Assembly (NCBI GenBank): GCA_965249725.1
Contig: CBDFMQ010000002.1
Coordinates: forward strand, 2,880,001 to 2,944,000
Direction: 5' to 3'
Origin: Longimicrobiales bacterium
GTDB lineage: Bacteria; Gemmatimonadota; Gemmatimonadetes; Longimicrobiales; Gaopeijiaceae
Length of the DNA: 64,000 nucleotides
This document shows, in pieces, positions 1-64,000 of this stretch. Positions within the stretch are counted from its first letter, which is position 1. The number at the start of each line of letters is the position of its first letter. The notes below the pieces were generated by a model that had not been told where the DNA came from, did no database searches, and saw only the letters and a list, made by a program, of their open reading frames with translations. The position numbers and the translations under genes are program-made.

Positions 1-2446
1 TGCGGATCACACCGGAGCGATCGGCGCCAAGGGCAATCCGAATGCCGAGCTCCGATGTGCGGCGGGCTACGCTGAAGCTCACGACGGCGTAGATCCCCAG
101 CCCGGCGAGGAACAGTGCCAGGGCCGAAAAGGCGCCCATGGCCCTAGCCGCCATGCGTGGCGTGGACAGGGTCGCTCCCAAGTGGGTCGTAAGAGTCCCT
201 TGGTCGCTCACCGCCACGGAAGGCAGGGCACGGCCGATCTCCTGGCGCATGGAGGCGATCAACGAAGCCGGATCAGCCTCGGTCCGGGTGATCACATAGC
301 TCGGGGGAAAAGACATCTGACGCGTACCGAAGTAGAACAGCGGCTGCGGGGTCTCTCCCAGGCTGGAGACCGGGACGTCGCCCACCACCCCGATGACCGT
401 GCGGCCCCATTCCTCGGAACCCTGACCGCGCATGCGCCGCCCGAGCGGATCACCGTCCCCCCAGAAGCGGCGTGCTGCGGCCTCACTCACGAGGATCGAC
501 GTCCCACCCTCCGGCGTGTCGCTGTCATCGAAGAGACGGCCAGCCAAGAGAGGCACTCCCATCGCCTCGAAGTAGCCGTCCGACACCATGGCGAACGGCA
601 GTTCCAATGCGCTGGTGCCGGCGGAGGGTGTGTAGCCCTCGACTTCGGTGGTCGTACTCCCCGAGCGCTGAGCCGGGAGACGGGAGACGAGCGCGGCCTC
701 CGTGACACCCGGGAGCGCAGCCATCCGGGCCCGCAGATCGACCAACGCGGCCCGTACTTGCTCTCCACCCTCGAGCCCCGCCCGTTGCCAATCCATGCGC
801 AAATAGGCCACGCGATCGACGTCCACTCCGGGATCCACGCTCTGTAGCTCCGTGAGGCTGCGGGCCAGTAGGCCTGTGCCCAGCACCAGAATGAGCGACG
901 CGGCTACTTGGACCGAAACCAGTAGGCTTCGGAGCCGGTTCGCCCCTCGGTCGCCCGACGCGCCTCGCCGGTCGTCCCGCAACGTCCTCGCCACGTCGGT
1001 CCTTACCGAACGGATCGCCGGCGCCAGACCGAATAGGACCCCGGTGAAGCCCATCAGGGCCACCGAGAACAGGGCGACCCGTAGATCGACCGACAGCTCG
1101 AGCGTGCCCCCGACGACGGGTGCGAGCGGGAGCGAAGGAATGGCCGCCAAGGCCCAGCGAGTAATGAGCAGACCAACCGCGCCGCCTATCCCGGCGAGCA
1201 GCAGGGACTCGAGGAGGAACAGCCGAGCCACGCGACCAGCCGGGGCCCCAAGGGCGGATCGCACCGCGGTCTCGCCGGAACGGCTGAGCCCCCGTACCAG
1301 AAGCAGGTTGGCGAGGTTCGCACACGCGAGCAGGAGGACGGTGAGCACCACCGCCGACAGGAGACCGCCCGCCATGCGCACGTTCCCGTCACCTTGTGGG
1401 TGGACCCGTACGTCCTTGGACGCGAATACCGTGATCCCCCGCCCTCGGTTGTACTCCGGGTAGTCTTCAGCCAACCGCGCCGCGAGCGCGTCCATCGCGG
1501 ACTGGGCTTGAGGGACCGTACCGCCTGGCGCGAGGCGCGCGAGCACTTGGTACCAGTGGTCCGAACGCCGCTCCAGGTTGGACACTTGGAAGTCGCCACT
1601 GATCATCGTCGCGGAAATCGACAGCCAGAAGTCGGTCAGCAGCGGCGAGACGGTGCCGGTGAGACCCTCCGGACCAACGCCGATGATGGTGACCGGTTGC
1701 TCGTTGAGGCGGATCGTCCGGCCGATGATGTCAGGGTCGCTCGCCAATCGGGCATGCCAGGTGGCCGCGCTCACCACGGCGACGGGAGCACTCCCCGGCA
1801 CATCGTGCTCGCGTCCGAACCAACGCCCTCGCAGTGGCGTGAGCCCCAGCACTTCCAAGTAACTCGATGTCGTGTACTCGGTCGCTACGGGCTCCGTCCC
1901 ATCGGGGCCCTCCCATACGGCCGAGGAGGACGTCGTGGCGGTTACCGCCGCAAACGCCCCGGACTCGGCCATATCGAGGGTGGCCGGGAACGACGTCGAG
2001 CTCGGCTCTCCGTCATCCGAGTCCTGATAGACATGGACGACCTCTTCGGGATTGTCCCAGACAGGCGGACGGAAAAGAAGCGCGTCCACCACTGTGAAGA
2101 CCGTAGTGGTGGCTCCAACCCCGATAGCCAGGAGAGCGACAGCTCCCAACGTGAAGACCGGAGACCTGAGCAGTCGGCGTGCGGCGTAACGAACGTCCTG
2201 AAGCAGCGTGTCCAAAAGAACCCCCTCTTGTTTGTCCCGGCGGCGTAACGGCCACGCCGTCGCCCCAGCATCCACAATGGTCCGCCACCAGAGGCCGACC
2301 CGTCCCCAACTCCCCGTCGTCCGCTCGAGGCGAGCGCTGAACAGGAGCGTCATCTCTTCCCCGTGGGCCTCACGGAACCAGGGGGGATACAGCAACAGCA
2401 GCGCCCGGAAGGCGCGCTGATGCAGACCTTCGTCGTGATGGGTCAC
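1..2446 (-). CDS. ADOP-type duplicated orphan ABC permease (MacB_PCD/FtsX x2); 3' end runs off the window
   Basis: Not in the ORF track because it has no stop in the window. Manual translation from GTG 2446 (GTGA overlap with padR stop): MTHHDEGLHQRAFRALLLLYPPWFREAHGEEM...LLQDVRYAARRLLRSPVFT...LLLACANLANLLLVRG...GIYAVVSFSVARRTSELGIRIALGA. Confidence 0.92.
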   Translation of the reverse strand, partial: MTHHDEGLHQRAFRALLLLYPPWFREAHGEEMTLLFSARLERTTGSWGRVGLWWRTIVDAGATAWPLRRRDKQEGVLLDTLLQDVRYAARRLLRSPVFTLGAVALLAIGVGATTTVFTVVDALLFRPPVWDNPEEVVHVYQDSDDGEPSSTSFPATLDMAESGAFAAVTATTSSSAVWEGPDGTEPVATEYTTSSYLEVLGLTPLRGRWFGREHDVPGSAPVAVVSAATWHARLASDPDIIGRTIRLNEQPVTIIGVGPEGLTGTVSPLLTDFWLSISATMISGDFQVSNLERRSDHWYQVLARLAPGGTVPQAQSAMDALAARLAEDYPEYNRGRGITVFASKDVRVHPQGDGNVRMAGGLLSAVVLTVLLLACANLANLLLVRGLSRSGETAVRSALGAPAGRVARLFLLESLLLAGIGGAVGLLITRWALAAIPSLPLAPVVGGTLELSVDLRVALFSVALMGFTGVLFGLAPAIRSVRTDVARTLRDDRRGASGDRGANRLRSLLVSVQVAASLILVLGTGLLARSLTELQSVDPGVDVDRVAYLRMDWQRAGLEGGEQVRAALVDLRARMAALPGVTEAALVSRLPAQRSGSTTTEVEGYTPSAGTSALELPFAMVSDGYFEAMGVPLLAGRLFDDSDTPEGGTSILVSEAAARRFWGDGDPLGRRMRGQGSEEWGRTVIGVVGDVPVSSLGETPQPLFYFGTRQMSFPPSYVITRTEADPASLIASMRQEIGRALPSVAVSDQGTLTTHLGATLSTPRMAARAMGAFSALALFLAGLGIYAVVSFSVARRTSELGIRIALGADRSGVIR

Positions 2447-2793
2447 GCGGGCTTCCGCAAAGCGCCCATCGCGGTGGCGGCCTCTACCAGGCGGCGGAGT
2501 CGGGCCGTCTCCTTAGCGAGCAGATCCTTCCCGTCTCGGGTGATCTGGTAGTGCTTCCGTCTCGGATCCGCGTCCGCAGAAGGCGCTGGTACCGCGCAGA
2601 TCAGGCCCGCCTCTACCATCTCCGCCAGGGAGCGATACAACGTTCCCGGTCCCAACTCGAGCACGCCGTCCGACGCCCGTTCGATCTCGTCGGCTATCCC
2701 CAGCCCATGCGAATCGCCCTCGAGGAGCGCCAGCAGGATGTGGTAGACGGGCGGACGTAGCGGAATGGTGCGTGGATCGGGTGAACGTGCCAC
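2443..2793 (-). CDS. PadR-family transcriptional regulator
   Basis: HILLALLEGDSHGLGI...LGPGTLYRSL...DPRRKHYQITRDGK; translationally coupled to the downstream permease. Confidence 0.93.
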   Translation of the reverse strand: MARSPDPRTIPLRPPVYHILLALLEGDSHGLGIADEIERASDGVLELGPGTLYRSLAEMVEAGLICAVPAPSADADPRRKHYQITRDGKDLLAKETARLRRLVEAATAMGALRKPA

Positions 2794-2815
2794 AGATGCC
2801 TCCTCTGGGTTTATA

Positions 2816-2845
2816 TATCCAAGCTAGATATATCTAAGTTGGATA
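2816..2845. promoter_or_regulatory. Putative PadR operator (30-bp imperfect palindrome) overlapping the padR promoter
   Basis: TATCCAAGCTAGATA|TATCTAAGTTGGATA, 13/15 pairs; minus-strand TTGACG at 2855-2850 directly upstream. Confidence 0.7.
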
Positions 2846-2888
2846 CTTTCGTCAACCGAACTTCACCGAACCAGGACCTTGTTCACTC

Positions 2889-2923
2889 TTGCCTGATATT
2901 TAAGTGACTGCTAAAATGTTTAC
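2889..2923 (+). promoter_or_regulatory. Sigma70-type promoter for a leaderless arsR transcript, with overlapping inverted repeat
   Basis: TTGCCT-17bp-TAAAAT-6bp-ATG(2924); imperfect IR ATATTTAAG-N6-CTAAAATGT at 2896-2919. Confidence 0.6.
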
Positions 2924-3268
2924 ATGAGCGAAACACCTGCCACCACCGCGGAGTCCATCCGGACCGCCCTGGAGCCTCGCCGGCTTCAGATCCTCGAGCT
3001 GATCTGGGACCGCGAGCTGAGTGTGAATGAGATCGCGTCCGGCCTGCCCGTGAGTGTGGCCGCGGTGTCTCAGCATTTGTCCAAGCTGCGGGCGGCCAGA
3101 TTGGTGGCTGTTCGAGCTGAGGGCAGAAAGCGCTTCTACCGCGCCACCAAGGCCGACATGGGAGCCCTGGCCGTGGTCTTGGAGTCGTTCTGGACGGACA
3201 AGATGAGTGCGCTCAAGCGGCTCGCAGAGAGGCTCGAACAAGGATCTGAAGCTCCCAATACACTCTGA
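2924..3268 (+). CDS. ArsR/SmtB-family transcriptional regulator
   Basis: ALEPRRLQILELIWDRELSVNEIA...AVSQHLSKLRAARLV...EGRKRFY. Confidence 0.92.
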   Translation: MSETPATTAESIRTALEPRRLQILELIWDRELSVNEIASGLPVSVAAVSQHLSKLRAARLVAVRAEGRKRFYRATKADMGALAVVLESFWTDKMSALKRLAERLEQGSEAPNTL

Positions 3269-3286
3269 CGAACAAGCACTGAAAGG

Positions 3287-4087
3287 ATGCCACACGTGGA
3301 AGACACGACCCCTCCCGCCATGGTCGACTTGTCGCGAGAAATCGAGGCGAGCGCCGAGACCGTATGGAACATCCTCACCACGCCGAAGCTGTTCTCGGAA
3401 TGGCTCGACGGGAACGTGGAGTTCGAGGGTCAGATCGGGAGCCCGTTCCGAGCCGAGTTTCCCAACTTCCAGATCGTGATCGCGGGAAGCGTGGTTCACT
3501 TGGATCCCGAAACGCGTCACCTCGGTGTCACCTGGGGCATGGAAACAGGTCCACAGTCCGACGTATTTCCGGCCGGCTGCTCCCTGGTCGAATTCCATGT
3601 GCGCGACACCGATCTGGGATGCCGGGTCGAGTTGACCCACTCGCAGCTGCCGTCCGAGGCGGCCGCCCGCGAACAGGAGGGGGGCTGGACGTTCCACCTC
3701 AGTCGAATGGCGGTCTACGCGAACCGCTCCGACCTGGGTGTGGGGCTCGAACGCACGTTGGACGAGTGGTTCTCCGCCTGGAACGAGCCGGACGACAGCA
3801 AACGGATGGAGGCGCTAAGGGCGTGCTGTTCCGACGACGTGATCTTCCGGGACGATTGGGCCGTGGCAAATGGGATCGACCTCCTGAGCCTGCACATTGC
3901 GAACTGCTTCAGGTTCATGCCCGGTTGGAGACTGGAAGCCACGGGAGACGTCAGGATCTGTCGCGGTGAGGCGCTCGTGGGATGGCGTAGCATCGGCCCA
4001 GGGGGCGCCCCACTCGAGGGGTTCAATCACGTTCGCGCCTCCCGAGACGGCACCCTGCGACGGGTGACGGGCTTCCAGGCCGTCTGA
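3287..4087 (+). CDS. SRPBCC/AHSA1 domain plus C-terminal SnoaL-like domain protein
   Basis: LSREIEASAETVWNILT...VELTHSQL...GGWTFHL; C-terminal WFSAWNEPD...CSDDVIFRD...RVTGF; usual ArsR-SRPBCC pairing. Confidence 0.8.
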   Translation: MPHVEDTTPPAMVDLSREIEASAETVWNILTTPKLFSEWLDGNVEFEGQIGSPFRAEFPNFQIVIAGSVVHLDPETRHLGVTWGMETGPQSDVFPAGCSLVEFHVRDTDLGCRVELTHSQLPSEAAAREQEGGWTFHLSRMAVYANRSDLGVGLERTLDEWFSAWNEPDDSKRMEALRACCSDDVIFRDDWAVANGIDLLSLHIANCFRFMPGWRLEATGDVRICRGEALVGWRSIGPGGAPLEGFNHVRASRDGTLRRVTGFQAV

Positions 4088-4172
4088 AGCCCCGGTAGCC
4101 AAGACGGCGAACCCTGGTAGCCATGGCGGCAAAGCCGGTTGACACCCGCATCCATTCGCGGATCGTTCGTCC

Positions 4173-6038
4173 ATGTCTCTCGTCACATGCTCGCGGCTTC
4201 AGATCGCCTTCGGCGGCCTGCGCCTCCTGGACGACGCCGACCTCCAGATCGAACGCGGGGAGCGTATCGGCTTTCTGGGCCGCAATGGTGAGGGCAAGTC
4301 CACGCTCCTGAAGATCATCATGGGCATGGTGCCACCCGATTCAGGGGAGGTGATCCGCGACTCGGCGACGCGGGTCTCCTTGGTCCAACAGCAGATCCCC
4401 GAGGGAATCGCCGGAAGCGCTCTCGATGTGATCCGATCGGGCTCTCGCCAAGAGACCGACGGGAACACCGATGACGGGGCCCACGAGGAGACGGTCGGGT
4501 CCCACCACGCCGAGCGGCTGTGTTCGATTCTCCACCTCGATCCCGATCTCCCCTTCTCGTCCCTCTCCGGTGGACAGAAGCGTCGGGCGCTCCTCGGGAA
4601 GGCGCTCGAGTGCGAGCCCGACGTGCTCCTTCTGGACGAGCCCACCAATCATCTGGACCTGGATCACATCGACCAGCTCGAACAGATCCTCATCCGCTTT
4701 CACGGAAGTGTCCTGTTCATCACCCATGACCGGACATTCCTCCAGCGCCTCGCCACACGCATCGTAGAACTGGATCGGGGCCGTCTGACGTCGTGGGAGT
4801 GCGACTATCCCACCTTCCTTCGTCGGAGAGACGAGCTGCTCGCCAACGAAGAGAAGGAGTGGGCGCTCCAAGATCAAAAGCTGGCCAAGGAGGAAGTCTG
4901 GATTCGTCGCGGCATCAAGGCTCGCCGCACACGTAACGAAGGACGCGTGCGAGCGCTTGAGGCGCTCCGACGGAACCGCGAGGATCGGCGTAGCCGGGTC
5001 GGCCAGGTGCAGCTCAGGGTGCAGGGGGGAGGCCGCACGAGCGCCAAGATCGTCGAGGCCAAGCAGGTCACGTTCGGATACGGTTCGGGCGACGGTTCAG
5101 ACGCCGGAGAGTCCTCCGCAGGTGCGGTCGTACGCGATCTCACCTCCACGATCTATCGTGGCGACAAGGTCGGCATCATCGGGCCCAACGGATCCGGCAA
5201 AACCACCCTGCTCAATCTCCTGCTCGGCCAGCTCGACCCCCAAGAAGGCGTGGTAAAGCACGGTGGTCGGCTGGAGATCGCCTACTTCGATCAGCACCGG
5301 GACCAACTCGACGCGGACTCGACCGTAGCCGACGCCGTCACGGGGGGGAACGAATACATCGGCGTCGGGGACGAGCGAAAGCACGTCTACGGGTATCTCC
5401 AGGATTTTCTTTTCTCCGCCGAGACGGCTCGACAACCCGTCGGGAGCCTGTCCGGTGGTGAGCGGAACCGCCTTCTGCTCGCAAAGCTGTTCGCTCAGCC
5501 CGCCAACGTATTGGTCCTCGACGAGCCCACCAACGACCTCGACACCGACACGCTCGAGTTGCTCGAAGCCCGTCTGGTGGCCTTCGCCGGCACCGTGCTG
5601 GTCGTGAGTCATGACCGGGCGTTTCTCGACAACCTCTGCACCAGCACGCTCGTATTCGAGGGACGAGGCACGTTCAAGGAATACGTGGGCGGCTACTCGG
5701 ACTGGCAGAGGACGATCGCGGGCAGGGCACCCGCTGGCGCAAAGGGACGCGGGTCGAAAAGGAAGACCAAACCGAAGGGTCCTGTAGCCAAGCCGAAGCT
5801 GAACGACGGCCGGCCGAAGAAGCTGAGCTTCAAGGAGAGGCAGGAGTGGACAGCGATTCCGGGCCAGATCGAGGACCTGGAACAGGAGCTACTCGAACTT
5901 CAAGCGCGCATTGCCGATCCAGTCTTCTTCAAGGGAGACCCGGAGGAGATCCGAGCCGTGAGCCAGCGAGTGACCGCAATCCCTCAGGAGATCGATACGG
6001 CGTTCGAGCGGTGGGGCACCCTGGACGAGCGGGCGTGA
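4173..6038 (+). CDS. uup: ABC-F family ATPase Uup
   Basis: Two ABC domains (GRNGEGKST, LSGGQ, LLDEPTNHLD; GPNGSGKTT, LSGGERNR), linker EEVWIRRGIKARRTRNEGRVRAL, C-terminal KKLSFKE coiled coil. Confidence 0.93.
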   Translation: MSLVTCSRLQIAFGGLRLLDDADLQIERGERIGFLGRNGEGKSTLLKIIMGMVPPDSGEVIRDSATRVSLVQQQIPEGIAGSALDVIRSGSRQETDGNTDDGAHEETVGSHHAERLCSILHLDPDLPFSSLSGGQKRRALLGKALECEPDVLLLDEPTNHLDLDHIDQLEQILIRFHGSVLFITHDRTFLQRLATRIVELDRGRLTSWECDYPTFLRRRDELLANEEKEWALQDQKLAKEEVWIRRGIKARRTRNEGRVRALEALRRNREDRRSRVGQVQLRVQGGGRTSAKIVEAKQVTFGYGSGDGSDAGESSAGAVVRDLTSTIYRGDKVGIIGPNGSGKTTLLNLLLGQLDPQEGVVKHGGRLEIAYFDQHRDQLDADSTVADAVTGGNEYIGVGDERKHVYGYLQDFLFSAETARQPVGSLSGGERNRLLLAKLFAQPANVLVLDEPTNDLDTDTLELLEARLVAFAGTVLVVSHDRAFLDNLCTSTLVFEGRGTFKEYVGGYSDWQRTIAGRAPAGAKGRGSKRKTKPKGPVAKPKLNDGRPKKLSFKERQEWTAIPGQIEDLEQELLELQARIADPVFFKGDPEEIRAVSQRVTAIPQEIDTAFERWGTLDERA

Positions 6039-6072
6039 TCCGGATCCGAGAGGGTTTCCAAGAGCGAGGCCT

Positions 6073-6264
6073 GTGAACGAGGCGGCCTGGGTGTCGTGCC
6101 CCTATTGCGGTGAGTCCATCGAGCATCTGGTCGATGCGATGGGTGGCGCGAGCCAGGAATATGTGGAGGACTGCGAGGTCTGTTGCAGACCCTGGCTCGT
6201 GCGAGTCACGATCGACGGCGATGGGAACGCTGCCGTCTCGGTGAACACGCAGGATGAGAGTTAG
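6073..6264 (+). CDS. CPXCG-motif cysteine-rich protein
   Basis: CPYCGE...QEYVEDCEVCCRPW. Confidence 0.88.
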   Translation: MNEAAWVSCPYCGESIEHLVDAMGGASQEYVEDCEVCCRPWLVRVTIDGDGNAAVSVNTQDES

Positions 6265-6270
6265 CAGACC

Positions 6271-8355
6271 TTAGTCCGGCAACGCGAACGCCACGAAAGT
6301 CCCACCACTCGGCGCGCCGTTCTTGCCACCCCCTGATGCGATCACGATGTACTGCTTGCCGTTCACCATGTAGGTGGACGGCGTGGCGTTCCCCGCGGCC
6401 GGGAGCTCCGCCTCCCATAGCAGGGCACCGGTGAGCTTGTCGAATGCACGGATCCGATTGTCGTACGTAGTGGCGGCGATGATCAGCAGACCGTTCTGAG
6501 TGACGATCCCGCCCCCGTAATTGTCCGTCCCGGTATCGGTGATCCCCGCCGCCGCGAGCTCAGGATACTCACCGAAGGGGATCGACCAACGGATATCGCC
6601 TTCGTTGAGATCGATGGCGTTGAGTGTGCCCCACGGCGTCTTCACGCCCGGGTATCCCTCGTGATCGAGGAAGATGTCGAAGAGCGCCGTGCGGTAGGGG
6701 AGGTCGAAGGGTGTGGTGCCGACCTTGGCCGCCGAGGCGTCGACGCCGGTCTCCAGGTAGTCGACGATGTAGTTGATCGACCTCCCGTTCAGCACCGCGG
6801 CGAAGGCCGGCATGAGCCCGGTCCCTTCGCGGATCTGCGCGACGACTTCGGCTCGGGACAGCCGATCGAGCACACCCTCCAGCGAAACGCCGTTCCCCGT
6901 TCCCTTCCGGTCCCCACCGTGACAGCTCGCGCAGTTGGCCGCATAGAGCGACTCGTCGCTCGACGGGACGATCTTGAGCAGCCACCCCATCTCGTTGGAG
7001 TTCACGTACAACAGACCGGTCTCTGGATCGAAGGCCGGGCCGCCCCACTCCCCACCGCCGTCCACGCCCGGGTAGATGATCATTCCGCTCGTGTCGGGCG
7101 GCGAGAACGGATCCGCGGTGCTGTATGCGTTGAACGTCTCCAGTGCGGACGCATGGGCCTCCGGCGTGCGCTGGGTCAGATCGTCCGCGGTCAGGCTCTG
7201 CCGCGCGATGGGGGGCGGCAGAAGCGGGAACGGCTGGGTCTCCGAAGGGCGTTCGCCTTCGAGCCCCCCTCCTGGCATCGGACGCTCCTCGATCGGAAAG
7301 AGGGGCGTGCCGTCCTCGCGCTCGAATAGGTAGACGTGGCCGGTCTTGGTGACCTGTGCTACCGCGTCGACCGGTTGGCCGTCTCGGGTGACGGACACGA
7401 GGGCCGGAGCGGTCGGGAAGTCACGGTCCCAGATGTCGTGGTGCAGCCCCTGGAAGTGCCATATCCGCTCTCCTGTACGCGCATCCAGCGCGAGCACGGT
7501 GTTGGCGAACAGGTTGTCGCCCACCCGGTTGGCGCCGTAGAAGTCGTACGATGCCGACCCTGTAGCCGCGAACACCATCCCGCGCTCTTGGTCGACGGTG
7601 ACACCGCTCCACGCGTTGGCACCCCCGGCGATCTGCCACGCCCCCTCGGGCCACGTGTCGTACCCGAACTCGCCGGGGTGCGGGATCGTGTGGAAGCTCC
7701 AGCGGAGCTCGCCGGTCTCCACGTCGTAGGCCCTGATATCGCCCGGTGCGCTGGGCAGGGACTCGGGTACCCGGCTGCCGGTGATGTAGAGATCCTGGAA
7801 CACCACTCCCGGCGTGCTCGCGCCTACCGATAGCCCCTCGACAGGCCGCCCCAAGCCCTCCCGCAGATCGATCCAACCTCCGTCACCGAAGGTGGCGATG
7901 GGCGCTCCCGTGGTACGGTCCAAGGCGTACAGCCGGGTTCGGTAGCTGAAGATGACCCGGTCGCCGGTGACGGTGACACCCCGGTGGCGTTGGCGGGGCC
8001 CAGGCGGCCCACCGTCGACCGGATCGAAGCGCCACAGCTCCGTGCCCGTGGCGGCATCGAGCGCCACCACCTGAACCTTGGGCGTCGTAGCATAGAGCAC
8101 GCCGTCGATGACGATCGGGTTCGCCTGCATCTCAGAGCCCTGAAACGCGTCACCCGTGTCGAACGTCCACGCCACCTCGAGCTGGGCCACGTTGGCCGGC
8201 GAGATCTGATCGAGCGTCGTGTAGTGGGTGTTGTCCGAGTTGCCGCCGTAGACCGCCCAGTCGTTCGGGTCGGCGGACGGCCCGCCGTCGGCACAGGCGG
8301 TAACCGCAGCGAGGAAAAGCAAGGCCGGGCGGGGCGGACGAGGGCAGAGGGGCAT
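6271..8355 (-). CDS. PQQ-dependent glucose/quinate-type dehydrogenase lipoprotein with internal c-type cytochrome domain
   Basis: Lipobox VTAC; PQQ repeats ([28 protein letters not shown]); CASCH haem motif; start set at ATG 8355 ahead of the signal peptide. Confidence 0.88.
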
Positions 8356-8468
8356 GGGCGGCTCTGGTGGGCTACCGCGAAGTCCGGCGACAGCTGACGA
8401 AACGGAGTCGGACGCTACAGCGTACCCCTGCGGCCTGTGGCCCGGCAAGGGATCTTCGGTCGATCAGG

Positions 8469-10805
8469 TTAGTTCTCCAGCCCCAGTTGCCGAATGAGGC
8501 GCCGGAAGCGCGGCTCGTCCCGCAGGTCGTCGAAGATTGGATCGACGCTCAGGTACGGAATGTTCCCGTCGTGTGCCTCGTAGGCCAGCTCCAGGTAGTC
8601 GAGAGCCAACTCCGTATCTCCCGCCCGCGTGTACAGAGTCCCGATCTGCCAGGGTGCGACGAACACCGTGTCCGAACGGGCCACCAGCGTCTCGGCCATT
8701 CCGCGAAGCGCCCCCGAGTAGCCCCCTACCTGATAACCGCGTTCGAGTGCCTCGAGCTTCTCGGGATCACGGGCATTCGAATCTCTCCACACATCGAGGG
8801 CCTCCTCGTGCCGGCCCATCATGTGGTAGGTCGTCCGGCGCGTGGAGAGCGCCATGCCGTAATCCGGCGACCGAGACAACACCTCGTTGAGCACATCTAA
8901 GGCCGCCTGGTACTCGTGGCGGTAGTTGAGCCCCATGGCGTAGAAGGTGGTGATTCGCGGGTTGAATGGGTCCTGCTGGACGGCGAGCTCGATCTGAGCG
9001 GCTGCTTCTTCATCACGGCCGATATATTGAAGCAGATGAGAGAAGGACGATCGCGCCCGAGCGTTCATCGGGTCGGCCTCGAGCGCCCGACGGAAGGTCG
9101 GCTCCGCCGCCGTCCAGTCCCATTTACCCCAGGTCCGTTCCGAAGCGAGCCTGTGTTGAACCTCCGCAAGCGTGGAGTCGATCGCCATCGCACGCGCGAA
9201 GGCCTCCCCTCCTTGGGCCTCGGCCTCGGAGGCGGACACGAACCCGAACTGCGCGCGAGACCCCCACACTCCGGAGATTCCGGCAAGCGCTACAGCGTTG
9301 TTCGGGTCCCGTGAGAGAGCCAGTTCATAGTAGTCGAGCGCAAGTGACAGGCTTTCCTCAGAGAGCTGGCTCCGATGGAAACGGCCCTTCCAGAGCGCCT
9401 CCTGGACCTCGGGGCTGACTTGAGGAGCAGTGGCCAGGGCGGCCTCCGACTCAGGACTCATCTCGATTGCGGCGCCATCCGCGATCGCGCGTGTCACTTC
9501 TCCGTAAACCGCCAGCACATCTCGCACTTCTGCTGCAAAAGAGTCGAACCAGACGATCTCGTTGGTGATTCCATCCGTCATGCGCAAGTCGAGCGACATG
9601 TGGCCATCGACCAGAGACGCCGATCCCTCGATCACCGCGTCCACACCGAGCTCCCGGGCAATCTCGCTCACGGGCTTATCGCTGTTTCGATACTGAAGCA
9701 CCGAGGTGGGAGTGATGACGCCCAAGCCCGCCCGTGAGAGCTCCTTGATCAGGTCCGCCTGAACACCTTCGAGGAAGAAATCCTGGGCCAGGTCGTTCAC
9801 CGCGTTGGTCAGCGGCAGCACCGCCACCCGCTCCAGGGCCGGCCCGCCGAGCAGCGTCGTTATCCACCAAACCATGGCACCCACACTCGCAACCGCAGGG
9901 ATTCCGACCGCGATTCGTACCCGCCTCGCCCGTTTGCGGCGGCGAGCCTCCGCCGCGATCGCTTCCGCAGTGGCGCCTCGGGTCAGGCCCTCGGCGAGTC
10001 GGCCAGGCGTGTCGAACCGCTCGCCGGGCTCCGTCGCCAGCGCCGTCGCCACCGCGCTGTCGATCGTTGCAGGGATGTCGCTATGGGTGTCCGAGATCCG
10101 GGGCGCCGGCTTGGCGAGCTTCTGTGCCAAGAGAGCTTGCTGACTGGCTCCAGCGAAGGGCGGTTCACCCGTGAGCATCTCGTACACCACGCAGCCCAGC
10201 GAGTAGATGTCAGAGCGGGCGTCGAGCTCGACGTCTCCGGCCGCCTGTTCAGGGCTCATGTACTTGAGCGTGCCCACGGACAGTCCGGTGGCCGTGAGGT
10301 TGCCCACTCCCGCCTCGGTGACCGCCTTCGCGATCCCAAAGTCACTGACCACCGCGTGTCCCGCCTGAAAGAGAATGTTCTCAGGCTTGATGTCGCGGTG
10401 GATCAACCCCGCGGCATGCGCAAAATCGAGCGCGTCCGCCACCTCGGCGGTAATCCGAATCGTCTCCTCCAGGGCCAGACGCCCGCTCTGATCGAGGCGA
10501 CTTCTCAGCGTTTCACCCTCGACGTAGGGCATTACGAAGTATAGAAGCCCGTCGGCGGTCCCGGAGTCGTAGAGAGACAGGATGTTGGGATGCGATAGCC
10601 GCGCGACGATTTCGATCTCTCGGATAAAGCGCTCAGGCCCGAGGCCGGCAACCATGTCGGGCCGGAGGACCTTCAGAGCCACCTTACGGTGATGCCGCAC
10701 ATCATCGGCCAGGTAGACCGTGGCCATTCCACCCTCGCCGAGCTCACGCTCGACTGAGTAACGGCCTTGGAGAGCTTCATTCAGGCGGGAAACCGGATCA
10801 GCCAT
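8469..10805 (-). CDS. Hanks-type Ser/Thr kinase with TM helix, TolB-N-like domain and TPRs
   Basis: LGEGGMATVY, VALK, HRDIKPEN, DFG, YMSPE; RVAVLPLTN; TPRs; DPIFDDLRDEPRF terminus. Confidence 0.93.
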   Translation of the reverse strand: MADPVSRLNEALQGRYSVERELGEGGMATVYLADDVRHHRKVALKVLRPDMVAGLGPERFIREIEIVARLSHPNILSLYDSGTADGLLYFVMPYVEGETLRSRLDQSGRLALEETIRITAEVADALDFAHAAGLIHRDIKPENILFQAGHAVVSDFGIAKAVTEAGVGNLTATGLSVGTLKYMSPEQAAGDVELDARSDIYSLGCVVYEMLTGEPPFAGASQQALLAQKLAKPAPRISDTHSDIPATIDSAVATALATEPGERFDTPGRLAEGLTRGATAEAIAAEARRRKRARRVRIAVGIPAVASVGAMVWWITTLLGGPALERVAVLPLTNAVNDLAQDFFLEGVQADLIKELSRAGLGVITPTSVLQYRNSDKPVSEIARELGVDAVIEGSASLVDGHMSLDLRMTDGITNEIVWFDSFAAEVRDVLAVYGEVTRAIADGAAIEMSPESEAALATAPQVSPEVQEALWKGRFHRSQLSEESLSLALDYYELALSRDPNNAVALAGISGVWGSRAQFGFVSASEAEAQGGEAFARAMAIDSTLAEVQHRLASERTWGKWDWTAAEPTFRRALEADPMNARARSSFSHLLQYIGRDEEAAAQIELAVQQDPFNPRITTFYAMGLNYRHEYQAALDVLNEVLSRSPDYGMALSTRRTTYHMMGRHEEALDVWRDSNARDPEKLEALERGYQVGGYSGALRGMAETLVARSDTVFVAPWQIGTLYTRAGDTELALDYLELAYEAHDGNIPYLSVDPIFDDLRDEPRFRRLIRQLGLEN

Positions 10806-10855
10806 AGCCGCAAGATGTGCCTAAGGTGCGCCTCGCCACAAGCGTACTGCGGTAT

Positions 10856-11068
10856 CTAGAACACTCCCAGCAGCTTCAGAACTCCCACCACCATCACGAC
10901 GACCCCGCCTATTTGAAAGCCGAGGTGCGCCTTCTCCTCACCGTACCATGCGATAGCGCGTTGCGCCTTCCAATCATAGAGGAAGAAGTCTCGCTTCCAA
11001 GTGGCGCACACGAACAAGTAGAGGCCGACGATGGAGCCGAGTAGGCCGATCCATTGCTCTTCGTTCAC
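10856..11068 (-). CDS. Small two-TM membrane protein resembling Imm17 immunity protein
   Basis: AAGGAGG RBS before GTG 11068; GLYLFVCATWKRDFFLYDWKAQRAIAWYGEEKAHLGFQIGGVVV. Confidence 0.6.
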   Translation of the reverse strand: MNEEQWIGLLGSIVGLYLFVCATWKRDFFLYDWKAQRAIAWYGEEKAHLGFQIGGVVVMVVGVLKLLGVF

Positions 11069-11244
11069 GGGTGCCTCCTTGGGGGATTGCGCGCAAGATG
11101 CTCCCAAGGCGCAACGGGCGGCAAGTCCATGCAACCCGCACATCCGGCCCTTTCTTGCTCCTCCGCCCCTCCCGCCGTACCGTCTCCCATCGCCCCAGGC
11201 CGGGGACGATCAACCTGTTGGATCCCTGCATGGAGGTATGGTCG

Positions 11245-12282
11245 ATGAGGCGCTTGAATCGGGCTGGACTACTTCTTGGAACCGTGGCCGCCACCGCGAT
11301 CATGGCGACCGGCACGGGCCTCCTGGCCCAATCGGTGACCACAAATCCGTTCCGACCCACCTACGGGTGGGGCGAGTTGCCCGAGGGCCGGTCGTATGGC
11401 TCGACGAGTTCCGTCGAGATCGCCCTCGACGGCAACATCTGGGTCGCCGAGCGCTGCGGCAGCAACTCCTGTGTGGGCTCGGACGTCGACCCGGTCCTCC
11501 TCTACGACAAGGAGGGGAACCTCCTCCGCAGCTTCGGTGCCGGGCTGATCGCTTGGCCCCATGGCATCGACGTGGATCATGAGGGCAACGTCTGGATTGC
11601 CGACGCGTGGGCACGCGGAGCGACTGAGACGGGCCATGCGGTCCTCAAGTTCTCTCCCGAGGGTGAGCTCCTGATGACCATCGGTACACCCGGCGTTCGG
11701 GGAGACCCACCCGATCACCTCACCATGCCGTCTGATGTCCTCGTCGCACCCAACGGTCAGATTTACGTGGTGGACGCCCATGACCGGACGGTGGGTCGGG
11801 TCGTTCGATACGCGGCGGACGGGACCTACATGGAGACGTGGGGAGAGCTAGGGTACGGCCCCAAGCAGTTCCGTGACCCCCACGCCCTCGCAATGGACTC
11901 CCAGGGCCGGATTTTCGTGGGCGACCGCTACAACAACCGCATCCAGCTCTTCTCTCAGGAGGGCGAGTTCCTGGCAATCTGGACGCAGTTCGGCCGGCCC
12001 AGCGGCATCTACATCGACGAGAACGACATCATCTACGTCGCCGACTCGGAGTCGAGTCCCGCTCCGAACGAGTTCACGGGGCAGCGTAACGCGGGTTGGG
12101 AAAAGGGCATCCGCATCGGCGACGCCAAGACCGGCTGGGTAAGCCACTTCCTCCCGGACGATCGAGCCAACGTCAACGGCTTCAGCGGGCCCGAGGGCGT
12201 GGCGGCGGACAGCGAGGGGAACGTCTACGGAGCCGAGGTCTCACAGCGGCGCATCACGAAGTGGGTGCGCTTCCGGCGTTAG
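11245..12282 (+). CDS. Secreted NHL-repeat protein (peptidyl-alpha-hydroxyglycine amidating lyase-like)
   Basis: GGAGG RBS, signal peptide, NHL repeats PHGIDVDHEGNVWIAD, PHALAMDSQGRIFVGDRYNNRIQ. Confidence 0.88.
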   Translation: MRRLNRAGLLLGTVAATAIMATGTGLLAQSVTTNPFRPTYGWGELPEGRSYGSTSSVEIALDGNIWVAERCGSNSCVGSDVDPVLLYDKEGNLLRSFGAGLIAWPHGIDVDHEGNVWIADAWARGATETGHAVLKFSPEGELLMTIGTPGVRGDPPDHLTMPSDVLVAPNGQIYVVDAHDRTVGRVVRYAADGTYMETWGELGYGPKQFRDPHALAMDSQGRIFVGDRYNNRIQLFSQEGEFLAIWTQFGRPSGIYIDENDIIYVADSESSPAPNEFTGQRNAGWEKGIRIGDAKTGWVSHFLPDDRANVNGFSGPEGVAADSEGNVYGAEVSQRRITKWVRFRR

Positions 12283-12312
12283 GCTTCCGGGCACTGCTGT
12301 AGGGGGTCGGCC

Positions 12313-12714
12313 TCAGGCGTAGCCGAGCACGGCCAGGTCCGGCACGCGCGCGAAGTGTCGTTCGTTCCGTGTCACTACGGGTAGCTCAAAGGCTAGAGCC
12401 GTGGCCGCGATCCAGAGGTCGTTGGCGTCGATCAGCATCCCGTTCGCCTTCAGGTACCGATAGAGACGACCGTAGCGCCACGTGACCTCGGGGGTGCAGG
12501 CGAGTACCTCGAAGGGAGAGATCAGACGGTCCCACACGGACCGCTCGTTCATCCGGGGTCCGGCCGCCAACTCACCTGCGATCGTGAAGGTTATGTGGAG
12601 CTGGTGGGTCTCGTGCGAATCGAGGAAGAGCTGTGCGGGCCCGGCCTCACCGAGGATCAATTCGCGCTCGAGGTCGACCAGGAAGCTGGTCTCCAGAATC
12701 AGGGCGTCGACCAC
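12313..12714 (-). CDS. vapC: VapC PIN-domain toxin
   Basis: LILETSFLVDL...IDANDLWIAATALAFELPVVTRNERHFARVPDL; GTG start overlaps the antitoxin 3' end. Confidence 0.88.
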   Translation of the reverse strand: MVDALILETSFLVDLERELILGEAGPAQLFLDSHETHQLHITFTIAGELAAGPRMNERSVWDRLISPFEVLACTPEVTWRYGRLYRYLKANGMLIDANDLWIAATALAFELPVVTRNERHFARVPDLAVLGYA

Positions 12715-12947
12715 TTGTCCGCCGGCACTCGCGGTTCCGACTTCATCTGGTCGACCAGGTCGAGCTCGTCGCAATCGTACAACGGGCCGCGCTCCCGAAC
12801 CAAGGCGAGAAGCTCACCTCCCGTCACAGTCTGATCGTCCCATCTAGCCCTCATGACGACATCGCTGAATGACTCACTCGAGTGTGTTCTAGCACGCCTG
12901 AGCTTCTCGTATGCCTCCACGCGGAGTGATATGGTCTTGGTTGCCAT
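12699..12947 (-). CDS. vapB: VapB-type antitoxin
   Basis: MATKTISLRVEAYEKLRRAR..SESFSDVVMR; directly upstream of and overlapping the PIN gene. Confidence 0.85.
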   Translation of the reverse strand: MATKTISLRVEAYEKLRRARTHSSESFSDVVMRARWDDQTVTGGELLALVRERGPLYDCDELDLVDQMKSEPRVPADKWSTP

Positions 12948-12977
12948 GATACACAGAATGTGTGTGTACTGTGTATC
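12948..12977. promoter_or_regulatory. Putative vapBC autoregulatory operator
   Basis: Perfect IR GATACACAG-N12-CTGTGTATC abutting the vapB ATG; minus-strand TTGACT just upstream. Confidence 0.65.
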
Positions 12978-13127
12978 CGAGTCAAGAGTTCGAAGTGGCG
13001 CCAAGTCATCGCCCGCCCTTGCCCTGACCCCAACAGCGTGATACGCGTCAAGGCGTTCACGCTGGGGAGTGGCTCGTAAAGGAGGCACCCCTCACACTAG
13101 AGCCGCCACCTTCACGGTGAGGTCGAC

Positions 13128-14414
13128 ATGCGACGAGCCGACAACGAATCACGCCGCTCAGCGGCGACGTCCGCGCTGCTTTTCCTGGGCGCCGTGCTCG
13201 CGGCGGGTTGCGCCGGCCCAGACGGCGGCGCGGGGCCCGGCGCAACCGTGTTCGAGGGCGCTCGTGTGATCGTGGGGGATGGAAGCGCCGCGATCGAGGG
13301 CGCCGTGTTCGTGGTCGAGGGCGACCGCATCACACAGGTGGGGCGCAGGGCGGACGTGGAGGTCCCGAGCGGGGCTGCCCGGGTCGACCTGACCGGGAAG
13401 ACAGTCATGCCGGCGATCGTGAACGCCCACCTCCACCTCGCGACCATCCGTGACGAGCGCGTCGATCAGCTTCAGCACATGGCCTACTACGGGGCAGGCG
13501 TCGTTGTAAGCCTGGGACATGACGACAACGACGTGGGCTTCGAGATGCGGGGTGAATCCGTACCCGACGGTGCGAGATCTCTCACCGCGGGTCGGGGGAT
13601 CACCCGGCCCGAGCCCGGCCGATCCGAGGCCGCTTACTGGATCGACAGCGAGGCCGAGGCGCGAACCGCCGTGCAGAAGCTGGCGGCCCGGGAGGTGGAC
13701 ATCGTCAAGATCTGGGTCGACGATCGCAACGGCCGTTACGAGAAGCTGACACCCGATCTCTACGAGGCTGTCATCGACGAGGCCCACGAGAACGGGCTGC
13801 ACGTCACCGCCCACGTGTACACACTGGAGGACGCCAAAGGGCTGCTCCGAGCGGGCCTCGACGTGTTCGCGCACGGCGTCCGCGACCTCGATGCCGACGA
13901 CGAGCTCATGGCGCTCTGGGGTGAGCGCCCGGAGGTGGTCCTGGTCCCCAACCTGCCCGATCCCGGGGTGGCCGTGGACCTGGGATGGCTGAGCGGAACG
14001 GTCCCCGCGGACCGCCTGCAGGAGATGCAGGACGCCTCGACCGATCGGCCCGCTGTCCAGGAGGCCTTCGGCATCCAGGCCCGGAATCTGGCGCGGTTCA
14101 ACGAGGCGGGAGTCAGGATCGCGTTCGGAACGGACGGGAGCACACCCTGGGCCCCGCACCTCGAGATGGAGGACATGGTCAGGTCCGGAATGTCCCCGGC
14201 CGAGGTCATCGTGGCGGCCACCAGCGCCTCGGCCGAACTGATGGAGATTCCGGACGCCGGCAGCGTGGCGGTGGGCATGAGCGCTGACTTCATCGTCCTG
14301 GACGCGAACCCGCTCGAAGACATCACCAACACCAGGCGGATCTCGGCGGTCTATCTGCGCGGTACGGCCATCGACCGAGAAGCGCTGAGTGCACGGTGGA
14401 CGGGGACGCCCTAG
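13128..14414 (+). CDS. Amidohydrolase-family lipoprotein
   Basis: Lipobox LAAGC; VMPAIVNAHLH; VTAHV; FAHG; FGTDG; ADFIVLDANPLEDI. Confidence 0.88.
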   Translation: MRRADNESRRSAATSALLFLGAVLAAGCAGPDGGAGPGATVFEGARVIVGDGSAAIEGAVFVVEGDRITQVGRRADVEVPSGAARVDLTGKTVMPAIVNAHLHLATIRDERVDQLQHMAYYGAGVVVSLGHDDNDVGFEMRGESVPDGARSLTAGRGITRPEPGRSEAAYWIDSEAEARTAVQKLAAREVDIVKIWVDDRNGRYEKLTPDLYEAVIDEAHENGLHVTAHVYTLEDAKGLLRAGLDVFAHGVRDLDADDELMALWGERPEVVLVPNLPDPGVAVDLGWLSGTVPADRLQEMQDASTDRPAVQEAFGIQARNLARFNEAGVRIAFGTDGSTPWAPHLEMEDMVRSGMSPAEVIVAATSASAELMEIPDAGSVAVGMSADFIVLDANPLEDITNTRRISAVYLRGTAIDREALSARWTGTP

Positions 14415-14428
14415 TCCGAACGCGGGCC

Positions 14429-15142
14429 TCAACTCGGGTTGGAGGGCTCCGCGGGGTCCTCGGAGCCCGGACCGATCAGCTCCAGCGCGCGCGAGGCGAT
14501 GCGGGTCATCTGCTGCTCGCGCTCCCATGCCCATTGGGGTAGGCGCACTCGATTGGCGACCAGCGCGCCCCCGCCCAGAACGGCGATGATGGAGGTAATG
14601 ACCAGCTCGTCGAGCTGGGCGCCACCCAGGACGACCCCCATCATCATGAACAGTCCTACCACGACTCCGACGATCCCCATCATGTGCATCGGCCTCGCGT
14701 CGCCCTTTACGGTGCCCATGCGGAGGCGGTATCCGGCCTCCGTAGGCTCGACATAGGCGTGGAGATTGCCGTTGACCCAGTGACGAGACCCTGTCGTGGA
14801 TTCGACCTTGCCCCTAGCGTGGAACGTCTCCCTCAACTCGGCGACGAGCATCTCCCATTCCCGATCGGTGGGAGCGCGGGGTAGGTCGACGGTTCGGCTC
14901 ACCGCAACAGGCATCCCCAGGAAGGTCCGGTAAGGAGGTATGTCACGCCGTACCTCTAGCGCCGACGCGGCATCCGCGATCCGGTCCGGCGCCAGCCCGA
15001 CCTCGTTTCCGATCTCCTGCAGCTCTGCGAGGGTGAAGCCCTCCGCTGCGGAAGGGGCGGTCTGCCCCGACTCCGGAGCCGCCGCTGCAGCCTCGAATAT
15101 CTGCCTGATCTCGTCGTCCTGGTATCGACGATCGTCGGTCAT
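14429..15142 (-). CDS. Hypothetical membrane protein
   Basis: MTDDRRYQDDEIRQIFEAA...FTLAELQEIGNEVGL; two C-terminal TM helices. Confidence 0.75.
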   Translation of the reverse strand: MTDDRRYQDDEIRQIFEAAAAAPESGQTAPSAAEGFTLAELQEIGNEVGLAPDRIADAASALEVRRDIPPYRTFLGMPVAVSRTVDLPRAPTDREWEMLVAELRETFHARGKVESTTGSRHWVNGNLHAYVEPTEAGYRLRMGTVKGDARPMHMMGIVGVVVGLFMMMGVVLGGAQLDELVITSIIAVLGGGALVANRVRLPQWAWEREQQMTRIASRALELIGPGSEDPAEPSNPS

Positions 15143-15459
15143 AGCTCGCTCACGAGAGGGATCCCAAATATGAATACGGCGATCGGTCGCCGCTTCGTCA
15201 ATGCCAAGATGGCAGGCCCTCCGGGAGGCGATCGCCAGCAACATGCCCGTTGGTGCATCAAGAATGAACAAATGCGCTGTATCCGTGTATCAGTCCCGCT
15301 ACGGTCGGCTACACCGGAAGATTTCGCCCCCGCAGCCGAGCCCACTCCGCTCCAATACAGCCGACGGACCTTTGTCACAGCACCAAGGAGCCAGTCATTA
15401 CCAGTAAGCTAGCCGAAACACCGACACGTTCAGGTAACGCGGTCCCAGACTCCCAGGAA

Positions 15460-16056
15460 ATGGGTCAGGTCGCCCGCGATTTAGCAACGCTCGCCTTCGC
15501 CCGCATGCAGCAGGACGGTGAACTGCTGATCAGGCAGCAGGAGCAGCTCCGAAGAGCCCTCGCCGCCTCGGGCAGATCGCTCGGTTGGGCCGGCAGAGCC
15601 GCTCATAACGCTGAGTGGGAAGCCGACGTCAACAAGGATGTGCTGAGAATCGCCAGAAACGGCGCCCGCTCGCTGCTACGCGAGCTGGCCACGCGGGAGA
15701 CCACGAAGAAGAATGAACTGAAGACTCTCAAGAAGGTGGCCGCGGCAATCACGAAGATGGCGGAAGACCCTGACGCAGAGTATCCGATCGAACTCACCTA
15801 CCTACATACGGCGCGCGACAGCGTCCGCGACCTGGTCACGAAGACCGAGGAGCGCATCGTAAACGACGGAGAGGAAGCGATGGCCGTCGTCCGGAACATC
15901 GAAAAGAACTCGGCGCGGTGGGAGACGCTCAGGGATGAGATGATCATCGAGCTCAAGGAGAGGCAGAAAGAAGTAGGCGCCATGAAGCGCAACCTGTCTA
16001 GCTTCGTGCAGTCGTTGCAGCCTCTGCTGAGGGAAGTGCTCGTCACGCTCCACTAG
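15460..16056 (+). CDS. Hypothetical helical/coiled-coil protein
   Basis: AGGA RBS; protein-like charged helical composition; no recognised motif. Confidence 0.65.
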   Translation: MGQVARDLATLAFARMQQDGELLIRQQEQLRRALAASGRSLGWAGRAAHNAEWEADVNKDVLRIARNGARSLLRELATRETTKKNELKTLKKVAAAITKMAEDPDAEYPIELTYLHTARDSVRDLVTKTEERIVNDGEEAMAVVRNIEKNSARWETLRDEMIIELKERQKEVGAMKRNLSSFVQSLQPLLREVLVTLH

Positions 16057-16138
16057 CGGACACCCGCTGGTTCCGGTTGCCCGGCTCTGGGACCGTCAAT
16101 AACCTGGCTGCGTACCCAACGAGCCAGGAGTCTCAGAT

Positions 16139-17452
16139 ATGTCATCGACGGTATCTCGACCGACCCCCACGCCAGCCGTAACCCGACGCCAGTTCCTCGG
16201 CACGGGCACCGCAGCTGGATTGAGCGCACTGGCGACGACCGGATGCGCGAGCCCGGAGACCCAGGCTTCCTCCGCGCTGGGATACGGGGGCCATGCGAAC
16301 ACGGTCGCGGACCTCGAAGACAACATCTACACCCGGCTGCTCGGGGTACGTCCCCACATCGGTGCGCATGAGCACATCACCACCATGGGTGGCTCTCGCA
16401 TGCCCCCCGAGGTGCTCGAGGCCATGGTGGAGGCGAACGAGTACTTCGTCGACATGCACGAGCTGATCGAGGCCGCCGGGGCGCGTGTGGCCGAGTTGAT
16501 GGGGGCGGAAGCTGCGATCATTACGTCGGGTGGGTCCGCATCGCTGCTCCTGGGATCGGCGGCCTGCCTCACCGGGACCGACACGGACCGGATCGAAGCC
16601 CTTCCGCACGTCACGTGGGACCGCAGGGTCTGCCTGATTCAGGAGCCGCACCGGTTCAGCTACGATCACGCGTACAAAGCCGCGGGCATGACCCGCGTCT
16701 ACGTCGAGTCGAGGGAGGAGTTCATCTCCCGAATCGACGACACCGTGGCCATGATGCCCGCGATCTCCGCGGTCGAGCGAGGATTCCCCATCGCGCCTCC
16801 ACGATCACCACGCCGATCCAACCCGACCCCCGACTCCGTGATTCAGCCCGAGGAGATGATCCGGATCGGCAAGGAGCACGGGGTGCCGGTCATGGTCGAC
16901 ATGGCATCCGACCTGCCCCCATGGGAGAATGTGCACCGGTTCATCGATCTCGGCGCAGACCTCGTGGTCATCAGCGGTGGTAAGGGCATCCTCGGGCCTC
17001 AGTCCACGGGAATCCTGGCGGGCCGGGCCGACCTCATCCGGGCGGCGCGGATGCAGAACGCCCCGAACGACTACATCGGGCGTGGGTTCAAGGTGGGCAA
17101 GGAGGAGATCATCGCGCTCGTCGTTGCGTTGGAACGAGCGGTCACCCTGGATCAGGACGCCGAGATCGCTGGCTGGAACGATCGGGCCCAGTGGGTGGCG
17201 GACCAACTACAGGATATTCCCGGAGTCGACGCCCGGTACGAGATGAACAACGGGGGCTACGCCGACGTGGATCTCACCCTGGACGAATCGGTGGTCGGGA
17301 TGGACGCCCGCGAACTCAAGAGCCGGCTCAAAGAGGGCTCGCCCAGCATCGTCTACGACGGGGCCACCGTCCGGACACGGCAGCTGCGTTCCGGTGAGGA
17401 ACAGTTGGTGGCTCGACGGCTCAGAGAGGTGCTTTCGGGAGCGAGTTCGTAA
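16139..17452 (+). CDS. Tat-exported SelA/DgaE-like PLP-dependent enzyme
   Basis: TRRQFLG twin-arginine; TTMGGSRMPPEV; DLVVISGGKGILGPQSTG (PLP Lys); IGRGFKVGKEEI. Confidence 0.85.
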   Translation: MSSTVSRPTPTPAVTRRQFLGTGTAAGLSALATTGCASPETQASSALGYGGHANTVADLEDNIYTRLLGVRPHIGAHEHITTMGGSRMPPEVLEAMVEANEYFVDMHELIEAAGARVAELMGAEAAIITSGGSASLLLGSAACLTGTDTDRIEALPHVTWDRRVCLIQEPHRFSYDHAYKAAGMTRVYVESREEFISRIDDTVAMMPAISAVERGFPIAPPRSPRRSNPTPDSVIQPEEMIRIGKEHGVPVMVDMASDLPPWENVHRFIDLGADLVVISGGKGILGPQSTGILAGRADLIRAARMQNAPNDYIGRGFKVGKEEIIALVVALERAVTLDQDAEIAGWNDRAQWVADQLQDIPGVDARYEMNNGGYADVDLTLDESVVGMDARELKSRLKEGSPSIVYDGATVRTRQLRSGEEQLVARRLREVLSGASS

Positions 17453-17507
17453 TCCGCCGGTGAGCTCCTGGCTCGTCGGGGCGCCGTCGCTTACGCCTCC
17501 AACACAT

Positions 17508-18632
17508 TCATGGACTGTCGGCGGCATTCTCCGTGGACTGGTCCGCCACGGACGCTTCAAACGCCTCGCGCACACGCCCGACGTAGCGTAGGAACCCCGG
17601 CAGCTGCTCGACCCTCAGTGCCTGCGGGCCGTCACAGAGGGCGACCTCTCTATGCGGGTGAAAGTCGACGAGGACGCTGGACGCTCCGGCGATCACACCC
17701 TGCCCCGCCGCGTGGAACACATCGGGAATCCCGTCCACCGCCTCATCCACTGATCCGACGCTATGCGACGGGTCGACGCACACGGGAAGTCTCGTCTTGC
17801 GGCGCGCGACCGGCACATGGGCGAAGTCCACCAGGTTGCGGTGTGGGTCGCCGAGATGCGTCTTCACCCCCCGCAGGCAAAAGATGATGCGCGGGTTGCC
17901 CTCACTGGCGATGTACTCGCAGGCGTTGAGCGACTCCTCGAGCGTGATACCCATCCCCCTCTTGAAGAGCACGGGAAAGCGTTCCTGCTGGCCGACCACC
18001 TTCAGCAGCTCGAAGTTCTGCGCGTTGCGCGTGCCTACCTGAAGCACCACCCCCGTTGGATCGCCGGCGTCCGCCAAGGCCTCGTTGATCTCGTCGATCT
18101 GGCGCCCGTCCGTCACCTCCATCGCCACCGCCCGCATGCCGTACTGTCCGGCCAGTTCGAAGACATAAGGGAGGCAGTCCTTGCCAAGCCCCTGGAAGTC
18201 GTACGGGTTGGTCCGCGGCTTGTAGGCACCCATTCGGGTGGTGACGAGGCCCTCGCGCTGAAGAGCCGCCATCATGAGCTCCACATGCTCTCTCGTATCA
18301 ACCGCGCACAGGCCCGCGAAGATCGTCAGCTGCTCGTCGCTGAACTGAACCCCGTTGTACTCGAACCCAGCGGTCTCCGTGGCATGGTGTCGTCCGATCA
18401 ACCGATAGCGGGTAGAGACCCGCACCACCCGCAGGACGCCCGGGATCTCCGCGAACTGCTGGGTCGGCACTCCTCTCGTGGGGCCGACCAGGTGGATCTC
18501 GGTGAACGTGTGCCCGGTGCCGCTGTGTGAGTACGGTCGGGTCTCGATGCCTTCGAACCGGTCGGCCACCTGGACCACCGTGCGGACAATGGCCTCTTGG
18601 TCCTCCCAGTCCGGGTGGAGCACGATGATCAT
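17508..18632 (-). CDS. aroF: DAHP synthase, type I-beta, with N-terminal regulatory domain
   Basis: AGLCAVD, GAYKPRTNPYDFQGLG, QVGTRNAQNF, KRGMG, VDPSH, ALCDGPQAL. Confidence 0.9.
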   Translation of the reverse strand: MIIVLHPDWEDQEAIVRTVVQVADRFEGIETRPYSHSGTGHTFTEIHLVGPTRGVPTQQFAEIPGVLRVVRVSTRYRLIGRHHATETAGFEYNGVQFSDEQLTIFAGLCAVDTREHVELMMAALQREGLVTTRMGAYKPRTNPYDFQGLGKDCLPYVFELAGQYGMRAVAMEVTDGRQIDEINEALADAGDPTGVVLQVGTRNAQNFELLKVVGQQERFPVLFKRGMGITLEESLNACEYIASEGNPRIIFCLRGVKTHLGDPHRNLVDFAHVPVARRKTRLPVCVDPSHSVGSVDEAVDGIPDVFHAAGQGVIAGASSVLVDFHPHREVALCDGPQALRVEQLPGFLRYVGRVREAFEASVADQSTENAADSP

Positions 18633-18719
18633 ACGAAGTTCCTGTTACAGGGTTCGGACGGGTAGCGCGTGAAATACGACTAGAGGAAGGTAAGGTGTCT
18701 CCCCGCTCCGTCGAGTGAT

Positions 18720-18890
18720 TTAATCGTGGTACCCAGTTCGCTCGACCGGGTGAAACATGATCTCTATCGGGAGAATCGTCACCGCGGCGAGTATGTTGAA
18801 GAAGTCGTGGACGGTGGCAGCCGCGAATGCCCGCTCGAATTCTGCCGCGCGAGTCACATGCCCGACGGACACGATGGTGGGGTGGGTCAC
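18720..18890 (-). pseudogene. Internal fragment of an Na+/Pi symporter (NptA/SLC34 family)
   Basis: Manual translation VTHPTIVSVGHVTRAAEFERAFAAATVHDFFNILAAVTILPIE...; FxRAFAxATVHDxFN is the SLC34 signature; only 56 codons remain. Confidence 0.75.
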
Positions 18891-19177
18891 GCGGCAACCG
18901 TCATCGGCACTCCGTCACGCTGGGACCGTTCTCAATAGAGGTGTCTGGGCTGTCTTATGACTCTGCTCCGTATCAGATCCGACCGGCGGATCAAGATGTC
19001 GGCCCTGGATGTCACCCGCGAGCACATCGCCCTGCTGGTCCCAGGGGTGAAGGGGCGCCACCGCACCTTGCTCCCGCATTAGTGGTGCGCCATCCTGACT
19101 TCGGATCACGGCCTCGCGTCCATGATTCGGAGTACCGCTCCCGCGCTGTACAACAGGTCACCACCCGGAGGATCTTC

Positions 19178-20797
19178 ATGCGTCGCCCATCAGTGTCCCT
19201 CCTCGCCCTAGTGTCCCTACTGGCCGTCGGACTCATGGTCACCCCGAGGCTATCCGCGCAGGAAGTCGATTCGCGGCTCGAGGACCTCAAGGAAGAGGTC
19301 CTCGAGAAGGTACAGGGCCAGGCCAAGCTCGTTCAGGAGATCGTCGACCACCTGTTCTCCTTCGGTGAACTGGGCATGCAGGAGTTCGAGACACAGCGGT
19401 ATCTCACGGGAATACTCGAGGAGAATGGCTTCGAGATCGAGTTGGGGGTGGCCGGCATGCCTAGCGCCTGGACGGCGCGCTGGGGCTCGGGTAGTCCGGT
19501 AATCGCGTTGGGGTCCGACGTGGACGGGATTCCCCAGTCCAACCAGAAGCCCGGCGTGGGTTACCGCGAGGCCATCCTCTCGATGGCACCGGGACACGGG
19601 GAGGGCCACAACTCCGGCCAGGCCGTGAACATCGTCGCGGCGTTGGCCGTGAAGGAGATCATGGAGCGGGAGGGCATCTCGGGTACGCTCCTGATCTGGC
19701 CGGGCATCGCTGAGGAGCAGTTGGGCTCGAAGGCCTACTTCGTGAGGGACGGCGTGTTCGACGGAGTGGACGTCAACCTCTTCACGCACGTGAGTTCGAG
19801 CTTCGGCATGACCTGGGGACAGAGCGGGGGCAACGCGCTGATCTCCGCTCAGTTCAGCTTCACGGGCGCGACCGCCCACTCGGCCGGTTCGCCCTGGCGA
19901 GGTCGCTCCGCGCTCGACGCGGTCATGCTGATGGCGCAGGCGTGGGAGTTCAAGCGCGAGCACCTCCGTCCAGCCGCGCGCTCGCACTACATCATCGTCG
20001 AGGGTTGCGATCAGCCGAACGTGGTGCCTCAGCAGGCGAAGATCTGGTTCTACTTCCGAGAGAAGAACTACGAGCTGACCAAGGAGCAGTACGATGCTGC
20101 GATCTTGATGGCCGAGGGCGCGGCACTCATGACCGGTACCGAAATCGACACCATCCAAATCGTGGGATCGGCCTGGAGCCGCCACTTCAGCAAGCCAGTG
20201 GCGGAGGCTACCTACGCGAACATTCAGCGAGTCGGGCTGCCCGAATGGGACGAATCAGACGCCCAACTGGCGAACGCGCTACAGACCGAGTTGGGAGTGG
20301 AGGTCCGAGGGCTCCCCGATTCGATCGGCGAGCTCCGAGGTCCGGTCGATCTCTCCCAATCGCTGGGCGGCGGCTCAGACGACATCGGAGACGTGTCCTG
20401 GAATATGCCTACGGTCACCCTGCGCTACCCCGCCAACATCCCCGGCGGGCCGGGTCACAACTGGGCCAACGGCATCGCCATGGCCACGCCCATCGCCCAC
20501 AAGGGGTCGTTGGCTGGGGCCAAGGTTCAGGCGCTCACGCTGCTGGACCTGATGCTGAATCCGGCGATCGTGACCGATGCTTGGGCCTACTTCAACGACG
20601 TCCAGACCGCGGAGGAGGAGTACATCCCCTTCATCTCGGAAACCGACGAACCGGCCATCTTCCTGAACGAAGACATCATGGCGAGGTGGCGGCCGCTGAT
20701 GCGGGAGTACTACTACGACGCGTCCCGATTCGACACGTACCTGGAGCAGTTGGGCATCGAGTATCCGACGGTGAAGGCGAAGCCGATCACGGAGTGA
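19178..20797 (+). CDS. Secreted M20-family amidohydrolase (AbgB-like)
   Basis: GGAGG RBS, signal peptide, GHGEGHN, AEE, DQPNVVP, GGSDDIGDVSW. Confidence 0.88.
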   Translation: MRRPSVSLLALVSLLAVGLMVTPRLSAQEVDSRLEDLKEEVLEKVQGQAKLVQEIVDHLFSFGELGMQEFETQRYLTGILEENGFEIELGVAGMPSAWTARWGSGSPVIALGSDVDGIPQSNQKPGVGYREAILSMAPGHGEGHNSGQAVNIVAALAVKEIMEREGISGTLLIWPGIAEEQLGSKAYFVRDGVFDGVDVNLFTHVSSSFGMTWGQSGGNALISAQFSFTGATAHSAGSPWRGRSALDAVMLMAQAWEFKREHLRPAARSHYIIVEGCDQPNVVPQQAKIWFYFREKNYELTKEQYDAAILMAEGAALMTGTEIDTIQIVGSAWSRHFSKPVAEATYANIQRVGLPEWDESDAQLANALQTELGVEVRGLPDSIGELRGPVDLSQSLGGGSDDIGDVSWNMPTVTLRYPANIPGGPGHNWANGIAMATPIAHKGSLAGAKVQALTLLDLMLNPAIVTDAWAYFNDVQTAEEEYIPFISETDEPAIFLNEDIMARWRPLMREYYYDASRFDTYLEQLGIEYPTVKAKPITE

Positions 20798-20852
20798 GCG
20801 CAGGGTAGGACCCTGCGGCGAGAGCGCGGACGCTCACCGACGGCGAGATCGG

Positions 20853-21662
20853 CTACCAGCGCCTGACCGTCCACTCCCGTGCCAATCGCTGGGCCTCCGC
20901 GATCTGATCGGGAGTCATGCGCTCCGCGATCGCATCTCGGTTCCTCGATGCGATCCGACTTCCTTGAGCCGCGGATAGGTCGTACCACATGTACGCGTAG
21001 ACCCGGTCTCGAGGTACGCCCTCACCGTTCTCGTACAGCACACCCAGATTCGACTGAGCCGACCGGTACCCCTGCTCCGCCGAGAGCCGGTACAAACGGG
21101 CCGCCTGGAAGTCGTCCTCAGGCACACCTTCGCCGGCGTCGTACATGGCCCCGAGGTTGTACTGAGCACGGGCGAAGCCTTGCTCCGCCGACAGTTGGTA
21201 CCAGCGGATCGCCTCGGTGTTGTCCTCGGGCAGACCTTCACCGCGATCGTACTTGACCCCGAGGTTGTACTGGCCTTGGGCATGCCCCTGCTCGGCGGCC
21301 AACCGATACCAGCGCACGGCCTCGACATCGTCCTTGGGCACCCCCTCGGCCTTATCGTACATCAGTCCGAGGTTCGTTTGGGCGGGGGCGAAGCCTTGGT
21401 CCGCGGCCTTCCGATACCACCCGACCGCTTGGGCATCGTCCTCCGGCACGCCGTCTCCGTTGTCGTAGCGAATGCCGAGGGTGTTCTGGGCGGGAGCGTT
21501 CCCGACAATGCCGCACGTTAGCAGAATATCCATCGGCCAGTCGGGCGTCGCGTTCACGCACGGCTCCGGAGGGTCTTGGCTCGAGGCGCCCTGAGGAACG
21601 ATGAAGACGAGTCCAAGTATGCCCAAAGACCACAAGCAGAGTGCGCCTGCGCGATTGATCAT
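20853..21662 (-). CDS. Secreted Sel1-like repeat protein
   Basis: Five repeats of AQxNLGxxYxxGEGVPxDxxxAxxWYxxAAEQG; MTPDQIAEAQRLAREW terminus. Confidence 0.92.
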   Translation of the reverse strand: MINRAGALCLWSLGILGLVFIVPQGASSQDPPEPCVNATPDWPMDILLTCGIVGNAPAQNTLGIRYDNGDGVPEDDAQAVGWYRKAADQGFAPAQTNLGLMYDKAEGVPKDDVEAVRWYRLAAEQGHAQGQYNLGVKYDRGEGLPEDNTEAIRWYQLSAEQGFARAQYNLGAMYDAGEGVPEDDFQAARLYRLSAEQGYRSAQSNLGVLYENGEGVPRDRVYAYMWYDLSAAQGSRIASRNRDAIAERMTPDQIAEAQRLAREWTVRRW

Positions 21663-21773
21663 CGGTGTACTACCCTTGAAATCCGGATGCTCCTAATGGT
21701 ACTGCCATAACCGTTTTCGAGCACATTCGGCGGATTCCGCTTCTAGCCGGGTGGTACCTCGGGACGGGGGTCG

Positions 21774-22154
21774 CTAACAGGGCGCATACATAGCCAGGCT
21801 CTCGATCTCCTCCATCACCTGAGACAGCAGGTCGCCGGGCTCCTGCTCGTCCCGGTTCTCCAGCCAGGTCCCGCAACGCTCTCCATCCAGCAGCTCGCCC
21901 TGATACCGGATCCGCCCGTTCGAGAAGTACACCGTCATCTCACCGTTCCAGCGCCCATTCTCCAGAAATCCGCTGAACTGGATGGCATCAGGGTCATCCT
22001 CGAACGGCTTGAAGACACTCCCGCTGAAGGGCTCCATCGTTTCCTGATCGAAGTACACGCTGTCCTGCAGGACGAGCTGTGCGATGTCGCTCGGCGGGCC
22101 GGCGCAGCCGAGGGAAAACGCGACGAGAACGACGAGGAAGTTCCGCAGACTCAC
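21774..22154 (-). CDS. Hypothetical lipoprotein with MORN-variant-like repeats
   Basis: Lipobox SLGC; PFSG...NGRWNGEMTVYFSNGRIRYQG. Confidence 0.7.
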   Translation of the reverse strand: MSLRNFLVVLVAFSLGCAGPPSDIAQLVLQDSVYFDQETMEPFSGSVFKPFEDDPDAIQFSGFLENGRWNGEMTVYFSNGRIRYQGELLDGERCGTWLENRDEQEPGDLLSQVMEEIESLAMYAPC

Positions 22155-22248
22155 GGTTTAACCACCCATTCCATGACGTTTCCCACCCCTTCACCACCCC
22201 CTAACTTGGCAGATCACTTCGTCCCATATGCAATAGGAAGATAGAGCC

Positions 22249-25200
22249 ATGTTCGCCAATCGGTTCCTCCTGTTTGTTTCGGTGCCTGTCGCCCTCGGCA
22301 CTCTCCTGGCTTCGCACCCAACCGACCTCTCCGCCCAGCAGCCCACGGCCACCACCGTGGTCCTCGATTCGGCGTTCCTGGCCGGCTACCGATGGCGCAA
22401 CCTCGGTCCCGACCGTGGAGGGCGGTCCATCGCGGTAAGCGGTGTGATCGGCCGGCCCGACGAGGGCTACTTCGGCGCGGTGGGCGGCGGTCTCTGGAAG
22501 ACCATCGACGGTGGCGAGAACTGGGGTTCGGTCACCGACTTCCAGATCACATCGGCGTCCGTAGGCGCGGTGGCGGTGAGCGAGACCAACCCCGACCTCG
22601 TCTTCATCGGCACGGGCGAGACCTGCATACGCGGAAATATCATGCCGGGGGACGGCGTGTACCGAAGCACCGATGCGGGTGATACCTGGGAGCATGTGGG
22701 CTTCAGGGAGTCCCACGGGATTTCGAAGGTCCGCATCCACCCCACCAATCCGGACATCGTGTACGTCGCCTCGTTCGGTAAGTACAGCGCGCCCAGCGAG
22801 GAGCGCGGGGTGTTCAAGAGCACCGACGGGGGAGACAGCTGGGAGCGCGTTCTCTTCCGCAACGACGAGACGGGCGCCATCGACCTCGTGATCGATCGCA
22901 ACGACCCGGACGTCTTGTACGCCTCGCTGTGGGAGGCGTACCGCAAGGAATACCAGATGTCTTCCGGCGGTCCAGGCAGCGGAATGTTCAAGAGCACGGA
23001 CGGCGGGGATACCTGGACGGAGATCACCCGCAACCCGGGCATGCCCCAGGAGGGTCTCGTGGGCCGCATCGGCCTCGCGGTGTCCAGCGCGAACTCGAAC
23101 CGCGTGTACTCGTTGTTCGAGAACGACGACGGCGGCCTGTTCCGGAGCGACGACGCGGGAGAGACGTGGGAGCTCGTGAACGACAACCGGGCCATCCGCC
23201 AGCGCGCCTTCTACTACACGCACGTCTTCGCCGATCACCAGGACGAAGATGTGGTCTACATGCAGAACACGTCGCTCTTCCGCTCCGAGGACGGCGGCGA
23301 GACGTACGAGACCATCAACAACGGGACCCACGGGGACTTCCACGACTTCTGGATCGATCCGGACGACCCGACGCACCTGATCGTCGGCAACGACGGCGGT
23401 GGGGCCGTAAGCACCAACACCGGCGACAAGTGGACCGACCAGGAGTTCTCTACCTCGCAGTTCTACCACGCCGTCACCACGGCCCACGTGCCCTTCCACG
23501 TCTGCGGATCCCAGCAGGACAACAGCACGCTGTGCCTGCCGTCGACCTGGAACGCCGGTCGGTACGGCTTCAGCGCCGCGGGACCCGGGCGAGGCACCCC
23601 GCCGGCCAGCATCACCGAGGGATCGATGAACGTGGCCTACCGCGCGGGCGGCGGTGAGCCGGGCTACATCGCGCCGGACCCGAAGGACCTCAACATCTTC
23701 TTCTCCGGGACGAACAACGGGCGCTACGTCGACAAGTTCAATCGCAGCCTCGGGACGTCTCGTGAAGTAAACCCCTACCCGTGGTTCTACTCGGGAGAGC
23801 CGGCGGCCGATCTGGTCGAGCGCTGGCAGTGGACGTTCCCGATCCTGTTCTCGCCGATCGACCCCAACACGCTGTACACGTCGTCCCAGCGCCTGTGGCG
23901 GACGACGAACGGTGGCAGGACCTGGGACGCCCTTAGCGGCGATCTCACCCGTGCCGACCCGATGACCCTGCAGCACTCCGGCGGACCCATCACGGGAGAC
24001 ATGAACGGACCCGAGGTCTACGCGACCATCTTCGCAGTCGGACCGGGCCGCGTGGATATCGACGTCATCTGGACCGGCTCCGACGACGGCCTGGTCCACG
24101 TCACGGCCGACGGCGGCGCGAACTGGACCAACGTCACCCCGCCGGACATGCCCGACTTCGGCCGCGTGAGCCAGATCGACGCGTCGCCCTTCGGTGCCGG
24201 TGGCGCCTACGTGTCCGTGCGTCGCCCGCTTCTCGACGACTTCTCTCCGTACATCTGGAAGACCAACGATTACGGTCGCACGTGGACCAAGATCGTTTAT
24301 GGCATCCGCGAGGACGCCTACGTCCACGCGGTTCGTGCCGACCCGAACCGTGAGGGACTCCTTTATGCGGGCACGCAGCACGGCGTATACGTCTCGTATG
24401 ACGACGGCGCCCACTGGCAGGAGCTGAACCCCAACCTGCCCGACATCCCGGTCGTGGACGTGATCGCAGAGCAGAACGAGTTGGTGATCGGGACGCACGG
24501 GCGGGGCTTCTGGGTGCTCGATAACGCCGCACCCATCCGGCAGGCCGCGCCGAACATGACGTCCGAGGCGATGACGTTGTTCGAACCGTCCGTCGCCTAT
24601 CGATCCGCCAACGGCGTGACACTGAGTTGGTGGTTCAGCGAGGCGCCAGAGACGGCCTTGCTGGAGATCCTGGACGCGTCAGGTGACGTGATCCGGACCT
24701 TCGAGCCGGAGGTGGAGCGCGCCGACAGCACGGAGGAGCGAGACCGCTGGGCTCCGCCCACGATGCCCACCGAGGCCGGGCTGAACTTCGTACAGTGGAA
24801 CCTGCAGACCACTCCGGCCGTGACGTTCCCCGGCATGATCCTGTGGGGTGTGCGCAACTTGGCTCCTGTGGCGCCTCCGGGGCAGTACACGGTGCGTTTG
24901 AGCGCTGACGGTCGGACTCAGACGGCTCCGCTATCCATTCAGCGCCACCCGTGGATCACCGACGTCACCGACGCAGACCTTCAGTCGCAGTACGTGTTCG
25001 GTCGTCGCGTTCGAGACAAGGTGAACGAGGCCAATGAGGCGGTCATCGCCATCCGGCGGGTGAAGGCGCAGTTGGACGATCGGCTGGAGCAGTCGGACGA
25101 CGGACGACTGGCGGAGGCGGGCGAGACGCTGACCACCAACGCATCGGAGGTGGAAGCGAACATCTACCAGGTTAGAAACCGGAGCGGGCAGGACCCCCTG

Positions 25201-25446
25201 AACTTTCCCATCAAGGTGAACAACCGGCTCGCGAACCTGTTGTCCATGTCCGAGCGGGGGGATGGGCAGCCCATGAACAACATGGAAGAGATCTTCCAGA
25301 TTCTCGTGGACGAACTGCGGGGGTATACGGACCGCCTGGAAGAAGTCTGGGAGACGGATCTCGAAGACGTGAACCGGGAGCTGGAGCGCCTGGGACTGGA
25401 GCCGCTCGATCCGCGGGACGAGGGAACGCAGCTGATCTCGGAGTAG
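22249..25446 (+). CDS. Secreted VPS10/BNR (Asp-box) beta-propeller glycosyl-hydrolase-like protein
   Basis: WRNLGPDRGGRS; repeated KSTDGGDTW Asp-boxes; GTHGRGFWVLD; C-terminal coiled coil. Confidence 0.9.
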   Translation: MFANRFLLFVSVPVALGTLLASHPTDLSAQQPTATTVVLDSAFLAGYRWRNLGPDRGGRSIAVSGVIGRPDEGYFGAVGGGLWKTIDGGENWGSVTDFQITSASVGAVAVSETNPDLVFIGTGETCIRGNIMPGDGVYRSTDAGDTWEHVGFRESHGISKVRIHPTNPDIVYVASFGKYSAPSEERGVFKSTDGGDSWERVLFRNDETGAIDLVIDRNDPDVLYASLWEAYRKEYQMSSGGPGSGMFKSTDGGDTWTEITRNPGMPQEGLVGRIGLAVSSANSNRVYSLFENDDGGLFRSDDAGETWELVNDNRAIRQRAFYYTHVFADHQDEDVVYMQNTSLFRSEDGGETYETINNGTHGDFHDFWIDPDDPTHLIVGNDGGGAVSTNTGDKWTDQEFSTSQFYHAVTTAHVPFHVCGSQQDNSTLCLPSTWNAGRYGFSAAGPGRGTPPASITEGSMNVAYRAGGGEPGYIAPDPKDLNIFFSGTNNGRYVDKFNRSLGTSREVNPYPWFYSGEPAADLVERWQWTFPILFSPIDPNTLYTSSQRLWRTTNGGRTWDALSGDLTRADPMTLQHSGGPITGDMNGPEVYATIFAVGPGRVDIDVIWTGSDDGLVHVTADGGANWTNVTPPDMPDFGRVSQIDASPFGAGGAYVSVRRPLLDDFSPYIWKTNDYGRTWTKIVYGIREDAYVHAVRADPNREGLLYAGTQHGVYVSYDDGAHWQELNPNLPDIPVVDVIAEQNELVIGTHGRGFWVLDNAAPIRQAAPNMTSEAMTLFEPSVAYRSANGVTLSWWFSEAPETALLEILDASGDVIRTFEPEVERADSTEERDRWAPPTMPTEAGLNFVQWNLQTTPAVTFPGMILWGVRNLAPVAPPGQYTVRLSADGRTQTAPLSIQRHPWITDVTDADLQSQYVFGRRVRDKVNEANEAVIAIRRVKAQLDDRLEQSDDGRLAEAGETLTTNASEVEANIYQVRNRSGQDPLNFPIKVNNRLANLLSMSERGDGQPMNNMEEIFQILVDELRGYTDRLEEVWETDLEDVNRELERLGLEPLDPRDEGTQLISE

Positions 25447-25459
25447 TCGACGAGGAGTC

Positions 25460-25495
25460 GCTCCCCTCGAACCCCGGTGGGGTGCGGAGGGGAGC
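25460..25495. terminator. GC-rich hairpin between convergent genes
   Basis: GCTCCCCTC...GAGGGGAGC outer stem with inner ACCCC-GGT-GGGGT; no U-tract. Confidence 0.5.
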
Positions 25496-25497
25496 CT

Positions 25498-26523
25498 CTA
25501 CCGGGGTGCGACGATCATCGGTTGAACGCTGAACCGGTCGGGATCTTCCGCCGACACCGTGATCAACACCCAATGCATGAAGGGATGACCGAACGTCTCG
25601 ACCCGGGTCAGGTTCGTGGTCATCTCGCCCGTCACGTTGTTCGAGAACGGCTTGTCGACCGTGTATGTGTGCGAATCACCGTGCATCACGAGTACTGGTC
25701 CGTCGAACGCGTCGGCCTCGTCGCGTAGGGTCTCCAGGAACTCGGAATAGGCCGGACGCGCCTCCCCCCGTTTGAAACTGTCCCATCCCGGGTTGGCATG
25801 TATCACCACCACGACGCTCTCTAGTCCCTCCGCTCGAGCCGTCTCGAACGACTGCCGCATCCAGGTGATGTCGGCCGCGTTCCGCTCGACGAATTCGGCC
25901 CTGGGATCGGCCTCCGACCCGAGGTTGTTTCCACCGCCTACCACATGGAGCGTGAGGTAGAGGTCGTCGCGGAAGCGCCAACGGGTGTTCTCTCGGAATC
26001 TCTCGAATCCGGCGCTGTCGCTCTGCCGTTCCAGCGGGAGCTTACGGCCGCCGAGAGATTCGCCTCCCTGGGTAAAGACCTCGCGGAGCGCCTCAAGCTG
26101 CTCCATCGGATCCAGGCCCGCCCTGTCGCACTCGAGCCATTCGTTGTCACCAAACGTGAGAAAGACAGGATGGCGAAGTGCTTCGAACTCGGCGTAACGA
26201 GCGGCATAGACCGAATCCGCACAGACGAGTGAGCTGTTGAGATCACCCACGTGAACGACGAATTCCACGTCGGCCGCATCGATCTCCTGCAGCACCGCCG
26301 CGTACTGCGCGGCCACGAACTCGGGGGGGAGGGGCGCAGTGGGCGACGCGTAGTAGGGCATGTCGCCGACCAAGGCAAACTGGTAGATGCTGGGCGCTTC
26401 GACAGGGGGCCCCTCGGCCGGCACGCATGAAGCGCATGCGAGAACGATGACGATCCCGAGGATAGGCGGCTGGACGCGGCGGGCGCGCTCCGCCGCCGCG
26501 AAGTCAACGTGCCAATCAAACAT
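25498..26523 (-). CDS. Calcineurin-like metallophosphoesterase, probably a lipoprotein
   Basis: LVGDMPY, VHVGD, FGDNEW, HGDSH motifs. Confidence 0.8.
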   Translation of the reverse strand: MFDWHVDFAAAERARRVQPPILGIVIVLACASCVPAEGPPVEAPSIYQFALVGDMPYYASPTAPLPPEFVAAQYAAVLQEIDAADVEFVVHVGDLNSSLVCADSVYAARYAEFEALRHPVFLTFGDNEWLECDRAGLDPMEQLEALREVFTQGGESLGGRKLPLERQSDSAGFERFRENTRWRFRDDLYLTLHVVGGGNNLGSEADPRAEFVERNAADITWMRQSFETARAEGLESVVVVIHANPGWDSFKRGEARPAYSEFLETLRDEADAFDGPVLVMHGDSHTYTVDKPFSNNVTGEMTTNLTRVETFGHPFMHWVLITVSAEDPDRFSVQPMIVAPR

Positions 26524-26831
26524 GGAGTCTCCCTATTCGTCGGTCAGCCTCTTCGCGAGAGGGCCCGTCGGTGAATTGAGGTCTAACTCCATGCTCATGC
26601 AACGGCGGCGCGCCGTTTCACGGAACGGCCCAGGACGTTCCAAGAGCGGTTTCATGAAACGCCGAACCGGCCGGAGACCGCCTCTCTACCAGCCCTAAGT
26701 CGTTCGAGGACAATGTGTTCAGCTCCAAGAGCTCCGGTGCTCCAATCCGGAACGAGGATTGCATTGAGCGAGTGCATTCGAAGGTTCGGGCATCCGGCTC
26801 GGACCCGTACCGCGTGTTCAGGAGGAGTCCC

Positions 26832-27659
26832 ATGCGCCGGATATGTACTGCTCTGATGTTGCTCGCCACCGCCGCCTGTCTGGACCAGGAAGCCGCCCCA
26901 ACGGCTCCAGAGTTCGACGTCGCACTGTCAGTGTCAGGAAAGGGCGGTTCCGCGACGTACGAGGTTACGGTCACCAACGACACGGGCGGCCAACCCTTCA
27001 CCCCCCCACTGGCTGTGACACACCGAAAGTCACTCGTTGTGTTCGAGGTGGGCGAGGCGGCGAGCCTCGGAGTCCAGGAGATTGCCGAGAATGGGAATCT
27101 CGGCCCGCTCGAAGCGGCCTTGACCGGACACAAGCACGTCTCGGACCTCGTGATCGCACTCGGATCGCCGCCCCCGATACTTCCAGGGACTTCACGCACA
27201 TTTACGATCACGGCAGGCAAGGGGGCCAAGTATCTGTCGTTCGTCTCGATGTTGATCTGCACGAACGACGGCTTTACCGGCCTCGACGCGGTACGACTGC
27301 CCAAAGACGGCGATGACACCTCTGTGTACATGACCATGGCGTATGACGCGGGCACCGAGATCAACACCGAAGACTTCGACGACATGGTTCCGCCCTGCGA
27401 CCCCTTGACCGGTGGCCCGGGCGGTAGCGGCACCGGCACCAGCAACCCTGCGCTCGCAGAGAACGGCGTCATCCACATGCACGGCGGCATTCAGGGCGGG
27501 AATGATCTGAGCCCGTCGATTCACGGATGGACCGGTCCCGTCGCAACCGTGTCGATCACGCGGGTCGATAAGAGCGACAAGAGTGCCAAGAGCGGGAAGA
27601 GCGGGAAGAGCGGGAAGAGCGGGAAGAGCGATAAGAGCAAGAAGAGCAAGAAGGGCTGA
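26832..27659 (+). CDS. Spondin_N-domain lipoprotein with Lys/Ser-rich C-terminal tail
   Basis: GGAGG RBS; lipobox TAAC; YEVTVTN..GQPFTP, IAENG, SMLICTNDGFTG, AYDAGTEINTE. Confidence 0.88.
   Translation: MRRICTALMLLATAACLDQEAAPTAPEFDVALSVSGKGGSATYEVTVTNDTGGQPFTPPLAVTHRKSLVVFEVGEAASLGVQEIAENGNLGPLEAALTGHKHVSDLVIALGSPPPILPGTSRTFTITAGKGAKYLSFVSMLICTNDGFTGLDAVRLPKDGDDTSVYMTMAYDAGTEINTEDFDDMVPPCDPLTGGPGGSGTGTSNPALAENGVIHMHGGIQGGNDLSPSIHGWTGPVATVSITRVDKSDKSAKSGKSGKSGKSGKSDKSKKSKKG
27570..27650 (+). repeat. 9-bp coding tandem repeat (AAGAGYNNN)x9 encoding (KSx)9
   Basis: KSD KSA KSG KSG KSG KSG KSD KSK KSK. Confidence 0.95.
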
Positions 27660-27690
27660 CGCTAGCCCGAGCTTCGAACTCGCTCCACAC

Positions 27691-27727
27691 CGGGGCGGTC
27701 GGTCCTGGGGGGGGCCGGCCGTACCCG
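27691..27727 (+). terminator. GC-rich hairpin downstream of the spondin gene
   Basis: GCGGTCGGTCCT-GGGG-GGGGCCGGCCGT with several G-U pairs; no U-tract. Confidence 0.35.
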
Positions 27728-27872
27728 TTCGCGGAGAGGCAGCGGACGCGTTGCGCCGAAGGGGGTAGCGGGGGGGGGTACTGGCACCAATCCAACGGCC
27801 GGGAAACCGAAGCCAGAGCCGTGTACGAGCGCACCCAGTCGGGGCGCGCCGGTCAGTGGGCGGCGTTCGGGT

Positions 27873-29219
27873 TCATCGCGGCGGAGGCGGAGCTGGGGCG
27901 GATGGGTGCGTGATCCCCTCGAGTCGTTCTACGAAGTCATTAAGTAGAGCTTGGCTCTGCCGGCTGTCGAGGGCAAAGGCATCGTAGTGGAGGGTGAGGC
28001 GAAGCGCCCCGGCGTAGGTGTGGGCGGCGAGCGTGATGTTGGTCTCGGGCCGGATCGGGGGCAGGAAGTCGACGCACTCCAGAGTGGTTGAGCCGAGGCA
28101 TGTTTTTCCATCTTCGTTGCTCAACGGACTCTGGTCGAAGAGGCGTCCCGCGTTGGACAGCACGGCCGTGGCCTGACATTGACGTGCCCGAACCATGGTT
28201 GATAGGCCACCGACGAACCGTCCCAGAGCCACGCTGTGGAGAAAAGCCAAGCCCAGTTTGTTTCGCCTGATCCTCCGCATCTCACGATGAATGCCCTGTA
28301 AGAAACCAGGGCTATCGTCTACATGACTGGCCCGACGATTGAGGAACGCTAGGCTCATATGATTGATCGCGGAGACGGAACCGGCGGGGCGAAAACCGAC
28401 GGCCACGCAAACACGTATCCACGGCGACGTTGCCCTCTCCGGCGGTGGCTGGCGCGCGCCTATGGTTGAATACAGGGTGTGAATAAGGAGGTCGTTGAGG
28501 GAGACTCCTCGGGTGCCGGCGGCAGCCCGTAGGGAGGCGGTCTCCTGGGCGTTGAACTGCCAGTTGAGCGACCGCGGGTAGAGTGGGCCGGGTGACGCCT
28601 CGTCATCGGCAGGGCCGGACGTAGTCAGCGCGTGTGGCGTACGCATCAGGTAGTGGAGCACGCCATTCCAGGCTCGGACTTGTCTCAGGCTCGCCCACCA
28701 AAACTGTGCACGCGTCAAGCCGACGCGATGGCGTTGACGCAGGCGTGAGTTGTCGCGAACGGGTGCTGGTGGGGTGGGCAGTTCCGGCGAGGCAAGGGCG
28801 TAGTGGACGAGTAGGTCTTCTGCGAAGCGTAAGACACCGAGACCGTCAGAGGCCGCATGATGGGCTTGTAGGACAAGATCTGTGTGCTGCCCGTCACCGC
28901 AGGTATAGACGCGTACTCCCGGTTCGCTACACACGTCGAGCGGACGCAGGTTCGGTAGTTCGGGACCCGGCGTTGTCGCGAGTTTTTGTACATGGATCGG
29001 TGCGGGGCTCGGTATCCAGTACCAGTGGCGAGCTCGCTGTTGTGCTATACAGGTGAGGAGAGGATGATCGCGGAGGGCCGTTTGCAGAGCAGCCTCCAGT
29101 ATATCCGGATCGAGTGCACCGGAGAAACGCAATCGCACAAACCCGTTCATGGGATAGACTGGCCCGTGATCGACCAGCATGTACTGCTCGAACGGTACGA
29201 GACGCAGCGGTCGGGTCAT
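27873..29219 (-). CDS. Stand-alone condensation-domain / CoA-dependent acyltransferase
   Basis: HHxxxDG motif QAHHAASDGLG; ALRDHPLL; GVSLNDLL; VLSNAG. Confidence 0.82.
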   Translation of the reverse strand: MTRPLRLVPFEQYMLVDHGPVYPMNGFVRLRFSGALDPDILEAALQTALRDHPLLTCIAQQRARHWYWIPSPAPIHVQKLATTPGPELPNLRPLDVCSEPGVRVYTCGDGQHTDLVLQAHHAASDGLGVLRFAEDLLVHYALASPELPTPPAPVRDNSRLRQRHRVGLTRAQFWWASLRQVRAWNGVLHYLMRTPHALTTSGPADDEASPGPLYPRSLNWQFNAQETASLRAAAGTRGVSLNDLLIHTLYSTIGARQPPPERATSPWIRVCVAVGFRPAGSVSAINHMSLAFLNRRASHVDDSPGFLQGIHREMRRIRRNKLGLAFLHSVALGRFVGGLSTMVRARQCQATAVLSNAGRLFDQSPLSNEDGKTCLGSTTLECVDFLPPIRPETNITLAAHTYAGALRLTLHYDAFALDSRQSQALLNDFVERLEGITHPSAPAPPPPR

Positions 29220-29471
29220 GGCTTCAATCTTCCGACCACGGTCGATCTAGTTGCTGCTTGCTGGCGCGAACGCCGCGACGAGACCGCGGAAGACGGCGAT
29301 CGCGTAGGAGTAGCGTGGCGGCCGGCTCATTGGGATCTCCTGCGGGATGATGATCGTCGCCTAACGGCTCGAGGCTCTGCTCAACGGCCAATGTGGTGAC
29401 CGCGAGCGAAGCGCGCGAATGACCTATATTGCTCGACCGGAAACGTCGGACCCTAGCAACCCACCTGTTCA

Positions 29472-30149
29472 ATGAAACGCCTGACACTGCTCGATACTGC
29501 CCAGGTTCCCGGGGACGGAGGAGAGATCGGCCTCTACCAGCTCGGCGACGACTACATCATCAAGGTCGCGGGCGGCCAGGACCTGATGAGCACTCGTACA
29601 CACGGGTCCGCCGACGCGCTGGCCGAGATCGCGTGCACCGAGATTGTGGATCGAGCCAACGCACGTGCCCTGATCGGCGGTCTGGGGATGGGGTTCACCT
29701 TGGCGACGGCGCTGCGCCACCTCGGCCCCGATGCCTACGTGGTCGTCGCCGAACTGGTGCCGGCGGTGGTCGAGTGGAATCGCGGCCCGCCGGGAGAGCA
29801 CTCCGGGCACCCTCTCCGGGATGAACGCGTCACCGTCCGCGAGGCAGACGTCGGTGTCGTGCTGAGGGAGGCGCCCGCGGCTTGGGATGCCATCATGTTG
29901 GATGTGGATAATGGCCCGGAGGGTTTGACCAAGAACGACAATGATTGGCTCTACTCCGGGGCCGGGCTTCATGCCACCTACCAGGCCCTTCGACCCGAGG
30001 GCGTGCTCACCGTGTGGTCGGCCCACTCGGACAAGGGCTTCACGAAGCGGCTACGGAAGGTCGGATTCGAAGCGGAGGAGGTCGTCGTGCGCGCACACGG
30101 CGGAAAGGGCTCGCGGCATGTCATCTGGAAGGCGCGAAGAGGAAGGTAG
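29472..30149 (+). CDS. Spermidine-synthase-like SAM-dependent methyltransferase
   Basis: [34 protein letters not shown]. Confidence 0.88.
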
Positions 30150-30216
30150 CTGGAGGCGCCCACCTGCCGGCCCAACCGTCACTCTCCCCGCCCACCGCAT
30201 TCGAGTACCTTGGGGC

Positions 30217-31803
30217 ATGGAGCCTCACGCCGCCGCAGAATCCACCGCCACCCCCCTCGGCGTCCTCCGCGACGTGTTCGGCTACGAGAACTTCCGACCC
30301 GGTCAGCTCGAGGTCATCGAGGCCGTCATGGCAGGCCGCGACTGCATTGCGCTTATGCCAACCGGAGCGGGTAAATCCCTGACCTTCCAGGTACCGGCTC
30401 GGATGATGGACGGCACAGTGCTCGTGGTGTCTCCGCTGATCTCCCTCATGAAGGACCAGGTGGATGCACTCGTCGACCTCGGCTTTCGCGCTGCGGCGAT
30501 CAACTCGTCGTTAGAACCCGGCGAACGTGAGCGGAGACTCCAGGCACTCCGGGCCGGAGAGTACGAGTTGGTCTACCTGGCTCCCGAGCGACTCGACGGC
30601 CGCCTGAGTCGGGAAGCCGGGAACTGGCCTCTCTCGCTGCTCGTCGTGGACGAAGCTCACTGCATCAGCCAGTGGGGCCATGACTTCAGGCCGTCGTACC
30701 GGCGGCTGCAGCGACTGCGGACGGCGCTCCCGAACACGCCCGTCCTGGCACTCACGGCCACCGCCACCAACGACGTGGCTCGCGACATCATCCGCCAACT
30801 CGAGATGACCAAGCCCGCTGGCTTCAAGGGCTCGTTCTTCCGATCCAACCTGAACATCTACTGCAGAAAGAAGGGCACCGGACCCACGCGACAGGAGATC
30901 GCGGGGCTGATCAAGGCGCGGTCCGGCCAGAGTGGCATCCTGTACTGTGCCTCTCGAAAGGCGGTCGATCAGATGACCGACTTCCTGTGTGATCTGGGCG
31001 TGCGGGCCCTACCCTACCACGCCGGAATGGAGGCGGAGGAGCGATCGACCAACCAAGAAGCCTTCGCCAAGGACGACGCCGACGTGATCGTCGCGACCAT
31101 CGCCTTCGGCATGGGCATCGACAAGTCCAACGTGCGCTTCGTCATCCATCGGGACATGCCGAAGGATGTAGAGTCTTGGTATCAGGAGATGGGCCGCGCG
31201 GGGCGGGACGGTCTGGAGAGCGACTGCTTTCTCTTCTACTCATGGGCCGACGTGAAGCAGCAGGAGCGCTTCCTGAGCGACATCGATGATCCCGATCTCT
31301 ATTGGGCGAAGGCCGAAGCGACCAAGGCCCTCTTCCGGCTTGTGGAGAACGGAGGATGTCGCCACCAGAAGATCCTCACACATCTCAGCGAGGAGATCAG
31401 TCCGTGCGACGTGTCTTGTGACTGGTGCACGGGAATCAAGGCCGAGGATCTGGCGGCGGAAGGCATAATGGCCGTCGAGGCAGGGGGCCAGACTATGTCC
31501 CGAGCCGGCCCCCGGTCCGGCTCCACGCGTTCCCGCTCACGACAGACCGCCGATCGGGTCGCAGAACCCGGTCCGCTATCCGATGAGGCAGAGGCCCTGT
31601 TTCAATCGCTGAGGGACCTCCGCAAGTCGATCGCGGACCGTCAGGGAGTGCCGGCCTACATCGTGTTCAGCGACAAGACCCTGCGCGCCATGGCCGAAGC
31701 GCGCCCGTCCACTCCGGGGGAGCTCCTGGCCGTCTCGGGCGTGGGACCGCTCAAGCTCGAGCGGTACGGCGAAGCCTTCCTGGACGCGGTGAGCGAATCC
31801 TAG
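30217..31803 (+). CDS. recQ: RecQ-family DNA helicase (helicase core, Zn module, HRDC)
   Basis: [70 protein letters not shown]. Confidence 0.93.
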
Positions 31804-31840
31804 GAACGGGCTCCGCAGGGGTGATGAACGCACCCTCCGG

Positions 31841-32332
31841 CTAGTGAGCCGGTCCTTCGTCATCAGCTGACGGGCCGTAGATCGCCGGCACCTTGCTGCC
31901 CATGGGGCGCAGGTACGTGCTCAACTGGCCACGGTGATGGATCGCGTCCAGGAGCATCATCCAGGCCAACTGCATACGCGGGCCCTCCATGATCTCGTGC
32001 TCCCCGACGAAGAACTTGGCGGGGCTCATCCAAGCCTCCTCGTCGATATCGCCGAGCCGCGTGATCACTTCCCCGAAGGTCTGGTCCATGGTCGCGACCG
32101 CTTCTTCGATCGTCTCGAAGGGCACCTGATTGCGGTGATGGATGGCACCGTCGTCGAGCAACTCGATCAGGTCCTGATTGTGGCCGATCAGGTGCCCGAT
32201 CAGGTCCTCCGCGCTACGCGCCTTTGGTTCCGGGCGGTAACCACGTCCCTCTTCGGGGACGGCATTCACAACGTTGCAGAAGAGCCCGCGCTCGTGTTCC
32301 AGGATGCCCTTCAAGAAAGCGGGTGCGCTCAT
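31841..32332 (-). CDS. DinB-family protein
   Basis: YRPEPKARSAEDLIGH...IHHRGQLSTYLRPMGSKVPAIYGPSAD. Confidence 0.9.
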   Translation of the reverse strand: MSAPAFLKGILEHERGLFCNVVNAVPEEGRGYRPEPKARSAEDLIGHLIGHNQDLIELLDDGAIHHRNQVPFETIEEAVATMDQTFGEVITRLGDIDEEAWMSPAKFFVGEHEIMEGPRMQLAWMMLLDAIHHRGQLSTYLRPMGSKVPAIYGPSADDEGPAH

Positions 32333-32446
32333 CGAGAATCACCTCTGTTTGATGTCAGCGATTTGGGAGGGAACGTAATCTGAGCACTCCCCGCCGAGTA
32401 CGCGAGTAGTGCTATTCGCCTCCTCTCCGGGACCGCTCCGCAGCCC

Positions 32447-33799
<1,353 letters not shown>

Positions 33800-33994
33800 G
33801 TGATGTTATCCGGTTAATAGGCGCACGGCAGGCCGGCCGGAGTATCCGGCTCGATAAGCGGGCGCAGTGTGTTGAGCTAGTGTTGCCCCAGGAACCGAGG
33901 GCTCAAGGTGGGGATGTCACTGCAGGAAGGTAGTGGCAACATCTGTTTCCACCCACCCCCTACCTACCTCATAGGCACCCGAACGCGAATACGG

Positions 33995-35719
33995 TTACCC
34001 CCTCGGCACTTCGAGCGTCCGCCGTATCGTGCCGGCCTTCTCGGACTCGACGACGATCGTCGCATGGGCCTGCTGGGTCTCGTCCAGCACCCTCACCGTC
34101 CACGCGACGGACCGCGGATCAATCCCGCCACCACGAGTTCCCGGCAGTACTCCCAGCGACACCGTCGGTTCACCCGAGATCAGTTCGGCGTTCACCAACT
34201 CCAGCGTCGCGCGCACCGGCTGGGCGATGCCGAGCTCCTCGGCGGCGTGCACCGTAGCGGTGGCCATCCAACCCACATTGGCCACACTCGCCTCGACACG
34301 AAGTCCGGCACCCGACGGCGTGATGTGAGCGTTCTGGATCGCGACCTGCGGCGTCTTCTCGGCGAAGGTCAGCACCCATCGCACGTTTCGGTCTATCTCG
34401 TCCGCCATCAACCGCGGCGGGGGGCTCGCCGTGGACCAGCGATCCCATCCGCCCAACTCGACGCGGCCCAGCTCCGGATGTTGGTAGGGATACCAGGAGA
34501 CGAACCCGGTGCCGCCGAGTACCTCGTCGTTCCAGGCGAAGAGGGCGTCCTGCCCCTCGCCGATGGCGTGCGCCCACATCTCGGTCGTGATCGCGAGCAC
34601 CCCGAACTCCTTGGACGCCCAGTCGTTGAACACTCCGTGCCCGGGGCTCATCAGGTCCACGATGGCCTTCTTCTCGTAGGCGAAGTTCTGGTAGCCGGTA
34701 ATGGCCACACCGTCCTCGGCAAGCGCTCGGTACGCATCGAGGTCGGCGTCGGGAAAGTCCCAATCCTGATCCGCGAGCGTGGGGAAGCGGAGGATCAGGC
34801 CACCGCTGGTATGGAAGGTATGGATGGCCGCGATGTTCGGACGCTCGGTGATGTACGCCACCAGGGCGTGCGTCTCGGGTTCGGACAGAGGAAATGGGCC
34901 TGATGCGAACTGAGCCGCGCTCCAGTTGGCGGGGAAGTTCCGGTTCAGATCGACTCCGCCAACCCGGTCCTCGTTGAATCGACCGTCGCCATCGTCGTCG
35001 ACGCCTTCTCGCATCACCTGATAGCGGGGACCCTCGACGGGGGCGGGATTTCCGCCGGCCACGTCACGTACCCGGACCATGCGACGCGGATCAGACGAGT
35101 GCACGACCCAGTCGCCCTCGTCATCCGGCACCCGCATCTGCAGGATGCGACCGTCACGGTCCAGGTCCTCGGGAGGATCTTCGTCCAGCAGGCCGTCCCC
35201 ATCCTCGTCGATGGGCCTCACGTTCCAGCGATGGTTCTCGGGCGTGTCGACAGAGATCGCACGTCCGTCGGGGTTCACGATGGGAACGACGTAGAAGGCT
35301 CGGCTGTCCACGAGGTCCGTCAGCTGGGCGTCGCTGCCATGACCCGACAGGATCCGGTCGAGAAACGCGAGCGCTCCTTCCCCGCCCAGCACCTCGCCAC
35401 CATGGATGTTGCCGTCCACGTAGAACCCCGGCTTCTCGGACGCGGGCCCAGTTGCCGGGTTGTTCACATCCACCGCCCAAATCGGGCGTCCCTCGCGGCT
35501 CTGGCCGATCACATGGAGCGTCACGAGCTCGGGGTAGCGACCAGCGAGCGCCTCGACGTAGGTGCCGATCTCGTCGAGGGAGTGGTAGTGACCGAAGCGG
35601 ATCAGCCCGGTGGCCTGAGCGTTGGCGGGGGTGGGAATGAGGAGGAGGACGACCACCGCGAGCAGTGCCGTCGCGAAGGGCAGCGCGATCGCGGGCGATG
35701 AGTGAGGAAATCGGCGCAT
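33995..35719 (-). CDS. Secreted M14 zinc carboxypeptidase
   Basis: DGNIHGGE (HxxE), NPDG, VDLNRNF, SEPET, TFHT. Confidence 0.9.
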   Translation of the reverse strand: MRRFPHSSPAIALPFATALLAVVVLLLIPTPANAQATGLIRFGHYHSLDEIGTYVEALAGRYPELVTLHVIGQSREGRPIWAVDVNNPATGPASEKPGFYVDGNIHGGEVLGGEGALAFLDRILSGHGSDAQLTDLVDSRAFYVVPIVNPDGRAISVDTPENHRWNVRPIDEDGDGLLDEDPPEDLDRDGRILQMRVPDDEGDWVVHSSDPRRMVRVRDVAGGNPAPVEGPRYQVMREGVDDDGDGRFNEDRVGGVDLNRNFPANWSAAQFASGPFPLSEPETHALVAYITERPNIAAIHTFHTSGGLILRFPTLADQDWDFPDADLDAYRALAEDGVAITGYQNFAYEKKAIVDLMSPGHGVFNDWASKEFGVLAITTEMWAHAIGEGQDALFAWNDEVLGGTGFVSWYPYQHPELGRVELGGWDRWSTASPPPRLMADEIDRNVRWVLTFAEKTPQVAIQNAHITPSGAGLRVEASVANVGWMATATVHAAEELGIAQPVRATLELVNAELISGEPTVSLGVLPGTRGGGIDPRSVAWTVRVLDETQQAHATIVVESEKAGTIRRTLEVPRG

Positions 35720-35720
35720 T

Positions 35721-35844
35721 CTAGGCGGGCTCCTTAAAGAGCGTCAGTAGCATCTTGAACGGACCTTCCCCGTGCAGGGACAGCACCGGGCTGGTAGTCG
35801 ATGGTCTCGGCGAGCAGAGTGGGCTGATCGATCGGGTTGTCCAT
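35721..35844 (-). pseudogene. Internally deleted small cupin gene
   Basis: N-terminus MDNPIDQPTLLAETIDYQPGAV joined out of frame to C-terminus SLHGEGPFKMLLTLFKEPA*; both match the ends of ~110-aa cupin_2 proteins. Confidence 0.68.
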
Positions 35845-35974
35845 GGTGCCGGTTTTTCTAAGGCTCGATTGAATGAGAGGGCGCCGCGCCCTAACATTCG
35901 GTCATCGGCCGGCGACGACAACGCCATCGATGAGATTACGTACTCCGACGAGCGCCAACCAATCGAAGGTGAGC

Positions 35975-36205
35975 ATGAACCTGCCGGAAAAGGTCTACAC
36001 CGAAAAAGACGTGACGCGCGCCCGCAACAGAGGGCAGTTGTTGGGGTGGGTGCAGGGCGGCACGATCGTGATCTCCGGAGCCATCGTCCTCAACCTTCTG
36101 GGTTGGATTCCGGCGGTCTTGGCGGTGGGCGCCATCGGATACGGCGGGTACAAGGTCTTCCGGTGGATGTCGAAGCCGTCTGCGGACGACAGCGCGGACT
36201 CCTGA
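35975..36205 (+). CDS. Small two-TM membrane protein
   Basis: AAGGTG RBS; MNLPEKVYTEKDV...GAIVLNLLGWIPAVLAVGAIGYGGYK. Confidence 0.75.
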   Translation: MNLPEKVYTEKDVTRARNRGQLLGWVQGGTIVISGAIVLNLLGWIPAVLAVGAIGYGGYKVFRWMSKPSADDSADS

Positions 36206-36314
36206 ACCCGCTACGCCCGCCCGCTAGCCGGGGCCTCCCGCGCAACCTTACGAGACGGTTCACCGTCTAAAGATGTGCAACTGACAAGAGTCGTACGGCC
36301 GTGGAGGACGAAAG

Positions 36315-36536
36315 ATGTTCGAGTTGATCACCGAAGCGCTAAGCACCTACTTCAACGTTGTCACCGCCTTCTGGCAGGGCATGTCGCGTGGCGGAGGCAT
36401 ACAGCTGCTTCTGTTTGGGCTCGCCCTCTGGTGGCTGTTCGGCGGACGGATTCGATGCCGGTGCGGCTGCGGCCACTGCGGATGCTGGTGCGGCCGCTGC
36501 AAGTGCGACGAAGTGCGCGTCGAGGACGAGGACTAG
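36315..36536 (+). CDS. Small membrane protein with Cys-rich C-terminus
   Basis: GGAGG RBS; TM segment then CRCGCGHCGCWCGRCKC and acidic tail. Confidence 0.75.
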   Translation: MFELITEALSTYFNVVTAFWQGMSRGGGIQLLLFGLALWWLFGGRIRCRCGCGHCGCWCGRCKCDEVRVEDED

Positions 36537-36542
36537 CCTCCG

Positions 36543-37955
36543 TTAGTGCACCAGGTGCAGGTCCGTCTGTCGCCTCAACGACCAGCGCATCTCCCCCTCA
36601 GCCGTGACCTCGGCCTCCTCCTCCAGGGCCATCCGCACGCGTTGACCGTCCCACTCGGGGACCGGAGTCGTGACCTGTAGCTCGGTCGAGAACCACATGC
36701 TGGGGATTACGGGCGGATCCCCTCGCCCCGGGACACCGTTCTGGTAGTCCCAGAGGCCGATCAGGGGGCCCGCGCCGTGGCCGTGGTCTCCGATGGGGTG
36801 GGTGTACATGGTCCCGTCCAGATCTTCGATCCGCATGGTGTTGAGAACCGACGCGAGGATCTCGTTGCCCGATCGTCCGACCTTCGTCTCTTCGAGCAGA
36901 ATGTCCTGAAGACGGTTCGCGTTGGAGAGCGCCTTCTGAAGGCCTGCGGGCGCAGCGGACTCCCCGTCTAGCAGTACGTAAGCCATGTGCTGTGTGTCGG
37001 TGGTCATGCCCATGTTGACGATACCGAAGTCACAGTGCAGCACGTCACCGCGCTGGATGATCGGTGCGATCGAGTCTCCCATCTCCACCCCACGGCGCTG
37101 GATCGAGACCGACGGCTGAAACCAGGATCCGAGGCCCAGATCGTGCACGCGCTGACGCATCCACCACACCACGTCCTCCGTAGTCGTCTTGCCCGGTTCG
37201 ATGACGACGTTGGAGAAAGCCGTGCCGATGATCTCGTGCACGATGGCCTGCATGTGGCGATAGGTCGGGGTCATGCCCGGAACGCGCATGGCGAGATAGT
37301 CGAGGGCTAGAAGAGGTTCACGGACGACCCGTCCGGCGAGGTCGCCCAGCGACTCCTCCATCTGCTCCCATTCACCCGCGGTCAGCCCGTCGGAGAAGTT
37401 GATGTCGTGCGAGATGTTCACGGCGATCCGCTGGGGATCGCGCTCCCGCACCATGCGGGCGAAGAGGTCCCACTGGTCCTTCCCCCACAACTCGGCGGGC
37501 CGTCCATCGGCCGACAGCACGGTGGCCCGTACCGCCTCGTAGACTCCACCCTGCTAGTTGCCACCCAACGCCAACCGCTCGACGCCCTCCTCCGGTCCCC
37601 GGTCGTAGAAGATGTAGATGGTGCGACGGCGCGCCGCGAAGGTGGTCGCCGATACGAGGGCCTTGAAGACCGGATCCTCGTTGTACTCGCGCATCGTCAC
37701 GACCCACATGTCCACGCCATGCTTCCGCATCAACAAGGGGAGGTTCGTCTCGAGCCGTTCCTGCAGCCACGTCTGCTGGACCCGGGCCTGCTCGCGGAGC
37801 GTACCGAACGGCCGCGTCGAATCGTAGTCACGGGCCTGGGCCCCGAGCGGGGTCGGGCCGAGTAGGAGGATCGCTCCCAGTAGAGTCGATCCTAGTAGGG
37901 CCGACGCCAGGGTGACGGTCGAGCGGCGGAGGCTGGGGCTGAGCGAAATATCCAT
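36543..37955 (-). pseudogene. Secreted M24 (Xaa-Pro aminopeptidase) family gene interrupted by in-frame TAG at 37554-37556
   Basis: ORFs 37554..38090 and 36543..37520 share a frame; read-through gives LALGGN*QGGVYEAVRATV; M24 motifs HCDFG, TDTQH, HPIGDHGHG, EEE. Confidence 0.82.
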
Positions 37956-37998
37956 TCGTATCGTCTTTCCTGTAGGCTGGTCCGGTATTGAGCGACGG

Positions 37999-38448
37999 CT
38001 AGAACGGTGCTCCCTGACACGCACGCACGATCTCATCCACCTCGAGTATGCTCGGTCGCGAAGGACCCTCGAGCCAGAGGTCCATGGCACGATCGAGGTT
38101 GGGGTCCGTCATGTCACGTCGGTGGGCGAGCCCCAGTGTCAACTCCAGCACCTCTCGCTCGGCTCGCTCTTTCAGTTCGAGACGCACAACCTCCTGAACG
38201 ATAGGAAGGCCGCTCGAGGGCTGGCCGGCGCTCCGTCGCGAGTCGCGGGCGCCCAGAAGGTCGCGGCGGTCCTCCTGGTCGCCGTAGAACTCGAAGCCGA
38301 GCTCGACGAGCCTCTCCTTCGCACACGAAATGGACCGGAGGTCTCCGTCAGCCCGTACCTCGTACGGCATGGGCGCTTGGAGCCCGCGGGGGTAGCAGGC
38401 AGTCGCCAAGGGGACTGCCGTGGCCAGGAGAACCCATCGCATCGGCAT
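37999..38448 (-). CDS. Hypothetical lipoprotein
   Basis: Lipobox LATAC; protein-like composition. Confidence 0.6.
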   Translation of the reverse strand: MPMRWVLLATAVPLATACYPRGLQAPMPYEVRADGDLRSISCAKERLVELGFEFYGDQEDRRDLLGARDSRRSAGQPSSGLPIVQEVVRLELKERAEREVLELTLGLAHRRDMTDPNLDRAMDLWLEGPSRPSILEVDEIVRACQGAPF

Positions 38449-38539
38449 GTATTACTCTACACGAGGCCGGAATCGGGGTGCCACGCCGGTATGCGCTCGC
38501 ACGCCTGATCGGGGGCCCAGATTGCGACCCGATGTCACA

Positions 38540-41059
38540 TCACTCGTACCTCAGCGCCACCATCGGATCGACTCTCGAAGCGCGATGCGCCGGTAGGTAG
38601 CCTGCCCCGAAAGCCACGAGGCTCAACACCACCGCAACGACACCCATGACAACCGGATCGTTGCCCTCGAGCCCGAAGAGCAGGGATTCGGCGGCCCGCC
38701 CCAGGAAGAAGGCTGCCACCAGACCGACGACGCCACCTATGACGGTCATCTTGGCGACTTGGCGAAGCACCAACCCCCGAACCCGTCCGCGGTCCGCGCC
38801 CAGTGCCACGCGCAGCCCGATCTCACGCGTGCGTTGCGAGACCGTGTAGGCCAGGACCCCGTAGAGCCCCACTGCGGCGAGGATCGTCGCTAGTACGGCG
38901 AAAGCGGCTGACAGTGTGCTGATAAGACGGTCGAGCATCACGTTCTCTTTGGCGGTCTGTTCGAGCGTCTTGAGGTCCTCGACCGGGAGATTCGGATCGA
39001 TACCCTTGATGACCCCTCCGACCGCATCAAGGGTCTGAGACGGCTCGACCTGAGTACGCATGTAGAATGTCATGGATCCGACGTAATCGTCCTGACGATA
39101 GGGCAGGAAGAAGAGCGGTGGCACGTCACGTTTCACCTCGGCGTAGCGTGCGTCCTGGACCACCCCGACGATGCGACGTGTCAACTCGGCGTCCCCGCCG
39201 GCGGTGCTCATGAACGTGCCGACGGTCTCACGAGCATCGAGTCCGAACTTGCGCGCGAAGGCCTCGTTCACGATCGCGACCTCTTCCGCTTCCATATTGT
39301 CGGCGACCGTGAACTCACGGCCGGCGAGCAGCGGCATCCCCAGCGTCGCGAAGTATCCGGGGCCGATCATGTTCATGCGAGAGTTGGAGTCGATGTCGGG
39401 CCCCGACTCGAAGCCATCCACGGCCACGTCGGTGCCCCAGTTGTTGCCGTTGAGAATCGGGACGATCGCGCCGGAGGCGCCCGAAACACCAGGTAGGGCT
39501 GCCAGCTCCTGCTCGAGCGTCTCGTACAGTGCGAGCGACCGCTCACGCTCGTATCCGTTCAGCTCGGGCGAGATCGCGAACGTCGCCACGTTGCTCGGGT
39601 TCATTCCCAGGTCTACTCGGCTCACGTTCGTGAGGCTCTTGAGAAACAGACCCGCTCCGACCAGAAGCGCCATGGAGAGCGCGATCTGTGCCGTGACCAA
39701 CGCGCCACGGAAGCGCGCAGCCGCCCTGTGTCCCGAAGGCTGGCCGGCGTTGCTTTTCAAAGCGGTGACCAGGTCCGGCCGCGTGCTGTGCAGGGCCGGA
39801 TAGAGCCCAAACAGAACTCCGGTCCCGATGGCCAGCGCCCCGGCGAACAGGACCACACCAGTACTCAGGGACGGTGTGAAGGCGGCCGCGGTCTCGGGTG
39901 GCAGAAGCGTAGCGATGACCCCGAGCGTCCATTGCGCGACGAGCAGGCTGGCGAGCCCCCCGAGAACGGCGAGGACGAGTGACTCAGTGAGCAGTTGTCT
40001 CAGCATCTGTGAACGACTGGCGCCGATCGAAGCGCGGACCGCCATCTCGGACCCTCGGTTGGCTCCCCGTGCCAACAGGAGGTTGGCGATATTCGCACAG
40101 GCGATGAGCAGCACCACACCCGTGATTCCGAAGAGGAGGGTCATAGGCCTTTCCACATCGCTGTGCATGGTGCTCTGCCCGCGGGAGCCCGGCTGGAGCA
40201 CCAGATCCTTAGCCAAGAACCGCTCCATGGTCTGGGCGCTCATACCCTCCTGAAGCGGGGCTTCGACCTCGGCGAGGATCCCCTTAAAAACCGTGGTCAT
40301 CTCGGAGCGGGCCTGCTCGAGCGTCACGCCGGGCGCGAGTCGCGCGAATAGATACGCCCAATAGTTCCTGCGATTCTCCCAGGCGTCCCACCACGGACTC
40401 ATTCCCGTGCGCATCGTTAGGGGCACGTAGACGTCGACTGTGACACCGAGCGTGGTGCCCTTGAAGCCCGGTGGGGCCACCCCGACGACCGTCATGGACT
40501 GTCCGTTGATGATGATCGTGCTGTTGAGCACCGCCGGATCCAGGCCGAGTTGGTTCTGCCAATAGTCGTAGCCGAGCACGGTGACATGGTGCTCACCGAT
40601 GGTCACGTCGTCCGCCGGCCCGAGTAGGCGCCCCAACGCTGGACTCAGGCCGAGAAGCGCGAAGTACGATCCCGAGACCAGCATCCCGCTGCCGCTCACC
40701 GTCTGGTCGGCAGCGGCCAGGTTCGTCCCGAACTGCCGATGCGCTGCCACGCCGCTGAAGGTAGTCGACACCTCCGCGAGGTCGTTGAACATCGGATAGC
40801 TGAAGACCGCCTCGCAGTTCCCCGCCTGCCCGCAGGACTGCGAGCCCGGGTTGGGGCCGGGCGCGGAGAGGTTGACCAGACGCTCGGGCTCCTGCACAGG
40901 AAGAGCCTGTAACAGCATCTGATCAAAGAGCGAGAAGATCGCAGCGTTCGCTCCGATGCCGAGCGCAAGGGACAGGATCGCGACAGCCGTGACGAACGGC
41001 GTCTTGGTGAGCGTACGAACCGTGAATTTGAAGGCTGACACCTGCGTCTCCGGTCTCAA
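38540..41059 (-). CDS. ADOP-type duplicated orphan ABC permease
   Basis: LSLALGIGANAAIFS, LLIACANIANLLLARG, GLYGVLAYTVSQRTREIGLRVALGA, RASRVDPMVALRYE; no adjacent ATPase. Confidence 0.93.
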   Translation of the reverse strand: MRPETQVSAFKFTVRTLTKTPFVTAVAILSLALGIGANAAIFSLFDQMLLQALPVQEPERLVNLSAPGPNPGSQSCGQAGNCEAVFSYPMFNDLAEVSTTFSGVAAHRQFGTNLAAADQTVSGSGMLVSGSYFALLGLSPALGRLLGPADDVTIGEHHVTVLGYDYWQNQLGLDPAVLNSTIIINGQSMTVVGVAPPGFKGTTLGVTVDVYVPLTMRTGMSPWWDAWENRRNYWAYLFARLAPGVTLEQARSEMTTVFKGILAEVEAPLQEGMSAQTMERFLAKDLVLQPGSRGQSTMHSDVERPMTLLFGITGVVLLIACANIANLLLARGANRGSEMAVRASIGASRSQMLRQLLTESLVLAVLGGLASLLVAQWTLGVIATLLPPETAAAFTPSLSTGVVLFAGALAIGTGVLFGLYPALHSTRPDLVTALKSNAGQPSGHRAAARFRGALVTAQIALSMALLVGAGLFLKSLTNVSRVDLGMNPSNVATFAISPELNGYERERSLALYETLEQELAALPGVSGASGAIVPILNGNNWGTDVAVDGFESGPDIDSNSRMNMIGPGYFATLGMPLLAGREFTVADNMEAEEVAIVNEAFARKFGLDARETVGTFMSTAGGDAELTRRIVGVVQDARYAEVKRDVPPLFFLPYRQDDYVGSMTFYMRTQVEPSQTLDAVGGVIKGIDPNLPVEDLKTLEQTAKENVMLDRLISTLSAAFAVLATILAAVGLYGVLAYTVSQRTREIGLRVALGADRGRVRGLVLRQVAKMTVIGGVVGLVAAFFLGRAAESLLFGLEGNDPVVMGVVAVVLSLVAFGAGYLPAHRASRVDPMVALRYE

Positions 41060-41360
41060 TTGATTCCCACGGCCGGGCCGAATCGGGCCGACCGTCCAGC
41101 GTTCGGATCGGACCAGAAGTTAGACGGGTGTATGGGCCATGAGGTTGCGACGCACGTGTGGATGGTGCTCCGGTGAAGTGGAGCGGTGGTTCTCCGATCG
41201 GACAGAATCGCACCTCGGCGACGCAGGGGAAGCCTCGCGGTTGACAGGCAATATTTGCCCATTCATTGTTAATTTCCCTCCAGCCGTACCATGGTGGCCG
41301 GTTTGGTCCAGGTGGTACGCCCTTGTCCTGAAAATACGGATGATCAGGTGGAATCTCTCG

Positions 41361-42743
41361 ATGTTGTCTGAGCTAACGCCCTACAGCCACGATCCCGTGC
41401 GAGGTCGGTTGGCGCCCAAGTTGGCGCGCCTCATGGAGGCGGCCGGCGCCGATCACTGTACTCTGGTCTGGCGCGACGCTGCACACCCGACGGAGTTCCA
41501 CCCCTACCTCACACTTGGGGTCGGTGGAGCCGCGAAGCTAAGGGATCTTCCGCTCGAGCTGGAGCAGACCGCGCGGCGGGAGAGCGTCACGGGGCGACTC
41601 CGAAGCGGCCAGACCCGAGCCAACAAGTGTGCGGGCATGTTCGTGGCCGAGCACGGCGACAGATCGTGGCTGCTGGTCCTCCAATCCCGTGATCGGCTCG
41701 GCGTCGGCCGTGAAGTCGGACGCGAGGTGGAGGTCGCGCTCTGGGGTGCGATCTGGGCGGTGACGCGTCCGCGTCACCTGGAGCCGACGGGCCGCCTGGA
41801 TGCCAGGGACCTACTCAGCGAGGCCGAGGCGGCGGAAGACGAATCGGCGTTCGAAGATGCTCTGAGTCGGTACGATCGGGCCCACGAGGTCTCGCTCGCC
41901 ACCGGAGACTCGGAAGGCGTGATCCTCTCCTCGTGGTATAAGGGACGAGCGCTCCGGAAGCTCGCCCGGTGGGACGAGGCGATGTCCTGGTATACCCGAG
42001 CGCGTGAAATGGCGATCGGAGCGGGCAATCCGGGCCTGGTCGCGTCGGCGACGGTCGGTCTGGCCAACGTGCGCCTCCACAAGGGTGCTCTCGCCGAGGC
42101 GAGGGATCTATATCAAGAGGCTGTGCGAGTTGGGCAGGAGGCGGGCAACGAGCAGGCAGTAGCTCAGGGGTACTTCGGTCTGATGTGGGTGCACGGGGAG
42201 GAGCAAGACTGGCCGTCCGCCACACGAGTCGGATGGCAGGCCTACACCGCCGCCCGCGGACTCCCGGACGAGTGGGACATACTGGTGGCGCTCGGAGGCT
42301 GCTTTCGAATGTCGGGCCGGATGGATGAAGCCAGGTCCTGCAATCTAGTGGCGATGCATGCCGCGCCAATGCCCGAGACGCGCCAGCTCGCCACCTGTAA
42401 TCTGGCCGTGATCTCGGCGCTAGAGGGTGACGAGCAGTCGTACGAAGGCTTCAGTGCACAGATCGACGCAGACAAGATGTCTGCGAGGGGAAGAGTCGAG
42501 GTCCTCATGGAACGCGGCCAGGCGCTTTGCGCTCTCGGCCGGGATGACGAGGGTCGTCAGGCACTCAGGACTGCACTTCGCCAGGCCGAGGACCTGAAAT
42601 TCGGCAAGCTCGTCTTCGATATCGAGTGCTCTCTCGAGCTGGATAGCCCGTGGGAGCCCCTTGTGGGTCCGAATCCCACTCTCCGAGATGCCGAAGATGT
42701 CGAGATCCGGACCCAGCTGGAGTTGATGGCCTCCGAGGTCTAG
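41361..42743 (+). CDS. Cytoplasmic TPR-repeat protein with possible degenerate GAF-like N-terminal domain
   Basis: AGGTGG before ATG 41361 (start uncertain); about 6 TPR-like helix pairs (KGRALRKLARWDEAMSWY; GLANVRLHKGALAEARDLYQEA; RGQALCALGRDDEGRQAL). Confidence 0.85.
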   Translation: MLSELTPYSHDPVRGRLAPKLARLMEAAGADHCTLVWRDAAHPTEFHPYLTLGVGGAAKLRDLPLELEQTARRESVTGRLRSGQTRANKCAGMFVAEHGDRSWLLVLQSRDRLGVGREVGREVEVALWGAIWAVTRPRHLEPTGRLDARDLLSEAEAAEDESAFEDALSRYDRAHEVSLATGDSEGVILSSWYKGRALRKLARWDEAMSWYTRAREMAIGAGNPGLVASATVGLANVRLHKGALAEARDLYQEAVRVGQEAGNEQAVAQGYFGLMWVHGEEQDWPSATRVGWQAYTAARGLPDEWDILVALGGCFRMSGRMDEARSCNLVAMHAAPMPETRQLATCNLAVISALEGDEQSYEGFSAQIDADKMSARGRVEVLMERGQALCALGRDDEGRQALRTALRQAEDLKFGKLVFDIECSLELDSPWEPLVGPNPTLRDAEDVEIRTQLELMASEV

Positions 42744-42750
42744 TCAGTCC

Positions 42751-42888
42751 CTAGGGGCAAGTCCAACCGTTCGGCGTCGGCCAGGGGGGATCACACTCCC
42801 ACGCGGGGTCGACAGGTGTGGTGTTGCACGCGGTCGTCGACAGGCCAGCAACAACCAGGAACATCAGTACGGCGATCAGCTTCTTCAT
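42751..42888 (-). CDS. 45-aa exported peptide precursor with lipoprotein-like signal; not in the ORF track
   Basis: AGGAGG 6 nt before ATG 42888; MKKLIAVLMFLVVAGLSTTACNTTPVDPAWECDPPWPTPNGWTCP*. Confidence 0.82.
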   Translation of the reverse strand: MKKLIAVLMFLVVAGLSTTACNTTPVDPAWECDPPWPTPNGWTCP

Positions 42889-43005
42889 CCTGTGCCTCCT
42901 CGAACACGAGGTGAACGGCCGTCATGGTGAGTCCACCACGGCCAGGCACAAGATGGAGCTATTAAAACACAATAAACAGGATATATTGCAGGTTTTTAGC
43001 TTGAG

Positions 43006-43632
43006 CTAACTATCTGGCGTATCTTGCCGAGCCAACTCCACGAGCGGATCTATGCTCAATCCCAGATCCGCGAGGGTCACGGGGTCCGCCGATTCCGCGT
43101 CGTACCCCGCGGCTCGTTTGTAGGCGAGCCACGCGATCTCGTCGTCGTACCGCATCAGTCCCAAGGATCTGAGGGCACAGGCCGCGTCGTCCGTAATGGC
43201 GATCCACCCCTGGTGTGGGTAGTCCACGGTGAAGGCCGAATCCTGCCGCCACTCCTCGGCGAAGGAGATGAGTCCTTCGCTCAGGGGCGGTAGCTCCCCG
43301 GCTTCCGTCGCAGCCGCGGTTCGCCTCTGTTCATGCAGCCTGAGGAATCGCTCAATCTTGGCGCGGGACGCCGAGTTGGGGCCTCTTTGAGGCCATTGCC
43401 CCTGTCGGTATTGGCGGACGGTCTCGTGGTTGAGCTCGCAGAGTCGCTCCACCTCCAGGTCACTGTAGTCGGCGATGGCCCCGAGGAATCGTCGCCGCAG
43501 AGACTCCGGGTCATGGGGTGTACCAGGTGAGGCCTGAATGGACTCATCACCTAACACAATCTGCCGAATGGCGGTGAGCTTGCGCTCCGCCTCAGTCTCC
43601 GATCGTCGAGCACCGTTCGCGTCATCGCTCAT
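43006..43632 (-). CDS. Putative XRE/phage-repressor-like HTH protein
   Basis: AGAGG RBS; YSDLEVERLCELNHETVRQYRQGQ...PNSASRAKIERFL fits XRE helices 2-5; C-terminal domain unrecognised. Confidence 0.6.
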   Translation of the reverse strand: MSDDANGARRSETEAERKLTAIRQIVLGDESIQASPGTPHDPESLRRRFLGAIADYSDLEVERLCELNHETVRQYRQGQWPQRGPNSASRAKIERFLRLHEQRRTAAATEAGELPPLSEGLISFAEEWRQDSAFTVDYPHQGWIAITDDAACALRSLGLMRYDDEIAWLAYKRAAGYDAESADPVTLADLGLSIDPLVELARQDTPDS

Positions 43633-43834
43633 GAGTGCCTCTCATCTCAGATCACGGGGCCTAGTGGGCCCCATTGTGCACAAGCGGGGGCGGCAGGATC
43701 GTGGCCGCGTGACCCTGCAGGTCAATCTATACCCAAGGCCCTCTTATTTGCACAATAATTGCATGGAACGCACCGACCACGTAACCTGGAGAATGGCCCC
43801 CGTGCCAACGAGGCGTAGGTCCAGGAGCGATGCG

Positions 43835-44251
43835 ATGGACGACAAGACGACGATTCTGGTGATCGAAGACAACAAGGATCACCAGCATCTGATCAAGCTG
43901 GTCCTGGCGAAGGGGCTGCCTCTCGCCCGCGTCGATTGCACCACCGGGGGTGAGGATGCACAGAGCTATCTGCTCGAGCGGGACCCGCCATCGCTGATCG
44001 TCCTCGACCACTGGCTGCCCGGGATGAGCGGCATCGATCTTCTCAAGTGGCTCGCCTCCCAAGAGCAACTGGCGGACATTCCAGTCATCATGTTCACGAG
44101 TTCCCAAGACGCCAGACACGCCCAGCAAGCCTATGCGCTGGGCGTGCGCCGGTACCTCGTGAAGCCCAATGACTTCAAGGAACTGGTCGGCGAGATCAAG
44201 GACACGCTGGACCATTGGGTCGACCCCGAGGTCGGCTCCGCCGAAGCGTAG
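43835..44251 (+). CDS. Single-domain response regulator (CheY-like receiver)
   Basis: AGGAG RBS; ILVIEDN, IVLDHWLPGMSG, IPVIMFTSS, YLVKP. Confidence 0.92.
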   Translation: MDDKTTILVIEDNKDHQHLIKLVLAKGLPLARVDCTTGGEDAQSYLLERDPPSLIVLDHWLPGMSGIDLLKWLASQEQLADIPVIMFTSSQDARHAQQAYALGVRRYLVKPNDFKELVGEIKDTLDHWVDPEVGSAEA

Positions 44252-44302
44252 GTCGCCGGCAGGAAGTCCACTCCGACCAATCAGCGACGATGGCACGCGG
44301 AA

Positions 44303-45937
44303 TCACGACTGGGGCGGCGTCCCCTTTCGTGGAACACGCTCATCACTCATCGCCGCGTGGTACACGAAGGTGGCCATGATGACCGCATTCTTCATCAGGT
44401 CCTCGACGGGGATGGTATCGAAGAAGTCCATGTTGGTGTGACCACCGGTGCCACCCACGCGGGCCTGCAAGAACTGGAAGCCCGGAAGGCCCACCGCGTT
44501 GAATGGAACGTGGTCCGTACTCCCACGACTCTGCACCGAGATCGTGTTCAGCCCCATGTCCCGCAGGGGCTCCATCCACGCCGCGAAGGTCTGCCGAACA
44601 TGCTCGTTGCCCTCGAGGAAGATCCCCCGGTACACGCCGGGTCCGTAGTCCTGGTTGAAGTACACGGAGAACTTCTCGTAGTCGGAAGTGATCCCCACGC
44701 CGGGGTCACCGGGATCTCCGAAGTGCTCCTTCACGTAGGCACGCGATCCCCATAGGCCCTGCTCCTCACCGGACCACAGCGCGATACGGATCGTGCGCCT
44801 GGGCTGAGCACCGACCGCCTTGAGGATGCGCATGGCCTCGAGCATGACGGCCACCCCGGAGGTGTTGTCACTCGCGTTGGGACTGGCGTGCCACGTGTCG
44901 AAGTGCGCACCGAGCATCACCACCTCGTCGGCGAGGTCGCCGCCCCGGATCTCACCCACCACGTTGTTCGCCTCGCTGACCCGCTCTCCGTGGGTGTTAC
45001 GGACCTCGACTTCGATTTCGACCGGTATGTCCCGCTTGAGGATGCGGTACATGCGGTTGTAGTGCTCGGGCGTGACGGCAACGACCGGTACCGAAGAGAG
45101 CGTTACGTCGCGCGCCCAACGATCGATCTTGGCGCCGGGCCGTGCGAAGCCTCGAACCGCACCCGGCCAACCACTCCGCGACTCGAGGACGACCGCCACA
45201 CCCTCGGCCACATAGAACAGCAGGCGCTCCTCCGCCGTGAGGATGTTCGGATTGCGCGGGGGATCGGGATAGAGCCTTGAGAAATGATCGTCCGGGCTCG
45301 CGGCCGGAAGCACCACGTCCTCCTCCAACGCACGAAGCTCGTCGTCGGTGCGTCGAGGCGTGCCATTGGCGATCCGCTCCAGATCGATCCGAGGCGGCGG
45401 ACTGCTGAGCACGGCCAGTCCGCGCAGCCGGCCGCGGTAGCGTTCGAGATCCTGCCGCGTCTGCACGTCGGCGATCACGACCTCGAGCCGCTGCTTCCCG
45501 TCGGTACTCGGCGTGTGGGCGATCGGGTAGCCGACCATGGGCGTGTAGTCCGGCTCCATGAGGTGCAAGGAGACGTACTCGTTGTCCCAGCTCACGCCGT
45601 AGTCCATGAACGGCTCGCGCGCCGTGTTGACGAGTCCGATCTCCCTCATCTCACCCAGCACCCAGTCCTGCGCCCGATCCATGTCACGAGAATTCGTGAG
45701 ACGGGCGCCCAGAACGTCGGTCATGTAAGAGAACGTGTTCGGAAGCTGTGAGCGCTGGAGTCCTTCTTCACGAATGCGGGCGACCATGGCGAAATCGACT
45801 GGCGTGACACCGCCGGCCTGGCCAACGCCCGCTCTGGACTGGGCCGCCAGGTGGGACCATTCGAACGGAGCTGCGGCAATCGCGAAGACGGCGATCAGGC
45901 CGGCACCGACCACCAGTGTGCGGACAGAGTTCTTCAT
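44303..45937 (-). CDS. Secreted M28-family peptidase
   Basis: VMLGAHFDTWH, ASDNTSGVA, WSGEEQGLWGS, STDHVPF, HTNMD. Confidence 0.9.
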   Translation of the reverse strand: MKNSVRTLVVGAGLIAVFAIAAAPFEWSHLAAQSRAGVGQAGGVTPVDFAMVARIREEGLQRSQLPNTFSYMTDVLGARLTNSRDMDRAQDWVLGEMREIGLVNTAREPFMDYGVSWDNEYVSLHLMEPDYTPMVGYPIAHTPSTDGKQRLEVVIADVQTRQDLERYRGRLRGLAVLSSPPPRIDLERIANGTPRRTDDELRALEEDVVLPAASPDDHFSRLYPDPPRNPNILTAEERLLFYVAEGVAVVLESRSGWPGAVRGFARPGAKIDRWARDVTLSSVPVVAVTPEHYNRMYRILKRDIPVEIEVEVRNTHGERVSEANNVVGEIRGGDLADEVVMLGAHFDTWHASPNASDNTSGVAVMLEAMRILKAVGAQPRRTIRIALWSGEEQGLWGSRAYVKEHFGDPGDPGVGITSDYEKFSVYFNQDYGPGVYRGIFLEGNEHVRQTFAAWMEPLRDMGLNTISVQSRGSTDHVPFNAVGLPGFQFLQARVGGTGGHTNMDFFDTIPVEDLMKNAVIMATFVYHAAMSDERVPRKGTPPQS

Positions 45938-45989
45938 CGTGAATCGCCTCGTGTTCTGTAGATGTGCTCTTCGAACATGTGCTCTCCCA

Positions 45990-47237
45990 CTAGGCGCTGT
46001 TGAGCGCCGCGGCGAGCCGGTCGACGTCCTCATTGGTGTTGTAGATCGCCGGTGACACGCGCACCCGGCTCTCCGACAGGCCCACCACCACCCCGGCCGT
46101 TGCCAGGGGCTCTTCGAGGCGCGGAGCATGCGGCACGCGGAAGGTGACGATAGGGGCGATGTCGGCGTGATGCGAGATGGAGGGATAGCGGTCCGGATCG
46201 ACACTCTCGAGCAACCGGGCATTCAGAGCGACCGAATGGGCCTGCAGCGCCTCCACCCCGATCGAGGTGACGAACTTCAGGCCCTCGTAGAGCGCCGCAT
46301 ATCCGATATAGCTGGGATGCCCCGGCTCGTACCGGCTCGCGTCTTGGGGTAGGCTGATTCTGATGGGCGTCTCACCCGGCTCCGCCGCGTCAGTCCAGGG
46401 CTCGTAACGCAACTGGGCCCGTCCGGGAAACGTATTGTCCACCAAGGCGCTCCCCTGCCGGTTGCTGCGAACATAGAGGAAGCCCGAGCCGTGGGTCCCA
46501 TAGAGCCACTTGTATCCGTTGCAGGCCGCGAAATCGACCCCGCTCGCAGAGAGGTCGAGGGGTACGATGCCGGCCGACTGGATGATGTCTGCGTACAGCA
46601 GGGCACCGTGTGCATGCGCGATGTCGGCCAACGCTCGGAGATCGGCCACGTGCCCGTTGATGTTCGATACGTGGCTGACGGCAATCAGACGGGTGTCGTC
46701 GTCCACCAAAGTGGCGATCACTTCGGACCGCACCTGCCAGTCGACGGCCCGCGCCACACGCACGTCCCAGCCTGCTCTCCTCAGCCCCTCGTAGTTGTGT
46801 AGAGAGCCGGCGAAGTGGAGATCGTCGGTCACGATATTGCCCTCAGGGAGGCCCACGAGCCGATCGAGAATCAACTGCTCTCCCGCCTTCGTGTTGTTGA
46901 CGAGGGCGATCTCCCCAGGCTCGGCACCCACCAGATCGCCGAACAGGATCTTGATCTCGGACATGACCTCGGAGAAGTAGGCGGCCTCAGGACCGCCCGG
47001 CCCCTTCTGCCAGAACTCCATGAAACGACGTGCTCCGTCGGCGGCAAAGTCGCCCATCGGAGTGCCACCCGCGCCGTTCAGGAACCGCTGGTCCCTGAGC
47101 CGAGGGAATCGGTCGCGGACGGACGCCTGGGCCGCCTCGTGCGATAGCGCCCACGACTCGGTGGCCAGCAGTCCACTCACTTGGGCGCCTCCGACGAGCC
47201 CGAGCGCCATGAAATCTCGACGATCCATCATCCTCAT
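45990..47237 (-). CDS. Tat-exported class V PLP-dependent aminotransferase
   Basis: DRRDFM; VSHVSNING; ADIIQSAG; CNGYKWLYG; RVSPAIYN. Confidence 0.88.
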   Translation of the reverse strand: MRMMDRRDFMALGLVGGAQVSGLLATESWALSHEAAQASVRDRFPRLRDQRFLNGAGGTPMGDFAADGARRFMEFWQKGPGGPEAAYFSEVMSEIKILFGDLVGAEPGEIALVNNTKAGEQLILDRLVGLPEGNIVTDDLHFAGSLHNYEGLRRAGWDVRVARAVDWQVRSEVIATLVDDDTRLIAVSHVSNINGHVADLRALADIAHAHGALLYADIIQSAGIVPLDLSASGVDFAACNGYKWLYGTHGSGFLYVRSNRQGSALVDNTFPGRAQLRYEPWTDAAEPGETPIRISLPQDASRYEPGHPSYIGYAALYEGLKFVTSIGVEALQAHSVALNARLLESVDPDRYPSISHHADIAPIVTFRVPHAPRLEEPLATAGVVVGLSESRVRVSPAIYNTNEDVDRLAAALNSA

Positions 47238-47305
47238 TCCTCCCTGCCAATCATTGATTCCGGCATCTTCCCGGTCGGTCCGGCATGACCAAGGTCACGT
47301 GCGGT

Positions 47306-48574
47306 TCATCGACCGTAGCGGTCGTACGGCACCAGCCGTCCCCCCGCCTGAATCCGCGCGGAGGTCTCCTCCATGCCTCGCATCGCCCGCAGCAGGTTCA
47401 GACCGGCGATCTGCTTGAGCTCATCCTCGGTGTAGCCTCGGCGGAGAAGCTCGGCGAACAACACCGGATACGTTGTGAGGTCCTCCAGGCCTACCGCCAT
47501 CGCGTCGGGGGCGTCCGTGTAGTAGTCCGAACCGATCCCGATGTGATCCACGCCTGATACGTCCCGGATGTTGTCGATATGGTTCGCGACGTCGGCCACT
47601 GTTCCCCTCGGCTTCGGGTTCCGAGTGTCCCAATCCGCGAGGCGTCGGTCGATCTCGGCCGCGTCATTCAGTTCCGCCCGGAGGCGCTCGGCTTCGGCGA
47701 GCCGATCCGCCACCCAAGCGGGGGCGTCGGGAGCGACGAAATCCGCGATGAAGTTGACCATCACCACACCGCCGTTGGCGGGCATCAAGGCAAGCACGTC
47801 ATCCGGGACGTTGCGCGGGTGGGGGTTCAAGGCCCGGGAGCTCGAGTGCGAGAAGATCACGGGCGCCTCCGTGACCCGCAGCGCGTCCTTCATCGCCTCG
47901 GCACTGACATGCGAAATGTCGATGAACATGCCGATCCGGTTCATCTCTCTCACGATCTCTTCGCCCAACTCACTGAGTCCGTTGTGGATGGGGTAGTCCG
48001 TCGTGGCATCGGCCCAATCGTTGGTCGCGCTGTGCGTGAGCGTCATATAGCGGACGCCCAGTTGGTGGAACATCCGCAGAGCAGACAGGGAGTTCTGGAT
48101 CGCGTGGCCACCCTCGAACCCGATGAGCGATGCGATGCGCCCCTCCCCATGGATGCGCTCGATGTCATCCGCAGTGGTGGCGAACTCGAGGTCGTCCGGG
48201 TATCGCTCCACGATGCGGTGGACCATATCGATGGAGCGGAGCGCGTGCCGGAGCGATGCGCCCGTCCGCATCGAATCGACGGCGACGTAGGCGGACCAGA
48301 ACTGCGCGCCCACTTGTCCCTGTCTCAGACGTGGAATGTCGGCCGAGAGGCGCGGCGCGGTCTCGTTCAGATCGACTCGACCCGCGTCGCCCGCGAGCAC
48401 TTCCTGGATGCTGTACACCAGGTCGTTGTGCGTGTCGATGAGGGGGACTTCTGCGAGGAGCGCCCTCGCAGTGGCGAGCAGCGCGGGGTCCGGTGGATCC
48501 CAACGCTCCTGGGCCCACACATCGGAGCCGGTCACGCCAGACAATACGAGAGCGAGGAGAACCATACGTAGCAT
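47306..48574 (-). CDS. Secreted M19 membrane dipeptidase
   Basis: IDTHND, GAQFWSAY, GFEGGH, YMTLTH, DISH, IFSHS, GIGSDY. Confidence 0.92.
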   Translation of the reverse strand: MLRMVLLALVLSGVTGSDVWAQERWDPPDPALLATARALLAEVPLIDTHNDLVYSIQEVLAGDAGRVDLNETAPRLSADIPRLRQGQVGAQFWSAYVAVDSMRTGASLRHALRSIDMVHRIVERYPDDLEFATTADDIERIHGEGRIASLIGFEGGHAIQNSLSALRMFHQLGVRYMTLTHSATNDWADATTDYPIHNGLSELGEEIVREMNRIGMFIDISHVSAEAMKDALRVTEAPVIFSHSSSRALNPHPRNVPDDVLALMPANGGVVMVNFIADFVAPDAPAWVADRLAEAERLRAELNDAAEIDRRLADWDTRNPKPRGTVADVANHIDNIRDVSGVDHIGIGSDYYTDAPDAMAVGLEDLTTYPVLFAELLRRGYTEDELKQIAGLNLLRAMRGMEETSARIQAGGRLVPYDRYGR

Positions 48575-48779
48575 GCCGACCTCCAATGCCGAGAACAGGG
48601 CTGGTCGGGGATAGTCCTCCTGATGCGATCCGGTGTCAAACGGGGAACCGAGTCGGAGAAGCGGATGACTGAGCAGACGCATCTTGGACCCCAAATATCG
48701 ATCGTCTGAGCCGGCTCCGTCGGAGGGCGTCCGGGTCAACCGCGCTGGCGCACCACCGCGGTCTCTCCCATAGTGGCGC

Positions 48780-49829
48780 ATGATGCTCGATCATCCGCGG
48801 ATCCTGTCATTAGCCACCGCCCACCCCTCTCACGTTCTCGATCAAGGGCAGGTGGCACAGGCCGCGGGAGGGCTCTTCTCCAACGATTTTTCTGACTTCA
48901 GCCGTCTGGCACCCATCTTCGAGCATGCCGGCATCGAGACACGCCATTCCTGTGTGCCGCTCGAGTGGTACCTCGAACCGCACGACTTCGCCGAGAGGAA
49001 CCGGATCTACCTCGAGAATGCCGTCGATCTCCTGGAGCGGGTCACCGTGGACTGCCTGGGTGAAGCAGGACTGGACGCCACCGAGATCGACATGATTGTC
49101 ACCGTGTCCAGCTCGGGCATCGCAACGCCAAGCCTGGACGCACTCCTCATGGCCCGGATGCCCTTTCGGCGAGATATCGGCCGCCTACCGATCTTCGGCC
49201 TCGGCTGCGCAGGCGGCGTCTTGGGGATGTCCAGGGCCGCGGCACTCTCACAGGCCAATCCCGGATCCCGCATCCTGTTCCTGGTGGTGGAGCTGTGCGG
49301 CCTCACCTTCCGCCATGGCGACCGCTCCAAGAGCAATGTCGTGGCGACGTCGCTCTTCGGTGACGGAGCTGGGGGAGCCATCCTCTCGAGTGAGGGCGAT
49401 GGACCTGCCATGACGGGTTGGGGCGAGCACTGCTTTCCCGAATCGTTGGACGTGATGGGTTGGGACGTGAGCAACGACGGGCTGTCGGTGCTGTTCTCAC
49501 GGCACATCCCGACCATCGTTCGAGACGAGATGGGGCCCGTCGCGCGCGCCTTTCTCGAGAGCCACGGTCTCGCCCTCGAGGACGTTTCCAGGTTCGTCTG
49601 TCACCCGGGCGGCGCGAAGGTCATCGACGCGCTCGAAGAGATCTTCGAATTACACGAAGGCGGGCTCACCGACAGCCGGGCGGTTCTGCGCGATCACGGC
49701 AACATGTCGGCCGCCACGGTCATGTTCGTGCTCGAGCACGCGCTGAACGATGGGGCCCGGGGACACCTTCTGCTGTCTTCTCTGGGCCCTGGCTTCACGG
49801 CCGCATTCGCGCTCGTTGATGCTCCCTGA
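48780..49829 (+). CDS. Type III polyketide synthase (BpsA/SrsA-like)
   Basis: Cys-His-Asn triad motifs GLGCAGG, HPGG, GNMS; LFGDG; GPGF. Confidence 0.93.
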   Translation: MMLDHPRILSLATAHPSHVLDQGQVAQAAGGLFSNDFSDFSRLAPIFEHAGIETRHSCVPLEWYLEPHDFAERNRIYLENAVDLLERVTVDCLGEAGLDATEIDMIVTVSSSGIATPSLDALLMARMPFRRDIGRLPIFGLGCAGGVLGMSRAAALSQANPGSRILFLVVELCGLTFRHGDRSKSNVVATSLFGDGAGGAILSSEGDGPAMTGWGEHCFPESLDVMGWDVSNDGLSVLFSRHIPTIVRDEMGPVARAFLESHGLALEDVSRFVCHPGGAKVIDALEEIFELHEGGLTDSRAVLRDHGNMSAATVMFVLEHALNDGARGHLLLSSLGPGFTAAFALVDAP

Positions 49830-49831
49830 CC

Positions 49832-50329
49832 GTGGGCGTCGTTGAATGGACCGTTGCGGTCGTAGGACTCCAACGCCTGGCCGAGCTGGGTTGGTCGCGG
49901 AGTAACGAGCAGGCACTCTTCGCCCGTGGTGCGGTCGAGGTCGGTGCCCGGCACTACCCATTCATTGTCCTACTCCACACGGGGTGGCTGCTCGCCATCC
50001 TCGGGTTCGCTCCGAGGAGCGGGGTGCACACCACATTGCTCGCCGCGTTCGTGGTCCTCCAGGTGCTGCGTCTGTGGATCATCACCACGCTGGGACCGTA
50101 TTGGACGACGCGGGTGCTCACGGTGGCCGATGCCCCTCGGGTACGCCGCGGACCCTACCGATGGCTCGATCATCCCAACTACTGGGTCGTAGTGGGCGAG
50201 ATCGCGCTGCTGCCGGCCGCCTTCGGCGCCTACACCATCGCCGTCGTCTTTTCGGTGCTGAACGCCATCCTGCTCCTACATCGCATTCGAGTAGAGGAGA
50301 AGGCACTGGAAGAGCGCCGGGAGGAGTAG
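49832..50329 (+). CDS. ICMT-family methyltransferase (BpsB/SrsB-like)
   Basis: QRLAEL...GAVEVGARHY...LGPYWTTRV...GPYRWLDHPNY...RIRVEE. Confidence 0.9.
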   Translation: MGVVEWTVAVVGLQRLAELGWSRSNEQALFARGAVEVGARHYPFIVLLHTGWLLAILGFAPRSGVHTTLLAAFVVLQVLRLWIITTLGPYWTTRVLTVADAPRVRRGPYRWLDHPNYWVVVGEIALLPAAFGAYTIAVVFSVLNAILLLHRIRVEEKALEERREE

Positions 50330-50368
50330 GGCGGGGGCGGCAGATGGCTTGAGGAGAATCCGCCCCAC

Positions 50369-50614
50369 TTACAGACCGATCCCCGAGATGTTGCTCGCCA
50401 CCAGCGTGAAGATCTGGCCCTCTCCGGCGATCATCTCCAGGCGGGTCGTGAACTCGTCACCGTCGCTCTGAGAGAAAGTGACGCGGATGATCGTGCTGCC
50501 TGATTCGTAGGACAGGAAGGACCCTGATGCCAGCGGGGCCTCCTCCACGGAGGAGCGCATCCAGAGAAGCGCCGCTGCTATCACGAGCACGACGCCGAGG
50601 ATCTTGGGATTCAT
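50369..50614 (-). CDS. Small hypothetical exported or anchored protein
   Basis: N-terminal hydrophobic helix; starts 3 nt after the upstream stop. Confidence 0.55.
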   Translation of the reverse strand: MNPKILGVVLVIAAALLWMRSSVEEAPLASGSFLSYESGSTIIRVTFSQSDGDEFTTRLEMIAGEGQIFTLVASNISGIGL

Positions 50615-50617
50615 GGG

Positions 50618-51103
50618 CTACTTCCCTCCCGGGCAGGGCCTGCGTGCGTAGCGAACCGCGAAGGCCGGCTCGGACGCGGTGGCCTCCGCATACACGTTCG
50701 CGACCAGTGAGTCCGGCGGTACGCGTACGTATTCGATAGCCTGTGGGAAGTCGTGCTCGGGGTTCTCGAATCGCACGACATCGGGGGACGCACCCGTGGC
50801 CCCGAAGTCCGCAGGGTTCTGCCCCGACGGGTGGGCGGAATAGGTGAGGGTGCCGTCCTTCGTGTGGAGAACCACGAGCTCGTATCCGCGGGCGGAGCCG
50901 TCCCGCACGCTCCGCGACATCGCCACCATCATACCCCCTCGGGGCTCCATCCAGACCTCGTCCTGACGAGCGCTACCGCTCTCGGCCACCCAGCAGCCGG
51001 CCAGCCATGAGGCGACCTCCACGTCGGCTTGAGCGTGGGCGACGATTGGCCAGGCGACACTCGCCAGAAGCGCCGCCGACATGTACGCGAGGAATCGGGA
51101 CAA
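50618..51103 (-). CDS. Secreted DUF6265-like protein
   Basis: SWLAGCW...EVWMEPRGGMM...FENPEHDFPQAIEY; start uncertain. Confidence 0.75.
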   Translation of the reverse strand: MSRFLAYMSAALLASVAWPIVAHAQADVEVASWLAGCWVAESGSARQDEVWMEPRGGMMVAMSRSVRDGSARGYELVVLHTKDGTLTYSAHPSGQNPADFGATGASPDVVRFENPEHDFPQAIEYVRVPPDSLVANVYAEATASEPAFAVRYARRPCPGGK

Positions 51104-51225
51104 GTGAACTCTCGAACGAGGGTGGCAGAGGGTCCTAGGCGTCACGCTCACGATAGACCCCCGGCACGATCTCGCAACACCCTCCTCTAGCTTCCACACG
51201 ACTCACCAACCCATTACCCTCAAGC

Positions 51226-52526
51226 GTGCTCAAACGCTTCCGTGTCGCCCTCAGAGCCCTCCGCCACCGCAACCTGCGCCTCTTCTTCGCCGGGCAGGGG
51301 GTTTCGCTGGTGGGCAGCTGGATGCAGCACGTGGCGATCAGCTGGCTCGTCTACGAACTGACAGGGTCCGCGCTGATGCTCGGGCTCATCGCCTTCGCGA
51401 ACCAGTTCCCGATCTTCCTCGTCGCTCCTCTCGCGGGAGCCCTGGGCGATCGCTGGAGTCGCTACCGCATGGTAGTCGTGGCCCAGATCGCGGCCATGCT
51501 GCAGGCCGTGGTGCTCGCCACTCTGGTGCTGTCCGGCACCATCGAGGTATGGCACCTCGTGGCGCTTTCGGCGGTAGCCGGTGTCATCAGTGGGGTGGAC
51601 ATTCCGGTCCGGCAGGCCCTCCTGGTGCGTCTCGTCCGGGGGCAAGAGGACCTCCCCAACGCCATCGCCCTCAACTCGTCGATGTTCAATGCCGCGCGCC
51701 TGGTCGGTCCAGCCGTGGCGGGGGTGCTCATCGGATGGGTGGGCGAAGGGCCGATCTTCGTCATCAACGCGGTGAGCTACCTGTGTGTATTGGGGCGCTC
51801 GCCGCGGTCCGACTCACGGAAGAGCCCAGTGCGTCGGCGGGCCCCGTCCTACAGAACATCGCCAGGGGGTTCGTCTACGCCTTTCGATTCCAGCCGATTC
51901 GCGACCTGCTCACGCTCCTGACCCTGGTCTCCCTCGTGGGCGTCCCGTATGCGGTGCTGCTCCCCGTCTTCGCCAGGGACATCTTGGGCGGCGGGGCGAG
52001 CACGTTGGGACTCCTCACCTCGTGCGCGGGCTTCGGCGCCGTGGTCGGTGCGCTCGCGTTGGCCTCACGCAACACGGTGGTGGGCCTAGGGCGCCTCATC
52101 GTGCGAGCCGCGGTTCTGTTCGGCCTAAGCCTGACAGCGTTCGCCTACAGTGAAGTCCTCTGGTTGTCCTGTGCCCTTCTGGTAACCAGTGGGTTTGCCG
52201 TGATGGTCGTGACCGCCTCCATCAACACCATGCTCCAGACCCTCGTGGAGGATGGAATGCGTGGCCGAGTCATGAGCCTCTACACCATGGCGTTCATCGG
52301 AATGTCCCCGGTGGGCAGTCTGGCAGGCGGCGCCATCGCCGCCCGTGTCGGAGCCCCGCTCGCCGTCGCATTGGGCGGTATAGCGTGCCTGGCGTTGGCG
52401 GTTTGGTTCGGACGTCGGCTCGCTCCGCTCCGGGAGATCGTGTACCCGGTCTACGAGCGCATGGGCATCCTGCCCGAGGTGGCTCGGGGCCTACACACGG
52501 CGACGACGTTCCGGCCGAAGAACTAG
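51226..52526 (+). pseudogene. MFS transporter split by a single-base frameshift near 51792-51795
   Basis: Frame 1 ALRHRNLRLFFAGQGVS...NAVSYLCVLG; frame 2 GALAAVRL...MRGRVMSLY; one extra G in the G4 run restores a 12-TM protein. Confidence 0.85.
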
Positions 52527-52527
52527 A

Positions 52528-54543
52528 CTACGGCAGCGCCAACGCCGCCAGCATGTTCGGAATCTGCACCACGACGTGCTGCTTGCCGTTGTGCATGAAC
52601 GTGCTCAGGCCGTAACGGGGACTGCCCGGCAACTCGACCTGCGCGAGCCGCTCCCCCGTCGCCTTGTCCACGGCGTACAGGTAAGGCGTTTGGTCACTGC
52701 CGTGACCCGTGTACATGAGCAGCGTCTTGGTCACGAGCTGCGCGGCCTGACGCCCCGTGCCGGTGTTGGGGATGTCGATTCCCGCTAGCGCCGGGTTGTT
52801 CTTCACGAGATTCGGCGTGTCGCCAACCGGGATCCACCAGAGATGTTCGCCCGTGTTCATGTCGATCGCCGTGATCTTGCTGTACGGCGGCTTGAAGATC
52901 GGCATGCCTCGGATGCGACCGAATCTGGCGGAACCGCCTACCGCGTACTTGTTGATCGTGGTCCCCGTGGGAACGCCAGTGTCGCCGTCCACCTCCTCGC
53001 CCGGAACCATGATCCGAGACGAACAGCCCTTCTGAGACGTCACGTAGAGGATGCCCGTCTCCGGGTCCGCCGCGGGAGTGCCGTCGATGTTCGTTCCGCC
53101 GACGTCTCCGGGGCACCAAACTGCGGCGGTCTTGCCGAGATCGTTGTCACGGTGGAGCGGTGGAGTGAAGAGCGGTCCGTAGTGATAGTCCTCGAGGAGC
53201 GCGAGTGCCTCGGCCCTGAGCTCAGGTGTGAAGTCGATGAGGTCGTCGTCAGTGAGCCCCTGCAGGTCGTACGCGGCCGGCTTGGTCGGATGCGGCTGCG
53301 TGGGAGACAATGCCTCACCTGGCATGAGAGCCGGCGGTGCCGGCCTCTCCTCGATGGGCCAAATGGGCTCACCCGTCTCGCGGTTGAACGCGTAGGCATA
53401 GGCCTGCTTGGTTACCTGCACGACGGCCGGGATATCCACGCCGTCCACGGTCACATCCATGAGGACGGGTACCTGAGGCGTGTCGTAGTTCCAGATGTCG
53501 TGGTGGATCAGCTGGTAGTGCCATACCCGCTCACCGGTCTTCACGTCCAAGGCGATCAGGCTGGTGCTGAACAGGTTGTCACCCGGACGGAAACCACCCC
53601 AGAAGTCGGCGGTCGCCCCGTTTGTGGGGATGTAGACGATGCCGCGCTCATAGTCGGCCGAAAGCGGAGCCCACGACGAGATGTCGCCGGTCCACTCCCA
53701 AGCGTCGTTCTCCCAGGTCTCGTGTCCGACCTCACCCGGGCCGGGGAGTACGTCGAACTTCCAGAGGTGCTCACCGGTCCTGGCGTCGTAGGCCAAGATG
53801 TCGCCGGGCACCATCTCTTGGCGGGTCTGGTTGTACCCCTGCTCGGCCGAGTTGCCCACGATGATCACGTCGTTGACAACGATGGCCGGCGAGGAGCTCG
53901 TGATGTAGCCCTTCTCGAGCGGAATACCCTCGGCTACGTCGTACTCGTGCCCCAGATCGGCGAGGAGATCGACGGTGCCGGCCTCAGGGAAGCCGTCGAT
54001 CGGAATGGCGCCACCGAAGCCTTCGATCGGCTCGCCCGTGTCGGCGTCCAAGGCGTGCAGGAAGAACGAGGGAGTCACGACGTAGATCACGTCCCGCCCA
54101 TCGATCTTCGCGTAGGCGACGCCCTTACCGTGGTTCTTCCGCATGGAGTACTCCCACCGGAAGGTGGGGGGCTCCACGAAGGTCCAGATCGTCTCGCCCG
54201 TGTCGGCGTCGATCGCGACCACGTGCCGGCGCTCACCGGCCACGCTAATCAGCTTGCCATTCACGTAGATGGGGGTAGCCCGTGCGTTCACGTTGGGTAG
54301 CTCGGAGCCGTCCCACGTCCACGCCATCTGGAGATCGGCGAAGTTCTCCGCGTTGATCTGATCGAGGGGCGAGTACCGTTGACCTTGAGCGTTGCCCGAG
54401 ATGTAGACCCAGTCCCCTTCGTGGGGAGATCCCTGTGGCTCCTGCATGTCGGTCCCACACCCCGCTGCCACCAGGGCACCGAGCGAGAGAACCAGCCAGG
54501 ATCCAGCCGGCTGCGACTGCGAGGAACGAGCCTCTCTACTCAT
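52528..54543 (-). CDS. PQQ-binding beta-propeller dehydrogenase lipoprotein
   Basis: Lipobox VAAGC; RYSPLDQIN; WHYQLIHHDIWNYD; KPPYSKITAIDMNTGEHLW. Confidence 0.88.
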   Translation of the reverse strand: MSREARSSQSQPAGSWLVLSLGALVAAGCGTDMQEPQGSPHEGDWVYISGNAQGQRYSPLDQINAENFADLQMAWTWDGSELPNVNARATPIYVNGKLISVAGERRHVVAIDADTGETIWTFVEPPTFRWEYSMRKNHGKGVAYAKIDGRDVIYVVTPSFFLHALDADTGEPIEGFGGAIPIDGFPEAGTVDLLADLGHEYDVAEGIPLEKGYITSSSPAIVVNDVIIVGNSAEQGYNQTRQEMVPGDILAYDARTGEHLWKFDVLPGPGEVGHETWENDAWEWTGDISSWAPLSADYERGIVYIPTNGATADFWGGFRPGDNLFSTSLIALDVKTGERVWHYQLIHHDIWNYDTPQVPVLMDVTVDGVDIPAVVQVTKQAYAYAFNRETGEPIWPIEERPAPPALMPGEALSPTQPHPTKPAAYDLQGLTDDDLIDFTPELRAEALALLEDYHYGPLFTPPLHRDNDLGKTAAVWCPGDVGGTNIDGTPAADPETGILYVTSQKGCSSRIMVPGEEVDGDTGVPTGTTINKYAVGGSARFGRIRGMPIFKPPYSKITAIDMNTGEHLWWIPVGDTPNLVKNNPALAGIDIPNTGTGRQAAQLVTKTLLMYTGHGSDQTPYLYAVDKATGERLAQVELPGSPRYGLSTFMHNGKQHVVVQIPNMLAALALP

Positions 54544-54800
54544 GTGAACTTCTCCACTCATGGGACGCTGAGACTGCCTTGGCGCAACGTGCTACTCGCA
54601 CGCGCGTCGTGCTCTGACACGCATATGGCGGGGTGCGGATAATGGGCCAGGTCGACCCGGTCGCGCCAGAGTAATGGCCCGCGCATCCGGAGTCGTACGC
54701 ATGCCGGTGCGCCGTCGCCTGGAGAGGTCTGGGAACCTGCGGGGCGCACACTCCATTCATAGGGCACGGCGATGCCGAAAACCGCTTACCGGACTCAGAC

Positions 54801-55163
54801 ATGATCTTCAAGAAGAAGGAAAACGTGGAGGCGCCGATCCTCCACGCCACCGACCAGGACTTCGACACCATCATTTCGGCAGAGCCGGGGGTCACGGTCG
54901 TGGATTTCTGGGCCGAGTGGTGCGGCCCATGCCGCATGATGGGCCCCATCCTTGACGAAGTCGCGACGGAGCAGGCCGAGCGGGGGGTCCGGGTCGTGAA
55001 GGTCAACACAGACGTGGCCACCGAAACCGCCCAACGGTTCAGCATCCGGTCCATCCCGACGCTGATCTTCTTCAAGGACGGTGAGCCCGAGTTCGAGATG
55101 GTGGGGTTGGTGCCGAAGCCGGTGCTGCAGCGGGAGATCGACGGGTTGGTGGGCGCCGGATGA
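54801..55163 (+). CDS. trxA: Thioredoxin
   Basis: VVDFWAEWCGPCRM; SIPTL. Confidence 0.95.
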   Translation: MIFKKKENVEAPILHATDQDFDTIISAEPGVTVVDFWAEWCGPCRMMGPILDEVATEQAERGVRVVKVNTDVATETAQRFSIRSIPTLIFFKDGEPEFEMVGLVPKPVLQREIDGLVGAG

Positions 55164-55179
55164 CCGGCCTGGCGGACCG

Positions 55180-57864
55180 CTAGTTGCCCGGCCGCTCAGC
55201 GAGTTCCTCAGTGAAATTCTGCACGAGGATCAACTCGGTCGTGGCCTCGTTCCCACCGACCCTACGGAGCATCAGGAAGCGTGAGTCGTCCGGGGCCACG
55301 TCGTAGAGGGCGTATTGCTCCGTTTGGCGGAACATGATGTCGGCCCCCATCTCGAACAGCACGGTTCTTTCACTCACTGTGGGCGTCGGTCCCATCTGGA
55401 TCTGCGCCGCCACCATCTCGTCGTCGGCGTTGACATAGAAGAGCTCTCGTCCGCTGTGGGCCCACTTGGGCATTACGCCGCCCCCGGTCGAGACCGTCCA
55501 CTTGCCCGCCTCGGTGTCAGGGAAGGGACGCAGGTAGATCTCGTTTTGGCCGGTTTCGTCAGACTCGTACGCGAGCCAACGTCCATCGGGAGAGAGGGCG
55601 ATAGCCTTCTCGTCGAAGGGAGTCACCACGAGGGGCTGGGCCACCGAGTCCGTTCCGATTCGCATCCCAACCACATCCCTGCCACCCGCCACGGTTGTGG
55701 TACCTCCGGTTCGCGACAGGAGCCATCCACCGTCCTGAGTATAGTCCACCTCCCAGAGCTGCAAATCATGCTCCATCAGCTTCTCGGCGTCTCCAGTGCC
55801 GCTCGCTCGTTTGGAGTACACGGCGGAGATCGCGTCCCCCCGACGGGACAGAAACGTCACTGCTGATCCGTCCGGCGTCCACCGGGGCCGCACGTCCCAC
55901 TCCTGGTCGAAGGTCAAGCGAGAAAGGGGTCCTGCAGGCAGCTGCTTGATCCAGATGTCGTAGTTGCCGTCGTCCAGGATCGTAACCGCGAGCTGCATTC
56001 CGTCGGGCGAGAGGTCCAGACCGCGGTTGTTCGTCCCGGGATCGAAGGACCAGTCCGGATCGATGACCGTCTCCTGCCCCTGCCGCGTGACCCAGATCGC
56101 CTCGTATCTTATGTTGCCGGGTATTCCAGAGCTGTATACCAATGCTCCGCTCAGCGAGGCGGAGTAGAAGGCGAGCCTCCCCAGCCGTGGGCGCAACCCC
56201 TCGGCTACTGGAGTCGGGGTACCGGTGAAATCCAGCCGCTCCACATCGAACGGAGCGGCCATCAGGGTCGTGCCTTCCACCGTCGTGAATAGAAGCCGTC
56301 CCGCGCTGTAGCGTGGGAAGAGTCCCGACGTCAGGACCCGGACCTCGCCCGTCTTGAAGTCCACCGACTCGATCCGTGGGTCTCCACCCTCTGTCGCATC
56401 ATTGACCTGATATACGGCGCCGGCGCCGCCTGGGGGCACTTCGGCCCACAGGTGGGCCCCACCCCCGGAGGCCTCGTCCATCTCGCTAAGGACTTCGGAG
56501 GCCCCACCCGCCGAGGGAACTCGACTCAGCCCGCTCTCACGGTTGGTGTAGTAGATCCAGTCCCCGTCTGGGCCCCACCGCAGGCAGCAGCCTGAATCGA
56601 CAAGAGTTCGTGAGACGCCTCCCATGACCGGCACGACCCGAATCGAGCCACCCTGCCGAAAGGCCACTTCCTGGCCATCGGGAGATACCGCAGGGTAATC
56701 GCGGCCTTCCGAGTCCCGGATGGGTGTCGCCTCCAGCGCATCCCAACGCCTCGTCCAGAGTTGTTTCGAACCTTCGGCCCCACCCGGCCCTTCGTATACG
56801 ATCAGCGAGCCGTCGCGGGACATATCGAACGTCCCGAAGCCCGTGAGCTCCTGGTCCACGGGCAGGTGGACTGAAACCCGGGTGACCGGCAAGGGCGGCT
56901 GGGGGCGAAGGAACAGTCCGGCGGATATCCCTGCGAATAGCACCGTAGTGGCAGCAAGCCCCGCGGCGATGCGCTTCCAGAGCCCGGCACCTGCAACCGA
57001 CTCGGCCGTCTCGGGCTCGCCGTATCGGAAGTGCGGGTCGGTCAGCGCCTTGCTGAACTCCTGTGCCGTGGTGAACCGATCCGCCGGAAGCTTCTCCAGC
57101 GCCTTCCGGATGGCCGCGTCCACATTGGCCGGAATCGAGGAACGTTGCTCCATCGGGGCGATCGGGGCTCCAGCGATGATCTTGCCCAACACCGCCTGGG
57201 CGGTGTTACCCAAGTAAGGCGGCTCACCCACGAGCATCTCGTAGAGCACGCACGCCAGGGCGTAGGTGTCCGTCGCGGCCCCCAACATCTGGTCCCCGGT
57301 CGCCTGCTCCGGACTCATGTAGTAGGGGGTGCCCACGCTGAGTCCGGTCTCTGTCAGGCGGCTTCCCCCGGCCGCACCCACCGCCAGGGCGATGCCGAAG
57401 TCCGCAACGACCGGCTCGCCGTCCTGGAGCAGGATGTTGGCGGGCTTGATGTCACGATGCACCACCTTGTTGCGGTGCGCATAATCCAAGGCGTTCGCAA
57501 CCGCTGTGGCGATCCGGACTGCCTCGTCCACGGGAAGCTGTTTCTCCCGGTCGATCAGCTGCCTGAGCGTCTCGTCCTCCACATACGGCATCACGTAGTA
57601 GAGGAACGAATCCGCTTCGCCTGAGTCGTGGAGCGGCAGAATGTGGGGATGCTGCAGGTTGGCCGTAACCTGGATCTCGGTCAGGAACCGATCCGCACCA
57701 ACCACCGCCGCCAACTCCGGCTTCAGAACCTTTAGTGCGACCTTGCGACTGTGCTTGAGGTCCTGGGCCAGGTAGACGGTGGCCATGCCGCCTTCGCCCA
57801 CCTCACGATCGATCGCGTATCGATCCTGAAGGGCTGCGGTTAAACGGGGGAGCAGGTCGTCCAT
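55180..57864 (-). CDS. Hanks-type Ser/Thr kinase with TM helix and TolB/PD40 beta-propeller
   Basis: GEGGMATVY, HRDIKPAN, DFG, YMSPE; SPDG repeats; LILVQNF terminus. Confidence 0.93.
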   Translation of the reverse strand: MDDLLPRLTAALQDRYAIDREVGEGGMATVYLAQDLKHSRKVALKVLKPELAAVVGADRFLTEIQVTANLQHPHILPLHDSGEADSFLYYVMPYVEDETLRQLIDREKQLPVDEAVRIATAVANALDYAHRNKVVHRDIKPANILLQDGEPVVADFGIALAVGAAGGSRLTETGLSVGTPYYMSPEQATGDQMLGAATDTYALACVLYEMLVGEPPYLGNTAQAVLGKIIAGAPIAPMEQRSSIPANVDAAIRKALEKLPADRFTTAQEFSKALTDPHFRYGEPETAESVAGAGLWKRIAAGLAATTVLFAGISAGLFLRPQPPLPVTRVSVHLPVDQELTGFGTFDMSRDGSLIVYEGPGGAEGSKQLWTRRWDALEATPIRDSEGRDYPAVSPDGQEVAFRQGGSIRVVPVMGGVSRTLVDSGCCLRWGPDGDWIYYTNRESGLSRVPSAGGASEVLSEMDEASGGGAHLWAEVPPGGAGAVYQVNDATEGGDPRIESVDFKTGEVRVLTSGLFPRYSAGRLLFTTVEGTTLMAAPFDVERLDFTGTPTPVAEGLRPRLGRLAFYSASLSGALVYSSGIPGNIRYEAIWVTRQGQETVIDPDWSFDPGTNNRGLDLSPDGMQLAVTILDDGNYDIWIKQLPAGPLSRLTFDQEWDVRPRWTPDGSAVTFLSRRGDAISAVYSKRASGTGDAEKLMEHDLQLWEVDYTQDGGWLLSRTGGTTTVAGGRDVVGMRIGTDSVAQPLVVTPFDEKAIALSPDGRWLAYESDETGQNEIYLRPFPDTEAGKWTVSTGGGVMPKWAHSGRELFYVNADDEMVAAQIQMGPTPTVSERTVLFEMGADIMFRQTEQYALYDVAPDDSRFLMLRRVGGNEATTELILVQNFTEELAERPGN

Positions 57865-58079
57865 GGCGGACAAGATGCGCCTCCAGCAACGAGAGCCACA
57901 AGGATGCCACGGACCGAGTCGGCCGGATCGCGCCCAAGCCGGGGCGCGTCTCCGGGAGGCACAAACGCCCTCAGGGACTCCCCAACCACTCCGGCAGATC
58001 CCGCGGCTCCGGCCGGCGCCCATACAGCACATCGTCTCCCACGATCGCCATCAGCCGTTTGGAGCATCAGCGGCTTCCC

Positions 58080-58556
58080 CTACCTGAGAGGATCCGGACA
58101 CTCTCCCTGATGCCGAGTGTCGGAGAGTTGTGTGACCTTCCAGCCATCCACGTCGAGGAGAAGCTCGATGGAGTTGATGCCGCAGTGGCTGATCTCACCA
58201 TTCGCATAGAACGTGTAGGGAGCCCACACCGACGCCATATTCCCGTCCACCTGCACTTCGACGTCGTAGATCCGCTCGTCCCAATTCCCTTCAGATCCGC
58301 CGATCGCGTTGATCCAGCCGTCGACTGCCTGACCACGGATGTTGGCTGGACCGTTCCGCGAGTCGATGACCGCGAACCGCGCCTCTGCAGCGAAGACGTC
58401 CCGGACCATCTGTGAGTTCGCGGTACGCATGCCCACGAATATCTGATCCACGGCGGCCCTCACCTCGGGCTCTTGCCCGGCCAGACCTGTGGTGGCCCCC
58501 AGCAAGAGTGCGGCGGCACACACGCTGCTCTTCACGCTCAATCTCGATCTGCCCAT
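58080..58556 (-). CDS. Secreted NTF2/SnoaL-like protein
   Basis: VRAAVDQIFVGM...WDERIYD...ASVWAPYTFY...HCGINS...GWKVTQLSDT. Confidence 0.82.
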   Translation of the reverse strand: MGRSRLSVKSSVCAAALLLGATTGLAGQEPEVRAAVDQIFVGMRTANSQMVRDVFAAEARFAVIDSRNGPANIRGQAVDGWINAIGGSEGNWDERIYDVEVQVDGNMASVWAPYTFYANGEISHCGINSIELLLDVDGWKVTQLSDTRHQGECPDPLR

Positions 58557-58654
58557 TTCCCCCGACCTCCAGCGTCTGTGACAATCTGTGATCGTCACAA
58601 GATTAGGTTCGCACGATCGGGGGGGCCAGCGGCGTCAATCCGACGCGGAACGGA

Positions 58655-59341
58655 TCAGTAGTAGAAGCCGAACCCGGCCCCGGAGAGTCGTCGTACCCAC
58701 AGGGGCCTGGTTCGGCATAGGTACTGGAAGTAGACGTAAAAGCCCCCGAGTAGCGGCACCCCCACGGTAGCGAGTCCCAGGTACCCCAACAGCACCCGTG
58801 GGCGCCACATGGGCTCGTCCAGGTTGAGCCGACCCGGAAGCAGGTACTGCGTCACGTTGAATGCGACCATGAGCGAGCAGAACTGCTTCGTGTACCACCC
58901 CAGGCTTTGGGGCATGACGTCGAAGATCAGCACGTATCGATCACCATCGCTGTGGTTGTATGCGCCGTGCCAATGTCCGTCGCAAAAGGCTAACACCCTA
59001 CCCTCTTCCCAGGACACGACCTCACCGCCGACGTGAAGCGCGGTGACCGGAGCCGCGGCAGGCACATCGATTCCCAAGTGGCACCTTATGTAGCTAGTCG
59101 ATTCGCCCGCATGAGGCTTCACTTCCGAATGGGCTCCCAACTTCGACAGGTTGCACATGAACACGTTCGGTATCTGCGATACGACAGCGGCGGTTCGCGG
59201 GAGCACGCCGGGGTTGACCGTGCCATAACTCAGCAGGTTGAGCGTCTTCCACGTCGGGCTCAGGGACAACACGGTGTTGTTGTACGCCGTACTGAATTCC
59301 TTGGCTTCGGCATCGCCATCGGCCGCGACGAAGGCCCGGTT
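58655..59341 (-). pseudogene. Aspartyl/asparaginyl beta-hydroxylase-family (Fe/2OG) gene, apparently 5'-truncated at the prophage boundary
   Basis: VKPHAG...IRCHLGI...WEEGRVLAFCD...HGAYN...RYVLIFD; open frame extends upstream (NRAFVAADGDAEAKEFSTAYNNT) without a start codon to TAG at 59342-59344. Confidence 0.72.
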
Positions 59342-59405
59342 CTACCACAATCTAGCAAATACAACACTCTGTGGCCTGGCTTATGGCAAACCGTTGTTTT
59401 AGGTG

Positions 59406-60656
59406 TCACCCCTGGATCCTCCTTTCGATGTACTGAACGGCGGCCCGGTAGGTGTCGGGAATGAGGTGGGCGTAGGTGTCCTCGACGACCTTGGTCGTGT
59501 CACCTAGCAGGGTGGCGATCACATTGAGCGGAACGCCGTCCTGGGCCAGCCATGAGGCATAGGTGTGACGGCCACTGTGTAAGGTGAGCCCGTCGCCTTC
59601 CCTTCCGTACTTGATCCCGGCCAGCTCGAAGGCGTCCTGGGTCCAGCGAGCCGAGGTGCCGGCCGTCACAGGCTGGTCCCCGCGATGAGGGCTCACAATC
59701 AAGTACCGCTCCCCGGCATACCCTCTGCGGATGTGATCTTCGATGATCGTGACGAGGCTCTCGGTGATCGGTACGTCCCTTTCACCACGCCGCGTCTTCG
59801 GCCTCCAGGAGTAAACATCCTTTCGGGACTGTACCCGGATCAGTGGTTCGCTGCCATCTAGAAGGACATCAACGCCAGTCCTTAGATGTAGTATCTCGCC
59901 TTGGCGCAGGCCCGCGAGGAACGCAATCGCGATCATGGCGCGGTGTGGGGTCCCAATCATGCTACGATCCAGGTCCGCCCACTCCGGCGGAGTCAGGAAC
60001 ACGGCCCGCGTGGGCCGGATCTCGGGCATGTCGATGCCCTTCCAGGGGTTGCTACGGATCGCGGGCTGTACGTTGCGGCGAGCGAGCAGATCGGCCTCCT
60101 CGTCCATGACCATGCTCCAGAGTGCCCCGCACACGACCTGGCAAGCCCCTTGGCTGGCAGGTGCCCACGGACGCCCCGCTGTGCTTGCTTTCGGGCCGTG
60201 CAGGTACGCGCGCGCCTCGTCGACCGTCAGCTCTTCCATAGGGAAGTCCGGGCCGACGTCTCTCTCAAGGTGCCCGAGAACGGTCCGATACTTCTTGATG
60301 GTGGCCCTGCCGCGTGTGGCCTCTTTGAGCATCAGGAACCTCTCGACGGCCGGCCCGAGCCTAGGCGAATCAGAGCCCATGCGCCGCAGCTTGGTGGCGT
60401 CGCCGTTACGTAGCGCGGCCTGAGCGTCGGTGATGTGCATGTCGCCACGGCGGATCGCCTCAAGCACGTTCCAGTCGCCACGATCCATGAGCTGAGTCAA
60501 AACGGTATGGCGCTCGGTGGCCACATCCCGATCGCCGGTCCTGAGCGAGATCGCCAGGCGGCCGCCGTTGAACCGCGAGTGCCTACGGTCGAAGTAGGCG
60601 CGGCCAGCTCGCCATACGAGGCCCTTGGGGGCACGTGAGCGCTTTCTAGGACTCAC
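59406..60656 (-). CDS. Phage-type tyrosine integrase
   Basis: GLRQGE, KTRRGER, LHSGRHTYAS, LLGD, TYAHL; N-terminal arm-binding-like region. Confidence 0.92.
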   Translation of the reverse strand: MSPRKRSRAPKGLVWRAGRAYFDRRHSRFNGGRLAISLRTGDRDVATERHTVLTQLMDRGDWNVLEAIRRGDMHITDAQAALRNGDATKLRRMGSDSPRLGPAVERFLMLKEATRGRATIKKYRTVLGHLERDVGPDFPMEELTVDEARAYLHGPKASTAGRPWAPASQGACQVVCGALWSMVMDEEADLLARRNVQPAIRSNPWKGIDMPEIRPTRAVFLTPPEWADLDRSMIGTPHRAMIAIAFLAGLRQGEILHLRTGVDVLLDGSEPLIRVQSRKDVYSWRPKTRRGERDVPITESLVTIIEDHIRRGYAGERYLIVSPHRGDQPVTAGTSARWTQDAFELAGIKYGREGDGLTLHSGRHTYASWLAQDGVPLNVIATLLGDTTKVVEDTYAHLIPDTYRAAVQYIERRIQG

Positions 60657-60891
60657 TGCCCACCAGCTCCTCACACTCTTGGACGAAGCGATCGACAGCC
60701 TTCGGCGAGATTCGGTAGCGTGCCTTGCCAGAGCGCGACACGTTCAGCACCCCCGGAGACTTCAGGTGGCCTTCGTGGATCATCTTGAGGACGAAGCCGG
60801 TGGACATTCCGCCGATGCGCTCTGCCGCCTGTTTCGGGGAGAGCCAGTTGTACTCGGCCTCGTACTGCTCTGGGGTTTTCGTTCTGCTCAC
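60646..60891 (-). CDS. Excisionase-like HTH protein
   Basis: WLSPKQAAERIG.MSTGFVLKMIHEGHL...RYRISPKAVDRF; overlaps the integrase start. Confidence 0.82.
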   Translation of the reverse strand: MSRTKTPEQYEAEYNWLSPKQAAERIGGMSTGFVLKMIHEGHLKSPGVLNVSRSGKARYRISPKAVDRFVQECEELVGSES

Positions 60892-60892
60892 C

Positions 60893-61810
60893 TCACCACG
60901 CCTCTACGGCTTCAGTGGCCCAGGGAGTTCGGGCGCACGACCCGCTGCCCCGCTCCACCATCCGCCGGAACAAAAGGACCGCGCTGTCTTGCAGTGCGCG
61001 TTTCGTGGGCTCCAGCGCGGCCCCGGCAGCGGCCCCGGCAGCGGCCCCGGCAGCGTCCCCGGCGGCGGCCCTGGCGACGGCCCAGGCAGCGGCCCCGGCA
61101 GCGTCCCAGGCAGCGGCCCCGGCAGCGTCCCAGGCAGCGGCCCAGGCGGCGGCCCCGGCGGCCCCGGCGGCGGCCCCGGCGGCGGCCCTGGTGGCGTCCA
61201 CGGCGGCGGCCCTGGCGGCGGCCCAGGCAGCGGCCCCGGCAGCGTCCCCGGCAGCGTCCCAGGCAGCGTCCCAGGCAGCGGCCCAGGCAGCGTCCCCGGC
61301 AGCGGCCCAGGCAGCGGCCCAGGCGGCGGCCCCGGCGGCCCCGGCGGCGACCCCGTCCGATCTGCGAACAGCTCCTAACCTCCCTCGCGCAGCATCGAGC
61401 GTTTCCATGTTTACGATCTCGGGGAGCGACTCCAGTCCCTCAGCGTCCGTGTCCAGGCGGGCCAGCCGCAGCCATGCGGGCGTATAGGTACGGACGATCC
61501 AATCCATCGCCATGAAGCCGCGAGCCTCGACCTGGCCATCGCTCGCCGTGCCGACGAGCGCCGGGATGAGTGGCTTCAGCCGCCCTCGTCGCTCGACGTC
61601 CAGACGGTCGTTGAGGTCGCGCCCGAACGCGCCGAGCACCGGGCAGACGCATTTCGGTTCATCGCTGTGCGGCTCGCGCGCCAGCCAGGCGACGGCCTCC
61701 ATGAGGCACACGCCTTCGTCCGGGCCCTGGTGCGATCCATTTTCCAGCCTCAGGCGCCCGAACTCCTCCGCGCTCCGCCAGAACCACGGTTCGCTACGTG
61801 TCTCTTCCAT
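60893..61810 (-). CDS. Phage protein with Ala-rich AAWD/AAGA repeats
   Basis: GSH...GVCLMEAVAWLAREPHSDEPKCVCPVL...LNDRL then about 110 aa of 4-residue repeats; GGAG RBS. Confidence 0.85.
   Translation of the reverse strand: MEETRSEPWFWRSAEEFGRLRLENGSHQGPDEGVCLMEAVAWLAREPHSDEPKCVCPVLGAFGRDLNDRLDVERRGRLKPLIPALVGTASDGQVEARGFMAMDWIVRTYTPAWLRLARLDTDAEGLESLPEIVNMETLDAARGRLGAVRRSDGVAAGAAGAAAWAAAWAAAGDAAWAAAWDAAWDAAGDAAGAAAWAAARAAAVDATRAAAGAAAGAAGAAAWAAAWDAAGAAAWDAAGAAAWAVARAAAGDAAGAAAGAAAGAALEPTKRALQDSAVLLFRRMVERGSGSCARTPWATEAVEAW
61016..61350 (-). repeat. Degenerate 12-bp coding tandem repeat (units AAWD, AAWA, AAGA, AAGD, AARA)
   Basis: Recurrent cccaggcagcgg, cccaggcagcgt and ccccggcagcgg units on the + strand. 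Confidence 0.92.
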
Positions 61811-61813
61811 GAC

Positions 61814-61939
61814 TTAAGCTCCCTTTGTGTCTTGTTCGTCGTCGTCCCAATCGAACGGGTCCACGCTTTTCATCGCCCAGTGCGCTGCGACCAGCAGAGC
61901 GAAACCGAGGACCACCACAGCGAGCCCGAGCCAGCTCAT
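61814..61939 (-). CDS. 41-aa single-TM phage protein with acidic tail; not in the ORF track
   Basis: MSWLGLAVVVLGFALLVAAHWAMKSVDPFDWDDDEQDTKGA*; ATGA overlap with the upstream gene. Confidence 0.72.
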   Translation of the reverse strand: MSWLGLAVVVLGFALLVAAHWAMKSVDPFDWDDDEQDTKGA

Positions 61940-62184
61940 TGGTCTAGCTCCACCACGGCCTCAGGGCCGCCCACGCGCAGCGCATGGACAAGCTCGCGCC
62001 GCTTCGATTCGATGTCGTCGAGCCGCGTGAACGAGGTGTCCACACACGTCTGAGCGAGGTCGCGGAACCCCACCGCGCTTTCGGCCAGGCGAGCGTTGTG
62101 TACCTCGGCCCTCCACCAGCCGATGGCCGTGAAGAGCAGGCCCAAGAGCAGCAGGAACCGTTTCAGCGCTTCGACGTCGATCAT
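61936..62184 (-). CDS. Small TM plus coiled-coil phage protein
   Basis: GGAGG RBS; MIDVEALKRFLLLLGLLFTAIGWW...; ATGA overlaps at both ends. Confidence 0.75.
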   Translation of the reverse strand: MIDVEALKRFLLLLGLLFTAIGWWRAEVHNARLAESAVGFRDLAQTCVDTSFTRLDDIESKRRELVHALRVGGPEAVVELDQ

Positions 62185-62309
62185 CGGTGGTGCGCCTCCT
62201 GGGTCTCGGACTCCTCGTCTTCTTCGCTGGCCTCGAACCACGCGAGCCCGGCGAGCAGCGCAAGGCACGGCACCACCACGTCGAGCGCTATCCACTGGGC
62301 GGCGGTCAT
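62181..62309 (-). CDS. 42-aa single-TM phage protein with acidic tail; not in the ORF track
   Basis: MTAAQWIALDVVVPCLALLAGLAWFEASEEDEESETQEAHHR*; GAGG RBS; ATGA overlaps at both ends. Confidence 0.72.
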   Translation of the reverse strand: MTAAQWIALDVVVPCLALLAGLAWFEASEEDEESETQEAHHR

Positions 62310-62656
62310 TGGCCTGTCCTCACGACCCAGACGGCGCACCGCCGTCCGGTATGCGGAGAATTTCTACGGTGCCCGGAGTCGCGGATCATGCCGAGCTTCA
62401 CGAGCTCGTTACGGCGGGCGCATACGCTCTGGCGCAGCATCGACAGGCCGCCTTCTATCTCCGCGTCGGTGGCCCCAGCGTCGCCCCGTGCCAGGATGTA
62501 GCCGTAGACCTCGGCCCGCTTGGTCGGCGCACATTCAGCTGCGCTCCGTGCCGCCTCGCGCGACGTGTCGGAGCCCTTCTGGTGCGGGGGCAGCCCTCCG
62601 TAGGGCTGCCGCTCATCGAGGAAGAGCGGCAGGCCCGTCAGTTCGGCCGGCCTCAC
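62306..62656 (-). CDS. Winged-helix phage protein
   Basis: DTSREAA...GATDAEIEGGLSMLRQSVCARRNELVKLGMIRDSGHRR...GRRCAVW. Confidence 0.8.
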   Translation of the reverse strand: MRPAELTGLPLFLDERQPYGGLPPHQKGSDTSREAARSAAECAPTKRAEVYGYILARGDAGATDAEIEGGLSMLRQSVCARRNELVKLGMIRDSGHRRNSPHTGRRCAVWVVRTGQ

Positions 62657-63789
62657 ACCGGCCTCGGGATGGAGTGTTCTGCCCGCAGAGGTACTGCCAC
62701 AAAGACCACCGGGTCGCCGTCTACGGGTTCGATGCGTATCGGCCTAGTGGCTTCGCTCAATTTTTCGCTCAATCTCAGGATCATGCGTCCACTGACACTG
62801 CGCGCGATCTGGCGCAGATACACAGCGTTGACAGCGAACGTGATGTCTCCCTGAACGTCGGCGGCGAGCGTCTCCTCGTATCCGCCCCTGTCTGTGGAGT
62901 CCGAGCGGAAGAGCGCCCTACCGTCGTAGAGATCGACCTGAAGCCGGAAGAAATCCTCGCGCATGACGGAAACAGCCAGCCCACAGGCTCTGGCAACGGA
63001 TGTCGCTTCCAGCTCGGCGCTGACCGGGCAATCGGCGGCGTCAGGGGTCACACGATCGAGGTCGGGATACTTCCCTTCCTTTTGCGATACCCGAAGCGTC
63101 TCGTACCCAGCGGCGAAATCGGCCCAGCGGCGATCCCAGCGAAAGCGTACATCCTTATCGCCCGCGCGCTTGGCCAATGCCGCCAGCAGAGGCGCGTCCT
63201 GTCGCGCAATCATCAGGGACAGCCCGGCGGGCGCCTCGATCCGTGAGTCGTACCGGCCGAGCACGTGGCCGCTCGTGGCTTCGACTGTGAGGTGCCCTTC
63301 GCGCTCCCGAAAATGCACACAGGCGAGGAGCGGGCGGGCGACGCCCTCGGTGGACGCGGCCCAGGTGGTCCGGTCCAGCGCGTCGCGTAGTACGGATGCC
63401 GGCACCTCCACCTCTCCCGCCGACTCGATGTCCCCGAACAGAGGCCAGTCGCTAACCGATAGCGTGGGCAGGGTCACCGAGGCGGAACCGCCGCGCGCCG
63501 TGCGTGGCCCTTCACCGTTTCCAGACAACTCGATCGTCTCGCCGGATGCGTGCTCGGCGAGCGCCAACAGGCCGTCGGGCCGGATCAACATCCGGCCTTC
63601 CTCGCACACGTCGCACTCGACCTGCACAGAGCCCCAACGCTGCAGGTCCGTGGCCTGGAGCTCCAACCCGTCCTCGCGGGCCGCAACATGGATCATGTCC
63701 AGCACCGGCAAAACGGAGCGGGACGCCTGGACCTTGGAAACAGTGGCCAGTGCGGTGCGCAACGCCTTGGCTTCGACGGTTGCTTTCAC
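62653..63789 (-). CDS. dnaN: Prophage-encoded DNA polymerase III beta sliding clamp
   Basis: 378 aa; PVLDMI...LELQATDL; WAASTE..RPLLACV; EATSGHVL; EGKYPDLDRV; FAVNAVYL; VAVPLR. Confidence 0.88.
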   Translation of the reverse strand: MKATVEAKALRTALATVSKVQASRSVLPVLDMIHVAAREDGLELQATDLQRWGSVQVECDVCEEGRMLIRPDGLLALAEHASGETIELSGNGEGPRTARGGSASVTLPTLSVSDWPLFGDIESAGEVEVPASVLRDALDRTTWAASTEGVARPLLACVHFREREGHLTVEATSGHVLGRYDSRIEAPAGLSLMIARQDAPLLAALAKRAGDKDVRFRWDRRWADFAAGYETLRVSQKEGKYPDLDRVTPDAADCPVSAELEATSVARACGLAVSVMREDFFRLQVDLYDGRALFRSDSTDRGGYEETLAADVQGDITFAVNAVYLRQIARSVSGRMILRLSEKLSEATRPIRIEPVDGDPVVFVAVPLRAEHSIPRPV

Positions 63790-64000
63790 GTGGCCAGCTC
63801 CTCTTCATGGATCGCCAGCGCGAGGCGTTCCAGCTTGGCAAGCTCGGCGACCATACTCTCGATGTCGGCGCCCAGCCGGAACCGCTCGTCCTCGTCGTCA
63901 TTCGCCCTGCGTCTTTTGGCCTCAAGCCGAGCAATTGTGCTCCGACACGAACGCAGCTCGCCGAACACCCGCGCTCGCCCCTCGCCGGGCGGCGGGATCT
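63786..64000 (-). CDS. Small coiled-coil phage protein; 5' end uncertain or outside the window
   Basis: GTGA overlap with dnaN; IARLEAKRRR...VAELAKLERLA. Confidence 0.55.
   Translation of the reverse strand, partial: IPPPGEGRARVFGELRSCRSTIARLEAKRRRANDDEDERFRLGADIESMVAELAKLERLALAIHEEELAT

What the first reader, a model, noticed from the sequence alone, without database searches (positions are those of the whole stretch)
41241..43800. Candidate peptide-TPR signalling cassette: TPR protein, exported 45-aa peptide and XRE-like HTH
Seen: a ~460-aa TPR protein with no signal peptide stops 7 bp from the stop of a convergent small gene with a perfect RBS and a signal peptide. That gene lies downstream of a co-oriented HTH-like gene, and the intergenic DNA is AT-rich for this window. 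Established: RRNPP systems (Rap/Phr, PlcR/PapR, NprR/NprX, phage AimR/AimP) pair a TPR receptor with an adjacent short exported pro-peptide and are characterised in Bacillota. Inference: this could be an analogous communication module in a diderm, Gemmatimonadota-like host. The TPR protein has no HTH but a possibly GAF-like N-terminus, so it may act through the separate HTH protein or, Rap-like, on the adjacent stand-alone receiver protein. Convergent orientation and a lipobox differ from canonical RRNPP loci.
Basis: partly seen in the sequence, partly recalled or inferred. Interest (0 to 1): 0.88.

Follow-up and report, generated by a model that had tools for sequence, protein, structure and literature searches.

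The report
Lipopeptide-receptor signalling cassette in Gemmatimonadota
A tiny exported lipoprotein gene sits tail-to-tail with a repeat-protein 'receptor' gene and beside a DNA-binding regulator in this bacterium and in most relatives examined, which looks like a peptide-messaging circuit of a kind so far described in Gram-positive bacteria, although binding and function are not yet shown.

Summary
Observation confirmed. A 460-aa cytoplasmic protein (GAF/roadblock-like domain plus about seven TPR pairs; 41361-42743) faces a 45-aa lipoprotein gene (42751-42888). A convergent small lipobox gene follows the receptor stop in 60 of 63 scorable family loci, against 5 of 2,352 other long genes here. 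This genome has a second such pair with an unrelated, six-fold repeated peptide tail. Window-type peptides share an invariant Pro-Asn core, either closed by two cysteines (14 of 16) or tandemly repeated (2 of 16). The co-oriented HTH gene is conserved (15 of 17 loci); the window copy lacks the XRE domain of its relatives. A tandem palindrome upstream of the receptor gene is the only strong genome-wide site. The receiver gene is incidental (1 of 7). Best reading: a Rap-Phr-Rco-like switch with a lipid-anchored pro-peptide in a diderm. RRNPP membership is not established. Six literature searches found no description. This scan noted the related TPR-lipopeptide-AraC cassette five times on other DNA; the GAF-TPR/HTH form, its operator and two channels in one genome are what this locus adds.

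The parts
41241..41246 (+). TTGACA hexamer, candidate -35 of the receptor promoter (read by eye; the consensus scan scored no full promoter)
   Evidence: the same hexamer is at the same place in L033
41248..41269 (.). Candidate operator: two tandem CAA-N3-TTG palindromes, 11-bp period, about 110 bp upstream of the receptor start and overlapping the candidate promoter spacer
   Evidence: present in all 11 relative window-type loci that include the receptor's upstream region; a matrix trained without the window scores it 26.7 bits, the only genome position >=13 (two shuffles: 13 and 6 positions >=13, maximum 18.3)
41361..41780 (+). Receptor N-terminal domain (about residues 1-140), GAF/roadblock (profilin-like) alpha/beta fold
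   Evidence: model pLDDT 79; best Z 8.9 MglB, 8.4 phytochrome GAF region, many GAF domains at Z 7-8, effectively tied; family of 134 clusters
41361..42743 (+). TPR receptor candidate, 460 aa: about seven helix pairs (residues 148-412), a capping helix and a C-terminal helix; no HTH, no signal peptide
   Evidence: fold neighbours LGN/Pins Z 22.5/21.7, Rap pLS20 19.8, Rap phi105 19.8, RapH 19.7, MalT III 19.7, NprR 17.9
42751..42888 (-). 45-aa lipoprotein pro-peptide gene: signal 1-20, lipobox Cys21, short tether, Cys32-Cys44 loop holding the invariant Pro39-Asn40
42757..42795 (-). Cys32-Cys44 loop, candidate mature signal
   Evidence: 14 of 16 window-type peptides have exactly two mature cysteines around the core; the other 2 have none and repeat the core
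42895..42901 (-). Ribosome-binding site of the peptide gene
   Evidence: conserved in all 16 aligned upstream regions
42952..43001 (-). Conserved AT-rich block upstream of the peptide gene (candidate promoter or second operator)
   Evidence: best genome score 33.1, next unrelated site 22.9, shuffle maximum 25.2; no credible further targets
43006..43632 (-). Regulator gene, 208 aa: short form of a ~290-aa family whose other members carry an N-terminal XRE (HTH_31) domain; it keeps the highly conserved second, HTH-like domain and the C-terminal domain
   Evidence: the short form recurs in P0114 (82% identical) and in contigs of four studies
43741..43762 (.). Weaker second copy of the operator, between the divergent HTH and receiver genes
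   Evidence: 12.3 bits, second best in the window and one of 11 genome positions >=10; the equivalent L001 site scores 22.3
43835..44251 (+). Stand-alone receiver protein; a neighbour in this lineage, not a conserved part of the cassette

Best explanation
A three-gene peptide-controlled switch that works like Rap-Phr-Rco. (1) Shown by sequence pattern: the 45-aa product is a Sec/SPII lipoprotein. (2) Inferred: once acylated and exported, its disulfide-closed (or, in relatives, tandemly repeated) C-terminal core is cut from the tether by envelope peptidases and can leave the cell or travel on membranes. (3) Inferred: the short peptide re-enters through TonB-dependent and Opp/Dpp-type transporters and binds the concave groove of the cytoplasmic TPR superhelix. 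(4) Inferred: the receptor has no DNA-binding domain, so it acts by binding the linked regulator (the HTH protein here; an AraC-type protein in the other subfamilies), and the peptide switches that contact. (5) Partly shown: the regulator's likely operator overlaps the receptor promoter, with a weaker copy upstream of its own gene, so the circuit feeds back on itself. The GAF-like domain may add a second input or a dimer surface. The sign of the switch and the downstream output are unknown.
For: Linkage: 16 of 18 window-type loci (both misses have an insertion-sequence gene at the receptor's 3' end), 1 of 1 intermediate, 18 of 19 longer GAF-TPR or related loci, and 25 of 25 loci in two other families of the class; background 5 of 2,352. 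Peptide anatomy: signal 59% mean identity, tether 29%, ring 44% with Pro39-Asn40 invariant; ring or tandem repeats. Tandem pheromone repeats are a known feature of Rap propeptides (PMC11343458, abstract). Tail type differs between receptor subfamilies, and the two cassettes of this genome (TPR parts 26% identical) have unrelated tails. Receptor fold neighbours are peptide-groove TPRs, including three Raps and NprR; near-invariant Asn236 and Asn347 lie on the first helix of their pairs (groove role inferred). A regulator is almost always attached: HTH in 15 of 17 window-type loci, HTH_18 in 23 of 23 submitted downstream ORFs of class-level loci. Operator. Import machinery is present: 4 SBP_bac_5 matches, 5 SusC/RagA over cut-off, LolA; an SBP_bac_5 gene lies directly upstream of the receptor in L058 and L063. 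Precedent for a TPR anti-repressor of a separate repressor: PMC7430634 (abstract).
Against: No sequence-level link to RRNPP receptors: none among the best 60 of 131 PDB matches and no such NCBIfam model. The best fold matches are eukaryotic LGN/Pins, and MalT ties with Rap, so the fold says only 'long-helix TPR'. A lipid anchor kept in every peptide found argues against free diffusion, and no protease or transporter is a conserved part of the cassette. Six weak matches in family f2 have no convergent peptide. No target outside the cassette was found for either DNA motif. The operator is not fully exclusive: scores >=13 also occur in 2 of 46 non-window-type loci and in L006. The loci are top hits and include close kin, so the counts are not independent events.
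Confidence: 0.52

Rival explanations
1. Same receptor-ligand pair, but cell-autonomous: the lipopeptide is a reporter of the cell's own envelope. The tail reaches the TPR when lipoprotein export stalls (precursor left in the cytoplasm) or when periplasmic proteolysis releases it, so the circuit is a timer or an envelope-stress gauge rather than a message to neighbours.
For: The lipobox is kept in all 60 peptides found, which holds the peptide on the producer. Both DNA motifs point only at the cassette itself. The cassette is usually single copy in the chromosome: next to parA and mnmG in L001 and next to a MobA-like gene in L002 and L004.
Against: A self-monitor does not need lineage-specific tails, yet tails differ between subfamilies and between the two cassettes of one genome. 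Disulfide closure implies passage through an oxidising compartment. The number of repeats varies from one to eight copies, as in amplified pheromones.
Confidence: 0.22
2. The small lipoprotein is an output, not the ligand: an envelope effector (entericidin-like, phage-exclusion or kin-tag lipoprotein) whose gene is controlled by the regulator, while the TPR senses something else, for example through its GAF-like domain.
For: A conserved promoter-like block precedes the peptide gene. The receptor is cytoplasmic and the peptide is exported. There is a weak entericidin B match at E 0.044.
Against: That match is 13.5 bits against a cut-off of 94 and covers only the signal peptide. Mature parts of 20-60 residues that are low-complexity repeats or small loops have no evident effector fold. 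The GAF-like domain is absent from the ~430-aa class-level receptors, which still keep the peptide. PADLOC gives only generic TPR matches at E about 1e-3.
Confidence: 0.13
3. The ligand is the cleaved signal peptide of the lipoprotein rather than its tail, as for enterococcal sex pheromones.
For: Precedent: E. faecalis pheromones derive from lipoprotein signal peptides (PMC4173765, abstract). The signal region is the best-conserved stretch of window-type peptides, at 59%. This route avoids crossing an outer membrane.
Against: It does not explain the invariant Pro39-Asn40, the paired cysteines or the exact tandem repeats of the tail in two subfamilies.
Confidence: 0.08
4. Rap-phosphatase mode: the TPR protein acts on the adjacent stand-alone receiver.
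For: The receiver is adjacent here and in L001 (66% identical), and the weak second operator lies in the shared divergent spacer. RapH-Spo0F is among the fold neighbours.
Against: An orthologue is adjacent in 1 of 7 relative loci with at least 1 kb of flank (L038 has only a 38% receiver on the other strand). A same-genus genome has a similar receiver far from any such cassette. The N-terminal domain is alpha/beta, not a helical bundle.
Confidence: 0.05

Closest known systems
Rap(pLS20)-Phr*pLS20-Rco(pLS20) anti-repressor system of Bacillus subtilis plasmid pLS20 (PMC7430634, abstract read)
   Same: TPR receptor without a DNA-binding domain, adjacent small exported pro-peptide, separately encoded DNA-binding regulator; Rap pLS20 is a top fold neighbour (Z 19.8, rmsd 5.9, 277 aligned).
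   Different: Diderm host; lipoprotein pro-peptide with a disulfide loop or repeats; convergent rather than co-oriented genes (co-orientation of rap-phr is recalled); GAF/roadblock-like N-terminal domain; chromosomal, with no conjugation genes seen; no detectable sequence homology.
RRNPP(A) family in general (Rap-Phr, NprR-NprX, PlcR-PapR, AimR-AimP; five-point signature in PMC10075063, passages read)
   Same: Small pro-peptide, Sec-type signal, 250-500-aa TPR receptor, direct neighbours; repeated pheromone units in some propeptides (PMC11343458, abstract).
   Different: Described from Firmicutes/Bacillota and their mobile elements (PMC9765709, passages); 92% SPI-processed there, against a lipobox in every peptide found here; the effector is a separate HTH or AraC-type protein.
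Enterococcus faecalis sex pheromones with PrgX-type receptors (PMC4173765, abstract read)
   Same: The signal is encoded in a lipoprotein precursor and read by a cytoplasmic TPR-type receptor.
   Different: There the pheromone is the signal peptide of an ordinary, unlinked lipoprotein; here a dedicated micro-lipoprotein is linked to the receptor and its conserved or repeated part is the C-terminal tail.
LGN/Pins and MalT domain III TPR superhelices
   Same: Best or tied fold matches (Z 22.5, 21.7, 19.7); long-helix TPR arrays, with LGN solved bound to extended peptides.
   Different: Eukaryotic polarity adaptors, or part of a STAND ATPase; no linked pro-peptide gene.

Membership tests
RRNPP(A) peptide-receptor systems | Pro-peptide is a small protein of 10-100 aa | tested here: met
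   45 aa here; 38-87 aa in relatives
RRNPP(A) peptide-receptor systems | Pro-peptide exported by Sec (usually SPI-cleaved) | tested here: inconclusive
   Basic N-terminus, hydrophobic core and lipobox found by pattern only; this is the SPII type, seen in 211 of 2,734 RRNPPA propeptides; no signal-peptide predictor was available
RRNPP(A) peptide-receptor systems | Pro-peptide matured into a short peptide that is re-imported | not testable with these tools
   Transporter families are present in the genome, which does not show use
RRNPP(A) peptide-receptor systems | Receptor about 250-500 aa with TPRs | tested here: met
   460 aa, TPR_12 E 3e-16; the paralogue is 607 aa, outside the range
RRNPP(A) peptide-receptor systems | Receptor and pro-peptide genes are direct neighbours | tested here: met
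   7 bp apart; 60 of 63 family loci
RRNPP(A) peptide-receptor systems | TPR groove binds the cognate peptide | not testable with these tools
RRNPP(A) peptide-receptor systems | Homology to known RRNPP receptors | tested here: inconclusive
   None in the best 60 of 131 sequence matches; by fold, Rap (Z 19.5-19.8) and NprR (17.9) appear, but below LGN/Pins and tied with MalT
RRNPP(A) peptide-receptor systems | N-terminal effector is an HTH or a Rap-type helical bundle | tested here: not met
   The predicted domain has a four-stranded sheet between helices, GAF/roadblock-like
RRNPP(A) peptide-receptor systems | Host is Bacillota or one of their mobile elements | tested here: not met
   Closest titled loci are Longimicrobiales/Gemmatimonadota MAGs; LolA and SusC/RagA genes are present
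Rap phosphatases acting on a receiver (RapH-Spo0F type) | Conserved association with, and action on, a receiver protein | tested here: inconclusive
   Linkage in only 1 of 7 relative loci; activity not testable
GAF domain | GAF fold, distinguishable from related profilin-like folds | tested here: inconclusive
   No Pfam GAF hit; MglB roadblock Z 8.9/8.7 and GAF domains Z 7-8.4 are tied
XRE-family (Cro/C1) regulator | HTH_3/HTH_31 domain in the window's 208-aa protein | tested here: inconclusive
   No Pfam or PHROG hit; relatives score HTH_31 (E 6e-5 to 4e-4, below cut-off) only in the N-terminal part missing here; the retained part resembles HTH clusters at 0.88-0.89, a lead only
Entericidin-type small lipoproteins | Match to the family model over its mature part | tested here: not met
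   13.5 bits against a cut-off of 94, residues 2-24 only

The most novel reading that the evidence does not exclude
Gemmatimonadota run a phylum-wide peptide language, independent of or anciently related to RRNPP. Its pheromone is made as a micro-lipoprotein, displayed or carried on the outer membrane (contact- or vesicle-borne), protected by a disulfide loop or amplified by tandem repeats, and read in the cytoplasm by a TPR protein that switches an interchangeable partner regulator (AraC-type or tandem-HTH). One genome can run two orthogonal channels. This would be a cytoplasmic-receptor peptide communication system in a diderm phylum.
Probability: 0.35. Interest if true: 0.92.

Novelty: new variant of a known kind. 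Interest (0 to 1): 0.75.

Why it matters
Peptide signalling with a cytoplasmic TPR receptor is described, in the papers read here, for Bacillota and their mobile elements. A linked receptor and micro-lipoprotein pair, with receptor matches in 102 of 201 sampled genomes of a diderm phylum, would extend that logic across an outer membrane and raise a concrete question: how does a lipid-anchored peptide reach the cytoplasm? The system is directly testable without culturing the host. The candidate ligand is a 13-residue loop, the receptor is soluble, a candidate operator is defined, and the genome's second cassette supplies a natural non-cognate control. If orthogonal, such pairs would also be useful parts for engineered signalling in Gram-negative hosts.

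Tried and rejected
No receptor tree was built, so receptor/peptide co-variation is described by subfamily only and is not separated from shared ancestry. Expression: no RNA holder listed, which says nothing either way. The sigma-70 consensus scan found no promoter. The repeat search found nothing beyond chance-like pairs and missed the operator. Searches for a regulon: neither DNA motif gave a credible site outside the cassette. Assembly artefact as the cause of the short HTH gene: rejected. Receiver as a core part: rejected. Mobile-element or defence-island context: no integrase, phage or conjugation genes seen among the flanking ORFs read; only generic PADLOC TPR matches; a same-genus genome has unrelated genes between the same two flanking genes. 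Family libraries did not name the HTH protein. No RRNPP receptor was among the best 60 PDB sequence matches. Rows left out of the linkage count: L033, L034, L036, L043, L021, L031, L069 (contig ends 0-108 bases after the stop), L051 and L052 (weak partial matches), L055 and L053 (duplicates), L005 (the window itself), L076 (unpublished genome); the six weak f2 loci are reported apart as 0 of 6. Literature searches returned no paper describing this system; most subscription journals are outside the library, and no supplements were opened (tables of RRNPP surveys could bear on the novelty claim).
Full report
1. Observation. The TPR gene starts at ATG 41361 (460 aa, by agreement with P0001 and the homologue N-termini) and stops at 42743. 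Seven bases further lies the stop of a 45-codon gene on the other strand (42751-42888) with a strong ribosome site, Lys-Lys, a hydrophobic core and lipobox Cys21. Its 25-residue mature part has two more cysteines (32 and 44). Upstream and co-oriented is a 208-aa gene (43006-43632), and divergent from that is a stand-alone receiver (43835-44251). The spacers are 39-48% GC against 63-65% in the genes. Contigs from four studies cover the stretch with 1-4 substitutions per long contig, one of them in a single piece. The host is inferred to be Gemmatimonadota: the closest titled loci are Longimicrobiales MAGs at 52-66% identity.

2. Is the pairing more than chance? I applied one fixed pattern test (convergent ORF of 30-110 aa with a lipobox and hydrophobic core, stop within -45 to +200 of the receptor stop) to all loci and to this genome. 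Window-type receptors (about 460 aa): 16 of 18 loci with enough flank. The two misses have a transposase gene at the receptor's 3' end (L003 by Pfam; L050 read by eye). One intermediate locus (L006): positive, with two tandem peptide genes. Longer GAF-insert-TPR receptors (about 600 aa) and two related loci of the order: 18 of 19; the miss (L011) has the signal and lipobox but a stop before its repeats. Receptors of about 430 aa without the N-terminal domain, in two other families of the class: 25 of 25. Total: 60 of 63. Six weak matches (E 1e-9 to 1e-15, family f2) were negative. Background: 7 of 2,354 long ORFs of this genome, two of which are the family members themselves. Caveats: the loci are best hits, several are close kin (L037 and L039 have identical peptides), and the pattern was shaped after seeing examples. 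The receptor family matches 102 of 201 genomes drawn from the phylum (that tally includes the unpublished genome G210, and nothing else here rests on it); only the 30 best loci of that call were inspected. The window type is rare: its HTH partner was found in full in 3 of 151 family genomes, and the two same-genus genomes searched (about 90% complete) gave only the 600-aa type.

3. A second cassette in this genome. G000:C3:496477-498300 encodes a 607-aa paralogue (TPR part 26% identical). Its stop overlaps that of a convergent 79-aa lipoprotein whose tail is six tandem copies of a seven-residue unit, and an AraC-type (HTH_18) gene is divergent from the peptide. The two tails share no motif, as expected of separate channels.

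4. The peptide. In 16 window-type peptides, mean identity is 59% in the signal, 29% in the tether and 44% in the ring region, where Pro39 and Asn40 are invariant. Fourteen have exactly two mature cysteines around this core. The other two have none and instead repeat the core (L038, L046). The 600-aa subfamily mostly carries 6-7-residue tandem repeats (one to eight copies), and the class-level subfamily carries short cysteine loops or Asn-ending tails. Over the first 27 codons, window and L001 differ by 9 synonymous and 8 non-synonymous codons, with most changes at third positions, consistent with a real gene. Tail type follows receptor subfamily, but no tree was built, so this is not separated from shared descent.

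5. The receptor. The model (pLDDT 87) has an alpha/beta N-terminal domain, about seven helix pairs, a cap and a C-terminal helix. Fold neighbours of the repeat part are LGN (Z 22.5, rmsd 4.6, 286 aligned), Pins (21.7), Rap pLS20 and Rap phi105 (19.8), RapH and MalT III (19.7), RapI (19.5) and NprR (17.9); Foldseek ranks LGN complexes first. By sequence, no RRNPP receptor is among the best 60 PDB matches. Folded alone (pLDDT 79), the N-terminal domain matches MglB roadblock proteins (Z 8.9, 8.7) and many GAF domains (Z 7-8.4), a tie within the profilin-like folds. The domain defines a small family: 134 clusters at 50% identity, 41 of them over 500 aa and 35 of 141-200 aa. 'Possibly GAF-like' is fair; no ligand can be named.

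6. The regulator. A homologue of the 208-aa protein follows the peptide in 15 of 17 window-type loci with at least 400 bases of flank, and the misses are the same two insertion loci. Relatives are about 290 aa, with an N-terminal XRE-like domain (HTH_31, below cut-off) followed by a more conserved second part. The window gene lacks the first ~80 residues. This is not an assembly error, and a protein 82% identical starts at the same place (P0114), so the short form is a lineage trait. The retained part resembles HTH clusters only at lead level. In the other subfamilies an AraC-type gene takes this role: beyond the peptide in 14 of 16 loci of the 600-aa type checked (L007-L018, L024 and L030 positive; L020 has a transposase-type ORF there and L023 ends too soon), upstream of the receptor in L019 and L022, and in 23 of 23 submitted downstream ORFs of class-level loci. 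The receiver is not a core part: an orthologue is adjacent in 1 of 7 relative loci with at least 1 kb of flank.

7. Candidate operator. Two tandem CAA-N3-TTG palindromes lie 78-117 bp upstream of the receptor start in all 11 relative window-type loci that reach that far (nine used for training, two near-duplicates). A matrix built without the window picks 41248-41269 (26.7 bits) as the only position at or above 13 bits in 4.16 Mb; two shuffles gave 13 and 6 such positions, with a maximum of 18.3. The site follows a TTGACA hexamer, which suggests repression. A weaker copy lies upstream of the HTH gene (12.3 bits here, 22.3 in L001), but none was found upstream of the HTH gene in the other relatives. 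Scores of 13 or more also occur in L006 and in 2 of 46 other loci. Because the window keeps the site after losing the XRE domain, the second domain is the likelier reader (inference). No target outside the cassette was found.

8. Mechanism. The best reading (0.52) is a Rap-Phr-Rco-like switch: exported lipopeptide, released tail, re-import, TPR binding, and control of the partner regulator with feedback on the receptor promoter. Shown: gene linkage, peptide anatomy, fold class, regulator linkage and the conserved site. Inferred: acylation, release, import, binding, the receptor-regulator contact and the sign. The genome has family-5 solute-binding proteins, five SusC/RagA transporters over cut-off and LolA. 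That such transporters can carry peptides is recalled, as is the precedent of myxobacterial lipoprotein cargo entering neighbouring cells. Rivals: a cell-autonomous envelope or export monitor with the same ligand pair (0.22), the peptide as a regulated effector (0.13), the signal peptide as ligand (0.08) and Rap-phosphatase action on the receiver (0.05).

9. Comparison with what is known. Three of the five points of the published RRNPP signature (PMC10075063, passages) are met outright: small pro-peptide, receptor length and adjacency. The TPRs are present, but their peptide binding is untested, and export is seen by pattern only. Host group and N-terminal effector are not met, and homology is inconclusive, so I say it works like Rap-Phr and do not file it as a member. 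SPII-type propeptides exist as a minority in RRNPPA (211 of 2,734; PMC9765709, passages and section 9), tandem pheromone repeats are known (PMC11343458, abstract), and so is a TPR anti-repressor of a separate repressor (PMC7430634, abstract). PMC12700828 (two passages) added nothing. Six searches found no description in Gemmatimonadota; the library lacks most subscription journals, and supplements were not opened. Five earlier notes of this scan describe the AraC form on other genomes. My reading was recorded before I saw them; they are not independent evidence.

10. Verdict. The feature is real, conserved and apparently undescribed in print: a new variant of peptide-TPR signalling architecture in a diderm phylum. 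This locus is a rarer GAF-TPR plus tandem-HTH form with a defined candidate operator. Function is unproven. Interest 0.75.

Noticed in passing
G000:C3:496477-499472 (L030): Second cassette of the family in this genome: 607-aa receptor, convergent 79-aa lipoprotein with six tandem heptads, divergent AraC-type gene.
   Followed up: yes
G000:C1:372287-373012: Stand-alone homologue of the receptor's N-terminal domain (E 4e-17), convergent with a PspA-like ORF and an ECF-sigma-like ORF (those two names read by eye); proteins of 141-200 aa form 35 of the family's clusters.
   Followed up: partly
window 43006 and 42974: In 3 of 4 runs laid, a C>A change removes the HTH gene's stop codon and 4 bases are missing in the peptide's upstream block, so strains differ in the HTH C-terminus and in this spacer.
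   Followed up: no
L003:6437-7400; L050:313-800; L020 (between peptide and expected AraC gene); L011 peptide gene: Four loci are interrupted by insertion sequences or by a stop in the peptide gene while the receptor looks intact or nearly so, reminiscent of peptide-less 'eavesdropper' receptors.
   Followed up: partly
L006:494-836 and L092:1022-2266: An intermediate cassette with two tandem near-identical peptide genes; a LanC-like cyclase gene (Pfam E 1e-29) lies divergent from the HTH homologue on another contig of that genome.
   Followed up: no
L058:3-1268; L063:2857-4155; L057, L060, L070, L072 upstream ORFs: A family-5 (oligopeptide-type) solute-binding gene lies directly upstream of the receptor in two loci, and a polysaccharide deacetylase gene in four.
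   Followed up: no
L061, L073, L080 upstream ORFs: A Fis-type HTH gene (with a receiver-like part in L061) precedes the receptor gene in one lineage.
   Followed up: no
L066:201 and L058:2850: Sites resembling the window-type operator (21.3 and 14.2 bits) in two AraC-clade loci.
   Followed up: no
window 48780-50329: Type III polyketide synthase gene followed by an ICMT-family methyltransferase gene, the pairing recalled from alkylresorcinol pathways.
   Followed up: no
G000:C3:1903222-1906030: Array of 19 co-oriented tRNA genes within 2.8 kb.
   Followed up: no
L091 (G002:C7:120004-125597): A same-genus genome has a molybdopterin oxidoreductase gene and other unrelated genes between the same two flanking genes (ABC permease and M28 peptidase), so this site is variable.
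   Followed up: partly
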